The notes: generated by a model not told the origin, from the letters alone. A DNA stretch of 64,000 nucleotides from Candidatus Velthaea sp. (GCA_050012475.1 JBEKHC010000008.1:14387-78386), one strand, 5' to 3'. Shown: positions 1 through 64,000, numbered from the stretch's first letter. Numbers and translations are program-made.

Positions 1-696
1 GTACGCGGCGCCTTCCAGATAGTGGTGAGCGATGATGGCGTGCATGGCAAAGCTGCTCCGGCCCGGTGCCAGCCCGTAGTTGCCCCATTGCGCGGTAAGG
101 ATGGCGCGCAGTTCACGATTCGTGGTGAAATCGGACAGCACGTCGGCGGTGGTGCGCCGCGCGTAACGGAGGAAGGGCCCGCGCATCGCCGACCCGGCCA
201 GCTTCTCGATCGCTGCGGGGACGACTTTTTCCGCCCAAAACAGCGCGCTTGCGCGGGCGACGGCATGCACCGCGCCCAGGTAGCCGTCGATGGCTTTTCG
301 CTCGGCCGGGAATTGGCGCCGCAGATCATCGCGATAGCGTTCGGTGCCGGCGGCGACGTCGAAGTGCAGCTCGCCGATCCGGATGCGGTCGAAGATCTCG
401 GGGAGTGCTTGCCAACGCAACCGGCCCTCGGTCACGTGGTCGAACGCCGCGCGTTCGCGACTGCGCGAATCGGCCACGCGCCCGACGTAGTGGACGCCGA
501 CGTCCCACTCGAAGCCGGGGCGGGCGAAGACGTGCGTGAAGCCGCCCGCCGTGTAGTGCCGCTCGAGCACCAGGACGCGCTGCGCGGCGTGTTTAGCGAG
601 CAGGGCCGCAACGCTCAGGCCGCCGATGCCCGATCCGATCACGATCGCGTCGTACTCGGACGCGAGTGTGCTGTGCTTGTATGCCGTGGCGATCAT
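1..696 (-). CDS. Phytoene desaturase / retinol saturase family FAD-dependent oxidoreductase (runs off window start)
   Basis: Not in ORF track because it is truncated. Manual translation from ATG 696: MIATAYKHSTLASEYDAIVIGSGIGGLSVAALLAKHAAQRVLVLERHYTAGGFTHVFARPGFEWDVGVHY (GxGxxG, LE-H-GG, DVGVHY). Confidence 0.85.
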   Translation of the reverse strand, partial: MIATAYKHSTLASEYDAIVIGSGIGGLSVAALLAKHAAQRVLVLERHYTAGGFTHVFARPGFEWDVGVHYVGRVADSRSRERAAFDHVTEGRLRWQALPEIFDRIRIGELHFDVAAGTERYRDDLRRQFPAERKAIDGYLGAVHAVARASALFWAEKVVPAAIEKLAGSAMRGPFLRYARRTTADVLSDFTTNRELRAILTAQWGNYGLAPGRSSFAMHAIIAHHYLEGAAY

Positions 697-813
697 GGGA
701 GGCGACCTTTCGCAATGCCCGTGTTCGTCACAGTCTAATGTGGAACGTCCAATGTGGGCTATCGCAAAAGTCGGTTCGCGCGCCTCCGCGTGCGCTCCGC
801 GTGCCTTCGACGC

Positions 814-2013
814 TCAGGCCGAGGCCTGCGCGAGCGTCCGTCCGATCTTGACGCGTTCGAGTCCCAGCCAGCGCGCGAGGGCGGTGAGTTCCGCCCGCAG
901 GTCCTCGCGCAACTCCGGCGCCGGCTTGGCATCCTCGTAGTGGATGGCGATTACTTTAAGCATGCTCGTATCGCGGCGCGCTTTGGCATCGACGCGCGCC
1001 GCGAGCCGGTCGCCGTACAGGAACGGCAGCACGTAATAGCCGTGCACGCGCTTTGCTGCGGGCGTGTAGATTTCGATGCGGTAGTCGAAGTCGAAAACGC
1101 GCCGGTCGCGGCTGCGTTCCCAGACCAGCGAATCGAACGGCGAAAGCAGCGCCCGGGCATCGATCCGGCGCGGAACGATGGTATCGCATGCCAGATACGC
1201 CGGTTGCTTCCAACCCTCGACGCTGACGGGCAGCAGATCGCCATGTTCGACGAGTTCATCGATTCGCGCGTTCGCATCGATCTCCAAGCGAAAATAATCG
1301 CGCAGGTCCGAGCGCGTCGCGATGCCGAGCGCACGCGCCGCGATGCGCAGCAGTTCGCGCTTCGCCGTTGCTTCGTCGGGGGTCGGTGCGGCGAGGACCG
1401 CGGGTGCGAAAACGCGCTCGGGCAGATCGTACAAGCGCTCGAAATTGTGCCGGCGCGCCGTGGTGACCGCGCCCGACCAGAACAGATACTCGAGCGCGAC
1501 TTTGACCTCGCTCCATCCCCACCAGCCGCCGCCGCCGGTGCGATGCTCGGCGATGTCGCCGCTCGCGAGCGGTCCGCGCTGCTCGACCTCGCGCAGGATC
1601 GCTTTGACGAATTCGGGTTTGTCGCGCGCGATCGCGGCGACGCGGCCCCAGGTGCCTTCGCCGCGCGCGGCGCGGGCCATGCGCCAGCGAAAGAGCGGAT
1701 GCAGTGCGAGCGGGATGAGCGATGCCTCGTGACCCCAATACTCGAAAAGTTTGCGCCCGCGTTTCTCCCACACCAGCCGTTCGAGCAGCTTGACGTCGTA
1801 CGCCCCCAACCGCGAGAACAGCGGCAAGTAGTGCGAGCGCACGATCACGTTGACCGAGTCGATTTGCACCAGACCGATGCGTTCGAACACGCCCATGATG
1901 GCCCGGCCAGGTGCGGCTGTGCCGGGCCGCGCGGCGCCGAAACCTTGAGCGCGCAAGGCGATCCGCCGTGCTTCGGCAGTGCTGAGCACGGCGCTGCGTG
2001 CACTTCGCGCCAT
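814..2013 (-). CDS. ycaQ: YcaQ/AlkZ-family winged-helix DNA glycosylase (crosslink repair)
   Basis: QIDSVNV (QxD), LFEYWGHEAS, LLSPFDSLVWER, YRIEIYTPAAKRVHGYYVLPFL. Confidence 0.88.
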   Translation of the reverse strand: MARSARSAVLSTAEARRIALRAQGFGAARPGTAAPGRAIMGVFERIGLVQIDSVNVIVRSHYLPLFSRLGAYDVKLLERLVWEKRGRKLFEYWGHEASLIPLALHPLFRWRMARAARGEGTWGRVAAIARDKPEFVKAILREVEQRGPLASGDIAEHRTGGGGWWGWSEVKVALEYLFWSGAVTTARRHNFERLYDLPERVFAPAVLAAPTPDEATAKRELLRIAARALGIATRSDLRDYFRLEIDANARIDELVEHGDLLPVSVEGWKQPAYLACDTIVPRRIDARALLSPFDSLVWERSRDRRVFDFDYRIEIYTPAAKRVHGYYVLPFLYGDRLAARVDAKARRDTSMLKVIAIHYEDAKPAPELREDLRAELTALARWLGLERVKIGRTLAQASA

Positions 2014-2022
2014 CGCCGGCCG

Positions 2023-2607
2023 CTAGAGATCGACGGCGCGATTGAACCGCGACCGGCGCCGCAACTCGAGCTGCAGCGCGTCGAGAAATGCGGCCAGCAG
2101 GGTGGCGGCGTCCGGTCCGGCGATCATCCGCGCGTCGGTCGTGTCCGGCTGTTCCTCCAAGACGAGACGGGCGTGTGAATCGGCATCGATGACGATGCCG
2201 CGGACGGCGTCGAGCCGGTCGTCGAGCTCGCTGATCGACGACGTTGCCAGCACGATCTGGCCCGGACTCGAGCGCACCTCGAGAAAAACGCGCGATTGGC
2301 CTTTGCCCAGCGCTTCGAGATACAGCGACGTCGCGCCGGGGCGCGTCTCATAGGCGGCGTCGTCGAGCGCCGGAAGATATTCGGTCGTCAGGCCGGCGAT
2401 ATCGTCGACGGTCGGGGTTCCGCGCATCACGACCACGACGCTCAAGCCGATCGAGCCGACGTCCTCGGGTGCGAGCTTGGCGATCAACGCGGCCAATTCG
2501 CCGCCCAGAGCGACGATCGCCGTGCGCGTCTCCTTGATGGCTTCGAGGATGTCGCGCTGCGCAGCCGCCGCCTTGCGCAACGCCGCGACGATCTCGGCGA
2601 CCGGCAT
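2023..2607 (-). CDS. Hypothetical protein
   Basis: ORF with protein-like composition ending 9 bp before ycaQ; start uncertain (2607/2610/2673). Confidence 0.6.
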   Translation of the reverse strand: MPVAEIVAALRKAAAAQRDILEAIKETRTAIVALGGELAALIAKLAPEDVGSIGLSVVVVMRGTPTVDDIAGLTTEYLPALDDAAYETRPGATSLYLEALGKGQSRVFLEVRSSPGQIVLATSSISELDDRLDAVRGIVIDADSHARLVLEEQPDTTDARMIAGPDAATLLAAFLDALQLELRRRSRFNRAVDL

Positions 2608-2841
2608 CACCCCGGCGTCAGCGGCCGGCGGCAAAAGACCGCCGGCCGTCTTCTGCGAGCACGTCGAGGCCAAGGATGAGACCGGGCCGGCTTGTGAGCC
2701 ACGGAGAGCGCTCTTCGGTCAGCTTCAGTGCTTCCATACGCGGTCGCGCTTCATGCCGGTACCTTTGCTGACCTTGCCGCTTGCGGCTCGGAGCGAGGTC
2801 CGGCCGGGGGACGCGCCCGCCGCGCGCACGAATCGACGCGC

Positions 2842-4251
2842 GTGCACACGGGTCTCGATCGCGATCTTCTCGCCCACTTGCTGTCGCGCGCCCTGCGCCG
2901 GGGCGGCGACTACGCCGATGTGTTCTTCGAGCACCGGACCGTGCAATCGTTTCGCTTGCAGGACGGGCGCATCCACGAAGCCGGAATGTCGGTCGTGCGC
3001 GGCGCGGGCATCCGCGTCATCGCCGGCGAGCGGGCCGGCTACGCGCATTCCGACGACCTTTCCCCCGCCGCGCTGCTGCGGGCTGCCGACGCCGCCTCGC
3101 TCATCGCGCGCAGCGGGGATGCCGGCGAAACGGTCGTCGGTCTCTCGCCGCGGCTTGCGCCGTCGCTGTACCACTCAGCAGCCGAGCCAGCGCCGCCCGC
3201 CCGGTTCGTCGATCTGCTCGCGCGCGCCGACGTCGCGGCCCGCGGCTACGATCCGCGCATTGCCGCGGTCAACGCCTACGTCAGCGACGAAACACAATTC
3301 GTCCAGATCGCCACGAGCAGCGGTGAGGTCGTGACGGATCTGCGTCCCTTGGTGACGCTGGGCGTTCAAACCGTCGCGCGCAGTGACGGAAAACGCGCCA
3401 ACGGCTATTTTGCCGACGGCGGGCGCACGACGCTGGCCGTCTACGACGTGAAAACGCCGGAGTCGATTGCGACCGAAGCGGCGCGCATCGCCGTCACCAA
3501 CGTCGATGCGCGCGAAACGCCGGCCGGCGAGATGGCAGTCGTCGTCGGCGCCGGCGGCGGCGGCGTGCTGCTGCACGAAGCGGTCGGCCATGGACTGGAA
3601 AGCGACTTCAACCGTCAGGGGACGTCGTTGTACAGCGGACGTGTCGGCCAGCGGGTCGCCAGCGAACTGGTGACGATCTTCGACGACGGCAATCTCGCGG
3701 ACGAGCGCGGCTCGGTGGCGGTGGACGACGAGGGCACGCCGGGCGCACACAAAGTTCTGGTCGAGAACGGCATCCTGCGCGGCTACATGCAGGATCGTCT
3801 CAACGCCAAACTCATGGGCGTGACGTCGACGGGCAGCGGCCGCCGTCAATCGTTTCGCGTCATGCCGCAGCCGCGCATGTGCAACACGTACATGCCCAGC
3901 GGAACGTCGACCTTCGACGAAATCATCGCGTCGGTCGATCGCGGCATCTATGCCACCTCGTTCGCCGGCGGACAAGTTGAAATCAGCAAGGGCGACTTCG
4001 TGTTCATGGTCGCTGAAGGCTACCTGATCGAACACGGCAAGATCACCGCGCCCGTGCGCGGCGCAACCTTGATCGGCAACGGACCCGATGCGATGACCAA
4101 GGTCGTCGCGGTCGGCAACGACGGGCGACTGGCGAACCGCAGTTACACCTGCGGCAAGGGCGGCCAGATGGTGCCCGTGGGCGTCGGCATGCCGACCGTG
4201 AAGCTTGCCAGCTGCACCGTGGGCGGCAGCTCCGTCGGAACGGGGAACTAA
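2842..4251 (+). CDS. tldD: Metalloprotease TldD
   Basis: LLHEAVGHGLESD (HExxxH), GRRQSF..PRMCNTY, C-terminal CGKGGQ; GTG 2842 preferred start. Confidence 0.93.
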   Translation: MHTGLDRDLLAHLLSRALRRGGDYADVFFEHRTVQSFRLQDGRIHEAGMSVVRGAGIRVIAGERAGYAHSDDLSPAALLRAADAASLIARSGDAGETVVGLSPRLAPSLYHSAAEPAPPARFVDLLARADVAARGYDPRIAAVNAYVSDETQFVQIATSSGEVVTDLRPLVTLGVQTVARSDGKRANGYFADGGRTTLAVYDVKTPESIATEAARIAVTNVDARETPAGEMAVVVGAGGGGVLLHEAVGHGLESDFNRQGTSLYSGRVGQRVASELVTIFDDGNLADERGSVAVDDEGTPGAHKVLVENGILRGYMQDRLNAKLMGVTSTGSGRRQSFRVMPQPRMCNTYMPSGTSTFDEIIASVDRGIYATSFAGGQVEISKGDFVFMVAEGYLIEHGKITAPVRGATLIGNGPDAMTKVVAVGNDGRLANRSYTCGKGGQMVPVGVGMPTVKLASCTVGGSSVGTGN

Positions 4252-4256
4252 GCGCG

Positions 4257-5621
4257 ATGCAGGTTGACGATCCCGCCCGGTCCGATGCGCGCGACGAGGC
4301 GTTGGCGCTGGCGGCATTCGCCGTCGCCGCAGCGGTCGAGCACGGCGCGACGTCGGCCGAGGGGACGCTGGCGATCAACGAGCGTTTCGCCGTCGAAGCG
4401 CGCGGCGGCGAACTCACCAAACTCGAACAGTCGCGCGGACGCTCCTTGTCGCTGCGCGCGTTCGTGGGCAAACGGCGGGCCGCGCTCTCGACGACCGACC
4501 TCACGCATGACGGCATCCATGCGTTGGCCAAGCGGATCGCGGCGGCTGCAGCCTTCGTCGGCGAAGATCCGCACGCGGGTCTGCCCGACGGCGTCGTCGA
4601 GGCGGGTGAGGACGCCGCGCTCGAGATGGTTGCGCCGGATGTCGCGGTCCGCGAGCCGAGCGCGAAGATCGAGGACGTCCTCGAGCTCGAACGGCTCATT
4701 CGGCGCGCCGATCCCCGCATCGACAACTCGCGTGGTTCGCACACCGCCGACTCGCAGGCGACGATCGCGCTCGTCAATTCGCTGGGCTTCCGCGGGGCGT
4801 ACCGGATGACCAGCGCTTCGCGCAGCACGAGTCCGGTGGCGCGCGACGGCAACGATCTGCGGATCGGTTCGTACGGATCGGCGGCCCGCGGCTTCGCCGG
4901 TTTGGACAGCGTTGCGAGCGTCGCGCAGCAGGCTGCGAAGCGCGCCCTGGACCTGTGCGGAGCGCGCCGTCCGGCGACGCTGCGCGCGCCGGTCATTTTC
5001 GATCGCGACGTTGCGGCGGCGGTGTTGGGTGACTTGTTCAACGCGGTCAATGCCGCCAACGTCGCGGTCGGCAATTCGTACTTGACCGACGCGATCGGCG
5101 AAACGATCGGTTCGCCGCACGTCACCATCGTCGACGACGGCCGTCTGCCCGGCGGCCTGGGCACGTCACCATTCGACGCGGAAGGCACGCCGACGCGCAT
5201 GACGACGGTGTTCGAGCGCGGCGTGCTCAAATCGTTTCTCTACGATACCTACTATGCGCGCCGGCTCGGCGCACAGACCACGGGCAACGCAGCGGGCGGC
5301 GGCATCGGCGTCAACAATTTTTATCTGTATTCGGGCGATAACACGCTCGACGACCTCATCGCCTCGACGCAGCGCGGCGTGCTCGTCTACGATACGATCG
5401 GTTTTGCGACCGAACATGCCAGCGGAACGTACAGCCGCGGTGCGCGCGGCGTTTGGATCGAGAACGGCGAGATCGCTTATCCGGTCGACGGGTTCACGAT
5501 CGCCTCGAACTTCAAGGCGATGCTGGCCGGCATCGATGCCGTCGCCAACGACGTGCGCTTCGACAGCGGGATCGTTTCGCCGTCGTTCCGCGTCGCCGAG
5601 ATGACGATCAGCGGCGACTAA
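4257..5621 (+). CDS. tldE: TldE/PmbA family protein
   Basis: PFDAEGTP motif, TGNA, no HExxH, directly downstream of tldD. Confidence 0.9.
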   Translation: MQVDDPARSDARDEALALAAFAVAAAVEHGATSAEGTLAINERFAVEARGGELTKLEQSRGRSLSLRAFVGKRRAALSTTDLTHDGIHALAKRIAAAAAFVGEDPHAGLPDGVVEAGEDAALEMVAPDVAVREPSAKIEDVLELERLIRRADPRIDNSRGSHTADSQATIALVNSLGFRGAYRMTSASRSTSPVARDGNDLRIGSYGSAARGFAGLDSVASVAQQAAKRALDLCGARRPATLRAPVIFDRDVAAAVLGDLFNAVNAANVAVGNSYLTDAIGETIGSPHVTIVDDGRLPGGLGTSPFDAEGTPTRMTTVFERGVLKSFLYDTYYARRLGAQTTGNAAGGGIGVNNFYLYSGDNTLDDLIASTQRGVLVYDTIGFATEHASGTYSRGARGVWIENGEIAYPVDGFTIASNFKAMLAGIDAVANDVRFDSGIVSPSFRVAEMTISGD

Positions 5622-5626
5622 CAGCA

Positions 5627-5647
5627 GGACTCGGCGGCGCCGAATCC
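5627..5647. terminator. Hairpin between convergent genes
   Basis: GGACTCGGC-GGC-GCCGAATCC between tldE and Nudix stop codons. Confidence 0.5.
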
Positions 5648-5649
5648 AG

Positions 5650-6261
5650 TTAATCGAAATCGGCGGGGCGCAGCGGGTCGTCGAGGTGGGCGAACATCAG
5701 CGCGAGTTGATGTGCGGTGACGCGCGTCGTCGACAACTCCGGCAGCGCGTCGCGCGCGAAGAAGCCGACGCCGTCGGTTTCGATACTGTCGCGCGGCGCG
5801 CCGCCGATAATTTCGCAGCGCACGAAGACTTTCCAAACGTGGAAGGCTTGCGGCGGATGCGGGTGACGATTGCGGTCGAAGACGGCTACGATCTTCGTTG
5901 CGCGCGCCTCGTAGCCGGACTCTTCGCGTATCTCGCGTTCGATCGCCGTGCTCGGGCTGTCGAGCACGTCGGCCCAGCCGCCGGGCAACGTCCAGCCGCC
6001 GTCAACCCGTTCGCGGACCAATAAGATGTCGCCGGCGCGAAACACCACGCCGCGCACGTCGAGTTTGGGCGTCGCGTAGCCGGTCTCTGCACGAAAGAAT
6101 TCGTCGACGTCGATGGCGGCGCGCCCGGTGTGTTCGGCGACGACGTCGGCCGCGAGTTGGCGCAGCGCCTCGTAGCGTTCGATATCGAACGGATCGCGCG
6201 CATAGGTCAGGCCGCTTTGTGCGATCGCGGCAAGTCGTTGCGTCCATTGAATCCACGCCAT
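5650..6261 (-). CDS. Nudix hydrolase with N-terminal Nudix_N domain (YjhB-like)
   Basis: AIAQSGLTYARDPFDIERY, GYATPKLDVRG, Nudix box LPGGW..REIREESG. Confidence 0.9.
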   Translation of the reverse strand: MAWIQWTQRLAAIAQSGLTYARDPFDIERYEALRQLAADVVAEHTGRAAIDVDEFFRAETGYATPKLDVRGVVFRAGDILLVRERVDGGWTLPGGWADVLDSPSTAIEREIREESGYEARATKIVAVFDRNRHPHPPQAFHVWKVFVRCEIIGGAPRDSIETDGVGFFARDALPELSTTRVTAHQLALMFAHLDDPLRPADFD

Positions 6262-7020
6262 CTACGAACCGTCCTGCGGCCAAAAACCGAAGAGTTCGCG
6301 AGCCGGTTCGAGATCCACGAAGCGGCCGGCGTTGTCGCCGACGCCGTAGACGATGCTGAACGCCACGTCGCGGGCGAGAACGGCGCGCACGAGCCGCGCG
6401 AAATCGGCGTGCGAAAACCATTTCGCCGCCAATCGGGCCTGACGCTCGGCGGCGTCCAGATCGCGCAGCCGGGCCGTCGAGGAGGGGTCGGCGATGTGCG
6501 GGCTGTCGGCGACGTTCATCGTGCCGATGCGCACGCACGTCACGCGCAAACCGTGCACGTCGCTGTAATAACGGGCGATGATCTCGCCGCAGGCTTTCGT
6601 CACGGCATAGGGATTGGCCGGCCGCACCGCGATGTTCGTCCCCAAAACGGGACCGCTGCCCGGGGCGTAGATCTGTGGCCGGGCCTCTTCTTCGTACATG
6701 CCCACGACGTGCAGCGAACTGCCGAAGACGACGCGCGAGCATCCGGCGCGCAGCGCGGCCTCGAAAACGTTTCGAACGCCCAAGAGGTTGGCGTCCCAGA
6801 CTTCGTCCCAGCTGCCGTCGCGCAAAACGCCGGCCGCCAAGTGCACGACGGCGGCGCAGCCCGCGAAGGCAGCTTCGAGGGCCGGACGGTCGAGGAGATC
6901 GGCTTTGGCGCGATCGACGCGCACGACGTCGAGATCGCGTTCGAGATCGGCAGCCAGACGCGAACCGATGATCCCGCCCACACCGGTGATCGCGACCCGC
7001 ATGCGCCGTTCGGCGGTCAT
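6262..7020 (-). CDS. NAD-dependent epimerase/dehydratase (uronate dehydrogenase-like)
   Basis: ITGVGGIIG, VVHLAA, YAVTK (YxxxK); ATGA overlap with upstream gene. Confidence 0.85.
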   Translation of the reverse strand: MTAERRMRVAITGVGGIIGSRLAADLERDLDVVRVDRAKADLLDRPALEAAFAGCAAVVHLAAGVLRDGSWDEVWDANLLGVRNVFEAALRAGCSRVVFGSSLHVVGMYEEEARPQIYAPGSGPVLGTNIAVRPANPYAVTKACGEIIARYYSDVHGLRVTCVRIGTMNVADSPHIADPSSTARLRDLDAAERQARLAAKWFSHADFARLVRAVLARDVAFSIVYGVGDNAGRFVDLEPARELFGFWPQDGS

Positions 7021-7883
7021 TGGTCGACGAGTTGCAGCAAGATCGGATACACCAGTTCGCCGGCGGCCGGGAACGTGACGGGTTCGATGATGTCGTGACG
7101 TACGTCGAGATTTTCGAAGGTGTACGTTTGAGTCGGCGCGCCGTGCGAACGCCAGAGTTCGCACACCTCCTGCGCGGCGGCGTTGTCGATGGCCGGATCC
7201 TTCGCATTGAGGACCAGGATGCTGCGCGCGGCGCGCGGCGCTGCGGACTTTGCCAGTCCGCGCACGGTTTCGCCCAGCTGCAGACATTGCGCCAGGGCAT
7301 GGGTCGAGAAACGCGGATACGCGTGCTTCGGTTCGGCGTTCTGCTTGACGCGCGGATCCCACCACAATTCGAGATTGGGAACGAATTCGAGCGCTCCGGC
7401 AAAGACGGGTTCGAGCCCCGCGGGCACGCGAACCACGGAAAAGAAGGGCGCGATCACCACGGCGCGGTCAACGGCCTGCGTTTGGGCGAGCCACGCCGCG
7501 AGTGTTGCGCCGGCAGACAGTCCGAGCACGCTGATGCTTGCGGCGAGCGGCGCGGCCAACGCGACCGCTTCGTTGGCGCAAGCAATGAGCTCGTCGGCCG
7601 TGAGCCCGGCCAGTTCCGTCGTCAACTTGTCGCGCAAGCCGTGACGCGGCAGCCGCGGCACGTAGACGTTGAAGCCGCGCTCGAAAAATTGCTGCGCGAG
7701 TGCGCTGAACTGGCGCGGGCAATTCGTGAAGCCGTGAAAGAGCACGATTGCGCGCTCCGTCGCCGCGCCGTGATGCAGAACGTACGGTACGCAGCGCGGA
7801 TCGATCGCCGCATCGGCGCCGTCAGCCGCCGCGAGCGCCTCGATCGCGGCGACGCCCGCGGTAAAGATGTGCGGGGCGTTCAT
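7017..7883 (-). CDS. Alpha/beta hydrolase (carboxylesterase-like)
   Basis: LFHGFTN oxyanion motif, GLSAG nucleophile elbow, Asp (KDP) and His (RHD). Confidence 0.85.
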   Translation of the reverse strand: MNAPHIFTAGVAAIEALAAADGADAAIDPRCVPYVLHHGAATERAIVLFHGFTNCPRQFSALAQQFFERGFNVYVPRLPRHGLRDKLTTELAGLTADELIACANEAVALAAPLAASISVLGLSAGATLAAWLAQTQAVDRAVVIAPFFSVVRVPAGLEPVFAGALEFVPNLELWWDPRVKQNAEPKHAYPRFSTHALAQCLQLGETVRGLAKSAAPRAARSILVLNAKDPAIDNAAAQEVCELWRSHGAPTQTYTFENLDVRHDIIEPVTFPAAGELVYPILLQLVDQ

Positions 7884-9046
7884 AGATAGTCGTCCAGCCG
7901 GAGGTCGACCGTGCGCATCGATGCGCCGGCGCGCGCGATGGTCAAGCGCACGTGCGAGTCGGCCGGTCCGGCGAGCAGCGCACGCAGCTGCGGCAGGGCC
8001 TGGGGCACTTGCGGTTCGCCCCCGGCGCTCACGATCCGGTCGCCGGCGACGATCCCTGCCCGTTGCGCCGGCGTTTGGGGCCGCACGTCGAGCACCTCGA
8101 CGGCGTTCTCGCGCGCGATCAAAAACAGACCTGAACGATCGACGTCATCGGGCGCGAAGAAATCGGCGTTCGGACGGAAGCCGATGCGCCCGTGCGCCAA
8201 ATCGAATGCCAGGGTGAATCGGCGCAGAACGCCGCCGCCGACATTGGCTGCCGTGCGCGTCGAGGCAAAAGCGCCGCGCTGCTGCTCGCTGAAGTCCGTC
8301 ACGATGTCCGTCAGCTCCAGCGGACCGAACGCCAAGCGTGCCAGCCGTCCGAGCCGGCCGTAGGCGGCGCCGCCGATGCCGTACCCGTCGACGCCGCTCG
8401 CCGAGAGCGCGGCCGGAACGACTGCGGGAAACTGCTTGGTGAAGGGAGCGAGCACGGTGACGTTGAGCCGGCTGCCGGTATCGATCGCGCAGGATCCCCG
8501 GACGTTGGCCAGCCTGCACGGCACGTGCGGTTCGCCGTCGACGACGGAAGCCGGCAGCACGATCCCGCCGTCGCCGGCAACGGCAGCGTCGCCGGCGTCG
8601 AATGTCAGCGTCCGCCGGGCATAATCGAAGACGGTCACGCTCGAGCCGATGATTGCTCTGCCGATGAGCCCGTCGACCGGCGGACCTTCAGCCGCCGCGA
8701 ACGTCGCATGTGCGGCGGCGACGACGAAGCGCTGGTCGACGAAAGTCGCGGCGCCGATGCCGACACGGTGAATGCGCGTGAGCGACCCGCTTTCGGTCCG
8801 GCCGCCGACGCCGACGAGCCGGACGCGTCCCCGAACGTGCGCTCCGATCGCCGCGGCGACGGCCGGATCGATCAAATTGCCCGCGCCGCTGTCGACGATG
8901 AAGTGGAACGGGCCGGCGCCGTCGAGGGTGACGTCGACGACGACGTGATTGTTAACGATCTGAATCGGGACGACATTTGCGGCCGGCGAGGGCTGCACGA
9001 GGGCTCCGCCAAGCAAACCGAGCGCAATTGCGAGAATTCCCAGCAT
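7880..9046 (-). CDS. Secreted double-domain retropepsin-like aspartyl protease with C-terminal PDZ
   Basis: Signal peptide, IVDSGA and IDTGS motifs, PDZ TPAQRAGIVAGDRIV. Confidence 0.85.
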   Translation of the reverse strand: MLGILAIALGLLGGALVQPSPAANVVPIQIVNNHVVVDVTLDGAGPFHFIVDSGAGNLIDPAVAAAIGAHVRGRVRLVGVGGRTESGSLTRIHRVGIGAATFVDQRFVVAAAHATFAAAEGPPVDGLIGRAIIGSSVTVFDYARRTLTFDAGDAAVAGDGGIVLPASVVDGEPHVPCRLANVRGSCAIDTGSRLNVTVLAPFTKQFPAVVPAALSASGVDGYGIGGAAYGRLGRLARLAFGPLELTDIVTDFSEQQRGAFASTRTAANVGGGVLRRFTLAFDLAHGRIGFRPNADFFAPDDVDRSGLFLIARENAVEVLDVRPQTPAQRAGIVAGDRIVSAGGEPQVPQALPQLRALLAGPADSHVRLTIARAGASMRTVDLRLDDYL

Positions 9047-9127
9047 GCTCGCCACTTAGCAAATTTCGGCGTGAGAACCTGGAACGTCGTGCGAGGACCA
9101 ATCGGGAGTATCGAAAAAGAACACGGT

Positions 9128-10573
9128 ATGACAACGTCGCTGATCGGTACAACGCTAATCATGCGGGTGGAAACGCCCAGCACTCCCGGTGCTTTCAGCG
9201 TGCTCGCCGCTGCGATCGGCGATGCGGGCGGTGCGATCGTCGCCGTCGACACGCACAGCGTGACCCGCACGCATTCGATCCGTGATGTTTCCGTCACGGT
9301 TGCTTCGGAGCGCGCCGGCACCGCGGTCAAGACGGCCATCGAAGGCCTTGCCGATTTTCGCATCGTCAACGTCTCCGACGCAACGTTCTTGGCCCATTTG
9401 GGCGGCAAGATCCGGATCGAGGGCAAGATGCCGGTGAAGACGCGAGCGGATCTCTCGATCGTCTACACGCCGGGGGTCGCCCGCGTTTCGATGGCGATCG
9501 CCGCTGACCCGGCCAAAGCCTACCAGTTGACGATCAAGCGCAATTCGATCGCCGTCGTCAGCGACGGAACGGCGGTGCTTGGCTTGGGCGACATCGGTCC
9601 GTACGGCGCGGCGCCGGTGATGGAAGGCAAATGTATGCTCTTCCGGCAGTTCGCCGGAATCGACGCATTCCCAATTTGCCTGGACACCAAAGACGTTGAC
9701 GAAATCGTAGCGACGGTCAAACGGATCGCGCCGATCTTCGGCGGCATCAATCTCGAGGACATCAGCGCGCCGCGCTGCTTCGAGGTTGAACGGCGGCTGG
9801 TCGAAGAACTCGATATCCCGGTGATGCACGACGATCAGCACGGAACCGCGGTCGTGATCCTCTCTGCGATGATCAACGCCGCCGCCGTCGTCGGCAAGCG
9901 GCTGGAAGATATGACGGTCGTCATCAACGGGTCCGGCGCGGCCGGCACCGCGACGATCAAGATGCTGTTGGCGGCGCACGTGCGCGACGTCATCGCCGTC
10001 GACCGGGCGGGAGCGATCAACCGCGACGAAACCTACTCCAACCCGCATTGGCAGTGGCTGGCACTCAATACCAACATCGACAACCGGCGCGGCCCGCTGG
10101 GCGCGGTGCTTGCGGGCGCGGATGCCTTCGTCGGGGTGAGCGCTCCGAATATTCTCACCGTCGAAGACATTCAACGCATGGCACGGGATCCGATCGTGTT
10201 CGCGATGGCAAATCCGACCCCTGAGATCATGCCCGATCTTGCGAATCCGTATGTCGCCGTGATGGGCACGGGCCGCAGCGACTATCCGAACCAAGTAAAC
10301 AACCTATTGGCGTTCCCGGGGATCTTCCGCGGCGCGCTCGACGCGCGAGCCTCCAAAATATCGGAGAAGATGAAGCTGGCCGCCGCGCACGCCATCGCCG
10401 CTGTCGTGGGCGACGAGCGCAGCGCCGAATACGTGATTCCCAGCGTCTTCGATACGAGAGTGGTCGATGCCGTCGCGGCTGCCGTCCGTGAAACGGCGAT
10501 TGAAGAAGGGCTTGCGCGTCGAGCCCTCCTACATCAGGATGACGATTCAATGCTCACCGCCGCCAAAAAATAA
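9128..10573 (+). CDS. NAD(P)-dependent malic enzyme with N-terminal ACT domain
   Basis: YTPGVA, DGTAVLGLGDIG, PVMEGK, INLEDI, HDDQHGT, FAMANP, GRSDYPNQVNN. Confidence 0.95.
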   Translation: MTTSLIGTTLIMRVETPSTPGAFSVLAAAIGDAGGAIVAVDTHSVTRTHSIRDVSVTVASERAGTAVKTAIEGLADFRIVNVSDATFLAHLGGKIRIEGKMPVKTRADLSIVYTPGVARVSMAIAADPAKAYQLTIKRNSIAVVSDGTAVLGLGDIGPYGAAPVMEGKCMLFRQFAGIDAFPICLDTKDVDEIVATVKRIAPIFGGINLEDISAPRCFEVERRLVEELDIPVMHDDQHGTAVVILSAMINAAAVVGKRLEDMTVVINGSGAAGTATIKMLLAAHVRDVIAVDRAGAINRDETYSNPHWQWLALNTNIDNRRGPLGAVLAGADAFVGVSAPNILTVEDIQRMARDPIVFAMANPTPEIMPDLANPYVAVMGTGRSDYPNQVNNLLAFPGIFRGALDARASKISEKMKLAAAHAIAAVVGDERSAEYVIPSVFDTRVVDAVAAAVRETAIEEGLARRALLHQDDDSMLTAAKK

Positions 10574-10584
10574 AGTAGGGATGC

Positions 10585-11271
10585 ATGTCCGACCGCGTAT
10601 TGATCATTGAAGACGATCCCGAGGCAGCTACCGTCGAGCGAACGCTGCTCGAGAAAGCCGGGTTCGAGACGAAAGTCGCGGCGACGGGAGCGGCGGGTTT
10701 AGAGCTCGAGCCGCAATTCAAGCCGGCGGTTGTCTTGCTTGACGTCGAGTTGCCCGATATCTCGGGGCTCGACGTTTGCACGTCGTTAGCCAATTCCAGC
10801 GACGCGTTCATCCTCATGGTGAGCGCACATTCCAGCGAAGGCGACGTGCTCAAGGGGCTTGGGCTGGGAGCCGACGACTACATTGCCAAACCGTTCTCGG
10901 GCAGCGAACTCGTCGCGCGCATCCAGTCGTTCTTGCGCCGGCGCGAGCGTTCGCACAAGAGCGATAACGACGGCCGGCTCGCAATTGGATCGGCAGCGCT
11001 CGTACGCGATTTCCACACGCTGGAAAACGGCGGCAAGGGCGTCACGCTTACTGCACTCGAGTTTCGCTTGCTTTGGTTTTTGGGAGAAGCGGAAGGCAAG
11101 CTTCTCACCCGGGCGCAGATTCTCGAACGGGTTTGGAACGACGTCTCCGGCGTCCCGACGCGCGTTGTCGACGTTCACGTGGCGGCACTGCGAAAGAAGC
11201 TGGCTGAAGTCGATGCCGTGCTGCAGATATCGAGCGTGCGCGGAATCGGCTACCGACTCGACACGAAATGA
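10585..11271 (+). CDS. OmpR/PhoB-family response regulator (no adjacent kinase)
   Basis: IIEDD, LLDVELP, GADDYIAKPF, VDVHVAALRKKL, VRGIGY. Confidence 0.93.
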   Translation: MSDRVLIIEDDPEAATVERTLLEKAGFETKVAATGAAGLELEPQFKPAVVLLDVELPDISGLDVCTSLANSSDAFILMVSAHSSEGDVLKGLGLGADDYIAKPFSGSELVARIQSFLRRRERSHKSDNDGRLAIGSAALVRDFHTLENGGKGVTLTALEFRLLWFLGEAEGKLLTRAQILERVWNDVSGVPTRVVDVHVAALRKKLAEVDAVLQISSVRGIGYRLDTK

Positions 11272-12761
11272 ATCCGCCGATCGCGCTTGATCCGCGCGAC
11301 CGGCGTCCGCTCTACGTGCAAATCGCCGACGCGATCGTCGCCGCGATCGAGCGCGGCGCGTTGGCTCCCGACGAGCGTCTTCCGGCGATGCGGCCGCTGG
11401 CGCGCCAGCTCGGCTGCGCGCTCATCACGGTATCGCAAGCCTACGAAATGCTGGCGGCACGCGGACGCATCGTTTCGCGCGTCGGACGCGGCACGTTCGT
11501 CGCGGAGCAGCCGGTTTCCAATGGCGAAGCGCCGTTCGCGCGAAAATGGGAGCCCGATCTCGGCCGGTTAGCCCGTGCCGAACGAATCGAAGGCGTGCTC
11601 GACCGGCTCGCGCGTGCGAGCGCGCCCGGCGCGATTTCGCTGGCCACGGGTCATCCGGCTCCGGAAACGTTTCCGCTTGCCGATTTCAGCCGCGCGATGC
11701 AGCGCACGCTGTCCGACGATCCGCCCGAAGCGATGCAATACCGCGCTCATACCGGCGATCCCGATCTGTGCGCGGCGCTGGCAGCGGGCTTGTGCGCGCG
11801 CGGTTGCGATGCTTCCCGGGGCGACATCATCGTGAGCTCCGGAGCGCAGCAGGCGGCCGACCTCATCGCCAGCGTGTTGCTCACGCAACGCGCCGTCGTT
11901 GCCGCCGAAGCGCCGACCTATCCGGGCACGCTCGGTGTGTTCGATGCGCGCGGCGCAACGTACGTCGAAGTCCAGAGCGATACCGAAGGCGTGCGGGTCG
12001 ACGACGTCGAGCGGGTTTTCGGCGAATACCGTCCGCGCCTGTTTTATATCGCGCCGATCGCGCAAAATCCGACCGGTGCGGTGTTGCCCGCACGGCGAGC
12101 CAAAGCAATCGTGGCACTCGCGCGGCGGTACGACGTCGTGATTCTCGAAGATCAGACGGGTTGGAATTTTACCTACGACGGCGCGGCGCCCGCGCCGCTT
12201 GCCGCGTACGACGACGACGGTCGCGTCGTGTTGATGGAGAGTCTCTCGAAGTCGATTTTTCCGGCGTTGCGGATCGGCTATTTGCTGGTCAAGGGCGGGA
12301 TGCGCGACTCGATCGAGGCGGCAAAAATACGCACCGACAGTTTTACGTCGACGCTCACCCAGCGCGCGTTGTGGCGCTTTCTCGAATCCCCGGCATATGC
12401 GCGTCATCTCAAGTCGACGCGGGCGTTGTATCGGCGGCGGCGCGACAACTTCGTCGACTTGCTCACTCGGGCATTGCCCTGGGCAACCATCCAGCCGCCG
12501 CAAGCCGGGACCAACCTTTGGCTGCCGCTGCCGCCGCGCATCTCGACGCAGGCCGCTTTTGACATGTGCGCGCGCGAAGGTGTGTTGGTCATGCCCGCCG
12601 AGCCCTATTATCCCACCCGCAACGGGCCGCCCGCGCTGCGGTTGTCGTTCGGAGATTTGAATGAAGCGGCGATGGAGACCGGCGTCGCGCGGCTTGCACG
12701 CGCACTCGATCGCCTGCACGCGGCGCCGTTTGCCATCGAGCGCAAGGAACAGCCCGTCTGA
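11268..12761 (+). CDS. MocR/GabR-type GntR regulator with PLP aminotransferase domain
   Basis: PLYVQIADAI wHTH, QNPTG, SLSKSIFPALRIG PLP lysine. Confidence 0.92.
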   Translation: MNPPIALDPRDRRPLYVQIADAIVAAIERGALAPDERLPAMRPLARQLGCALITVSQAYEMLAARGRIVSRVGRGTFVAEQPVSNGEAPFARKWEPDLGRLARAERIEGVLDRLARASAPGAISLATGHPAPETFPLADFSRAMQRTLSDDPPEAMQYRAHTGDPDLCAALAAGLCARGCDASRGDIIVSSGAQQAADLIASVLLTQRAVVAAEAPTYPGTLGVFDARGATYVEVQSDTEGVRVDDVERVFGEYRPRLFYIAPIAQNPTGAVLPARRAKAIVALARRYDVVILEDQTGWNFTYDGAAPAPLAAYDDDGRVVLMESLSKSIFPALRIGYLLVKGGMRDSIEAAKIRTDSFTSTLTQRALWRFLESPAYARHLKSTRALYRRRRDNFVDLLTRALPWATIQPPQAGTNLWLPLPPRISTQAAFDMCAREGVLVMPAEPYYPTRNGPPALRLSFGDLNEAAMETGVARLARALDRLHAAPFAIERKEQPV

Positions 12762-12763
12762 AG

Positions 12764-15292
12764 ATGACGCGCGCCCGTTGCAGATGGGCCTCGCTGCTCG
12801 TTGCGGCAGTGCTGATATGCTTGCCATTCGCGGCCGATGCCGCCGCCGTGTATTACGCGGCTCCGGCCGGCGACCTGCCGGCCGCGCACCTGCGCAATGC
12901 GACCTTCGACGCCGTGCTGCCGTCCGGACGCATCGTCACGCCGCTGGGCACCAGCGTTGTCACTGGGATGAAGGCGTTGAGCGTTGCGCTGTCGCCCGAC
13001 GGCCGTTTTGCCGTCGTGAGCAACGCCGACCCGCGCGGCGCCGGCGCGCCCAGCGCGGTCGACGCGCACATCTTCGGCGGTTATTCGCTGACCGTCGTCG
13101 ACACGTCGACGATGCAGGTGACCGATCGCGTCGCGCTGCCCGGCGAAACGTATTTTGCCGGCATTGCGGCGGTTCACGATCCGCGCGAGGCGCGGCGCAG
13201 TTTGATCTTCGTGGCCGGCGGCGCAAGCGATGCGGTCTACGTTTTCGATCTCGGCGCGGACGGCCGGCTCACGCCCGACGCGGTGCACGTGGTGGCGATT
13301 GCCGGCCCGCTCGACGCCGCACTCGGCGACTTCCGCCGAAGCGGCCCGGCAACGCTGATCGCGGCGGCTGACGGGCGGCACGTCTACGTCGTCAACGAAA
13401 TCGGCGACAGCGTTACGGCGATCGACACGTCGGCGCGTGCGGTGAACAGTCCGAGCCGTCCGGTCGGCTTTTTTCCGTTCGGCGCGGCCCTCGCGGGCGA
13501 CCGTCTGTGGATTGCCAACGAGGGTCTCATGCAATCCTTGCGCGTGACCGATCCGCCCTTGGCACCGCCCTTCATGCCGACGCCCGACGATCCGCTGCAT
13601 GCCTCGTCGCTTGCGTGGCTCGACCTCACGCCGCGCGGCGACCTGCGCGCGGGCGGAAGTTCCGACGCGACGGCGTTGGCGTTGGATCCCGTGCCGGACG
13701 GCCGGACGATCGTCGGCGGCGCGCATCCGTCGGCGGTTGCGGTCACCGCGGACGGCGCGTATGCGTTCGTTGCAATGGCGAACGTCGACCGCATCGCCAC
13801 GATCGCCTTGGGCGAAGCGCCGCAGGCGGTCGGGGGCACCGAGTTGCGATTGTTCGACCGCGGCCCCTACGGCACGCAGCCGGTGGCGCTCGCTCTGTCA
13901 CACGACGGCGCGCGGCTGTACGTCGCACTCGCGGGGCTCAATGCCGTCGCGGTGCTCGATGCGCGCGATCCGATCCATTTGCACCGGCTGGGCTTGCTTC
14001 CGACGGGGTGGTTTCCCACGTCATTGGCGCTCTCGGCGGACGATCGCACGCTGTATGTCGTCAATACGAAAGGCTTCGGACACGATAGCGGCTTTGCGGC
14101 GGATCCCGCGGGCGCGTCGGATGTATCGACGATTTGGTCGACGCTGCAAAAGATCGATGTCGCGTCGGCGACGCTGGCCGACACAACGCTCGCCGCGCTC
14201 AAGAATGCGCGCGAAGTCCGCCCGGCGGCGCCGCAGTATCCGCGCGCGCTGCACGACGTCGTGGTCCTCATCGAAGAGAAGAAATCGTTCGATGCGATGT
14301 TGGGCGATCTGGGGTACGGGCCAGCCGATTCGACCGACGTGCGCTTCGGCGCCGCGGTCACGCCGAATCTGCACGCGCTCGCGCACCGCTACGCGCTGGC
14401 CGGCAACTTTTTCGCCGACGCGGACGAAAGCGACGTCGCCCATCAGTTTCTTGCCGGCGGAACGGCGGCGGCGTTCTCCGAACGCACGCTCGCGGGCGAA
14501 AATCCGCAGGACTATCCGCGCGCCGGATACATCTTCAACAGCCTCGACCGGCATCACCTCAGCTTCCGCGACTACGGCGACCTCGTCCGCACCACGGGTT
14601 ACGACAACGGCGGGGCGGCCGATCCCGCCGTCGACGATCCCGCGTTCGCCGGAATCGACGACGTCGCCGCAGCGACGCATGGACTGGGCGGCCGCTACAC
14701 GACGAACGTTCCGGCGCCCGCAGTTCTCGCCGGCCATGTCGATCTCGACTACCCGGGCTGGAATCTGCGCATTCGCGACGAACGCCGGGCGCGCGAGTTC
14801 GTTCGCGACTACGCGCTGCTCGTGCAGACCGGAGCCCAACCGCGGTATACGCACATCTGGTTGCCCGGCGATGCGACGGGCACGGGTCCCGACATCCCGA
14901 TCGTCGAGGAAGAAGTCGCCGACGGCGACCGCGCGCTGGGCACGATCGTCCAGTACCTGAGCCGATTGCCGGCCTGGCGGCACATGGCGATTTTCATCGT
15001 CGCCGCCGATGCGCAGGGCTCGCGCGACCACGTCGATGCCGATCGCTGCTATGCCCTCGTAGTTTCGCCATACGCCAAACGGCACTATCTCGGGATGCGC
15101 CACCTGTCGACCGTCAGCGTGCTCAAGACGGCCGAGCAGATCCTCGGTCTCCCGCCCTTGGCTTTGGGCGATTTGCTGGCCACGGACATGAGCGACTTCT
15201 TCACCTCGCACCCCGATATGCGAAGCTTTCGCGCGATTCGCGGTCGCTTGCTCTCGGCCGGCGGACCGCGCCAACCGGAACCTTCGCCCTAA
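12764..15292 (+). CDS. Secreted YncE/YVTN beta-propeller + phosphoesterase-like fusion (motifs degenerate)
   Basis: Signal peptide, propeller repeats (LSPDGRFAVV, PTGWFP), TPNLHALA..GNFF, DHVD. Confidence 0.8.
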   Translation: MTRARCRWASLLVAAVLICLPFAADAAAVYYAAPAGDLPAAHLRNATFDAVLPSGRIVTPLGTSVVTGMKALSVALSPDGRFAVVSNADPRGAGAPSAVDAHIFGGYSLTVVDTSTMQVTDRVALPGETYFAGIAAVHDPREARRSLIFVAGGASDAVYVFDLGADGRLTPDAVHVVAIAGPLDAALGDFRRSGPATLIAAADGRHVYVVNEIGDSVTAIDTSARAVNSPSRPVGFFPFGAALAGDRLWIANEGLMQSLRVTDPPLAPPFMPTPDDPLHASSLAWLDLTPRGDLRAGGSSDATALALDPVPDGRTIVGGAHPSAVAVTADGAYAFVAMANVDRIATIALGEAPQAVGGTELRLFDRGPYGTQPVALALSHDGARLYVALAGLNAVAVLDARDPIHLHRLGLLPTGWFPTSLALSADDRTLYVVNTKGFGHDSGFAADPAGASDVSTIWSTLQKIDVASATLADTTLAALKNAREVRPAAPQYPRALHDVVVLIEEKKSFDAMLGDLGYGPADSTDVRFGAAVTPNLHALAHRYALAGNFFADADESDVAHQFLAGGTAAAFSERTLAGENPQDYPRAGYIFNSLDRHHLSFRDYGDLVRTTGYDNGGAADPAVDDPAFAGIDDVAAATHGLGGRYTTNVPAPAVLAGHVDLDYPGWNLRIRDERRAREFVRDYALLVQTGAQPRYTHIWLPGDATGTGPDIPIVEEEVADGDRALGTIVQYLSRLPAWRHMAIFIVAADAQGSRDHVDADRCYALVVSPYAKRHYLGMRHLSTVSVLKTAEQILGLPPLALGDLLATDMSDFFTSHPDMRSFRAIRGRLLSAGGPRQPEPSP

Positions 15293-15334
15293 CGACGAAC
15301 CACACACCAAAACGCTCCTGCTCCGACCGAACGA

Positions 15335-16192
15335 ATGGAACCCGTGACGCCTAAGCTCTTTGACGCACCATTTGTTAGCCACGACGCCGGCGTTCTCGCC
15401 GGCGCCGTCATGTTACGTCCGTCGACTCGGGTCGACCGGCTCGTGCCGATCCAGGGTGAGCCCAGCCCAATCGGCGAGCGCGCGATCGAGCAGCACGCGA
15501 TCTTGGTCCGTACGCTGCGGGATCGCGGGGTGGCGGTGACCGTCCTGGAACCGGTGCTGGAATCGCCGGGCGAATCGCTCGTCGGCGATCTGGCGATCGT
15601 TCTGCCGCAAGGAGCGATCCTTACGCGCCCAGCACCGGTCGAACGCCGAGCGGAAACGGCGGCCCTCGAAAGCGCGCTCGGTCAGCTCGGAATCCCGGTC
15701 GTGGGACGGATCACCGCACCCGGATTGCTCGATGCCGGCGACATCGCCGTCGGCGGCGAAACCCTGTATGTCGGCGTGCCGCGCGCGGGCGCCGGCTTAC
15801 GGGCTCGCTCGAATGCCTTCGGGCGCTCGCAATTGGGCGCACTGGCCGCGGCGCAAGGACTGCGCATGCTCGAAATCGCGCTGGCGCCGGCCGTCTTGCG
15901 GCTGCGCAACGTGTTCGGCTTCGTTGCGCGCGACACGGTCGTCGTCGCACCAGGGCGCGTCGATACGAGCGCGCTGGCCGGGCTGCAGCTCATCGAACTG
16001 CCGCTGGGCGAAGAATACGCCGCAGGGATCCTGGCACTGGGCGAGCGGCGCGTGATTGCGAACTTGCGTTTTCGGGAAAGCCTCGCGCAGTTGCGGAAAG
16101 CGAAAATCGGAGTCGAAGCGATCGACCTATGGGAGTTCGGAAAAGCCGGCGCGGGCCCGTTTTCGCTCGTGCTGGCAACGAAACGGCGCTAG
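15335..16192 (+). CDS. Amidinotransferase/DDAH-fold protein lacking catalytic Cys/His
   Basis: AIEQHAILVRTLR..GVAV, RRAE, LDAGD, EFGKAGAG. Confidence 0.75.
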   Translation: MEPVTPKLFDAPFVSHDAGVLAGAVMLRPSTRVDRLVPIQGEPSPIGERAIEQHAILVRTLRDRGVAVTVLEPVLESPGESLVGDLAIVLPQGAILTRPAPVERRAETAALESALGQLGIPVVGRITAPGLLDAGDIAVGGETLYVGVPRAGAGLRARSNAFGRSQLGALAAAQGLRMLEIALAPAVLRLRNVFGFVARDTVVVAPGRVDTSALAGLQLIELPLGEEYAAGILALGERRVIANLRFRESLAQLRKAKIGVEAIDLWEFGKAGAGPFSLVLATKRR

Positions 16193-16255
16193 TGCGCCTC
16201 GCCATTCGCCCGGCGCAACCCGGCCGCGCCGCGGCCCGCAGGACAACGTAGCCCG

Positions 16256-16975
16256 TTGCGCATTGCGATCGTTTCCGATATCCACGGAAATATCGTCGGT
16301 CTGGATGCTTGCCTCGCGGACCTCGCGGATCAAGGCGGCGCCGATCATGTCGTCGCCGCCGGTGATTTGTGCATGGACGGGCCGAAGCCCAAGGCGGTGC
16401 TCAAACGGCTCGAGCGCATCGGCGCGCACTGCGTGCGCGGCAATACCGACCGCTATATCGCCGAAGGCGACGACGATCCGCGGGACACGTCGATGATCCG
16501 CTGGCAGCGCGAGCAAATCGGCGCCGAGTGGACGCGCCGGCTGGGTGAGTTGCCGACGCAATTGCGTTTCGGGCCGGCGGACAACGCGTTGCTCGTCACC
16601 CACGCCAATCCCAAGAACGACGAAGAACACGTGTGGCCCGACGCTGCCGACGAGCAACTCGAGCGGCTATTCGGCGATGTCGGCGCGCAGGTCTTCGCCT
16701 TCGGTCACTTGCACGTTCCCTACGCGCGGATGTGGCGTAACAAACTGTTGGCCTGCGTGGCTTCGGCGGGGCTGCCCAAAGACGGCGATCCACGAGCGCA
16801 CTACGCGATCTTCACGCTGCGCTCGGGCGGCTGGCAACATAAGTCGCGCCGGGTTGCTTTCGACGTCGATAAAGTCGCCCGCCAACTCGTGCGGAGCGGC
16901 ATTCCGAACGTCGAACGCTGCCTGAACGTGCTTCGGCGTCACCGGTACAAGGCGATCGCGCGCGTCATACCGTGA
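16256..16975 (+). CDS. YfcE-like metallophosphoesterase
   Basis: SDIHGN, AGD, RGNTD, THA, GHLH; TTG start. Confidence 0.9.
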   Translation: MRIAIVSDIHGNIVGLDACLADLADQGGADHVVAAGDLCMDGPKPKAVLKRLERIGAHCVRGNTDRYIAEGDDDPRDTSMIRWQREQIGAEWTRRLGELPTQLRFGPADNALLVTHANPKNDEEHVWPDAADEQLERLFGDVGAQVFAFGHLHVPYARMWRNKLLACVASAGLPKDGDPRAHYAIFTLRSGGWQHKSRRVAFDVDKVARQLVRSGIPNVERCLNVLRRHRYKAIARVIP

Positions 16976-17691
16976 CGGCGCCGGCGATTCGTATCGAGCG
17001 GCTGGTCAAACGATACGGCGATTTCACGGCCGTCGACGTCATCTCATTCGACGTGGAAGAAGGGACATTTTTCGGTCTGCTCGGACCCAACGGCGCGGGG
17101 AAGACGACGACGATCAACGCCATCGTCGGTCTGACGTCGATAACCTCGGGCTCGATCGCTCTGTTCGGGCACGATGTCGTACGCGATTGGCGCGCGGCCC
17201 GCGTAACGGTGGGCTTGGCACCCCAAGAGTATAATTTCGACCGCTATCTCAATATCCGCGACGTGCTCATCTATCAGGCGGGGTACTACGGCTTCGCCGG
17301 ACCGGCCGTGCGCCAGCGCGCCGACGAGCTGCTCGAACGTTTCGATCTCACCAGCAAGGCCAAGCAGGTCTACATGCGGCTCTCGGGCGGGATGAAGCGC
17401 CGGCTGACGCTGGCGCGCGCGCTCATCCATCAACCGCGGCTGCTGATCCTGGACGAGCCGACGGCCGGCGTCGACGTGGAGCTGCGGCTGGAATTGTGGG
17501 CTTTTTTGCGCGAACTCAACGCCGGCGGGACGACCATCGTCCTGACCACGCACTACCTCGAGGAAGCGCAAGAACTGTGCGACCGGATCGGGATCATCGA
17601 GACCGGCAAGCTCGTCGCGCTGGAATCGACGAGCGTGCTGATCGGGAATCGCAGCCTGCAAGACGTGTTCTTGGAGCTGACCCGCCGATGA
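16972..17691 (+). CDS. ABC-2 transporter ATP-binding protein (YadG-like)
   Basis: GPNGAGKTT, LSGGMKRR, LILDEPTAGVD, TTHY. Confidence 0.93.
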   Translation: MTAPAIRIERLVKRYGDFTAVDVISFDVEEGTFFGLLGPNGAGKTTTINAIVGLTSITSGSIALFGHDVVRDWRAARVTVGLAPQEYNFDRYLNIRDVLIYQAGYYGFAGPAVRQRADELLERFDLTSKAKQVYMRLSGGMKRRLTLARALIHQPRLLILDEPTAGVDVELRLELWAFLRELNAGGTTIVLTTHYLEEAQELCDRIGIIETGKLVALESTSVLIGNRSLQDVFLELTRR

Positions 17692-18449
17692 ACTGGATCG
17701 GCTTGCAGACGCTCATCAAGCGCGAAATCGTGCGCACGTTCTCGATCATCAATCAGGTGATCTGGCCGCCGGTGATCACGACGCTGCTCTACGTTTTCGT
17801 TTTCGGCTTGGCGCTGGGCAGCCGAATCAAGCAGATTCAAGGCGTGCCGTACGCGACGTTCCTCATTCCTGGACTCATCATGTTGCAGGTGATCGACGGA
17901 GCGTACGGCGAGAGTTCGAGCTCGGTCTTTCAAGGCCGGTTCATGCAATCGATTCAGGAACTGCTGATCGCCCCGTTGTCCGCGCTCGAGATCGTCGGCG
18001 GCTACGTGGTCTCCGGGGTGCTGCGCGCGCTGTTCATCGCTGCGCTCATCACCGTGCTGGGCATCGTCCTCGTGCACACCGCGCCGATCAATTGGGGACT
18101 CTATCTGCTCGTGCTCGTGCTCGTGGCGATCCTGTTTTCAGCGTTGGGCATCATCTTCGGGCTGCTGGCGGAAAAATTCGATCACATCGCGACGCTGACG
18201 ACGTTCGCGATCACGCCGCTGGTTTTTGTCGGCGGCGTGTTCACGTCGATCGCGTTTCTGCCGCCGCTTTTTCAGCGGATTTCGCTCTTCAACCCGATGT
18301 TTCATATGATCGATGCGTTCCGGTTCAGTTACACCGGCCGCGGCGACGTGCCGCTGGCGCTCTCGCTGAGCGTCGTCGCGGCGCTGGCTGCCGTTTCGCT
18401 CGGTATCGCGTTCACGATGGCCGCGCGCGGCTACAAACTGCGCACCTAG
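17688..18449 (+). CDS. ABC-2 transporter permease (YadH-like)
   Basis: MNWIGLQTLIKREI, FLIPGLIM, GGVF, NPMFHMIDAFR; ATGA overlap. Confidence 0.92.
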   Translation: MNWIGLQTLIKREIVRTFSIINQVIWPPVITTLLYVFVFGLALGSRIKQIQGVPYATFLIPGLIMLQVIDGAYGESSSSVFQGRFMQSIQELLIAPLSALEIVGGYVVSGVLRALFIAALITVLGIVLVHTAPINWGLYLLVLVLVAILFSALGIIFGLLAEKFDHIATLTTFAITPLVFVGGVFTSIAFLPPLFQRISLFNPMFHMIDAFRFSYTGRGDVPLALSLSVVAALAAVSLGIAFTMAARGYKLRT

Positions 18450-18450
18450 T

Positions 18451-18469
18451 GGATCGACTTCGTCGATCC
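18451..18469 (+). terminator. Hairpin just after permease stop
   Basis: GGATCGAC-TTC-GTCGATCC perfect 8-bp stem. Confidence 0.55.
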
Positions 18470-18720
18470 TTCGCGTTCGAGCTTCGCTCGAGCCGGGGCG
18501 GCCCTTGGTCACCGCTGCCGAGCATCCGTTTGTACTGTCGCTCGGTCGCTCTCCAGAAAAACACAAAGCAACATCGGCCGAACATGCGTTTAAGCAGCCG
18601 TTCGCAGACTTCTTTTTGGGATCGAGACTGTTTGCGCAACTAATTTACAAACGCCAATCTTTTAAAAATTGCGACGTCTTTCCCAAGGCGATTCGAGCGA
18701 CACGGTAAAACAACGACTGC

Positions 18721-18999
18721 GTGCCGAGTATAGAACGTATCGCCGCCGAGATCGAGAAGTTCGAGGGCTTCGCCGTCCGCATCCGGCCGGCAGCCAAAAC
18801 GCAGCCTGCAAAGAAGAACCTGCGGAGCTATGCTCGCAGCCACGAGCGTATCGCGCGCGAGTCGTTCAGCGTGGCGGACTGGAAGCGCAGGCGCTTCGAT
18901 GCGGTCTATCCCGAATACGAAGTCGACGTCCTGTTCGGCGATGGCCGAACGGCGGCTCCGCGCACGCTGCTCTCGAAGATTCGCGCGTCGTACGAGTAA
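18721..18999 (+). CDS. Small basic hypothetical protein (92 aa)
   Basis: Protein-like ORF (EKFEGF..WKRRRFDAVYPEYEVDVLFGDG..IRASYE) after an AT-rich promoter-like region. Confidence 0.7.
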   Translation: MPSIERIAAEIEKFEGFAVRIRPAAKTQPAKKNLRSYARSHERIARESFSVADWKRRRFDAVYPEYEVDVLFGDGRTAAPRTLLSKIRASYE

Positions 19000-19020
19000 T
19001 ACCAAAGTTTCGGGCGCACG

Positions 19021-19839
19021 TTAAAAGAACGGATTGTGGGCTTTTTCCTCGGCGATCGTTGAGGGCGGTCCGTGGCCAGGCATGAGCACCGTTGCGTCGT
19101 CGAGCGTGAAAAGCTTGAATGTGACGCTGTCCAAAATGTCGGCGTAGGTCGATATGTCGCCGTACGCGCCGCCGACACTGCCGGCGAAGAGCGTATCGCC
19201 GGTAAAGAGCGTCGAGCGGAACAAGAAACATGAGCTGCCGTCCGTGTGACCGGGCGTGTGCAGCATGCGAATCGTGGCGGCGTCCCCGAACGGGAGTTCG
19301 TCGCCGTCGACGATCGGCAGCGCGCGTTTGGCTAGGCCGCCGATGGCGGGCGCATCCGACGCATGCATGACGATCTCTGCGTCGGGATAGGCTAACGCGA
19401 CGTCGGCGGTGGCGTCGCAGTGATCCGCATGTTTGTGGGTGATCAAAATATAACGCAGCGTATACGGCCCGGCTGCCACGGCGCGCAACAGCGGAGCGGG
19501 CAAGCCGGCGGGATCGATGAGGGCCGCCGTTTTGCCGTCGTCCAGAAAGAAGAGATAGCCGTTGGACGGGTGCGGATCGTGCGGATGATGGCGCACGTTC
19601 GGCGGTAATGCGATCTGCGGTTCCCATGCTCCCGCAGCCCGGTCGGCGAGCTTGCCGGGGTCCAAACGCAGCGGAACGGCCAGTGCTCGCGCTTGGTCGG
19701 CCGACGGAACGCCCGCGCCGCTGAGCCAGGCTTCGATCGCTGCGGCGTCGATGCCCGTAATGTGGGCGAGCGCCGGTGTTGCGATGTGCATCCCGCGCTG
19801 CGCTTTGCGCAAGACGTCGGAAAAATCGTCTTCGAGCAT
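19021..19839 (-). CDS. MBL-fold metallo-hydrolase with N-terminal HTH-like domain
   Basis: THKHADH, HTPGHT, FTGDTLF, PGHG; start MLEDDFSD. Confidence 0.9.
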   Translation of the reverse strand: MLEDDFSDVLRKAQRGMHIATPALAHITGIDAAAIEAWLSGAGVPSADQARALAVPLRLDPGKLADRAAGAWEPQIALPPNVRHHPHDPHPSNGYLFFLDDGKTAALIDPAGLPAPLLRAVAAGPYTLRYILITHKHADHCDATADVALAYPDAEIVMHASDAPAIGGLAKRALPIVDGDELPFGDAATIRMLHTPGHTDGSSCFLFRSTLFTGDTLFAGSVGGAYGDISTYADILDSVTFKLFTLDDATVLMPGHGPPSTIAEEKAHNPFF

Positions 19840-19849
19840 GTCCGCGGAC

Positions 19850-21181
19850 TTACGGGTTGCCGGGCAACCTCCCTGGTACGAGCCGGCGCGGGCGCGGCAG
19901 ACGAAAAAACGACTGCAACCCGACGGCCAAAACGGCGATGTTCGCGAGCGCGCACAAATGCACCATGACCGGCGCAAACTCGTACGGATCGATCCCGTTC
20001 GGTTTGTCTGATTCCAGCCACATGTACGTGAGCGAGTATTCGAGGTTGAGCCACTGGGTAAGCGTCAGCGCGACGGCGCTCCAGAGATACTCCCGCCCAA
20101 GCGCCGCGAGCGGGCAGACGAAGGCCAGCGCATAGATGAGATAACGTTCGTGCATCTCGGTGAGCACCACGAAGAAGGCCAGCATGAGCAGAAAACACGC
20201 TTCGAGCAACGCGTGCTCGGCGCGCCGGCGTGCATAGCGCCAAGAGATCAAGCCCGCGAGCGCGACGAACGCCGCGTCTGCCCAGTATTTGACCGGCACG
20301 AACAGCAGCGGCCGCGTGTCGGCGGCAAAGAAGTCGCCGAAGAGCGCATACACGTTGAACGCGTTCGCCGACGTATACGGGTAGAGTGATGAACCGATCG
20401 TGTACCACCCGAACATCCGCGCGTACACGCCGGCCAGCGATTTGTCGGTGTAGAACGGTGCCGCGATGAGATACCCGAGCACGAATGCACCCGCGATGCC
20501 CGCCGCTGTCCCCAGCAGCGCGCGCCGCCGGCCGTTCGCGCCCGCCGCCGTCCACGCTTCGATGACGAACAACGGCGCAAGCACGACGACCGGCGGCTTA
20601 TTGAGGACGGCAAACGCCAACACGATCCATGCGGCGGTCCGCTTGCCGCTCAGCACGCACCATACGGCTGCCAGTGCGCTGACGCTGGTGATCGAATCGT
20701 TTTGGCCCCATAGGCTCGAGTCGTACACGATCGCCGGGTTGAACGCGTAGATGGCGGCCGCCATGAGCGCGCGCCGCGGATCGGCGAAGCGTCCGGCGAT
20801 TGCGAAGACGACCACGCTGCCGAGGGCGTCGAAGAGCAGATTGGGCATCTTGAGCGCGATGCGCAGGCTCAAGTCGTCGTGCAGACCCAGGGCGCGGTAG
20901 GTGCGCCCGATCGCCTCGAAGACCAGCAGCGCGCCCGGCGGATAATTCGCGTTGGTCACTTCGTACGCGCGGTCCCACGGGTTGTCTGCCGCCGTTAGCG
21001 CCCATTCCCCGAATGTCCGCAAATCGACGACGTGTCCGGGATCGCCGACGAAGAGCAGGCGCAGCGCGAGGCCGCCCAACGTTATCAGAACGATGCCGCG
21101 CCAATGGGTTGCACGCACTTCGGTCGGCAGTACGACGGCGCGTGTCCGGCTTCTTGTCGTCGGGGTGGCGGGAGGTGCCAC
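19850..21181 (-). CDS. GT-C-fold integral membrane glycosyltransferase
   Basis: NYPP, FNPAIVYDSSLWGQNDS, MHERY, multiple TM segments; start uncertain. Confidence 0.8.
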   Translation of the reverse strand: MAPPATPTTRSRTRAVVLPTEVRATHWRGIVLITLGGLALRLLFVGDPGHVVDLRTFGEWALTAADNPWDRAYEVTNANYPPGALLVFEAIGRTYRALGLHDDLSLRIALKMPNLLFDALGSVVVFAIAGRFADPRRALMAAAIYAFNPAIVYDSSLWGQNDSITSVSALAAVWCVLSGKRTAAWIVLAFAVLNKPPVVVLAPLFVIEAWTAAGANGRRRALLGTAAGIAGAFVLGYLIAAPFYTDKSLAGVYARMFGWYTIGSSLYPYTSANAFNVYALFGDFFAADTRPLLFVPVKYWADAAFVALAGLISWRYARRRAEHALLEACFLLMLAFFVVLTEMHERYLIYALAFVCPLAALGREYLWSAVALTLTQWLNLEYSLTYMWLESDKPNGIDPYEFAPVMVHLCALANIAVLAVGLQSFFRLPRPRRLVPGRLPGNP

Positions 21182-21216
21182 CCGGAGCCCGCCGGCAGGT
21201 GTTGAAAGGGGTGCGA

Positions 21217-22197
21217 ATGTCGAATTCTCATGCCAAAGTCATCATCATCGGGTCCGGCCCGGCCGGGCTGACCGCCGCGATCTATGCCGCCCGGGGTAAC
21301 CTCGCGCCGGTGGTTTTCGCCGGTCATATGTACGGCGGGCAGCTGATGTTCACGACCGAGGTCGAGAATTATCCGGGGTTTCCCGGCGGGATCATGGGCC
21401 CCGAACTCATGGAAAACTTTCGTGCGCAGGCCGAACGTTTCGGCGCGGTCGTGCACAATGTCGACGTCACGGACGTCGATTTTTCAGCGCGGCCGTTTCG
21501 CGTTCGCAGTGCCGACCACGAGTACACCGCCGATTCCATCGTGTTGGCGACCGGCGCGAGCGCCCGCTGGCTGAATATCCCCGGCGAAGCGCGGCTGCGC
21601 GGCCGCGGTGTGTCGACGTGCGCAACTTGCGACGGAGCGTTTTTTCGCGATAAAGAGATCGTCGTCGTCGGCGGCGGGGATTCGGCGATGGAAGAAGCGA
21701 CGTTTCTCACGCGCTTCGCGCGGCGCGTCACGCTCGTCCATCGCAAATCCCGGTTTCGTGCCAGCAAGATCATGGTCGAACGAGCTTTGGCGCATCCCAA
21801 GATCAGCGTCATCTGGGACAGCATCGTCGTCGACGTACTCGGCGACGATCACGTTCGGGCGCTGACGCTGCGCAACGTTGAAACCAACGTGACCACGATC
21901 TTCCCGGCCGATGCGCTCTTCATTGCGATCGGTCACGATCCCAACACGCAGATCTTCGCGGGGCAAATCGATCTCGACGACCACGGCTACATCCGCTCGT
22001 CCGACGGCGTCACGACGAATGTTGCGGGTGTCTTCGTCGCCGGCGACGTCTTCGATATCCGCTATAAGCAGGCGATCACCGCGGCGGGCTCGGGCTGCAA
22101 GGCTGCGCTCGAAGCGGAAAAATACCTCGAAGCGCTCCCCGAGCAGCACGGGCAGCATCCGCAGCACGCGGATCCGGCAAAAGCCGTGCCGGTCTAA
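21217..22197 (+). CDS. trxB: Thioredoxin reductase
   Basis: GSGPAG, GGQL, CATCDG, GGGDSAMEEA, AGDV..QAITAAG. Confidence 0.97.
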   Translation: MSNSHAKVIIIGSGPAGLTAAIYAARGNLAPVVFAGHMYGGQLMFTTEVENYPGFPGGIMGPELMENFRAQAERFGAVVHNVDVTDVDFSARPFRVRSADHEYTADSIVLATGASARWLNIPGEARLRGRGVSTCATCDGAFFRDKEIVVVGGGDSAMEEATFLTRFARRVTLVHRKSRFRASKIMVERALAHPKISVIWDSIVVDVLGDDHVRALTLRNVETNVTTIFPADALFIAIGHDPNTQIFAGQIDLDDHGYIRSSDGVTTNVAGVFVAGDVFDIRYKQAITAAGSGCKAALEAEKYLEALPEQHGQHPQHADPAKAVPV

Positions 22198-22198
22198 G

Positions 22199-22229
22199 CA
22201 ATCGGGTCCGACATCGTCGGACCCGATTG
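22199..22229. terminator. Perfect 14-bp hairpin between convergent genes
   Basis: CAATCGGGTCCGAC-ATC-GTCGGACCCGATTG. Confidence 0.7.
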
Positions 22230-22259
22230 ATCTGCGAGGCGGCGGGTGCGCCCGCTGCG

Positions 22260-23021
22260 CTAAATCGTGGGCGAGGGCTGCGGGTAGGGCGGCGGAGCCG
22301 ACGGCTGGCTATAGGACGGGGCGCCGCTTTGGACCGGCGCGGGCGGCGGCGGCTGCGGCAGTTGTTGCGGTTGTTGGGGTTGCGGCAGTTGCTGCGGTTG
22401 TTGCGGTTGCTGCTGTACGTCGGTGCCGGCTTGGCGGCGGCCCGTTACGACAGCGGCTTGCGTGGTCTTGAACTGGACCGTCGATCCTTGCGGGAGTGTC
22501 ACGTTGGTTCCCAGGCTCGCGCCGTACGCGGCCCCGCCGAGGATGCCGACGGCTCCGCCGACGTCGGTGCCGATGTGCTTGCCGATATAGTTGCCCACGA
22601 TCTGACCAATCACGCCGCCGGCGATGGCGCGGGCCGCCGTATTTCCGCCCTGCTGGCCTTGGGTCGAGATCATCTGGCCGCTGACGGACGCCTCGGTGCC
22701 GTCGGCGAGCATCAAGCGGTCGAAGGCCAGCGTCACGGAACCTCTCCGGGAGCCCGACGCATGCTCGACATTGGCGATGTGCCCAATCACTCGTGCTCCG
22801 TTCAAGCGTTGATCGTCAGCCGGATACGGGGGTTGAATGTCCAGAATGAACTGGTCGGTCGGCTGCACCGTTTTGGTGTTGATCGGATGTTCGAGCGTGC
22901 CGGTGAGGACCGTCTGCGACGGCACGATCGGTTGACCGACCGCAACTTGCGCGAGCACGGCGGCTGGAACGGCGGCGGCCACAGCAACCGCGGCGACAGC
23001 GGTCGCGAACTTGTGAAGCAT
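22260..23021 (-). CDS. Secreted glycine-zipper protein with Q/P-rich tail
   Basis: AGGAG RBS, signal peptide, AIAGGVIGQIVG..GGAVGILGGAAYG, QQPQQLPQP repeats. Confidence 0.8.
   Translation of the reverse strand: MLHKFATAVAAVAVAAAVPAAVLAQVAVGQPIVPSQTVLTGTLEHPINTKTVQPTDQFILDIQPPYPADDQRLNGARVIGHIANVEHASGSRRGSVTLAFDRLMLADGTEASVSGQMISTQGQQGGNTAARAIAGGVIGQIVGNYIGKHIGTDVGGAVGILGGAAYGASLGTNVTLPQGSTVQFKTTQAAVVTGRRQAGTDVQQQPQQPQQLPQPQQPQQLPQPPPPAPVQSGAPSYSQPSAPPPYPQPSPTI
22351..22415. repeat. Coding low-complexity tandem repeat (QQPQQLPQP)
   Basis: Two near-identical TGCGGCAGTTG(T/C)TGCGGTTGTTG units. Confidence 0.7.
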
Positions 23022-23172
23022 ACTTCTCCTCTACGGATTTACATTGTGCTGAAAACGCAGCCGTCGGCTGGATCGTTCGCGCTGCACGGGAACTGTGGGC
23101 CGGCTGTGAATCAGCGAACGAACCTCGCTAACTGTTGCGCGGCCGCACCTATCCACCGAACTCCGTCGCGTT

Positions 23173-23215
23173 TCGGCTTCGCGGGTGTACCGAGCGAAGC
23201 CGAGCGCACGCATCC
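23173..23215. repeat. REP-like palindromic element (family also at 56734-56785)
   Basis: TCGGCTTCGC/GCGAAGCCGA stem; CCGAGCGAAGCCGAG..CATCC shared with 56760-56785. Confidence 0.6.
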
Positions 23216-23248
23216 CCTTGCAATGTATCCGACAAGCCGGACAAACTG

Positions 23249-24958
23249 CTAGGGGGTCGTCGAAGCCGGCCGGCCGGCCCGTGCTGCCATATCGCGCAGG
23301 TAGTCGAGGTTCGATTTCGCCTGCCATCCGTGCGGCTTCATCGGCCGCCCATACGAGAACACCGCTTTCGCCGCCGGGTTCGCGGTTGCATCCAAGAACG
23401 ATTGCAAGCGATAGCACGCGAGATTGAGAAAGTAATCGTCCTCGTCACCGACGTCGACGTGCAGTTTGCCGGCCAGCGACGGTCCGATGCGCGACCAATT
23501 CCGTTCCAGATAGTCGCGCAGATCGAAGTCGTGCTCGCGCATGTAGGCGATCACGTCGTGATCGATGAGGCCGGTGCGCTTGTCCCACATCTCACCGGGA
23601 TACCCGTCTTGCAGCACCGGGCCGTAGGCGGCGTCCCACGCATTGAACTGTTCGCCCGAACGTCCGTGGCTGCCCAGCACGAGTTCGAGCCGGCTCTCTT
23701 CGCGCACCGTCGCGACCGTGTTGCCGTCGCGCGTGCGCTGAGCGGGAATCTCGGACGTACTCCAAGCGCTGCGCTGGGTGGTGAATGCGGACGTGTCGGC
23801 GTACATGTCGCCGATTTGCAAACGGTGGAAGTCGACGGGATCGGGATACAGCGCCCACGCGCCGTTGAAGGCGTCGGGGTGAAAGATCTGCAGGGCAAGC
23901 GCCTCCCAACCGCCGGTCGACTCGCCGATGAGAAAGCGTGACGCGCCGTTGGCGAGCAGGTGAAACTGGGCCTCGAGATGCGGGATGAGTTCGGTCATGA
24001 GCGCATCGCCGTACGGACCGTTGTTGGCTGAATTGACGGCATACGAGTCGTCGTAGTAGGGCGTCGGATGCTCGAAGGCGATCGCGACCATCGGCGGTGC
24101 GTCGCCGCGCATCCACGCCCGGGTGAATTCGTACGCGCTTTCCGCGTTCGTCGTGTCGAGCCGGGCCTCGCGCTCGGCGCGCGTTTCGGCTTGCGCCCCC
24201 GGATCGAACCCAAACGGCGGATCGAACGAGTAGTGCCCTTGCACGTAGACGGCGGGATAGCGCCGGTCGCGCTGCGCGTCGTAGTCCTTGGGCAGCAGAA
24301 CGATCGCGCCCAGATACATCGGCACGCCCCAGAACTTCGAGAGCAGCGCGCTTTGCAAGCGGACGTGTTTGACGAACGCGGTGTCCGGCGCAGGCGGGAG
24401 CGCGGGGAGCGCTCTGACCAGCCGGAGCGCGAAGCGTTGGGCGCGTGCGGGTTCGATGCGCACGCGAACCGGCAGGCTGACCAGATTGCCGGGTGCGATC
24501 GCGAACTTCTGGCCTTCGCCGCGATCGTTGTGCGCCCAGATCGTGTTGCCGTCGGCGCGCGGGAAGCGCGTGTAGACGTTGGCCAGCGCTTGAATGACGT
24601 AATCGCCGGGCGGCAGATCGCGCGGCGTCGCCAGCGGATACCCCGGCGTCGCCGAATCGAGCACGGCGCTGCGGCCGGCCGGCAGCAACGCCACATCGGC
24701 ACCGAACAGTGGAACGGTGTCGGCGAGGCCGTCGTACTGCAAGCGCGGTTCGGGATCGGCACGGCGCGAAACGAAGACGAAGACGCGCCCGGTGAGCGGC
24801 TCGCGCCGCAGCGCGGGATCGACCGACACCGTAAACTCGGGTCCCCGCTGGCCCGCCGAAACCGGCGCGGCGAGCGTCGCGACGGCGAGCAACGCCAGGC
24901 CCAGGTTACGAAACGATCGCCTCGAGTGCCGGGCCGATCTCCGGATACTTGAACGCAA
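23249..24958 (-). CDS. Secreted putative esterase (alpha/beta hydrolase, Fes-like)
   Basis: DSYAVNSANNGPYGD, GESTGG, GDEDDY, KPHGW; start uncertain (TTG 24958 or CTG 24904). Confidence 0.82.
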   Translation of the reverse strand: MRSSIRRSARHSRRSFRNLGLALLAVATLAAPVSAGQRGPEFTVSVDPALRREPLTGRVFVFVSRRADPEPRLQYDGLADTVPLFGADVALLPAGRSAVLDSATPGYPLATPRDLPPGDYVIQALANVYTRFPRADGNTIWAHNDRGEGQKFAIAPGNLVSLPVRVRIEPARAQRFALRLVRALPALPPAPDTAFVKHVRLQSALLSKFWGVPMYLGAIVLLPKDYDAQRDRRYPAVYVQGHYSFDPPFGFDPGAQAETRAEREARLDTTNAESAYEFTRAWMRGDAPPMVAIAFEHPTPYYDDSYAVNSANNGPYGDALMTELIPHLEAQFHLLANGASRFLIGESTGGWEALALQIFHPDAFNGAWALYPDPVDFHRLQIGDMYADTSAFTTQRSAWSTSEIPAQRTRDGNTVATVREESRLELVLGSHGRSGEQFNAWDAAYGPVLQDGYPGEMWDKRTGLIDHDVIAYMREHDFDLRDYLERNWSRIGPSLAGKLHVDVGDEDDYFLNLACYRLQSFLDATANPAAKAVFSYGRPMKPHGWQAKSNLDYLRDMAARAGRPASTTP

Positions 24959-25748
24959 ACCCACTGGCGAGCGTTGCCTCCGGAAGAACGCGTTGTCCTT
25001 CGGTGACGATCGTCGCGGCTTCACCCAACATCAGTTCGATGGCAAACGCGGGTGCGGGCAGAAACGCCGGCCGGTGCACCGCCGCGGCCAGTGCGGCGGT
25101 AAATGCCCGGTTGCGCACCGGATTGGGCGCGGTGGCGTTGAGTGCACCATCGAAACCGCCGAGTGCGCGCAGGTAGACGCCGACGATGTCGGCGATGTGA
25201 ATCCACGAATACCACTGTTGGCCGGAGGCCACAACCCCGCCGAGGCCGAGTTTGAAGAGCGGCAGCAATTTTGCCAGCGCACCGCCGTCGGCGCCGAGCA
25301 CCAGGCCCGTTCGCACGACTGCGACCCGTAAGCCGAGCGCACGGGCGCGTTGCGCTTCCGCTTCCCAGCCCACGCAGACCTGGGCTAAGAATCCCTGACC
25401 GGGCGGACTGCTTTCGGTGAACGTCGCGCTCGTGCTCGTGCCGTAATATCCGATCGCGGAGGCCGAGACGTATTGGCCGGGTCGGTCATCGATGCGTTCG
25501 AGCGCGTCGATGAATGCGCGCGGCAGATCGACGCGCGACCGTTCGATTTCGCGTTTGCGAGCGCCCGTCCAACGGTCGCTCACCGGCGCGCCGGCAAGAT
25601 TGACGACCGCGGTGCTGCCGGCACAAGCGGCTGCCGCTGCGGCCGGGTCGCGCAGAGACGCGGTGATGACCTCGTCGCCGCGGCTGCGCAACGCCGCGCT
25701 CAAATGACGGCCGATAAAACCCGACGCACCAAAAATCGTGACACGCAT
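24906..25748 (-). CDS. TIGR01777-family epimerase-like oxidoreductase (YfcH-like)
   Basis: GASGFIG, VNLAGA, SASAIGYYG, CVGWE, SWIHIAD, NATAPNPV. Confidence 0.92.
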   Translation of the reverse strand: MRVTIFGASGFIGRHLSAALRSRGDEVITASLRDPAAAAAACAGSTAVVNLAGAPVSDRWTGARKREIERSRVDLPRAFIDALERIDDRPGQYVSASAIGYYGTSTSATFTESSPPGQGFLAQVCVGWEAEAQRARALGLRVAVVRTGLVLGADGGALAKLLPLFKLGLGGVVASGQQWYSWIHIADIVGVYLRALGGFDGALNATAPNPVRNRAFTAALAAAVHRPAFLPAPAFAIELMLGEAATIVTEGQRVLPEATLASGFAFKYPEIGPALEAIVS

Positions 25749-25794
25749 CGACGGTTAGACTCCGCGCGCCGGTCGGCGGTGGCAGCGCCTGGAT

Positions 25795-26160
25795 TTACGA
25801 ATCCGCCGCCTTCGAAAAGGCCGCGATCTCGGCGCCCAAAACCCGCACGGCCTCGCGCAGTTCGGTTAGCAGCGCGACCTTGATCGGGTTGGGCACGTCG
25901 GCAGCCGCATCTTCTATCTGCAGGCTGACCGCGAAGAGCCGCCGATCGCCGATCGTTCCACTTGTCCCTTTGAGCCGATGGGCGCACGCCAGCACGGTCC
26001 GCCGGTCATCGATCGCTGCGGCGCCCGCAATCGCGGCGGCGTCGCTGCGGATCGATACGATCGCCGCGTCGAGCAGGTTCGCGATCTCGGCCGTATCACG
26101 GTCGAACAGGTCGAGCAGCGTCGCCAAATCGAACGCTGAGGCTTTCGGCTCTTCGGGCAT
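25795..26160 (-). CDS. Stand-alone Hpt phosphotransfer protein
   Basis: AHRLKGTSGTIG; GGAG RBS before ATG 26160. Confidence 0.85.
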   Translation of the reverse strand: MPEEPKASAFDLATLLDLFDRDTAEIANLLDAAIVSIRSDAAAIAGAAAIDDRRTVLACAHRLKGTSGTIGDRRLFAVSLQIEDAAADVPNPIKVALLTELREAVRVLGAEIAAFSKAADS

Positions 26161-26283
26161 CCGTTGCTCCGAGCATTGGGCTCGGCCAGAGTGGAGCGTC
26201 ACCCTGTACTTATCGGCAGGCCGCTTGCTTAAAACGCCTCCCAAGCAATTCGAGCGAGCGGCGAATGTAAAGATCGCGGTTGG

Positions 26284-29200
26284 TCAGCCGATGCTCAAGA
26301 CCGCACGGTGCTTCTCGGCATCCGAGACCAGCGTTTCGACGGCCCCGCGGATTTCGGTCAGCAGCGCGTCGGAGATCGCCGGGGTGGTCGCCGACGAGGC
26401 GAGCTCGGCGGCGAGGCAGAGCTCGCCGAGCCGGTCCGAGCGGATGCTCGCGCACGTCCCGCGCAGCCGATGGGCGGCTTCGGCAACGTTCGCGAACTCG
26501 CCGGCCGCGGTGTGGGCCTCGATCCGGGCAAGATCGGCCTTGATCGATTCCACCGCCGTCTTGAGCAGCGCGATGACTGCGCTGCGATCGCCGCCGAAGA
26601 GTTCGAGCAGCTTGGACACCCGGATGCTGGCCGCCGGCCGGGTCCGGTTGGCCGCGCTGCGGGTGTTGCGCCGCCGGTCGGGCGCGGGCAGCCAACGCTC
26701 GAGGACGACCCGTAAGCTTTCCAGGCTCGTCGGCTTGGAGACGTAGTCGTCCATGCCCGCATCCAAGCAGTTCTGATGATCGGCGGTACGGGCATCCGCG
26801 GTCATCGCGACGATCGTGAGGTGGTGCGCACCGCCGGCTTCGAGCCGGCGAATTTCGCGGGTGGCCTCGAAGCCGTCCATGACCGGCATGTGGCAGTCCA
26901 TGAACACCAGATCGAAGGGCTCGCGGGTGACGGCTTCGACGGCTTGCTGGCCGTTGGGGACGGCGGTGACCACGAACCCGATGCGCTGCAGTTGTTTGAG
27001 CGCCAGCAGCGTGTTGATCTCGTTGTCCTCGACGAGCAAGATCTTCTCGGGGCGCATCACGACCGGCTTGCCGCGGGCGGCGCCGCGCTTGCGCGAGTCG
27101 TGCGCTTTGCGCGATTCCTTGACGCCCTGCAGCGAGATCTCGAACCAGAACGCGGAGCCCTCGCCGGGGACGCTGCGCACGCCGATCTCGCCGTTCATGA
27201 GCGCGACGAGCTGCGAGCAGATCGAAAGCCCGAGGCCCGTGCCGCCGTATTTGCGCGTCGTCGACTGGTCGCCCTGAGAGAAGGGCTGAAAGAGCCGTCC
27301 CACGGTGGCCGGCGCGATCCCGATGCCCGTGTCTTCGACGGTGAAGCGGATCGGAATCGCTTCGCCGGCGTTCGCCGCGGGCGCCACGACGTCGATGTTC
27401 ACGCTTCCACCCGCGGGCGTGAACTTCAGCGCGTTGCCGGTCAAGTTCAGCAGGATCTGGCGCAGCCGGCCGGGATCGCCCGCGACGATTGCCGGGACGT
27501 CCGTGCCGAAGCTCGTCGTCAAACGGACACCCTTGATCTGATACTGCGCGCGCAGTAATTCGACCACCGATTCGACCTGGCCCGAGAGGTCGAAGTGCAC
27601 GCTTTCGAGTTCGAGTTTGCCGGCTTCGATCTTCGAGTAATCCAGGATGTCATCGAGCACGCGCAACAGCGACTGTCCCGAATCGCGGACGATTTCGATG
27701 TATTCGCGCTGCTCTTCGCTCAGCTGCGAAAGCAGCAGCAGTTCGGTCATTCCGATTACCGCGTTCATCGGCGTGCGGATCTCGTGGCTCATCGTTGCCA
27801 GGAAGCGTGACTTGGCTTCGGTGGCAGCCAGCGCGGCGTCGTGCACGTTGACCATCAAGGCTTCGGCGGATTTGCGCTCCTCGATATCGGTCGCCGTGAC
27901 CAGCCACTTGCCCGCGTCGCCGGCTGAATCGCGGAACGGCACGCTGCGCACGAGGTGCCAGCGGTATGCACCGTCGCGGCGGCGCAGCCGCACTTCACAA
28001 TCGTATTCGACCGACGGCGTCGCGCGCCGGGCGGTAGCGACGTTTGGCCAATCTTCCGGATCGTAGATCGCCTGCAGCCCGCTGGCCCGGCTCTGCTCGA
28101 TGGTGAAACCGGTATAGTTCGTCCACCGCGCGTTGACGTACTCGAATTGATCGGCGGCGTCGATGACCCACACCATCTCGGGGATCGCTTCGGTGAGCGC
28201 GCGGTAGCGGGCTTCGCTGGTTTGCAGTTTTTCGCGCTGCTGCCCGCGCTCCACCGCGGAAGCGATGAGTTCGCCGGCCACGGCGACGAACTCGATGTTC
28301 GGTTCGGAAAACGGCTGCGGCCGGGCTTCGCGCGACGCAAAGCCGATCGTTCCATAGTTCACGCCGCCGATGAAGAGCGGCGCCGCGATATACGAGCCCC
28401 AGCCGCCGTACACGCGGCTCTCTTCGGTTTCGCAAACCTGCTGGACGATCTGCACGCCTTTGGCGTGCGAAACGCGGCCCACGATCGTCGCGCCGAGCGG
28501 CGTTCGCACGCCGGCTTCGACGACGAAGACGCCCTCGCGGCCGATGCTGTTTTCGATCACGTACTCTTGCGCGCCGTAGTCGATGACGCCCAGGAACGCC
28601 CAGTCCAGATCGAGCTGCTCGAGGCCCAAACGCAACGCGGCGTCGATCTGATCCTTACGATTGCTCGTGGTCGTGCTGGCGATCGCGTGCAGCGCGCGCA
28701 GCCGGCCGGCGTAGGAACGCTGCTCGCGTTCGGCGGCGGCGAGCGCCGCGAAGCGCTGCGCGGCACGCAGCGCGGTGAGCAGATTCGAGGCGGCGAGCTT
28801 GAGCGTCTGGATGTCGTCGTCGCCGAACGCCCCGCTCTGCGCGGAGGCTACTTTGAGCACGATCGTCACCTGATCGGACAGCGCGATCGGCACGACCACC
28901 ATCGAGGCGACGCCCATCCGCTGGCAAGCTTCGCGTTCAGCGCGTTCGACGTCGCGGATCGAGTCGTCGCACAAGAGCGGCGCCCGCAAGTCGGCGCTGA
29001 TTCCCGACAGCGATCCGGCGCGCGGGATCCGTGTGCCGGCGTATGGCGCGAGCATCCCGGTCGCCGCTTCGTACACGATTTCGCTATCCGTCAGCGTTTC
29101 CATGACGCTGCCGCCGGCATTGGTCTGCGCTTGAGCGAATGCCAGAATGACGTTGGCAATCGCCGCCCGCGAAGGTAGTGCTGCTGCGACGTCCTCGTGC

Positions 29201-30687
29201 AATTTGATGAGCGCAGCGGCTTGCGAATTGCGTCCGTCGAGATACAAGTCGACGTGCGTGACCTGCTCGGCGCGCTGCCGCTCGCGGGTTTGCACGTGGG
29301 CGTTGAGGCGGCGGCGCAACGTCGAAGCCATCGCGATATCGTCGCTGGTCCACTTGCGCGCGGCGGCCGGATTGCGTCCGCCGATTTTGGCTTCGCCGTC
29401 GCGAAACACCAACAGAAAATCGCGGCCGTCGGGCGCCAGGCGGATGAGCATCGCGTCAGCCGGGGCTTGGGTCGAGGCGACGCCGTCGTGAGCTTGCGCA
29501 TTGAGCTGTGCGGCGACGCGCAGCACGAAGGCGTCGTCTTGCGGTGCGCTCCCGCTGCGTCGCAAGATGTTGTCGACGCGCACCGCGACGCCGTCGGCGG
29601 CGAACAGATCCAAGATGTGCGGCGCTGCTTCGAGCGTCGCGCTGCCGATGTCGTCGGAGACGAGCACCGTGGCCGCGATCTGCGCCTGCAGCGATGCGGT
29701 GCGCGAACGTTGGCGTTCTTTCTCGAGCCGCGAATCGAGCTGCCAGGTCAGGATGTGGCCGATGAGTTCGCAGACCGCGCGTTTGCGGTAGCCGACCCAG
29801 CGCGGCCGGCGGTGATGACAGGTGATGAGACCCCACAAGCGGCCGCGGACGACGATCGAAATCGAAAGCGTCGCCCGGCTGCCGGTACGCACCAGCGAGT
29901 CGAGATATTCGGGTGCGATTCCGCATAGCGTCGCCGCCGAAAGATCGATCGCCGCGACCGGCCGGCGCGGATGGATCAGCCGCGCCGGCACGTAGTGGGT
30001 GTCGGGGATGACGCGCAGGGTGTGGCGCACATGCACCCGGCGGACCGATTCCGGGATATAATCGGCGGGGAAGCGCTTTCCCAAATAGCTTAGCGGCACG
30101 CCGGGGCCGGCCGTTTCGGCGACGACTTCGGACGTCCAATCGCTCTCGAACCGGTGGATGACGACCCGGTCGAAGCCGCTGATCGTGCGCACGTCGCGCG
30201 CCGCGTTGGCGAGCAGCGCCGGGATGTCGGTCGCGGTCGCGAGCCGCTCGATGGGCGCGTGCGCGTCGGCGAACGTCGGCCCGCTCGGCGCCGCCAGACA
30301 CGGTTCGAATTCGAGGATCGAGCGGTCGCCGTCGAGCCGGTGGATGGCGAATTCGACGTGGACGGGTTCACCGTGCCCGGCGAGGTGGAGTTCGTGCGCG
30401 TTGGTCGCGGTCGCCGGCGCTCCGCGCAGCTTGGCCACGAAGTTCTCGGCGCCGGCGGCGTCCAACAGCGCCGAGATCGGCGCTCCGCACAAGTCGAGGG
30501 CCGGGACGCCCAGCAAGGTCTGGGTATTTTCGCTGATCGCCTCGATAGTGAGCGCCGCGTTGCCGATGACGGCCAGAATGCCGTAGGGTTGAATCGTCTC
30601 CGGCGCGACGAAGTCGCCCTCCACGCATGGGGCCGGAATAGACGGGCGAACGGTCTCTTGCATGCTCATAACGGGCGCTGGACGCAT
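26284..30687 (-). CDS. Phytochrome-like hybrid sensor kinase (PAS-GAF-PHY-GAF-GAF-PAS-HisKA-HATPase-REC-Hpt)
   Basis: IQPYG, GFDRV, LWGLITCHH, SHEIRTPMN, NLTGNALKFT, DTGIG, GGTGLGL, FMDCHMP, AHRLRG. Confidence 0.92.
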   Translation of the reverse strand: MRPAPVMSMQETVRPSIPAPCVEGDFVAPETIQPYGILAVIGNAALTIEAISENTQTLLGVPALDLCGAPISALLDAAGAENFVAKLRGAPATATNAHELHLAGHGEPVHVEFAIHRLDGDRSILEFEPCLAAPSGPTFADAHAPIERLATATDIPALLANAARDVRTISGFDRVVIHRFESDWTSEVVAETAGPGVPLSYLGKRFPADYIPESVRRVHVRHTLRVIPDTHYVPARLIHPRRPVAAIDLSAATLCGIAPEYLDSLVRTGSRATLSISIVVRGRLWGLITCHHRRPRWVGYRKRAVCELIGHILTWQLDSRLEKERQRSRTASLQAQIAATVLVSDDIGSATLEAAPHILDLFAADGVAVRVDNILRRSGSAPQDDAFVLRVAAQLNAQAHDGVASTQAPADAMLIRLAPDGRDFLLVFRDGEAKIGGRNPAAARKWTSDDIAMASTLRRRLNAHVQTRERQRAEQVTHVDLYLDGRNSQAAALIKLHEDVAAALPSRAAIANVILAFAQAQTNAGGSVMETLTDSEIVYEAATGMLAPYAGTRIPRAGSLSGISADLRAPLLCDDSIRDVERAEREACQRMGVASMVVVPIALSDQVTIVLKVASAQSGAFGDDDIQTLKLAASNLLTALRAAQRFAALAAAEREQRSYAGRLRALHAIASTTTSNRKDQIDAALRLGLEQLDLDWAFLGVIDYGAQEYVIENSIGREGVFVVEAGVRTPLGATIVGRVSHAKGVQIVQQVCETEESRVYGGWGSYIAAPLFIGGVNYGTIGFASREARPQPFSEPNIEFVAVAGELIASAVERGQQREKLQTSEARYRALTEAIPEMVWVIDAADQFEYVNARWTNYTGFTIEQSRASGLQAIYDPEDWPNVATARRATPSVEYDCEVRLRRRDGAYRWHLVRSVPFRDSAGDAGKWLVTATDIEERKSAEALMVNVHDAALAATEAKSRFLATMSHEIRTPMNAVIGMTELLLLSQLSEEQREYIEIVRDSGQSLLRVLDDILDYSKIEAGKLELESVHFDLSGQVESVVELLRAQYQIKGVRLTTSFGTDVPAIVAGDPGRLRQILLNLTGNALKFTPAGGSVNIDVVAPAANAGEAIPIRFTVEDTGIGIAPATVGRLFQPFSQGDQSTTRKYGGTGLGLSICSQLVALMNGEIGVRSVPGEGSAFWFEISLQGVKESRKAHDSRKRGAARGKPVVMRPEKILLVEDNEINTLLALKQLQRIGFVVTAVPNGQQAVEAVTREPFDLVFMDCHMPVMDGFEATREIRRLEAGGAHHLTIVAMTADARTADHQNCLDAGMDDYVSKPTSLESLRVVLERWLPAPDRRRNTRSAANRTRPAASIRVSKLLELFGGDRSAVIALLKTAVESIKADLARIEAHTAAGEFANVAEAAHRLRGTCASIRSDRLGELCLAAELASSATTPAISDALLTEIRGAVETLVSDAEKHRAVLSIG

Positions 30688-30767
30688 CGTTCGATTATTG
30701 CGCTCGTTACCCAGTCCTCGTCCGTTATGTCTTTACAAATGGGCTGGTGGGCGGTCCAGCCGCTGGC

Positions 30768-32735
30768 TCAGTTTTTCGCCTCGAGCGCGGCCGTCGCGGC
30801 ATCGAGGGACGCGACGGAGCGGCTGATCGCCGCCCCGATCGCGGCGCTCTCGCCGGTCCCCACGGCCGCGTCGAGGTCGGGGAATGGAAGTCCGGCGCCG
30901 GCCGTTCCATAGAGCAGGGTGTCGAGGGATTGCGCGGCGCGAAGCTCGCGCGCCGCCAGATTGCGCGGGCGCGCACTGGAGCGATCGAAGCCGTCTGCGG
31001 CGGCGTCGAAGCGGTCGATCGCGTGGGTGAGCGCCGGCCAGCCGGTCCGCAAATCGGGCCGCACGGACGGAGCGGCGCGGTTGGCGAGCCCGGTGCTGCC
31101 GGCCCTCAGCTGCGCGGTGTAGCCCGAAAACGCATAGGGGACGTAGTCGGCGTCGGCCAGCCGCAACGCAACGATTCCATAGAGTTGCGCTGCCGCGCGG
31201 TGGAGGCTGAAATCGGGGTCGCTGAAGCGCGCGGCATAGGCCAGGGTGTCGTCGCTGGAATCCCGGGCGGCGAACGGCCCGCGAAAATTCAGCGCGCCGA
31301 CCGGTGTGCCGGTCGGGGTGAGAAACGGCACCACGTCGCTGCCGCCGGCCGGCATGTCGACGCGCGGCGCCCCGAGCGGCGCTTGCGCTGCCCAGCGGTC
31401 GTAGACGGTTCCGGCTCCGCCCGGATCGCGCACGGACCGGGCGGCATCGACGATGACCGGCGCGATCGCAGCGGCCGCGGCGGCTGCGATCGCCGATCCA
31501 CTGACGTTGGCATCCGCATTCAGATAGGCGAAACAGCCGCGCGCGAGTTCGAGGGTATGGCGCTGCGCGTAGGCCTGCGATCCGAGCAGTCCGATCTCGG
31601 CACCGTCCCAGCCCGCGATCACCAGCGTCCGCGCCGGGCGCCAGCCGCTGCGCAGCAGAAAGCCGAAGCCGCGCGCGACTTCCAGCATCGTGGCGATGCC
31701 GGCGCCGTTGTCGCCCGCACCGTAGACCCAGGCGTCGCGATGGGCGCCAAGCACGATGTTTTCGTCGCCGTGCAGGCCGGGGATCGTGCCGACCGTGTTC
31801 CACAGCGTCGTTGTTTTCCGATTGAGCTTGACGATCAGATGGACGCGGCCCGGACCGCGGCCCAAGGGGTACGCGACGGGCAGCGCGCCGCCCCAATCCG
31901 GCGGACCGGCGCTTCCATGCAGCGACCCGAGCAGTATCTGCGCGTTGGCCGCCGAGACCGGCAGCGTCGGAACGTGCATTGCCGGGCCGACCCAGCCGCG
32001 CTCGACCGCGCCAGGCGGACGCCACGGTCCGTTCGGATACGTCGGACCGCGCGCTGCGCCATCGTCCTTGGGATCGGAGTAGAAGATGATTCCGGCGGCG
32101 CCGTGGGCTTGAGCGCGCTCGGCCAACAGTCCGCGGAATTGGGCTCCGTAACGAATGAGCACGACGGCATCGCGGACGTCGACACCGGCGCGCGCGAGGC
32201 TCCGGTAGTCGGCGTCCAGCCCGCGATTGGCAAAGACGAGCGACGCGACGACGTCGCCGTCGCCGCTGCCGGCGTTGAACGGCAAACCGATGTCGCGCGT
32301 CTGCGTCGCGGGATCGGCCGGGTCGCCCGCTTCCGCCAGCGCGAGCGCTACCGGGAAGGCGGAGTGCCGGCCGCGCCCTTTGCGCGGCGCGCCGTCTCGG
32401 GTTTGCGGGTCGAGTTCGACGACGAGTTCGCGCGGCGTATCGACGCGCGCGGTGAACGGTTCCAAGTCGGCACTGATGCCGGCCGCGCGCATGCGATCGC
32501 GCATCTCGATCGCCGACGCGTAGTCCGCCGGCGTTCCGGCGTAGTGCGGCCGTGCGGCGAACGCGGTTACTATTTCGAGCGTGCTTTGCGCGCTCGGGAT
32601 GTCGCTGAACTGCGACTCGATTTGCCGTTCGCCTGCGCTTTCGCCTGGCGTGTACCCGCGCAGTGTCGCAGGTCCGGCCGCAGCGAGCGACGCCAGGCTC
32701 AAACCGACGAACGCTACGGTCCGCAGAGGCTCCAT
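30768..32735 (-). CDS. M28B glutamate carboxypeptidase/transferrin-receptor-like protein with PA domain (catalytic residues altered)
   Basis: PHYAGT, YSDPKDDG..YPNGPWRP, GAHRDAW, WDGAEIGLLGS, YLNAD. Confidence 0.88.
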   Translation of the reverse strand: MEPLRTVAFVGLSLASLAAAGPATLRGYTPGESAGERQIESQFSDIPSAQSTLEIVTAFAARPHYAGTPADYASAIEMRDRMRAAGISADLEPFTARVDTPRELVVELDPQTRDGAPRKGRGRHSAFPVALALAEAGDPADPATQTRDIGLPFNAGSGDGDVVASLVFANRGLDADYRSLARAGVDVRDAVVLIRYGAQFRGLLAERAQAHGAAGIIFYSDPKDDGAARGPTYPNGPWRPPGAVERGWVGPAMHVPTLPVSAANAQILLGSLHGSAGPPDWGGALPVAYPLGRGPGRVHLIVKLNRKTTTLWNTVGTIPGLHGDENIVLGAHRDAWVYGAGDNGAGIATMLEVARGFGFLLRSGWRPARTLVIAGWDGAEIGLLGSQAYAQRHTLELARGCFAYLNADANVSGSAIAAAAAAAIAPVIVDAARSVRDPGGAGTVYDRWAAQAPLGAPRVDMPAGGSDVVPFLTPTGTPVGALNFRGPFAARDSSDDTLAYAARFSDPDFSLHRAAAQLYGIVALRLADADYVPYAFSGYTAQLRAGSTGLANRAAPSVRPDLRTGWPALTHAIDRFDAAADGFDRSSARPRNLAARELRAAQSLDTLLYGTAGAGLPFPDLDAAVGTGESAAIGAAISRSVASLDAATAALEAKN

Positions 32736-32807
32736 CTGCGCCGCCGGTTCGTGTTTGCGGCGCATCCGTCCCCGTGGTTGGCGCGCACATCCGGGTATGA
32801 CGCGCAC

Positions 32808-33950
32808 ATGCGGGTAACGATCGTCGGTGCCGGACCGGCCGGCGGGGCTGCGGCGATAACGCTGGCGCGGCACGGCGCGACGGTCCGGCTGCTCGAACGC
32901 AGCGCGTGGCCGCGCGCGAAAACGTGCGGCGACGGGATTTCGCCCGACTCGGTACGGATCGCCACGGAACTCGGCATCGATCTGACCGACCGGCTTGCGC
33001 TCGAAGTCGGGACGATGAGCGCGCCCAGCCGGGCCGCGATATCGAGCGGCTGGCCGGCGGCGACGCCCTGGGGGACGATCGTCGAACGGCGTGACTTCGA
33101 CGCCCGGCTCGTCGACGCCGCGGTCGCGGCCGGCGCCGGATTCGAACCGCGCACGACCGTGCGCGAGATCATCCCGACGGTCGACGGCGCGCGCGTCGGC
33201 GTGCGCGGTGCCAGCGGGGTCGATGCGTGCGAAGACGCCGATGCCGTGCTGTTGGCCGAGGGCGCGACCGGCGGTTTGGGCGCCGCGCTCGGTTTCGGCC
33301 GTCATCGCTCGCGCCTGGTTGCGCTGCGCGGCTACGTCCGCAGCGACATCGATTTGGATGCGGCGTTCGGACTGCACTTCGATGCGAGCGTGGTGCCCGG
33401 TTACGCGTGGATTTTTCCGCTCAGCCGGCGCCACGCCAACGTCGGCATTCTCGTCGACGAGCGTTTCTCGCGTTCGCACGACCTGCGCGGCATTCTCGAT
33501 GGGTGGCTGCGCGACAGCCCGTTCGCTCGTCGCCAATTGGGAAGCCGGCCGGTGGTCGAAGCGATGTCGGGCGGGGTGATCCCGACCGGACGCCGGCGGC
33601 GCACGCACGGCGCGGTGTTCGCCATCGGCGACGCCGCCGGTGTCGCCGATCCCTTTTCCGCTGAAGGCATCGCGCAAGCGATGTCGACCGGGCGGGCCGC
33701 TGCACACGCGCTGATCGCCGCCGGCGGCGACAGCGCCGCCGCCGCACGCAGGTACCGGCGCGCGCTGCGGGCGTTCGACGCGCAGGCCCGCGCTTCGCGG
33801 CGCATGCGTCTGGTCTTCCCCTATGTCGTCGATCCGCTGACGCAACGCGGGGCAATCCGGCCGCGGCTCGCGCACCATCTTTCGAGCGAAGGGTTCTTCC
33901 GCAAGCAATCCGTCGCTGTATTCTTGTGGGGTATCGCTCGCGCATGGTAA
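32808..33950 (+). CDS. Geranylgeranyl reductase-family FAD oxidoreductase
   Basis: IVGAGPAG, PRAKTCGDG, RRDFDARL, GYAWIFP, GDAAGVADPFSAEGI. Confidence 0.9.
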   Translation: MRVTIVGAGPAGGAAAITLARHGATVRLLERSAWPRAKTCGDGISPDSVRIATELGIDLTDRLALEVGTMSAPSRAAISSGWPAATPWGTIVERRDFDARLVDAAVAAGAGFEPRTTVREIIPTVDGARVGVRGASGVDACEDADAVLLAEGATGGLGAALGFGRHRSRLVALRGYVRSDIDLDAAFGLHFDASVVPGYAWIFPLSRRHANVGILVDERFSRSHDLRGILDGWLRDSPFARRQLGSRPVVEAMSGGVIPTGRRRRTHGAVFAIGDAAGVADPFSAEGIAQAMSTGRAAAHALIAAGGDSAAAARRYRRALRAFDAQARASRRMRLVFPYVVDPLTQRGAIRPRLAHHLSSEGFFRKQSVAVFLWGIARAW

Positions 33951-34732
33951 CGCTGAAGAATCGGCTGGCAAAGCTCTTGATCGACCCCACGTTCCGGCAT
34001 CCGGGGCTGCTCAAAGTCGTTTTCTCGATCGATGATGTGACGGGCATCGATCTGGTCAAGACGCTGGCGCCGTTCCGGCTGATGCCCGCGTCACGCAAGC
34101 TGTTCTCGCGGTGCTTCGCGCACTTTGTTTCGGGCGAGGAAATCTCGCTGGCCGCTTCGACGCAGCTCGCGGCGCTCGCCCCGGACCGCGCCGCGCACGA
34201 CTATCTGCTCGTGCAGGCCGGTGAAGAGCGCCGGCATCTCGATCATTTCTGCGATAAGCTGTCGGCGTTCGGATTGGGCGAAACGGAACTCGAGCGTTTT
34301 CTGGCACCGAGTTTTACGGCTTTCGGCGCGGCGATCTCCGAGCGCATCGAGCGCGGCGATTACGTCGCCGGGATTATCGGCAACAACATCGTGGTCGAAG
34401 GCCTAGCGATCTGCCTGCTCGAGCTGGGCTGCGGCGACATGCGGGCCAATTCGGACGAGATCGCGGCCTTCATGGACTTCGTGCTCGAAGACGAACGTCA
34501 TCACGTCCGCTTCGGCGAACGGATGCTCAAGCGGATGAACGAACGCGACCAAATCGACCGAGCGGCCGCCGAGGATTTCTACGGAATCATGTGGCAACTC
34601 GTGCGCAAGGCGATCCACGAGATTCCCGACGTCCTCGATGCGATGGGCCTGGTACCGGCGACGCTGGAACGTGACGTGAAGACGTATTACGATCGCCGCT
34701 TTGCTGCAGCCGGGTTGACGTTCGCCGTCTAA
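33944..34732 (+). CDS. Ferritin-like diiron protein, aldehyde-deformylating oxygenase-like
   Basis: Carboxylate/His ligand pattern GEE..EERRH..VVEG..DERHH. Confidence 0.8.
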   Translation: MVTLKNRLAKLLIDPTFRHPGLLKVVFSIDDVTGIDLVKTLAPFRLMPASRKLFSRCFAHFVSGEEISLAASTQLAALAPDRAAHDYLLVQAGEERRHLDHFCDKLSAFGLGETELERFLAPSFTAFGAAISERIERGDYVAGIIGNNIVVEGLAICLLELGCGDMRANSDEIAAFMDFVLEDERHHVRFGERMLKRMNERDQIDRAAAEDFYGIMWQLVRKAIHEIPDVLDAMGLVPATLERDVKTYYDRRFAAAGLTFAV

Positions 34733-34785
34733 GCTTTCCAGACATCCGGCTTCACTCACCCGAGCCGGGAGCCGATACGTTCGTC

Positions 34786-35052
34786 ATGACGCAGGGACCA
34801 GCGGTCAACGCCTATGTGTTTGCCTTTTTCTTCGCAGCGAGTTTCTTGATCGGCGGAAAACGGCCGATCTTGACGCTCTCGACGCGCGTGCTGCTCGTCG
34901 TCGTGCTCGCGTTCGCGTTCGGTTACGTCCTCAGCGAACACACCGTTTGGCATTCTGTCTTGGGTGCGGCGGCGTTGATCCTCAACTTCGTTTTCATCGG
35001 CTTCGCTTCGATCGACTACTGGAACTGGCACACGGGCAAAGCCTCGCGTTAA
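34786..35052 (+). CDS. Small membrane protein (about 3 TM)
   Basis: 88-aa hydrophobic ORF downstream of the diiron gene. Confidence 0.65.
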   Translation: MTQGPAVNAYVFAFFFAASFLIGGKRPILTLSTRVLLVVVLAFAFGYVLSEHTVWHSVLGAAALILNFVFIGFASIDYWNWHTGKASR

Positions 35053-35445
35053 ACTCGCCGAAACGATCGGCGAAGACTCGGTCCTCCCTTAAAGCGAGTT
35101 TCTGACCGCCTCCGTTCCGGTCGCTCGATCGAACGTGACGATCGTGCAAGCCGTCGAGCTTCATGTTTGGGTTCGGCGCGCACTCGTGGTTCGCACGCCT
35201 TCGCGCCGGCCATCCACGGCATTCGACGGCGTTCGGCCGAGCGCAGCGCTGTCGCACGAACCCACCGTCTTGCGCCGCGGCGGATGGCCGGACGGGCGTT
35301 GACAGCACGGTGCTAAATTTCGCCGGCCCACTGCCCGATACGGTGGGGAGAAGAACCGTCCGGCACCAGCCGCGAACTGGACCGGGCGGTGCTCGGCTGC
35401 TGTGTTATCGGCGGCGAGCCGTATTTCAACTTGTAGGCGAACGTC

Positions 35446-36591
35446 ATGTGGATCGAACAGACGCGGTGGGACGCCGGCGTGGGTTGGCTGTCGAATGCGA
35501 CCTTACCGAACTCGAACGCGGATTTGGTTCTGTACTTTGGCAACCGCGATGCCCTGCGCTGCCCGGATCGGTATGCCGAGCTGCGCGCGGCATATCCCGG
35601 CGCGAAGATCGTCGGCTGCTCCGCGATGCGCAGCATCGTCGGCGATGCCATGCTCGAGAGTGGAATCGTCGCAGTCGCCCTGGGCTTCGCCCGCACGGCG
35701 GTTCGGATCGCCCAGGCGCACGTCGCCGAGCCGTCACGATCGGCGGCTGCCGGCGAAGTGCTCGGAGCAGCGCTGGCTGCCGACGACCTCGTCGGCGTTT
35801 TCGTGCTCGCCGACGGGCTGCGCGTCAACGGCAGCGACGTGACCGCGGGTCTGCACCGGGCTCTCGGAGTCGGGCCGATGGTCATCGGCGGCATGGCCAG
35901 CGATTCGCTGGACTACACCGAAGTGCTCATCGGGGCTGATTGTGCAGCGCGGAGCGGCATGGTTGCGGCGGTCGGCTTTTACGGTGAGGCGATCCGGTTC
36001 ACGCACGGACGGGGCAGCGGTTGGGATGCTTTCGGACCGCGACGGTCGATCACGCGATCGGCGGGCAACGTACTGTACGAGCTCGACGGGAAGTCGGCAT
36101 TCGCGTTGTATCAGCGATACCTCGCCGAGGAGATGAGGGCCGGCATACCGGCGATGGTGTTGTTTCCGCTCGTCGTTTCGCCCCCCGATCATCCGGATGG
36201 TGCGATCGTGCGGGCGAACATCGGCGTCGATGAGGCGACCGGTGCGATGACGTTTGCCGGCAATGTGCCCGAAGGCTGGACCGCGCGCTTGATGCGCGGC
36301 AACATCGAACGGCTGATCCTCGCCTCGGCGGAGGCCGGACGGCAGGCGTGCGCCGCGTCCGCAAAACCCGGGACACAACGTCTGGCACTCATCGTTGGCT
36401 GCGGCGGTCGTCAACTCTTGATGGGGCAGCGCACCGAGGAAGAACTCGAGGCTGCCGGCGCGATGCTCGGCGACACGAAGCGCATCGGATTCTATTCGTA
36501 TGGCGAGATCGCCCCGACGTCTGAGCGCGGCTTATCCGACGTTCACAACCAGACGATGACCATTACGAGCCTCCACGAAGTCGACGACTGA
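35446..36591 (+). CDS. FIST N/C-domain signal transduction protein
   Basis: IVGCS, DGLRVNGS, GGMA, GWDAFGP..ITRS.GNVLYELDG, GFYSYGEI, HNQTMT. Confidence 0.9.
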   Translation: MWIEQTRWDAGVGWLSNATLPNSNADLVLYFGNRDALRCPDRYAELRAAYPGAKIVGCSAMRSIVGDAMLESGIVAVALGFARTAVRIAQAHVAEPSRSAAAGEVLGAALAADDLVGVFVLADGLRVNGSDVTAGLHRALGVGPMVIGGMASDSLDYTEVLIGADCAARSGMVAAVGFYGEAIRFTHGRGSGWDAFGPRRSITRSAGNVLYELDGKSAFALYQRYLAEEMRAGIPAMVLFPLVVSPPDHPDGAIVRANIGVDEATGAMTFAGNVPEGWTARLMRGNIERLILASAEAGRQACAASAKPGTQRLALIVGCGGRQLLMGQRTEEELEAAGAMLGDTKRIGFYSYGEIAPTSERGLSDVHNQTMTITSLHEVDD

Positions 36592-36595
36592 TCGC

Positions 36596-37366
36596 ATGCA
36601 CCCGCTTCTCGAACGGCAAATCGCGCGGGCGACGCGTCCGTCGGGCGACCTCGATGTCGCCGTTCTGCTGCAGCTCGTCGATGCCGCTTATGCGGAATCG
36701 GACCGTGAACGTGAGCGCAACGACCGTGCCGCATTGCTCACCTGCGAAGAGATGGACAAGCTCAACGAGGAGCTGCGCAAACTCGCTCATCACGATATGT
36801 TAACCGGATTGCCGAACCGCCTGGCCTTTGCCGACTTTGTCCGGCGCGCGGCCGGTCGGGCGAAACAGGGTGAACGGTTTGCTATTCTGCTCGTCGATCT
36901 CGACCGCTTCAAAGCCGTCAACGATATGCTTGGCCACGCGATGGGCGACGCGCTGCTATGCGAAGTCGCGGCGCGGCTGCGTCGTGCCGTTCGTGAAGGC
37001 GACCGAGTCGCCCGAATGGGCGGCGATGAGTTTGCAATCCTCGTCGACGGCTCCGGTCTGCCGGAGAGCGCCGAACAGTTGGCGCACCGGCTCGTGCGCT
37101 CGGTGGGTGCGCCTTATGTCATTCGCGGCTGCGCGATGGCGGTCGGCGCGTCCGTCGGAGTCGCCGTTGGCGATCCCGGTGACCATGATCCCGACCTGCT
37201 GTTGCGCAACGCCGACATCGCGCTATATCAGGCGAAGAACGAGGGCCGCAGCACGTGGCGGGTCTACGCTGAGGATGCTGACGGCTGTGCATCCGATGGT
37301 TGGAGCGACTCGGCGTCGGAGGCCTCACCGGATCAAAACCAGACGGCGCTGCTTCCTCCCGCGTAA
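36596..37366 (+). CDS. Diguanylate cyclase (coiled coil + GGDEF)
   Basis: HDMLTGLPNR, DLDRFKAVND..GH..GD, RMGGDEF. Confidence 0.92.
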   Translation: MHPLLERQIARATRPSGDLDVAVLLQLVDAAYAESDRERERNDRAALLTCEEMDKLNEELRKLAHHDMLTGLPNRLAFADFVRRAAGRAKQGERFAILLVDLDRFKAVNDMLGHAMGDALLCEVAARLRRAVREGDRVARMGGDEFAILVDGSGLPESAEQLAHRLVRSVGAPYVIRGCAMAVGASVGVAVGDPGDHDPDLLLRNADIALYQAKNEGRSTWRVYAEDADGCASDGWSDSASEASPDQNQTALLPPA

Positions 37367-37734
37367 ATCAAGCGCTTGGAGCGTGACCCACGGTGGCGCA
37401 GGGGGCGGCCGATATCGCAGGGCGGCCACCGCCGCAGCCGGTGCAAATGGTCATTCGGGGAAGAGCCGCGGGGCAGCCGCAACCGGGACGAAGGCGTAAC
37501 CTATGAATCGGTCGTCGGGGAACTGCGTTCTCACGTGGACCCCGACCGTTACGGTGACCTGACCGATGAGTTCGAGCAAATGTATTCGGCCGAGGCGTTC
37601 CCGGGCAACGGCAGCGTTATCATGTGCGGGGATATCGACGATCTATTGATCGAGATGGTACGCTACCTCGTCACCCGCAACTAACGCCGCGACTCGGCGC
37701 TCAGAGACGCCTCCTCGGACCATCGGGAAACCAC

Positions 37735-37796
37735 CGCGGCTCGGCCCCAAAGATTCCGAACGCCACGCGGCTCGGCCCGGAGGGCCGAACGCCACG
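37735..37796. repeat. Tandem palindromic repeat
   Basis: CGCGGCTCGGCCC-x-CCGAACGCCA twice; degenerate third unit near 37688. Confidence 0.6.
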
Positions 37797-37799
37797 GGT

Positions 37800-38903
37800 T
37801 CAGCGCAGCTGGACCCTGCCTAGCGCGGCGAGCAAGGCTGCGCTTTCGGCATCCAAGTGCTGTTCGAATACCTTGGGATGCGTGAGATAGAACAGGCACA
37901 TCGCGCGCAGCACGAAGGCGTGCCATTCGCCGTTCTGCAGCGTGCGCACGCCTGAGGCCGTCGCGGTCAACAATCGCCGCACGCGGCTGACCGCTTCGGC
38001 GCTCGAGGCATAGCAGGCGACGAAATTGAGTTCGCGGTGTTCGCGGTCTTCGGCCTGATCGATGAAATAATCGAGCAGGATGTGCACGGCCGAGAGATTG
38101 GGAAAATACGCCGCGGTGGTCAGGTCGACCGCGTCGGGCGCCACGGTCTTTTGCGAGGCCAAATGCAGCAGCGCGAAGACCGGCATCGAGGAACCGCAGG
38201 CGGCGGCGAACTCCCACCAATACAGGTCCGGGAAGCGTTCGCGATTGCGTTCGTACCAAGCGTCGCAGTAGGCTGCGCCGGCTTTGGGTCCGGCATGTTT
38301 GAACGTCTGCAGTTGGGCGTAGTAGCCGGCGATCTCGACGAGCTGCGCGCGCACGGCGCCATAATTGGGCAAGGCGCCGATTCCGGCGCGCACGCACTCG
38401 ACGAGCCGGCGCAAATAGCCGCCGTCGTCGCGCGCCGGGCCGTCGCGATAATAATCGCCGATCGAGCGGCGATCGTCGAGCGCATCCAGCAACGCTTCGT
38501 GCAGCGTCGGATAGGCGGCGGCGGGAACGTTCGGCAAGCGATCGCACAGGTTGTCGAGGTAGTCGTAGATGGTTTCGAGCGGCGCGACGATGTCGACGTA
38601 CCGCGCGGCCGCCTCGCCGTGCAAAAAGGTCGCGAGAATGCAGCCGCCTTGCACGTGATAGGCCTTGTCGGAGATCGAGGCGGTGGCTTGTTCGCGCAGG
38701 GCGCGGTCGGGGATGGTGCGCGCGTCGACTTCGATTGCGCGCAGCACGCGCGACGCGCGCGGCACCACCGCGGTGAGAAAGCGGGCCATCGACGCCAAAC
38801 CGCGCGGACCCAAGCCCAGCAGGCGGCGCAGCCGGGTCGGCGTGCGCAGCACGGTGCGCACGACGGTGTCGACGTCGCGCAGCAGCGAGCGATCAGATCC
38901 CAC
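37800..38903 (-). CDS. Tetraprenyl-beta-curcumene synthase family (YtpB/DUF2600) terpene synthase
   Basis: KAYHVQGG, TIYDYLDNLCDR, DDGGYL, WWEFAAACGS, HILLDYFIDQAED..LNF. Confidence 0.88.
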   Translation of the reverse strand: MGSDRSLLRDVDTVVRTVLRTPTRLRRLLGLGPRGLASMARFLTAVVPRASRVLRAIEVDARTIPDRALREQATASISDKAYHVQGGCILATFLHGEAAARYVDIVAPLETIYDYLDNLCDRLPNVPAAAYPTLHEALLDALDDRRSIGDYYRDGPARDDGGYLRRLVECVRAGIGALPNYGAVRAQLVEIAGYYAQLQTFKHAGPKAGAAYCDAWYERNRERFPDLYWWEFAAACGSSMPVFALLHLASQKTVAPDAVDLTTAAYFPNLSAVHILLDYFIDQAEDREHRELNFVACYASSAEAVSRVRRLLTATASGVRTLQNGEWHAFVLRAMCLFYLTHPKVFEQHLDAESAALLAALGRVQLR

Positions 38904-40149
38904 CGACGAACCGTCCGGGTGCGAGCGTTGCGCTAGGATCGAAGCGGTCTTTGATCGCGCGCAGCATCGTCAGCGTCGCCGGCGCGGGACCCCACGCATC
39001 GACCTGGGCGCGCAGGCGGGGATCGCCGGCGAGCACCGTGATGCCCGGCAGCGCGGTACGCAGCTGGGCGTCGATCTCGCTCAGCAGCTCGGTGGTGTGG
39101 CGTGCCGACGAGCCCGCCAGGCGCACGATCGCGTCGCCGTTGCGTACGTCGGCGATGAAGTCGTAGCGGGCCTCGAACGAAAGTGCGATCGCGCGCGCGC
39201 TGTGTGCGCGCTGCCAGACCGTCGACGGGAGTCCCGCCGAACGGTAGGTGATCGAGCGGTCTTCGATCGGTTCGATGTAGGCGTCGATCGTGTCTTGCAG
39301 TACGGCTGCGGCCGCGCCGCCGTCGAAGAGCAGGGTTTCGGCAACACCGCTCTTGCCCAGGACCGAACGCAGGTCGCGGGTAGCCCGGTCGACGGCCGCC
39401 TCCGAGCCCTCGAAGATCGTGACCAGACGGGTGTCTTCTTCGTGGACGCGCGGCGTGCGCTCAAAAAACCCGTCGACGACCAGCGCCGCGGTTGGTTCGA
39501 TCGTGAGTTGTCCCAGCGCGGCCAAGGCGCGCTGGCGGACCTCTTCGCCCAGCGGTGCGATCGCCAAACGCTGCGCGGGCGGCTGCGGGAGCGTCTTGAA
39601 ATTGGCGCGGACGATGATCCCCAGCGTGCCCAGCGAACCGACATAAAGTTTGCTCATGTCGTAGCCGGTCACGTTCTTGACGACCATGCCGCCGGCGCTC
39701 GCGAGGCTGCCGTCGGTCAGCGCCACGGTCGACCCGATGAGCAGGTCGCGCAGCTGGCCATACGTCGCGCGGCGCGGTCCGGCCCACCCCGCAGCCAGCG
39801 TTCCGCCAACGGTCGCGCGGCGCGGCAGCGGCGCGTCGAACGGGAGGAACTGCCGGGCCTGGGCGAGCGTGCCCGCGACGCTCTCGAGCGTGATGCCGGC
39901 TTCCAAACCGATCGTCAGATCGCGCGGACCGTAGGCCAAGACGCGGTCGAGCCGGCGCAAACAAATCGCGACGTCGTAGCGCCGCGGCGCGTTTCCCAGC
40001 GATTGCAGCGTTGACCCGCCGAACGCGACGACGCCGTTGCCCGCCTCGGCTGCCGTCGCCAGCAACGCGGCGACGCGTTGCGGGTCGGCGGGTTCCTCAA
40101 CGCGCGCCGGCAGCCGCGTTGCCAGCGCGAACGGATTCGAGGCGATCAC
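38893..40149 (-). CDS. glcE: Glycolate oxidase FAD subunit GlcE-like
   Basis: ATVGGTLA, GPRRATYG..RD, GGMVVKNVTGYDMSKL, KDRFDP..LAPGRF; GTGA overlap with glcD. Confidence 0.85.
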   Translation of the reverse strand: MIASNPFALATRLPARVEEPADPQRVAALLATAAEAGNGVVAFGGSTLQSLGNAPRRYDVAICLRRLDRVLAYGPRDLTIGLEAGITLESVAGTLAQARQFLPFDAPLPRRATVGGTLAAGWAGPRRATYGQLRDLLIGSTVALTDGSLASAGGMVVKNVTGYDMSKLYVGSLGTLGIIVRANFKTLPQPPAQRLAIAPLGEEVRQRALAALGQLTIEPTAALVVDGFFERTPRVHEEDTRLVTIFEGSEAAVDRATRDLRSVLGKSGVAETLLFDGGAAAAVLQDTIDAYIEPIEDRSITYRSAGLPSTVWQRAHSARAIALSFEARYDFIADVRNGDAIVRLAGSSARHTTELLSEIDAQLRTALPGITVLAGDPRLRAQVDAWGPAPATLTMLRAIKDRFDPSATLAPGRFVGGI

Positions 40150-41555
40150 GCCGCGGTGGAATTCGCGGCGGTGACTTCGCCGCAAACGGCGCCGGTGGGA
40201 AAGATCTTATCCGGATTGAACGCGCGCATCGGATCGAAAACGTCGCGCACGCGCGCCATTGCAGCCAGATCGGCCGTCGTGAACACCAGCGACAGCGATT
40301 GCCGCTTTTCGTAGCCGATCCCGTGTTCGCCGCTGATCGTCCCGCCCAGCGCGATGCACGTCGCCAGGATCTCATTGCCGGCTTCGATGACGGCTTGCAC
40401 TTGACGTGCGTCGCGCCGGTCGAAAATCATGAGCGGGTGCAGATTGCCGTCGCCGGCGTGAAAAACGTTGCCGACCTGCAGTCGATGGTCGCGCGCGATG
40501 CGTTCGACTTCCAGCATCACCTGCGGCAGCTTCGTGCGCGGCACGCAAGCATCCTGAATGTAATAGTTGGGTGCGATCCGGCCGATCGCTCCGGCGGCGC
40601 CTTTGCGCGCGGCCCACAAGACGTCGCGCTCGGCGGCGTCGCGGGCGGACCGCCACGACAGCGCGCCGTGGTCGCCGGCGATGCGCGCGATGAGCCGTTC
40701 GGCATCGTCCATGTCGTCGTGCGGCCCGGCGATCTCGACGAGCAGCACGGCACCGGCGTCGGCCGGAAAACCGGCGTGGTAGTGCGCTTCGACGGCTTGG
40801 GTGATGAGCCGATCCATGATCTCGAGCGCGACCGGAACGATGCCGGCGCCGATGATCGCCGAAACCGCTTCGGAGGCCGACTCGACGTCGCCGAACGCCG
40901 CGACGCACACGCGGACGGCTTCGGGCAGCCGCATCAGCCGCACGTCGATCTCGGTAATGAGCCCCAGCGTTCCTTCGCTGCCGACGAGCAGGCCGGTCAT
41001 GTCGTAGCCGGGATCGCCCAGCGCCGTGCGGTGGATTTCGCCGCTCCCGTCGACGTACTGCAAACCCAAAATATGATTGGTCGTGGTGCCGTAGGACAAG
41101 CAGTGTGCCCCGCCCGCGTTGGTGCCGACGTTTCCGCCGATGGTCGAGATCTTCTGGCTCGATGGATCCGGGGCGTAGAAGATACCGTAGCGCGCGATCG
41201 CGTTCGAGAGTTCGAGATTGATCAGCCCCGGCTGCACCCGCGCGCGGCGATTGGCGACGTCGAGTTCGAGCAGTCGATTCATCCGTGCAAAGGACACCAC
41301 CAGGCCGCCTTTGACCGGCACCGCACCGCCGCACAGGCCGGTCCCGGCACCGCGTGGGATGAGCGGTTCGTCGCATTCGCGGGCGATGCGCACAGCGGTC
41401 GCGACGTCACGCACGTCGCGCGGCACGACCGCGGCGCTGGGGTTTCCGTTTTCCTTGTAGCCGTCGTAGCCGTAGGCCGTCAAATCGGCCGGCTCGGTCC
41501 GGGCGACGTCCGAACCGAGCGCCTCGAGCAAGCGTCGCGCAAACGTGGTCGCCAT
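40146..41555 (-). CDS. glcD: Glycolate oxidase subunit GlcD
   Basis: PRGAGTGLCGG, PDPSSQ..TIGGN, GSEGTLG, FHAGDGNLHP, GEHGIG. Confidence 0.9.
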   Translation of the reverse strand: MATTFARRLLEALGSDVARTEPADLTAYGYDGYKENGNPSAAVVPRDVRDVATAVRIARECDEPLIPRGAGTGLCGGAVPVKGGLVVSFARMNRLLELDVANRRARVQPGLINLELSNAIARYGIFYAPDPSSQKISTIGGNVGTNAGGAHCLSYGTTTNHILGLQYVDGSGEIHRTALGDPGYDMTGLLVGSEGTLGLITEIDVRLMRLPEAVRVCVAAFGDVESASEAVSAIIGAGIVPVALEIMDRLITQAVEAHYHAGFPADAGAVLLVEIAGPHDDMDDAERLIARIAGDHGALSWRSARDAAERDVLWAARKGAAGAIGRIAPNYYIQDACVPRTKLPQVMLEVERIARDHRLQVGNVFHAGDGNLHPLMIFDRRDARQVQAVIEAGNEILATCIALGGTISGEHGIGYEKRQSLSLVFTTADLAAMARVRDVFDPMRAFNPDKIFPTGAVCGEVTAANSTAA

Positions 41556-41656
41556 TGGTCTGCCCTACGAAGGTGGGAGCCGATGTTCCTGGCCGTGCAA
41601 TTCCGTCGATTGCTTTGGGAAGATGTCGTGGCATTTTTTGCCGAAGATGGGTGCGA

Positions 41657-42793
41657 ATGTTTACTTCTCGCACCCGCACGGTCGTTTCGCTCGTGGCGGC
41701 TGTTTTTGCCGTGCTGGCACTGGTGGCCGGCGGCTTTGCGATCTTTCACCGCTCGCTCGCCGAGAATGTCTCGATCGGCCTTGCGCAGCATGACGTGGAG
41801 GCAGAGTTCCATCGCCGGCGGCTCAACGTGCTCATCGTCGGTGACCAAGCCGACGAAGCCACCACCGACACGATCGTGCTGGCGCATCTCGATCTCGAGC
41901 GCCGTACGGGCACGCTGATGTCGATCCCGCGCGACACTTGGGTCGGCGTACCGCATCACGGGCACATGAAGATCAACAGCGCGTTCGCCTTCGGCGGCGC
42001 GGCCGGCACGGCGCGCGCCGTCACCGCACTCACCGGCGTGCCGATCGACGCGACGCTGGCGGTCGATCCGCAAGGCGCCAAGCAGATCGTCGATGCGATC
42101 GGCGGCCTCAACGTCAATGTCGAAACCGCCATGAATTACGACGACAACTACGGCGACTTGCACATTCACCTCAAAAAAGGCGAGCAGTTTCTCACCGGCG
42201 GCGGCGTCATGCAGTACATGCGCTTCCGGCACGACGCGGAGTCCGATTTCGGCCGGATGCGGCGTCAGCAGCAGGTCATGCGCGAGATCGTTCGCGAGCT
42301 GGGGCAGCCGCAAAATTGGCCGAAAGTGCCGCGCTTGGTGGCGCTGGCGCGCGCGGACGTTAAGACCTCGCTCAACGACGCGCAGCTGCAAGCCCTCGTC
42401 GAATTGTACCGCGGTGTTCCGCAGGACAACGTGCGCACGTTGACGCTGCCCAGCCGTCCGGATACGGTCGGCGATGCATCGGTCGTCATCGTCGACGAGC
42501 GCTGGGCGCATATCATCGGCAGACTGCTGTTCGCCAAGAACGATCCGCCGCAAGACGTCGTGCTCGTGTCGAACGCGACCGGCACGCCGGCGTTCGCAAC
42601 CACGGTCGTCGGTGCGCTGCGCGGCGGCGGCTGGAACGTTGCCACGTTTATCGACGAACCGGCCAAGAAGCTGTCTGAAGTCGTCGGGACGAGTGCCGCC
42701 GCGGCGGTGCTCGGCAAAACGTTCGAGTTGCGGCCGCGCAAAGGGGCGGCGACGATTTTGCGTCTAGGAACCGACGCGCTGCCCGCGACCTAA
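41657..42793 (+). CDS. LCP (LytR-CpsA-Psr) family phosphotransferase
   Basis: N-terminal TM, TDTIV, SIPRDTWV, KINSA, RFRH..SDFGRMRRQQ. Confidence 0.92.
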   Translation: MFTSRTRTVVSLVAAVFAVLALVAGGFAIFHRSLAENVSIGLAQHDVEAEFHRRRLNVLIVGDQADEATTDTIVLAHLDLERRTGTLMSIPRDTWVGVPHHGHMKINSAFAFGGAAGTARAVTALTGVPIDATLAVDPQGAKQIVDAIGGLNVNVETAMNYDDNYGDLHIHLKKGEQFLTGGGVMQYMRFRHDAESDFGRMRRQQQVMREIVRELGQPQNWPKVPRLVALARADVKTSLNDAQLQALVELYRGVPQDNVRTLTLPSRPDTVGDASVVIVDERWAHIIGRLLFAKNDPPQDVVLVSNATGTPAFATTVVGALRGGGWNVATFIDEPAKKLSEVVGTSAAAAVLGKTFELRPRKGAATILRLGTDALPAT

Positions 42794-42801
42794 CGCCCGA
42801 C

Positions 42802-44034
42802 TCAGTACAGCAAATACTTGTCGCGCAGCGCGAGGAACGCCGGCACGTTGGCTTGTGCCGCGCGCACGATCTCGTCGGGCGATTCGCCGGCGAGAACGCG
42901 CCGGCGCACGGTGTCGGTCCCCCAATCGCGATCGAGCGTGAGCGCGTTATGAATGCGGACGTACGGCCCCAGATCGCGGGCCGCGCAGAGCAGTTCGATC
43001 GCGGTGCGCACGCTGGGGAAGGCGTGTGCATCGTCGATATCGATCTCGACGCCCGAAAGCTGCCGGCCTTTCCAAAAGCCGGCGTGCGGCGTCCACGCCG
43101 CCGGCTCGAAATGCACCCCCGGAACATGGCGCGCGTTGAGTGCCGCCGCGTACGCCGGGCCGTCCATGCCCAATGTGCCCGCCCGCTCGAACGGTTTGTC
43201 GCTGCCCACGCCGTTGTTCAATCCGGCCTCGTCGATGAGCCCGGTCGCGAGATACACCAGTGCCGTCTTCGCGTACGGGATGTTGGGCGACGTCGCCGTC
43301 CACCGCAGCCCGGTCTGGTCCCAAACCATGTCGCGGCGCCAGCCGCGCATCGGGATGACCTTGAGGTTCGCGCCGATTGCGAATCGATCGTTGAACAAGC
43401 GCGCCAGCTCGCCGATGGTCATCCCGGGGCGTTCGGGTATCGGATACAGCCCCACGAACGACTTGAACCGCGGATCGAGCACCGGTCCTTCGACGAGCGT
43501 CCCGCCGACGGGATTGGGCCGGTCGAGAACCCAGATCTCTTTGCCGGCCGCCGCCGCGCTCTGCATCACGTAGGCCATCGTCGATGCGAAGGTGTACGGC
43601 CGTGCGCCTACGTCCTGAATGTCGAACACCAGCACGTCGATGCCGTCGAGCATGGCTGCCGACGGGTGGCGCGTTGCGCCGTACAGGCTGTAGACCGGCA
43701 AGCCCGTGTGTTCGTCGGTATAGGACGGAACGTACGAGCCGGCGGGGCGATCGCCGCGCAGACCATGTTCGGGAGCAAACAGCGCGCGCACGCAGATATG
43801 TCCGTGCGCGCGCACGGCGTCGACGAAATTCCGGCCGTCGGACGTGACGCCGCTGGCGTTCGTGACGATGCCGATGCAGCGGTCGCCCAACTCATGCCAG
43901 GCGCCGGCCAAGAAGACGTCGTCGCCGAGCAGGACCGGCCCGGCCGGGTCGTCGGCGCGCAGCGGGCTGGCTCGGAAAGCACAGAGGGCGAGCGCGATGA
44001 GGAGCGCCGCAAGCGCGCGGTTGGGGAGTCGCAT
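42802..44034 (-). CDS. namZ: Exo-beta-N-acetylmuramidase NamZ (DUF1343)
   Basis: LFAPEHG, VYSLYG, FDIQDVGARPYT, LDRPNP, TSPNIP. Confidence 0.9.
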   Translation of the reverse strand: MRLPNRALAALLIALALCAFRASPLRADDPAGPVLLGDDVFLAGAWHELGDRCIGIVTNASGVTSDGRNFVDAVRAHGHICVRALFAPEHGLRGDRPAGSYVPSYTDEHTGLPVYSLYGATRHPSAAMLDGIDVLVFDIQDVGARPYTFASTMAYVMQSAAAAGKEIWVLDRPNPVGGTLVEGPVLDPRFKSFVGLYPIPERPGMTIGELARLFNDRFAIGANLKVIPMRGWRRDMVWDQTGLRWTATSPNIPYAKTALVYLATGLIDEAGLNNGVGSDKPFERAGTLGMDGPAYAAALNARHVPGVHFEPAAWTPHAGFWKGRQLSGVEIDIDDAHAFPSVRTAIELLCAARDLGPYVRIHNALTLDRDWGTDTVRRRVLAGESPDEIVRAAQANVPAFLALRDKYLLY

Positions 44035-44503
44035 ACCAACCGCAAACGGGCGCCGCATCGAGTTCGTCACGCCCGGAAGCAAGGCAAGCCGAGGGAGAAA
44101 AAGCGACGTGCCTCACACTGGCATACCCTGCGTTAAGTCCTGATATGCCGTGACCGATTGACGGAGAGCAGGGTATTTTGAGCCGCCTCAATGGGCGCCT
44201 TATGGAGAAGCAGGCTTGGAGCTCGGTAAGTTTAGCCGGATAGAGAAAAATATGCGGGTTGGCGATGTATCGACGGTGCTGGCACGGACGTTATCCGCAG
44301 CGGTCGCACTGTTGCATGACGGAACGCTGAACGCTTCACACAGCGGGCACCTTCCGGCCGTCGTGCCGGGCGTGCTGGCACCGCTTGTCCTGCCGCGGAT
44401 GGGTGCAACGATCCGGCGCGCGCTGAGCGTCGATTGGCGATCCGCCGGAGGCTCGACCGCCGGTTCGGACGCGAGCTTCGCACCCAGCGTGAAGTTCACG
44501 TCC

Positions 44504-45097
44504 ATGGCCGACCTGGCCCGCGAAAACGCCCGGTTGCAGCGCGAACTCGCGGAGCTCAAAGCGAAATACGCCCGGCTTGCCGAGGATGCCGCCGACCAGG
44601 CTGCGGAGTCCGAGCGGTTCCATCATTTGGCGCTTCACGATGCGCTTACGCAGTTGCCGAATCGCTTGCTGTTGATGGACCGGATCGCCGCGGCGCTTGC
44701 GCACGCCGAGCGCGCAGGCACCCAGGTGCTGGTGATCTTCTTGGATCTCGATCATTTCAAAGCGATCAACGACATCATGGGCCATGCCGCCGGCGACCGG
44801 GTGCTTAGCGAAGTTGCGATCCGCATCGCGGGCTGCACGCGCCGCAGTGATACGGCCAGCCGCGTCGGCGGCGATGAATTCGTGCTGGTATGCGCGACCG
44901 AGGATGCCGTCGCCGACGCCGCCGATATCCGCTCGCGGTTAGGCCGTGCGATCGCCGCCCCGATCGACGTCAACGGCACGCCGGTAACGATCGGCGCGAG
45001 CATCGGCATCAGTTCGTTTCCGGCCGACGGCGCAGATCCGGGCGAACTCATCGATCGCGCCGATCAGGCCATGTATCACGTCAAGGCGCGCCGTTAA
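44504..45097 (+). CDS. Diguanylate cyclase (short coiled coil + GGDEF)
   Basis: HDALTQLPNR, DLDHFKAIND, RSD I-site (RxxD), RVGGDEF; start uncertain. Confidence 0.88.
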   Translation: MADLARENARLQRELAELKAKYARLAEDAADQAAESERFHHLALHDALTQLPNRLLLMDRIAAALAHAERAGTQVLVIFLDLDHFKAINDIMGHAAGDRVLSEVAIRIAGCTRRSDTASRVGGDEFVLVCATEDAVADAADIRSRLGRAIAAPIDVNGTPVTIGASIGISSFPADGADPGELIDRADQAMYHVKARR

Positions 45098-45921
45098 ACG
45101 AACGACGGCGTTGCGGCCGGCGGAATGAGTCCGGCGGCGGCGGCGCGCGTGAAGAGCTCGTTGACCGCGGCGATCCCCGCCGATCCGACATCGTCGCTGT
45201 ATTCGTTCACATACAAGCCGATGTGAGCGCGCATGACGGCGTCGTCCATCTCGAAAGCGTGGGCCCGCACGTAGTCGATGATCTCCGGCTCGCGGGTGCG
45301 GGCGAACTGCAGGCTGCGCCGGATCGACGCATCGATGCGGCGTGCCGCAGCGTCGTCGATGTCGCGGCGAACGAGGATCGCCCCGAGCGGGATCGGATCG
45401 CCGGTGGCTGCTTCCCACCAGTCGCCCAAATCCACGACGCACGCTAGGCCCGCCTCGGCATAGGTGAAGCGCGATTCGTGGATGATAAGGCCGGCGTCGG
45501 CTTCGCCGGCGGCGACCGCCGCGACGATGGCGTCGAAACGCACCACCTTCACCTGCGGTTCGCGCCCGAGCGCAAGCCGCAGCAGCAGATACGCCGTCGT
45601 CATCCGGCCCGGGATCGCGAACACTGCGTCGGCGTCGAAGCTCGCGAGGCCGCGGGCCGTTTTCGCGACCACGAGCGGGCCGCAGCCGCGTCCCAATGCT
45701 CCGCCCGCGCGCAGGATCCGGTACGCTGCCGACAAGAACGGGATCGCGCCGTACGAGACCTTCGTGAGCTCGTGGCGGCTCTCGCGGGCCGCGCGGTTGA
45801 GCGCCTCGACGTCATCGAGCACGACCCGAACCGCGGGCTCCCCGGGCAACAACCCGTTGGTCAGCGCCGCGAAAATGTAGGTGTCGTTGGGGCAGGGCGA
45901 ATAGGCCAGCGAATACATCAT
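45094..45921 (-). CDS. mqnD: 1,4-dihydroxy-6-naphthoate synthase
   Basis: YSPCPNDT, DVEALN, GGALGRGCGP, IIHESRFTY, PIPLG, HIGLYVN. Confidence 0.95.
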   Translation of the reverse strand: MMYSLAYSPCPNDTYIFAALTNGLLPGEPAVRVVLDDVEALNRAARESRHELTKVSYGAIPFLSAAYRILRAGGALGRGCGPLVVAKTARGLASFDADAVFAIPGRMTTAYLLLRLALGREPQVKVVRFDAIVAAVAAGEADAGLIIHESRFTYAEAGLACVVDLGDWWEAATGDPIPLGAILVRRDIDDAAARRIDASIRRSLQFARTREPEIIDYVRAHAFEMDDAVMRAHIGLYVNEYSDDVGSAGIAAVNELFTRAAAAGLIPPAATPSFV

Positions 45922-46529
45922 GTGGTTTCTTCGACGGCGGTCAGGAAGTCGGTCAGCGCGCGGACAGCGGCGGTCGAGCCGGCCCGAAAATCCCAGCCGC
46001 CGATCGGGTCGCCGACGATATTGGAAATGCCGCGCAATTCGACTGCGGCGACGCCCGCGACCGCAGCGGCGCGCAGCACCGAAAAGCCCTCCATCGATTC
46101 GGTCTCGGGCGCGTAGCGAGTCGCCAATTCGGCGCTGCGGGCCGCCGAGGTCGTGATTGTCGCCGAAGTGATGCCGGTGCCGAAAACGGCTTTCGGCAAG
46201 CGTGACCGATAGCGTTCGAGCAGTCCGGCGTCAGCCGCGCACGTCGCTTCGACGCGCACTCCGGGGGGCAGCACGATTGCCCCGCCGTCTTCCCGCCCGA
46301 TCTCCAGATAGCGCTCGACGGTTACCGCGACGGCGCTGCCGATCGGCGCGCGGCCCGCGAAACCGCCGGCGATGCCGGCGTTGATCGCCAACGCATACGG
46401 TTTGGCGGCGAGCGCGCGCAGCGTGCCAAGCGCCGCTTCGACCGGTCCGATACCGACGCACACGACGTCGACGTCGGGCCGGGCGAAGCCGTCGAGTTCC
46501 TCCGCCACCGCACAGACGACGAGGATCAT
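45918..46529 (-). CDS. mqnB: Futalosine hydrolase
   Basis: GIGPVEAA, NAGIAGGF, ESMEGF, ELRGISN.VG..W; adjacent to mqnD. Confidence 0.88.
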   Translation of the reverse strand: MILVVCAVAEELDGFARPDVDVVCVGIGPVEAALGTLRALAAKPYALAINAGIAGGFAGRAPIGSAVAVTVERYLEIGREDGGAIVLPPGVRVEATCAADAGLLERYRSRLPKAVFGTGITSATITTSAARSAELATRYAPETESMEGFSVLRAAAVAGVAAVELRGISNIVGDPIGGWDFRAGSTAAVRALTDFLTAVEETT

Positions 46530-47101
46530 CGCACGCCGATGAATTTGTGCGTTTGCAGCGAGAGCCGAAAGCGCGCCGGGTTGTTCTTGGCGGCAGCCAG
46601 CGCGAGCTCGACGTTGGCCGCTTTGTTGCCCTCGGGCTGCAGCGCAATCGGGGTCGTGGCCGGAAATGCGTCGACCCATTCGACCGGGACGCGGCCGTCG
46701 ACGATGAGCTTGACCTCGTCGGCGCGCGCCGCCATCGCCGGATGTAGCCGTTCCTTCGGCGATACCGTCAGCCAAACGCCGGCGGGAAGCACGACGTCGA
46801 TCGTGCCGTTCGTTTCGATGTGCACCCGCCGGCCGTCGGCCTGCAATGCGGCGATCAGCGCCGGCGTCTGCGTTTGGGCCAACGGTTCGCCGCCGGTCAG
46901 CACGACCATCGGGCAGTCGCCGCCGGCGGCGCGAACCTGCGCCACCACGTCCGGAATTGCGGCCAGAAAGTGCAGCGCGTAATCCGTGTCGCAAAAATCG
47001 CAGGCCAGATTGCAGCCTGCCAGCCGCACGAAGACCGCCGGGGTCCCGGTCCACGCCCCCTCGCCCTGCACGCTGTAAAAGATCTCCGCGAGGCCGAGCA
47101 T
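46526..47101 (-). CDS. queE: 7-carboxy-7-deazaguanine synthase (radical SAM)
   Basis: EIFYSVQGEG, RLAGCNLACDFCDT, TGGEP, ETNG, SPK, LQP, SLQTHK. Confidence 0.95.
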   Translation of the reverse strand: MLGLAEIFYSVQGEGAWTGTPAVFVRLAGCNLACDFCDTDYALHFLAAIPDVVAQVRAAGGDCPMVVLTGGEPLAQTQTPALIAALQADGRRVHIETNGTIDVVLPAGVWLTVSPKERLHPAMAARADEVKLIVDGRVPVEWVDAFPATTPIALQPEGNKAANVELALAAAKNNPARFRLSLQTHKFIGVR

Positions 47102-47103
47102 CG

Positions 47104-47490
47104 TCACTCGGGGTCCAACGGCGCGGCCAGCGGGTCGCCGCGGCGCAGGATCGCGCAGGCCGTCGCCGTCTCCCACAGCACGAGTTCGACCAGTTGGGGA
47201 AACTCGGGCGCCAGCCGCCGCCAGATCCAAACGACGACGTTTTCGGAGGTCGGGTTGGGCACGACTTCATTGAGCGAGCGATGGTCGAGTTCGCCGATGA
47301 CGCCGGCCTTCACGACCCGCGAGAGGGCCTCGAAGTCGACGATCATGCCGGCCGCCGGACCGTCATCGGCCAGCGGGCCCTCCAGGGTGACGTCGAGCCG
47401 ATACGAGTGGCCGTGAAGTCGCGAACATTTGCCCTGATGGTACGGCAGCACGTGCGCTGCCTCAAATTTGAACTGCTTGCGGATCTGCAC
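47104..47490 (-). CDS. queD: 6-carboxytetrahydropterin synthase
   Basis: FEAAH..KCSRLHGHSY, LDHRSLN, PTSEN, WET. Confidence 0.95.
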   Translation of the reverse strand: MQIRKQFKFEAAHVLPYHQGKCSRLHGHSYRLDVTLEGPLADDGPAAGMIVDFEALSRVVKAGVIGELDHRSLNEVVPNPTSENVVVWIWRRLAPEFPQLVELVLWETATACAILRRGDPLAAPLDPE

Positions 47491-47574
47491 CGCCGTACGA
47501 TTTCACCGCTCGAGCCCCGAGGGCATCCCGGCGCAGACGGGGCGCCGCGGCGGCGACCCCGAACGCGGCGCCAA

Positions 47575-48438
47575 ATGCTCTCGTCCAATCGGGCCAACCT
47601 CGTTGCCATGCACGTCCAAGGCGAGATCGCGCCGGCGTCGGTTCCGTCGTCGCTGTACGACGTCGGCGCCGACGGGCGGCCGCGCATTTTGCCGTCCGTC
47701 GGCGGCATTTGTCTTAACGTCCGCGTCGGCGATAACGCGTTCACGCCGGTCGGCGATCACATCGAACCCGCCGTCAGCGTGCGCGCGAAAGACGAACGGG
47801 TCAATGTCGGCTTTTGCGTCTTGTCCTGCGTCGGCAACAAAGCGACCGTGCTGTCGGGCGACGCGAAAAGCGAGACCGGCGTCGTGACCGGCAAGCACGG
47901 CGGGGTCGAGCACGTGATGGTTGATTTCAACGAGCGCGTGATGGCCAAGCTCACGATCGGCGATAAGATCGGCATTCGGGCCGTCGGCGTCGGGTTCGAG
48001 CTTCGCGATGCCGGCGACGTCGCGGTGTTCAACTGCGATCCCGATTTTTTCGAGCGGCTCGGTATCACGTCCAGGGATGGGGCGCTGGTGGTGCCGGTCG
48101 CCAAGATCGTCCCGGCGGCGATCATGGGTTCGGGTCTGGGCCGGGCGACGGTCGCGCGGGGCGACTACGACATCCAGACCTTCGATCCGCAGATGGTCGC
48201 CGAATTCGGCCTGGACGACTTGCGCTTCGGCGACATCGTCGCCATCACCGATGCCGATCATCGCTTCGGGCGCATCTTTCGCACCGGGGCAGTGAGCATC
48301 GGGATCGTCGCCCACGGCCGGTCGTTCATTGCCGGACACGGCCCGGGTGTTACCTCGCTGCTGACCTCGCCGTCAGGGGCGATCGTTCCGCAGCTCGACC
48401 CGGCAGCCAACATTGCAGCGATCTTGCGCCTCCGTTGA
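47575..48438 (+). CDS. DUF4438-like conserved protein
   Basis: PSVGGICLNVRVGD, DHIEPAVS, GKHGG, MGSGLG, DYDI, GHGPGV. Confidence 0.8.
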   Translation: MLSSNRANLVAMHVQGEIAPASVPSSLYDVGADGRPRILPSVGGICLNVRVGDNAFTPVGDHIEPAVSVRAKDERVNVGFCVLSCVGNKATVLSGDAKSETGVVTGKHGGVEHVMVDFNERVMAKLTIGDKIGIRAVGVGFELRDAGDVAVFNCDPDFFERLGITSRDGALVVPVAKIVPAAIMGSGLGRATVARGDYDIQTFDPQMVAEFGLDDLRFGDIVAITDADHRFGRIFRTGAVSIGIVAHGRSFIAGHGPGVTSLLTSPSGAIVPQLDPAANIAAILRLR

Positions 48439-48733
48439 TCCTATAAGGAATGCGCGGCGTCACATTGGATCGGGACCTCTGACTTTTTGGATGAGGATCT
48501 AATACTCCTAGCTTTCGGGGTGAACTCCCTTCGTTTCCGCCATGCGTCGGCCGATGGTAGAGTAGTCCGCATTTCACTGCAAAAGAAAGCTGTCGACATG
48601 GATGTATTCGTGGTAAGTGAACCGCTCTACGACATCTGCGAATCGTGGGCTGAAGAGCCCGAACCCGACGCTTGGACGGTGGTCTTTCCCGAAGTCGTGA
48701 GCTGGCTGATTCGGCCGAATTGACCGCGCGGCG

Positions 48734-49402
48734 TTAGCCGAAGGCCGCTTCGATCGCCGCCGGCGTGAGGTCGCGGATCGACGGCAGGACCGCATCGGCC
48801 AGGGCGAGCGCCTCAGGTGCCGCCGGAAAGGCGGCGGTGGGAATGGCGATCACGCGCATCCCGGCATTTTTGCCGGCCCGAATGCCGTTGGACGAGTCCT
48901 CGACCGCCGCGCACGCCGGCGGGGACGCCCCCAGCAGTTCGGCCGCCCGAAGGTAGACATCGGGAGCCGGCTTCCCGCGGCCGGCTTCGGCTGCGGACAC
49001 GCTCACGGTAACGGCGTCGCCCAGTCCGGCGAGCCGGACGACCAAATCGATCAGCTCGCGACCCGACGAGGACGCGATCGCGACCGGCCAACGCCGGCTC
49101 ACCGCGCGCACCGCATCGACTGCGCCGGGGAAAAAAGGCTGGTCGCGCTCGTAATCGGCCTCCAGCTGGCGGGTCACTTCGCGCCGGATCGCTTCGGCGG
49201 AAAGCGGTATCCCCACCCGGTCGCGGAGGTACACCGACCATTCGGGCGGGCTCATCCCCATCAGATCTTGCGCCATCACCGGATGATACGTCCCGCCGAA
49301 CTGCGCAACGACCGCCAGCCGCGCGCGTTCCCAGTTCTCCTCGGAGTCGATGATGACGCCGTCCATGTCGAAGATAACGGCGGCGCAAGCGGATACGGAC
49401 AA
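48734..49402 (-). CDS. HAD-family phosphatase
   Basis: FDMDGVIIDSE, IASSS, GKPAPDVY, VEDS..G. Confidence 0.92.
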   Translation of the reverse strand: MSVSACAAVIFDMDGVIIDSEENWERARLAVVAQFGGTYHPVMAQDLMGMSPPEWSVYLRDRVGIPLSAEAIRREVTRQLEADYERDQPFFPGAVDAVRAVSRRWPVAIASSSGRELIDLVVRLAGLGDAVTVSVSAAEAGRGKPAPDVYLRAAELLGASPPACAAVEDSSNGIRAGKNAGMRVIAIPTAAFPAAPEALALADAVLPSIRDLTPAAIEAAFG

Positions 49403-49462
49403 GTGTGAATCCCCCCCGCGCCCCGTTCGGGACGCCGGGTGCGCGCCGCTGCCGGCTACCGC

Positions 49463-51010
49463 TCATTCCTGATGATTGTCGTGCCGCGCGTACACCGTGG
49501 CCGTTCGATAGTCAAAGAAGAGGTCGAAGTCGCGCATCAGATCGGTGCCCAGCAACCCGTCGACATCCTCGAAGCCAAGGTCCGCAGCCGAGATGTCGAC
49601 GAGGGTTTCCGGGAACGAGACGCCGGCGAATTCGAGATCCTTCACGTGCGAGGTTTCGGCGCTTCCGATCCCGCCGACGCCGCGAAAGCGAGCCGGCCCA
49701 AGCGCTCCGGCCGCGTCCGCCGGATCGAGCCGCTCGGCGAACGCCGATTCCAGCACGGTCCGGTTGGCGCCGGTGTCGAGGACGACGCGCGCAGCCACCG
49801 GACCGATCTTGATCCGCACCGCGGGCTGCTTGTCGTCCAAACCCAACGGGATGGCCGTCAGATCGGCCGGCGGGCGGAACGCCGTGGGATGCAGCGCCTC
49901 GAACACGCCGCGTTCGGCATCGATGTGCACGACGATCTCGGCAAAGAAGTCGAAGCCGAGCAGGCCCGTGATTCGGGTGCGGTCGTCGGCTCGAAACGGG
50001 ATCGACACGACGCGCGCCACCACGTTGCGCATGCGCAGCAGCCCAACGCTCATCGAGGAAACGATCGCGGTCGTTTCGGGGAACGGACCAATGGTCGCGC
50101 CGATGCGTTCGCCGTAGCGTTCCAATCCCAAACTCTCAGCGACGATCGGGTCAATGACGATGCCGGCGGCGCCGGAGTCCAACAAGAAATCCAGCGGCCG
50201 CCCGTTGAGGGTGACGCGCACGACCAGCAGTCCGTTCACCATGCGCACCGGTAAGCGCACGCTCGAAAAGCCGGGCGGGAACTCGACGAGCGATCGACGC
50301 GTCGGCACGATCGCCACGTCGCCGGGATCGGGCGTCGTGTCGAGAGAGCGCGAAACGAGCGTCTGCTCGCGCTCGTTCCCCAGCGAATCGACGGTCCGGA
50401 TGTGATTGGGCAACAACTCGCCGTCGAAGGGCTTGAAATCGTCGTAGGTGGTGATGAAGCGGCGGTTGCGTTCGAGTTTATCCGAGCGCACGATCTGGCC
50501 GCTTTGTTTGTCGATGAACAGCCACTGATGCCGCCCGTTCGGCGGATCGAGCTCGACGACGAATGCATTGAGCGGCACCGACTCGCCGATCAGCCGCGCG
50601 TCGCGTTCGTTATTGGAGTCCCACACTTTCTGGGAGATCTCGTCGCGCTCGTGAAATCCGGAGTACGCAAAAGTGATGCCGTTACGGTTCTGCTGCCAGC
50701 GCACGCCGTCGTGCATCCCGTTTTCGTAGACGAGCGGGCCGAGCGTCGTGGTCTCGCGGTAATCGCGGCCCAAGCGATGCACGCGAAAGCTGCCCGTCTG
50801 CCCGTCCTGCAGCAGCCGCCATTCCTCGATGAGCGTTGCATTTTTGGTCCGCAGCCCGAGATGGGCGCGCCGGAACTCGGCCCGGACATGGGCCAGTGTC
50901 GTGCTCGAAGGAATGAGATTGCGCGGCGGATCGTCGTACGCCGCGCCGGCCGGCCGCGCGGCCAACACCGCGACCGCCAGAATCAGCGGCGCGAACCAGC
51001 GGCGGTTCAG
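49463..51010 (-). CDS. Secreted double retropepsin-like aspartyl protease (probable CTG start)
   Basis: LLDSGA, VLDTGA, GLLG motifs; signal peptide is complete only from CTG 51010. Confidence 0.82.
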   Translation of the reverse strand: MNRRWFAPLILAVAVLAARPAGAAYDDPPRNLIPSSTTLAHVRAEFRRAHLGLRTKNATLIEEWRLLQDGQTGSFRVHRLGRDYRETTTLGPLVYENGMHDGVRWQQNRNGITFAYSGFHERDEISQKVWDSNNERDARLIGESVPLNAFVVELDPPNGRHQWLFIDKQSGQIVRSDKLERNRRFITTYDDFKPFDGELLPNHIRTVDSLGNEREQTLVSRSLDTTPDPGDVAIVPTRRSLVEFPPGFSSVRLPVRMVNGLLVVRVTLNGRPLDFLLDSGAAGIVIDPIVAESLGLERYGERIGATIGPFPETTAIVSSMSVGLLRMRNVVARVVSIPFRADDRTRITGLLGFDFFAEIVVHIDAERGVFEALHPTAFRPPADLTAIPLGLDDKQPAVRIKIGPVAARVVLDTGANRTVLESAFAERLDPADAAGALGPARFRGVGGIGSAETSHVKDLEFAGVSFPETLVDISAADLGFEDVDGLLGTDLMRDFDLFFDYRTATVYARHDNHQE

Positions 51011-51011
51011 G

Positions 51012-52292
51012 TTAAAGTGCGCCGGCCGGGCCCATCGCTTCGAGCCGGCGTTTGAGATCGGCCAAGAAGCCGGAAGCGACGGCGCCGTCGACGACCCGGT
51101 GATCGAGCGACAGACAGACGTTCATCATCGAGCGAATCGCGATCGCGTCGTCGTGGCGCACGACCGGCCGCCGCACGACGGCTTCCATCGTGACGATCCC
51201 GGCTTGGCCGGTGACCAGGATCGGGGCCGAGAGAATCGAGCCGTTCGCCCCCGTGTTGTTCACCGTGAACGTTCCGCCGCTCAAGTCGTCGGCCCCGAGG
51301 CGGCCGCGGCGCGCGCGTTCGACCAGCTCGCCCGCAGCGAGGGCCAGCCCTCTGATCGACAGTCCGTCGGCGGCGCGGATGACCGGGACGAGCAGATTTC
51401 CGTCGACCGCCACCGCCATTCCCACGTGCACGTCTTTGTGAACGCGGATCCCGTCGGGCGTGAAGCTTGCGTTCATGAGCGGAAACGCCCGCAGTGCCTC
51501 GATCGCGGCGCGCATGAAGAAGGGCAGCAGCGTCAGCTTGACGCCGTGGGCGCGCTCGAACGCGTCTTTTTCGTTGTTGCGCCAGGCCCAGAGATTGGTG
51601 ACGTCGACTTCGACCATCGTCCAGGCATGCGGTGCCGTTTGCTTCGACTCGACCATCCGTTGCGCGATGATGCGTCGCGCTTGGGTGAGCGGCAGCAGTT
51701 CGCCCGGAACGGGCACGGCGAGCGCCGGACGGCTCGCCGGCGCCGGAGCGGACACGGGGGCGGGCGTAGGAGCAGGCGTTCCAGTCTTGGTGGGGGTGCC
51801 GCCGGTCGCGCCCGCAGCTGCCACGACGTCGCGCGCGGTGACGCGGCCGCCGGTGCCCGTGCCGCGCAGCACGCTCACGTCGATCGCGAACTCGCGGGCC
51901 AGCCGGCGCACCGCCGGGGAGGCGCTGCGCAGCGCGCCGTTCGAGCCCGCGGGTTTGCCGTTCTCCGGTCCGGAGCGCACCGCGGGTGCTTTGGCGGCCG
52001 GCCCCGTGCGCATCGCCGGCGCTTCGTTGACCGGCGCTTCGGCCGCCGGTGCGCCGACCTCGTCGATGATCGCGATCGGTGCGCCGGTCGGCACGGTCTC
52101 GCCTTCGCCAACGATCAATTCGCGGATCGTACCGCTGACTGGCGAGGGCACTTCGGCATTCACTTTGTCGGTCGAGACTTCGACGAAGGCTTCGTATTTC
52201 TCGACGCTGTCGCCGACTTTCTTGAGCCACTGCGCGACGGTTCCTTCGGTTACCGTCTCGCCCAGTTGCGGCATCGTGATCGTGGTCGGCAT
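51012..52292 (-). CDS. 2-oxoacid dehydrogenase E2 dihydrolipoamide acyltransferase
   Basis: Lipoyl motif STDKV, PSBD ASPAVRRLA..GTGTGGRV, DHRVVDG. Confidence 0.95.
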   Translation of the reverse strand: MPTTITMPQLGETVTEGTVAQWLKKVGDSVEKYEAFVEVSTDKVNAEVPSPVSGTIRELIVGEGETVPTGAPIAIIDEVGAPAAEAPVNEAPAMRTGPAAKAPAVRSGPENGKPAGSNGALRSASPAVRRLAREFAIDVSVLRGTGTGGRVTARDVVAAAGATGGTPTKTGTPAPTPAPVSAPAPASRPALAVPVPGELLPLTQARRIIAQRMVESKQTAPHAWTMVEVDVTNLWAWRNNEKDAFERAHGVKLTLLPFFMRAAIEALRAFPLMNASFTPDGIRVHKDVHVGMAVAVDGNLLVPVIRAADGLSIRGLALAAGELVERARRGRLGADDLSGGTFTVNNTGANGSILSAPILVTGQAGIVTMEAVVRRPVVRHDDAIAIRSMMNVCLSLDHRVVDGAVASGFLADLKRRLEAMGPAGAL

Positions 52293-52296
52293 CGGC

Positions 52297-53280
52297 TTAA
52301 AATTGGGCCAACTCGCGCATCGCGCGAACCATGCGATCGGTCGAGATCATGAATTCCTCTTCCAACGTGATCGCGTATCCCATCGCCGGAACGTCCGGCC
52401 CGCAGAGCCGGCGGATCGGCGCATCGAGATCGAACAACGCCTCTTCCGCGACCATCGCCGCAATCTCTGCGCCAATCCCGCCAAACTTGTTGTCTTCGTG
52501 AATGATCAACAGTTTGCGCGTTTTGCGCACGCTGGTCAGGATCGTGCCTTTGTCCATCGGCCGGATCGAGCGCAGATCGATCACTTCGACCGCGATGCCC
52601 TCGCCTTCGAGCCGATTGGCGGCATCGACGGCTTGATGCACGTTATACCCGTACGACACGACGCTGAGATCGGTGCCCGGCTTTTTGACGTCGGCCTTGC
52701 CGATCGGCAGGACGTAGCGTCCCTCGGGTACCTCGCCTTTGACGGAGCGGTACGTTTTTTTGTGTTCGAGGAACAACACCGGATCGGGATCCTCGATCGC
52801 CGCGGTTAGCAGCCCTTTGATATCCGCGGGCGATGATGGGGCCAAAATCTTCAGTCCCGGAACGTGGTAAAAGAGTGCTTCGACCGACACCGAGTGGGAG
52901 AGCGCTCCGCGCACGCCGCCCCCATAAGGCGTCCGAATCACGAGCGGGCAACTGTAGTCGCCCTTGGAGCGGTAACGCGTTTTCGCCGCCTCGCCGACGA
53001 TTTGATTGAACGCGGGATAGATGAAATCGGCGAACTGGATTTCGGCGATCGGACGCAGGCCTTCCATCGCCATCCCGATCGCAACGCCTACGATCGACGC
53101 TTCGGCCAGCGGCGTGTCGATGATGCGCTCCGGCCCGAACTCTTCGAGAAATCCCTTGGTGATCAGGAAGACGTTGCCGCGCGCGCCGACGTCCTCGCCC
53201 AGGATGAGCGTCCGCTCGTCGTTGCGTAGCGCATCGTAGAGCGTCGCGCGCACCGCATCGACGTTGTTCATCACTGCCAA
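52297..53280 (-). CDS. Branched-chain 2-oxoacid dehydrogenase E1 beta
   Basis: GEDVG, DTPLAE, EIQFADF, HSVS.E, FLEHK. Confidence 0.93.
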   Translation of the reverse strand: MAVMNNVDAVRATLYDALRNDERTLILGEDVGARGNVFLITKGFLEEFGPERIIDTPLAEASIVGVAIGMAMEGLRPIAEIQFADFIYPAFNQIVGEAAKTRYRSKGDYSCPLVIRTPYGGGVRGALSHSVSVEALFYHVPGLKILAPSSPADIKGLLTAAIEDPDPVLFLEHKKTYRSVKGEVPEGRYVLPIGKADVKKPGTDLSVVSYGYNVHQAVDAANRLEGEGIAVEVIDLRSIRPMDKGTILTSVRKTRKLLIIHEDNKFGGIGAEIAAMVAEEALFDLDAPIRRLCGPDVPAMGYAITLEEEFMISTDRMVRAMRELAQF

Positions 53281-54299
53281 GGTTCGTACGCTCCGGCGTA
53301 GACGTGCGTGTACAGGTCGGCGGCTTGAGGATAGGGCAGCGCCTCGGCGGCATCCGTCGCGGCGTTCGTTTCGCGCAACACCTCAGCGCGCAGCTGTTTG
53401 GCGCCCGCTTGATCGAGAACGCCGGCGTCAGCGAGTACGCGCTCGAACGCCGGCAGCGGATCGTGCTTGCGCGCCTCGGCAATGGCGGCGCGGTCGCGGT
53501 ACGCGCGGTCGTCGTCGTCGGTCGAGTGCGAGAGAAAGCGGTAGCACTTGCCCTCGACGAGCGTGGGTCCGCCGCCGGTGCGCGCGCGGTCGAGCCCGGC
53601 CTTCACCGCGGCATACGTTGCGATCGGGTCCAAGCCGTCGCACACCGTCCCGGGAATCCCGTAGCCGGCCGCTTTGTCGGCCACGTTGGCGATCGCCATC
53701 TGCGCGCGCTGCGGCGTCGAGATCGCATAGCTGTTGTTTTCTACCAGGAAGACGATCGGCAACTTGTGCACGGCTGCGAAATTGACCGACTCGTGCCATT
53801 CGCCCTCGCTCGTGGCACCTTCGCCGGTTGCGACGAGCACCGCCCGGCCGGCTTCGCGCCGCAGTTTGATCGCATACGCGGCACCGACGGCGTGCGGACA
53901 GTGGCCGGCGATGATCGAGCTGATCGACAGCACCCCGTGTTCGCGATTGGTATAGTGATTTGGAAATTGGCGTCCGCCCGACGCGTCGTCGGCCCGCGCG
54001 AACAGCGAGAGCAGCATCTCCAACGGCGTCACGCCGATACCCAGCACGAGACCCAAATCACGATAGTACGGAGCCAGGAGGTCTTTTCCGCGCACGAACG
54101 CCATCGCGGCGCCCGCTTGCAGTGCTTCGTGACCTTCGGAGCCCAGCGCAAAGGAAATCTTGCCCTGACGGTTGAGCTGAAAGCCGCGATTGTCGATTTG
54201 ACGCTGCAGGAGCATGTTGCGCAGCATTGCGACGAGTTGCTCGTCGGTCAGGCCGCGCCGCTCGAGCGATCCCGCGCTGGACGTCACCGTTTTCGGCAT
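53271..54299 (-). CDS. Branched-chain 2-oxoacid dehydrogenase E1 alpha
   Basis: GHEA, PYYRD, GGRQFPNH, GEGATSEG..NN TPP motif, HSTDDD. Confidence 0.93.
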   Translation of the reverse strand: MPKTVTSSAGSLERRGLTDEQLVAMLRNMLLQRQIDNRGFQLNRQGKISFALGSEGHEALQAGAAMAFVRGKDLLAPYYRDLGLVLGIGVTPLEMLLSLFARADDASGGRQFPNHYTNREHGVLSISSIIAGHCPHAVGAAYAIKLRREAGRAVLVATGEGATSEGEWHESVNFAAVHKLPIVFLVENNSYAISTPQRAQMAIANVADKAAGYGIPGTVCDGLDPIATYAAVKAGLDRARTGGGPTLVEGKCYRFLSHSTDDDDRAYRDRAAIAEARKHDPLPAFERVLADAGVLDQAGAKQLRAEVLRETNAATDAAEALPYPQAADLYTHVYAGAYEPWQ

Positions 54300-54493
54300 G
54301 CACAACCTCGCGGAAAGGAGGAACGAACGGCGGATACTCCGCGAGCACGCGCGCAAGTCCTGCGCACATCGCCGGTTCTTTTTTCCCCAACGGTCGTCGG
54401 GTCGAAGCAGCGAGCGCCGCTTTCACCCCGGCGGCGCCGCGGGTCGGCCCTTAACATCTGCGTTCGTAAAGCCGATATCTCTTTACGTACAAC

Positions 54494-54525
54494 ACAAGAT
54501 CTTTTCTCGACAAGATCTTTTCTCG
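54494..54525. repeat. Perfect 16-bp tandem direct repeat
   Basis: ACAAGATCTTTTCTCG x2. Confidence 0.9.
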
Positions 54526-54690
54526 GGCGGGCACTCGACTCGAAGCATGAGTTCCTTCGGCGCTGTGCCGGATGCGAATTCTTGGTCGACGTGTGCGCGA
54601 ACGAATGCGGGCGAAGAAAACGTTAAGTCGTAAGTCCCGGGGTTTCGCTCCGAACGACGCAAGGCGCTTATTTTCTCGGCCGGAACACGA

Positions 54691-55614
54691 ATGGCCGCGG
54701 CAAACTTGCGGGAAAGGATCGACGCACCGGTGGACGCGCGAACAGTCATCGATTTTGTGTTAGGCGCGGCAGCGGTGAGCGCCGGTGTTCGCGCCTGCGT
54801 CCATCGTCCGTCCGACCGCGGGCAGGCCGCCGCGCAGCAGTTCGCCGCTCCGGCTATGCAGCTGCCCGGTTTGTCGATCGGTTCGGCGGTGCTGTCGGAA
54901 ACGCCGGGTATTGACGGCGGCGACATCGTCGACGTGTACGAACTCGACGCGCGGTTCGCATTGGTGCTCGTCGCCGACGTCTGCGGACGTGGCGCGCAGG
55001 CCGCTGCGCAAACGGCGTTCATCCGCTACGCGATTCGAACGCTGGCACTCGAGAACGACGGCGACCCGGCTGTGGTTCTGGCGAAGTTCAACGCGATGTA
55101 TTTCCGCACCGTCAAAGACGATGAAGCGTTCGTGGTCCTTATTTTGGGTGTCATCGATTCGCAGACCGGCGAAGTGCGCTATGCCAGCGCCGGACACGAG
55201 CCGGCTTTCATCCGTCGCCGCAGCGGGCGCTTGACGATGCTCGAGCCGACCGGCCCGATCATCGGTGCCGCGGCCTACAGTGCTTATAGCAGTGACGTCG
55301 TGCGGCTCGAATCCGGAGACATGCTGGTTTGGACGACCGACGGGATGACCGAGAGCCGGGATCGCCAGCGGCGGCTGCTCGGCGCTGCGGGACTTGCCCG
55401 CTGGATCGCAGCCGCACCGGACGACGTTGCGGCTGTGCCCGAGTCGCTGGTCGCGGCGCTGCAGCAGCGCAGCGGAAACGTCAAAGGAGACGACGTCGCC
55501 GTCCTGGCCGTCGCCTACGAGGCTGCGACGGCGGGGCACGCCCCGGTCGAAAGGCGCGAGCGCCGGGCCGTTTCACGTCCGGCAATGCTGCGCAAACGCC
55601 GCCTTCTGGGCTAA
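54691..55614 (+). CDS. SpoIIE/RsbU-type PP2C phosphatase
   Basis: GGD, VADVCGRG, SAGH, TDGMTE, DDVAV. Confidence 0.9.
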   Translation: MAAANLRERIDAPVDARTVIDFVLGAAAVSAGVRACVHRPSDRGQAAAQQFAAPAMQLPGLSIGSAVLSETPGIDGGDIVDVYELDARFALVLVADVCGRGAQAAAQTAFIRYAIRTLALENDGDPAVVLAKFNAMYFRTVKDDEAFVVLILGVIDSQTGEVRYASAGHEPAFIRRRSGRLTMLEPTGPIIGAAAYSAYSSDVVRLESGDMLVWTTDGMTESRDRQRRLLGAAGLARWIAAAPDDVAAVPESLVAALQQRSGNVKGDDVAVLAVAYEAATAGHAPVERRERRAVSRPAMLRKRRLLG

Positions 55615-55622
55615 CGTCGCGG

Positions 55623-56654
55623 TTACGCGACGATCGTGCAGCGTTCGACCGCGCTTTGACGCGCGAGTTCGATAACGGCGACGGTGTCGCGCGCCGAGCG
55701 TGCGGAGACGGGGACCGGCGTGCCGTCGGCGATCGCTGCGGCCATCTCGGCGTAGAATGAGACGTAGGCACCGGGCAGCGTGACGATCGTCTCGCGCTCG
55801 CCGGCGGCGTTCACCAGCGTACCGTACGTCGCGGGATCGTCGAGGCCCCAGTCCGGCGTGCCGGGTACCTGCCCGGCTTTGAGCGCCGCTTCCTGTGGAT
55901 CCATGCCGTACTTGACGAAGCTGCCGGCGTCCCCGTGCACGACGAAATGCGGTCCGGGCTCGCGCACGAGCGTCGATGAATGCAGGATTGCGCGGCGTTC
56001 GCCGTAGCCCAGCACGAGATGGAAGTAGTCGTCGACGAGGGCTTCGGGACGCTGCGCGAGTACGTCGGCGGTCACCGTTTCGGGCATCCCGAACAGCGTC
56101 AGCGCTTGATCGATCAGATGCGATCCGAGGTCGAACAAGACGCCCGATCCGGCCTGCGGCACTTCGCGCCAACCCGGCTTGATGGCCGGCCGGAAACGGT
56201 CGAAGTGGGCTTCGTAGCCGTACACTCGGCCCAGCCGGCCGGCGCCGATGAGGCTGCGGATGGTCAGAAAGTCATTATCCCAACGCCGATTTTGGTAGAC
56301 GCTGAGCAACCGGCCGCGCTGGGCTGCCAGCCCAATGAGTTCATCGGCGACGGCGCTTGTCGTGGTCATCGGCTTGTCGATGACCACGTGCTTGCCGGCC
56401 TCCAGTGCTTGCCGCGCAAGATCGGCGTGGGTCGCGTTCGGGGTTGCGATCACCACGAGTTCGATCGCGGGATCGGCGAAGATTGCCTGGGGCGCGGCAA
56501 CGGCCGCGGCTTGCGGCAGATCGCGCGCTACGTCGCCCGTCCGGCTGGTAGAGACTTTGACGAGCGAAAGACTCGGCACTGCCTTGATGATCGGCGCGTG
56601 AAACGTCGAGCCGGCGAAACCATAACCGATCAGTCCGACGTCCACCGTTCGCAT
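55623..56654 (-). CDS. Gfo/Idh/MocA oxidoreductase (YdgJ/IolW-like)
   Basis: IGYGFAG..FHAP, ATPNATH, IDKP, QNRRWD, DLGSHLIDQ. Confidence 0.92.
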   Translation of the reverse strand: MRTVDVGLIGYGFAGSTFHAPIIKAVPSLSLVKVSTSRTGDVARDLPQAAAVAAPQAIFADPAIELVVIATPNATHADLARQALEAGKHVVIDKPMTTTSAVADELIGLAAQRGRLLSVYQNRRWDNDFLTIRSLIGAGRLGRVYGYEAHFDRFRPAIKPGWREVPQAGSGVLFDLGSHLIDQALTLFGMPETVTADVLAQRPEALVDDYFHLVLGYGERRAILHSSTLVREPGPHFVVHGDAGSFVKYGMDPQEAALKAGQVPGTPDWGLDDPATYGTLVNAAGERETIVTLPGAYVSFYAEMAAAIADGTPVPVSARSARDTVAVIELARQSAVERCTIVA

Positions 56655-56733
56655 CGCAGCGTCTTAGCCGGTGCAACGGCCGCACCCCCTTTAGGAAGCT
56701 GCGCTACGCCCAGCCCGTCGCCGCAGCTGTGGC

Positions 56734-56785
56734 GTACCCAGCGAAGCGAGGGCGATCATCCGAGCGAAGCCGAGGGCGTCCATCC
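56734..56785. repeat. Two tandem copies of REP-like element
   Basis: GTACCCAGCGAAGCGAGGGCGATCATC followed by CGAGCGAAGCCGAGGGCGTCCATCC. Confidence 0.6.
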
Positions 56786-56810
56786 GGTGCTGCGCTCGCG
56801 TTCGGCCGGT

Positions 56811-58478
56811 TTACGCGGTCACGACTTTGGCGGCCTCACCCAAGCCCAGCAGTTCGATCGATCGTTCGCGCATTTTGTATTTTTGGACTTTGCCGCTAAC
56901 CGTCAGCGGGAACTCGTCGACGAACAGAATGTGGCCGGGGATCTTGTAGCGCGCAATCTTGTCCTCGCAAAAGGCGACGATCGCGTCGGCGCCGGCGTCC
57001 GCGTTCGTGTGGCGAATGATCCAGGCGCACAAGGCCTCTCCATAGCGTTCGTCGGGCACGCCGATCACGGCGACGTCTTTGATCGCCGGATGGGTGTACA
57101 GAAACTCCTCGATTTCGCGCGGGTAGATATTCTCGCCGCCGCGGATGACCATGTCTTTGATCCGGCCGCTGATGTTGACGTATCCCTCGTCGTCCATCAC
57201 CGCGATGTCGCCGGTGTGCATGTAGCGCGCGGCATCGATCGCGGCCGCCGTCTGCTCGGGATCTTCCCAATACCCGAGCATTACGCTGTAACCGCGCGTG
57301 CACAGTTCGCCGGGCGTTCCGCGCGGCACGACGCGGCCGTCGCGGTCGACGATCTTGACTTCGATGTGCGGATGGACGCGGCCGACCGTCGACGTTCGTT
57401 TTTCGAGCGGATCGTCGACGCTGGTCTGAGTGGATACCGGCGACGTTTCGGTCATGCCGTAGCAGATGGTGACCTCGGGCATGTGCATCTCGGTTTGGAC
57501 GCGTTTCATCACTTCGACCGGACACGGCGAACCGGCCATGATCCCGGTGCGCAGCGAGGAAAGATCGTAGCGCGCAAAATCCGGCTCGGCGAGTTCGGCG
57601 ATGAACATCGTGGGGACGCCGTAGAGTGCGGTACAGCGTTCTTGGGCAACGGCGGCGAGCGATGCCGCAGGGGAAAACGTCGGCGCAGGAATGACGATGG
57701 CGGCGCCGTGCGTGATGCAGGCCAGGTTGCCCAGCACCATGCCGAAGCAGTGATAGAAGGGCACCGGAATGCACACGCGGTCGGCGGCGGTGAAGCGGCA
57801 GCCTTCGCCGATGAAAAAGCCGTTGTTGAGCACGTTGTGGTGCGAGAGCGTCGCGCCTTTGGGCCAGCCGGTCGTGCCGGACGTATATTGGATATTGATC
57901 GGCTCGTCGCATTGGATGCGCGCCGCGCGCTCGTGCAGCGCTTGGGCCGGATACGCCTCGCCGCCCGCGAGTGCGTCTTCCCACGAACGCTCGTCCGCCT
58001 GCAGCGGAACATCGATGCCGATGACGATCACTTCACGCATGGCCGGCAGTGTTGCGCGCAACTCCCGCACCATTGCTAAATATTCGCTGGACTTATAACG
58101 GTCAAGCGTTACGAGCACGCTCACGCCGCTCTGACGCAGCACGTAGTCGACTTCGCTGGAGCGGAACGCGGGATTGACGTTGACGAGGATCGCCCCGATC
58201 TTGGGCGTGGCAAACTGCGTGATGAGCCATTCGACATTGTTGGGCGACCAAATCCCGACGCGATCGCCGCGTTCGACGCCGAGGGCAGCCAGCGCCCGCG
58301 CGAACCGGTCGGTCACGTCCCGCATCGCGGCGTAGGTCAGGCGCACGTCCTGGTGCACGCTCACCACGCATTCGTTGTCGGGAAAACGGGCGGCAACGTC
58401 GTCCAACGCCGCACCGATCGGCGCACCGTTGAGCGGGACCGGCGAGGCGCCGTGCGCGTAGCTCGGTGCCCAGGTCAC
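56811..58478 (-). CDS. Acyl-CoA synthetase (YngI/ACSF2-like)
   Basis: [39 protein letters not shown] start with AAGGA RBS. Confidence 0.93.
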
Positions 58479-58607
58479 CGGCTGGTCCTTCCGTTGCCGC
58501 TGCTCGCTCGGGCGACGAACGGAGGGCCAGACTGACATCCCATTGCGCAGCCTCCTAAGAGAGCGTCCCGGAGATGTACTGGCGGCGGAGCGCCGAACCT
58601 GCGCGGG

Positions 58608-59771
58608 GTGCCGAGGATACTTGGGGCGATCCCCCACGACGAGATGGTCGCGCTGCGGCGGCACCTTCACATGCATCCCGAGCTTTCAATGGTCGAGCAC
58701 GCCACCGCCGCGTTCGTGGCCCGCGAACTCGCACCGCTGGGGCTCGACGAAATTCGCACGGGCGTCGGCGAAACCGGAGTCGTCGGAACGCTCGTCGGCG
58801 GCAAGCCCGGCCCGGTGACGCTGCTGCGTGCGGATATGGACGGGTTGCCGATCCTCGAATCGAACGCCGTGCCCTACCGGTCGCGAAACGACGGCATCAT
58901 GCATGCCTGCGGGCACGACGGCCACGTCGCGATTTTGCTTGCCGCGGCCCAGCGGCTGGCCGCGCAGCGGGCCGACGTTCCCGGCACGCTGGTGTTCTGT
59001 TTTCAACCGGGCGAAGAAGGCAAGGCCGGCGCGCTCAAGATGATCAACGACGGCGTGCTCGAGAATCCGCACGTCGAGCGGACGTTCGCGCTGCACCTGT
59101 ACAGCGGGCTCGACGTCGGCAAGATCGGCGTGCGCGACGGTCCCTTCTTCGCGTCGGCCGACGAATTCGACCTGATCATCCGCGGCCAAGGCGGTCACGG
59201 GGCGATGCCGCAGCTTTCGTTCGATCCCATCGTCGCGGGCGCGCATGTGGTCAGCCTGCTGCAGACGGTGATCAGCCGCGAAATCGCGCCGAAAGACCCG
59301 GCCGTCGTGACGGTCGGCGCGTTCAGCAGCGGGACGACCTTCAACGTCATCCCGGACACCGCGCACCTCAAAGGCACCGTGCGCGCCTTCGATGAGGAGG
59401 TTCGCCGAAGTATGCCCGAGCGGATGGAGCGCGTCATCAAAGGGGTCGCCGCCGCGCTGCGGGTCGAGTATCAATTCGACTACCACTGGTCGTACCCGCC
59501 GACCGTCAACGACAAGGCGGTCAACGACGTCGTGCGCGCGGTGGGCGCGGCGGAGCTCGGCGCGGACAACGTCGTCGAACACGACATCGTGATGTGGGCC
59601 GAGGACATGTCGTTCATGCAGAACGAACGTCCGGGCGCGTATTTTATCGTCGGCTCGCGGGGTGGCGAGTCGACCGCCGTTCCGCACCATAACGCAAGCT
59701 TCGATCTCGACGAACGCGCGCTGGATATCGGCTATCGCATGATGGTCGAGCTCGGAAAGCGCGGCGGCTGA
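58608..59771 (+). CDS. M20D amidohydrolase
   Basis: [35 protein letters not shown]. Confidence 0.93.
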
Positions 59772-59881
59772 CGCGGCCGAGCCCTCCCCTCGCATCTCAT
59801 ACGATTCTAAGGCAACTGTCATCCGCACGTAAGAATCGCGGCGTATCCTCGAAAAAAACAATCAGCAATCGAGGAGTAGAA

Positions 59882-60268
59882 ATGATTCTTGCCCCGTCCG
59901 TTCCGGTTGTCGAGCCGACGCTCGCGCCGCCCGTCACCGTCCGCTTGATCGGTATCTTGGATCGCTCGCTCCTCGAGAGCTTCACCGACGCGTTCACGGG
60001 TTTGACGGCCCCGGGACGCCGGAAACTCATCGTTTTGGTCCGCGACCTCGTGGCCATGAACGACGGCTGTCTGGATCGTTTCTTGGCGACCCTCGAACGA
60101 TTTCAGGCCGCGGGAAATGCGGTGTCCATCGAAACGACGCCTTCTTGGCGCAAAATCCTGCGCGGCCGCGGGGCGCAGTTCGAGGAGAGCACGCCGCTCT
60201 ACGGGCGCAGTGCCCGCCGGCAGCTCATCATTTGCCACAGCGTCGACAAGCGGGCCGGCGTGGCCTAA
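59882..60268 (+). CDS. STAS-like small protein (degenerate)
   Basis: GAGGAG RBS; VRLIGILD..LIVLVRDLVAMNDGCL pattern matches STAS topology. Confidence 0.6.
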   Translation: MILAPSVPVVEPTLAPPVTVRLIGILDRSLLESFTDAFTGLTAPGRRKLIVLVRDLVAMNDGCLDRFLATLERFQAAGNAVSIETTPSWRKILRGRGAQFEESTPLYGRSARRQLIICHSVDKRAGVA

Positions 60269-61205
60269 ACGCGCTGCGCGTGCCCGCGCTGCTGCGCCGG
60301 CGAGCAACGGCCGGACGCAGGCCAGTGCAAAAGCACGCGAACGATGCCGTGTTCATGCGCGTCGCGACGAAGCGGACAGCGTTGCTCGCTCGAGCGCACG
60401 AACCGCGGCCGCCCGATCGACGTGAATTTGCGCAGGTTCGAGCGACCGGGTTGCTGTCTTCGTTGATCGATGAATGATGCATCGCGTGCTTTCCCTAACG
60501 CCCAGTTTAGCCGGTTGAAAAGTACGAAAACCTTCTCTCTTAATGCGCTGTTTTGCGACGCGGTGAAGGCGACAGCGGTGATGCAGCATTTGCTCACCGA
60601 AAGAAGCAGCGCTGCCGCGCGGCGCGGCGGCACCCGATCGCGATTTGCCGTTGACTTATCATGACGAACTCGTCGCGCCGGGACGCGCGTTGATGGCGGC
60701 CGCGCCCGGTGTTCGCAACGGATTTGGCGGTCGCCGTCGCGCACATTTGACGCGGTAATCCCGAGTGCTCGATTTGTGCCCGAGCGGTAAAGGCGGCATT
60801 CGCAGCGGGCGCGGCAGACTGCGCGCCGGACGATTACGCGTTCATCGATCCGCGGATTGCGTCGCATCGATGTCCACTGTTCGTTTGCGCGCATCGACGA
60901 GCCGACGAAACCGGGCGCGTCTGGCCGAACTCGGGAATCGTGCCTTTCCAGCGCTTGGGATGACCGCGATAAAGCCGGGGCTCCGATCGGGTGTGGTGCC
61001 TTGGACCGGTCGGCAACGGCGATCCTCCGGGGCCAAGCTGCGCTACCTCGGCGTCGACGTGACTTGGCGCTGTTTGGAGAAACGTCAAGTTTGAAAAAAG
61101 TTTTCTGCGCATGAGGCGGTCACGAAACCCGGTGTCGCAGCGATAATACGAGATGTGCCCCGGATTCGACATTTGGATAACGGTTCGGGTCGCGTCATCG
61201 ACTAA

Positions 61206-61211
61206 TATAGT
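61206..61211 (+). promoter_or_regulatory. -10 box of probable leaderless gltB transcript
   Basis: TATAGT 6 nt before ATG, no Shine-Dalgarno. Confidence 0.6.
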
Positions 61212-61217
61212 GGGTCT

Positions 61218-64000
<2,783 letters not shown>

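Follow-up and report, generated by a model that had tools for sequence, protein, structure and literature searches.

In relatives of Candidatus Velthaea, the gene of a ferritin-like diiron protein shares a putative regulatory box with bacteriochlorophyll operons

A ferritin-like site can reach the side chain of a porphyrin, as in AcsF, a ferritin-like diiron enzyme that acts on a porphyrin propionate, and a diiron site can also release terminal alkenes from carboxylates, as in UndA, which provides a precedent for a diiron decarboxylase. Closest in fold to the protein described here is the cyanobacterial aldehyde-deformylating oxygenase (ADO), whose six metal ligands are E32, E60, H63, E115, E144 and H147 in SeADO (PMC4286721), and closest in sequence are proteins related to VlmB, an azoxy synthase (PMC11705231). 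Among flavoproteins of the geranylgeranyl reductase (GGR) family, CruI, a paralogue of BchP, reduces the 1,2-bonds of carotenoids (PMC6166724). Bacteriochlorophyll requires protoporphyrin IX, which is made via the metal-free HemF or the radical-SAM enzyme HemN (PMC7242693). Anoxygenic phototrophs also include a branch discovered recently, the phototrophic Vulcanimicrobiota (Eremiobacterota), which contain bacteriochlorophyll a along with carotenoids and lipids left unidentified there; their photosynthesis genes are scattered over the genome, so unrecognised ones cannot be found by clustering (PMC9758169).

We analysed a stretch of 64,000 nucleotides (the window) from Candidatus Velthaea sp. 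(GCA_050012475.1 JBEKHC010000008.1:14387-78386). Its genome is called G000 here, and other G numbers denote further Vulcanimicrobiota genomes. The sample comprised 301 Vulcanimicrobiota genomes, of which 26 are pufLM-positive and 275 are not; ten genomes flagged as unpublished enter only the 301-genome tallies. A preliminary description had proposed that a GGR-like flavoprotein and an ADO-like diiron enzyme, followed by a small membrane protein, form a module for the tailoring of lipids or isoprenoids. The features of the locus are as follows.

32808..33950, + strand: GGR-family FAD reductase, 380 aa (TIGR02032 match, genome distribution, tree)
33944..33950, + strand: 7-bp overlap of the two genes, marking the loss of a 53-91 bp spacer; bridged by runs X2, X3 and X4
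33944..34732, + strand: ferritin-like diiron-carboxylate protein, 262 aa (ligand motifs, predicted fold, family alignment)
34786..35052, + strand: predicted membrane protein, 88 aa, kept without the pair in non-phototrophs

The GGR-like assignment of the first gene was borne out, with a TIGR02032 score of 170.4 bits against a cut-off of 158.8. Membership is backed both by this score and by the FAD and active-site motifs, since GxGxxG, KxCGDG, PGYxWxFP and GDAAG are invariant over 29 rows of the GGR subfamily. The protein missed the cut-offs for BchP (TIGR02023, 106.7 vs 343.3), MenJ (NF045655, 95.2 vs 700) and the archaeal models. Family membership and invariant motifs are thus shared with the CruI (BchO)/BchP/MenJ family, and the subfamily is specific to phototrophs as CruI is. 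In a tree that contained no CruI sequence, it forms a separate clade (support 0.98) that is not the sister group of BchP. Replacement of BchP was rejected, since a separate true BchP (399 bits) is present elsewhere in G000. Five phototrophs that lack the subfamily have an extra GGR-family copy near puf. The BciB-type domain was uninformative as a complementary marker, being found in 0 of 26 phototrophs, and the 8-vinyl group can also be reduced by COR (PMC7242693).

The second gene encodes the full diiron ligand set that had been read from its motifs, namely E65, E95, H98, E152, E184 and H187, which pair with the six SeADO ligands. They lie in two motifs of the E-x(28-29)-E-x-x-H type with spacings of 29 and 31, which is the ligand arrangement of ADO, and are conserved in 39-40 of the 40 rows of the family alignment (one frameshifted row was excluded, and one more row, probably a frameshifted fragment, deviates). 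The protein consists of an ADO-like helical core (about residues 44-262) and a basic, conserved N-terminal extension, in which 38-40 of 40 rows share seven Arg/Lys between residues 5 and 56. Further conserved residues are H60, Q91, E94, H101, N147, N148 and H186. Hydrophobic pocket residues near the metal are conserved, and the R2/R2lox-like second sphere Q-x-x-E-E-x-x-H is invariant in the family. The structure was predicted with a pLDDT of 87.5. Among the 1000 best chains from Foldseek, the best structural match was ADO (VIA-align Z 24.5, rmsd 2.5, 207/215 residues), followed by R2lox (Z 20.4) and by VlmB and VlmB-like proteins (8wvr, 6d9f; Z 18.6-18.7); the Foldseek TM of 0.66 to ADO also indicates an ADO-type helical fold.

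Several known identities were rejected for this protein. Phe (F102, 40/40 rows) stands at what we take to be the position of the radical Tyr in class I R2, and Val180 occupies what is presumably the position of the extra His of AurF. The diiron ligand spacing departs from the known pattern of AOX/PTOX. Profile PRK08326 for R2lox, one of the checks suggested at the outset, gave no match to the query and only 20-23 bits vs 194 for two homologues. The AcsF profile TIGR02029 did not match the diiron protein, and AcsF is present in the genome as a separate gene, as in 26 of 26 phototrophs. The family is tight, with about 100 clusters, of which those labelled are Vulcanimicrobiaceae or Eremiobacteraeota, and it forms its own clade (support 1.00) together with one 41%-identical relative. 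It is apparently an undescribed enzyme, a new family inside the known ferritin-like superfamily.

The resemblance to ADO noticed earlier is real in fold, as ADO is the nearest solved structure, but it is weak in sequence (phmmer E 1.4e-4 vs PDB; about 20% identity in the core). The suggested search with Ald_deCOase models fell below both cut-offs (PF11266, 22.3 vs 28; TIGR04059, 22.5 vs 222.65). Compared with ADO (4rc5/4rc6), the diiron protein has an extra basic N-terminal segment of about 43 residues, and His60, Gln91, Glu94, His101 and His186, kept in 39-40 of 40 rows, stand where ADO has apolar or small residues. Of 17 ADO channel residues (PMC5007808), 13 were mapped by hand on HMMER alignments: four are identical (G31, F67, F87, A118), five are other hydrophobic residues, and four are changed (I24 to C/S, I27 to H, F86 to S/N, Y125 to G). 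The invariant His60 replaces ADO Ile27, and Phe61 replaces Val28. With scores below the HMM cut-offs and channel residues only partly kept, the diiron protein is not an ADO. The usual ADO partner, acyl-ACP reductase (AAR), is indeed absent from the locus and does not recur among the neighbours in 58 loci, but the same genome has a distant AAR-like gene on another contig. Such a gene occurs in 293 of 301 genomes of the phylum (80.6 vs a cut-off of 449.7) and does not track the diiron gene. The host also differs, being an anoxygenic phototroph.

By sequence, the nearest relatives are VlmB-like and are reached through an intermediate group: P0113 is 37% identical over residues 60-202 and matches 6d9f/8wvr with E 5.9e-18. 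The direct profile match to VlmB-like proteins is weak (positions 74-153 only, E 0.005). The motifs Q-x-x-[DE]-E-x-x-H and N-x-x-x-E-G are common to both, whereas the N-terminal W-L..G-Y-L segment of VlmB is replaced in the diiron protein, so that the likeness does not extend over the full length. The diiron family also has its own clade, and clustering of its neighbours showed no azoxy-cluster genes, nor the hydrazine-forming VlmO and VlmA. In 102 outgroup loci the usual context is two paralogous diiron genes and a small CxxC protein, and GGR is absent from it (two apparent matches look like FixC).

The distribution of the pair follows phototrophy. A close diiron homologue was found in 17 genomes, all pufLM-positive, and in 0 of 275 non-phototrophs; two further genomes gave weak matches. 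With six candidates scored in each genome and a threshold of E<1e-70, the GGR subfamily was found in 18 genomes, again all pufLM-positive, and in 0 of 275 non-phototrophs. The diiron gene was thus found only in Vulcanimicrobiaceae with a reaction centre. These counts overstate independence, since the genomes and loci are kin and partly duplicated, but the phototroph-only pattern also holds within mixed genera. In genus g2, 2 of 19 genomes are phototrophs, one with both genes and the other with GGR, and in 11 of 11 non-phototroph loci examined the pair is absent from the same chromosomal slot while the flanking genes are present. The slot is likewise empty in G283, whereas the phototrophs G011 and G145 carry the diiron gene there, and in genus g32 the gene is present in the phototroph and missing from the non-phototroph. 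A profile search of 25 genomes returned only the two known carriers (0/14 non-phototrophs, 0/9 other phototrophs). Two of five non-phototrophs tested (G053 and G099, both g2) keep crtP-like and cruF genes without the pair, which argues against a place for the pair in carotenoid synthesis at large. A link between the diiron enzyme and photosynthesis is very probable.

The two genes do overlap by ATGGTAA, as had been described. The overlap does not hold as a coupling feature, since only 2 of 45 junctions overlap, while 42 have a spacer of 53-91 bp and one has 1284 bp; as most relatives keep the spacer, the overlap is a local deletion. An assembly artefact was rejected, since the junction is spanned by contigs of three further studies, for which no difference is listed at this point. 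A single 230-base contig of RNA run X19 covers only 34593-34822 and has no bearing on expression. The neighbourhood itself is conserved: GGR lies upstream of the diiron gene in 47 of the 54 in-group loci that could be assessed, a set that includes several near-duplicates; 2 of 56 loci were too short. Sixteen of the 17 diiron genomes carry the GGR subfamily, and the 17th has a GGR cut by the contig end. The genes are also found apart: the diiron gene occurs without GGR in 7 of the 54 loci as well as in G011, and the GGR-bearing G274 and G299 (89% and 82% complete) yielded no close diiron homologue. The small hydrophobic ORF noted behind the pair exists, but it is not part of a phototroph-specific unit: it is present in just 10 of 58 in-group loci, and 10 of 11 pufLM-negative g2 loci retain it although the pair is missing, so it was rejected as a third subunit. 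DUF2600, which we take to be the family of the Bacillus sesquarterpene synthase YtpB, was rejected as a partner since it occurs in 131 of 301 genomes and is missing from g3 genomes with the pair. The predicted complex of GGR with the diiron protein scored 0.00, which gives no answer either way.

In relatives, the spacer that is lost in the window contains a GT[AG][AG]-N6-T[CT]AC box and a -10-like hexamer, which gives the diiron gene its own predicted promoter. The box precedes the diiron gene in 50 of 52 assessable loci (42 distinct sites), including loci without GGR, and the hexamer follows 22-25 nt past the box in 43 loci. As a negative control, the box was found in 1.1% of shuffles. Its shape and spacing resemble those of a class II Crp/Fnr promoter. 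The box is in reverse orientation in G011 and deleted in the diiron copy of the window itself. The region upstream of GGR carries no box.

A matrix trained solely on the diiron upstream sites was used to rank the upstream regions of 4591 genes in G000. The high ranks went to hemA (1), bchM-acsF (3), bchH (8), bchF (16), bchN (17) and bchL (37); these six top operons were recognised after ranking, and three gene names were checked on orthologues in G293. Low ranks were obtained for crtD (627), crtP (962), pufB (1801), cruG (3901) and GGR (4108). Perfect GGTGA-N6-TCACC palindromes in non-coding DNA of G000 precede bch operons in 5 of 7 cases, while other spacer lengths gave 0-5 non-coding sites. 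In G292, 6 of 6 perfect sites fall between pufL and acsF, at 498-607 kb. Upstream of bch genes the box is also found in G011, G145 and G293, and upstream of pufB it is found in G045 and G130. A Crp-family gene lies directly after pufC in G000, G145, G217 and G293, and Crp-family genes lie within the clusters of the other three genomes examined; we infer that the one after pufC may read the box. Taken together, these results suggest that in relatives the diiron gene shares a putative regulatory box with bacteriochlorophyll operons and not with carotenoid operons. The isoprenoid link put forward earlier is thus disfavoured in G000, where the box marks tetrapyrrole operons and crt genes rank low. 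What stands of the proposed module is a conserved pair of neighbours that includes an undescribed diiron enzyme. An obligate coupled unit for lipid tailoring is unsupported, since the diiron gene has its own predicted promoter, the genes are separable, the ADO channel is only partly kept and the relatives are VlmB-like. The GGR probably reduces pigment C=C bonds on its own, encoded next to the diiron enzyme but with no obligate tie to it; by analogy with its family it would be a separately transcribed enzyme of the same pigment programme, acting on the 8-vinyl group, a pigment tail or a carotenoid end.

Tetrapyrrole synthesis in these phototrophs has a gap to which the diiron enzyme may belong. 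HemF was found in 3 of 26 phototrophs and HemN above its cut-off in 0 of 26 (best 149.8 vs 324.95), which leaves 23 of 26 without HemF and without above-cut-off HemN. Four of five genomes tested have a gene of the HemQ family, which marks the coproporphyrin route to heme; only G000 does not. HemF is missing from 16 of 17 diiron carriers. Only G000 has it, in a four-gene heme operon (its neighbours presumably being hemE, hemH and hemY); there HemQ gives no match and the box is lost, while the diiron gene is intact; the other two phototrophs with HemF carry no diiron gene. The exclusion between HemF and the diiron gene is not significant (1/16/2/7, p 0.27). Furthermore, seven of the 26 phototrophs, six of them 95-97% complete, have no HemF, above-cut-off HemN or diiron gene, which indicates that protoporphyrin can also be made in a different way, one that could serve all of them; HemW-like radical-SAM genes (108-150 bits) or a heme-derived route could supply the missing step.

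The diiron protein is likely, judging from its gene sequence and context, an O2-dependent enzyme of bacteriochlorophyll-precursor synthesis. On the grounds of the HemF/HemN gap, the diiron distribution and the loss of the box in a HemF carrier, we propose an O2-dependent propionate-to-vinyl decarboxylase, that is, a new coproporphyrinogen oxidative decarboxylase where HemF and HemN are missing, and we give this reading a probability of roughly 0.38. In the proposed mechanism, a diferrous centre would activate O2 and abstract hydrogen from a propionate, releasing CO2 and leaving a vinyl group; the conserved Arg/Lys of the N-terminal extension would hold the porphyrin carboxylates, and a ferredoxin-type donor would recycle the diiron centre. 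By analogy, the reaction (propionate to vinyl and CO2) would be that of HemF (CgdC) and HemN (CgdH), and the O2-dependence that of HemF, although neither protein is related to the diiron protein in sequence or fold. The narrow acyl channel of ADO, the nearest solved fold, speaks against a porphyrin substrate.

A different part in the same pathway, for which the odds are low, is that the diiron protein supports bacteriochlorophyll synthesis by assisting the AcsF cyclase or forming its second subunit, or by scavenging O2 or peroxide and so protecting the O2-sensitive Bch reductases. The shared bch box, which bchM-acsF also carries, and the phototroph-only distribution fit this, and so does the invariant R2/R2lox-like second sphere; the paired paralogous diiron genes and small CxxC protein usual in the outgroup provide a precedent for heteromeric use. 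On the other hand, the diiron gene is missing from 9 of the 26 AcsF-bearing phototrophs, and such a role does not explain why the diiron-carrying genome with HemF has lost the box. About equally improbable is that both enzymes tailor an isoprenoid specific to the photosystem, with GGR saturating a psi-end or prenyl bond like CruI and the diiron enzyme oxidising a methyl or methylene group of an antenna carotenoid, pigment tail or quinone. This would suit the frequent placement of GGR upstream of the diiron gene, the near-complete co-occurrence of the two, the CruI precedent (PMC6166724), the conserved hydrophobic pocket, and the C19/C20 oxidases of gemmatoxanthin and rhodopinal, for which the available accounts give no known gene (PMC8342508, PMC10604819). 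It conflicts with the position of the box in G000 and with the separation of the two genes, whose upstream signals differ, in several lineages. A role as the oscillol/myxol 2-hydroxylase was rejected outright, as G045 and G130 have cruF-cruG without the diiron gene.

Two further readings stay closer to the structural and sequence relatives. That the protein is an ADO analogue, making hydrocarbons for the photosynthetic membrane from fatty or phytyl aldehydes fed in trans by the AAR-like reductase, is improbable to a greater degree. Its fold, the near-universal AAR-like gene, the effect of cyanobacterial alkanes on photosynthetic electron flow in the cold (PMC4602277) and the title of PDB entry 6d9f, a VlmB homologue said there to have ADO activity, are in line with it, but the profile scores, the changed channel and an AAR-like gene that ignores the diiron gene are not. 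Least probable is a VlmB-like N-oxidase or another non-photosynthetic role, with the overlap with phototrophy reflecting shared ancestry. The sequence relatives would favour it, while the bch box, the empty slots within genera, the replaced VlmB-type N-terminal segment and the lack of recurring biosynthetic-cluster neighbours in 58 loci argue against it.

The wider picture that the coproporphyrinogen decarboxylase reading would open is more tentative and, taken whole, doubtful: a third, ferritin-like diiron class of coproporphyrinogen decarboxylase, aerobic coproporphyrin-route phototrophs that branch protoporphyrin off to bacteriochlorophyll, a Crp-type photosynthesis regulator that the literature covered does not describe, and a GGR that is a new pigment C=C (possibly 8-vinyl) reductase. 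In the literature covered we found no description of the two genes together, of the box, or of a coproporphyrinogen oxidase of the diiron type, from which subscription journals were mostly absent. The available parts of PMC6664022, PMC9743570, PMC11857680, PMC12154687, PMC12654162 and PMC12093961 hold nothing on the GGR-diiron pair, and no ferritin-like gene is named in the available content of six supplements of PMC9758169.

Taken together, these results provide, with the box, a handle on a scattered photosynthesis regulon and bring in two uncharacterised enzymes. They also expose a hole in the pathway, as neither of the known protoporphyrinogen-forming enzymes is found in most of the phototrophs. 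Should the diiron protein fill this hole, it would be a new enzyme class at a central tetrapyrrole step and would bring new chemistry to the ADO/VlmB branch of ferritin-like proteins; if it does not, it would still be a photosynthesis-linked relative of ADO outside the cyanobacteria.

Among the 26 pufLM-positive genomes (phototrophs) in the 301-genome sample of Vulcanimicrobiota, 23 have neither HemF nor a HemN above the cut-off. In seven such phototrophs (G045, G105, G126, G130, G139, G217 and G274), the diiron gene is absent as well, which implies that there is an additional route to protoporphyrin in phototrophs. In the lineage of G045, G105, G126, G130 and G139, both the GGR subfamily and the diiron gene are missing, the PufL match is longer, the puf operons are repeated in four of the five genomes, and another GGR-family gene is found with a second copy close to puf (example region L300:10249-11436). 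In the window's own genome (G000), the following loci were located:

C14:35539-39888, four-gene heme operon including HemF
C88:1510-3742, C50:7951-10684 and C27:19005-20450, cyanobacteria-type carotenoid kit (CrtP-like, CrtB, CruG, CruF, CrtD-like)
C15:46221-47330, distant acyl-ACP-reductase-like gene (80.6 bits)
C88:7443-8123, Crp-family regulator gene

The heme operon was not found in the three other genomes of the same genus, and HemQ had no match in G000. For the carotenoid kit, a single PDS/ZDS-like desaturase was found, and no CrtI above the cut-off. The acyl-ACP-reductase-like gene is present in 293 of the 301 genomes, nearly always as a single copy.

The window itself contains further genes:

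1-696, reverse strand, partial phytoene-dehydrogenase-like flavoprotein
35446-37366, forward strand, an insertion of FIST-domain and GGDEF genes that separates the small membrane-protein gene from the DUF2600 gene
37800-38903, reverse strand, DUF2600 gene
45094-47490, reverse strand, run of genes resembling mqnD, mqnB, queE and queD

The DUF2600 gene, of the YtpB (sesquarterpene synthase) type, occurs in 131 of the 301 genomes, a sign that members of the class may make C35 terpenes. No FIST-domain/GGDEF insertion was found at the corresponding position in the relatives examined. G045 and G130 each have a 37% relative of the flavoprotein within their photosynthesis region. The mqnD-to-queD run, its gene names assigned from sequence features, is syntenic family-wide.

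Among the VlmB-like relatives of the diiron protein, 61 of 102 loci (within L071-L133 and L175-L213; example L074:7851-9789) carry a three-gene unit of two paralogous diiron genes (~295 and ~260 aa) and a 100-aa CxxC..CxxC protein. The unit is widespread (MAGs of Myxococcota, Binatia, Acidimicrobiia, Spirochaetaceae and others), and frequently neighbours hemerythrin-, globin-, HemN- or P450-resembling genes. It may represent an undescribed oxygenase of heterodimeric type that has an electron carrier of its own. In protein P0167, an Ald_deCOase domain (52.7 bits, above the Pfam cut-off) is fused to an arsenite-methyltransferase-like domain.

At L043:5012-8921, rhodopsin-, lycopene cyclase- and blh-resembling genes are convergent with a GGR paralogue preceded by the Crp-like box, as in only this one of 12 paralogue loci. 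The Crp-family regulator gene lies immediately 3' of pufC, with orthologues in L309 and L311-L313, and the GGTGA-N6-TCACC box is found upstream of hemA, bchM, bchH, bchL, bchF and bchN. Together, this regulator and the box-preceded hemA and bch genes form a candidate photosynthesis regulon of Vulcanimicrobiota.
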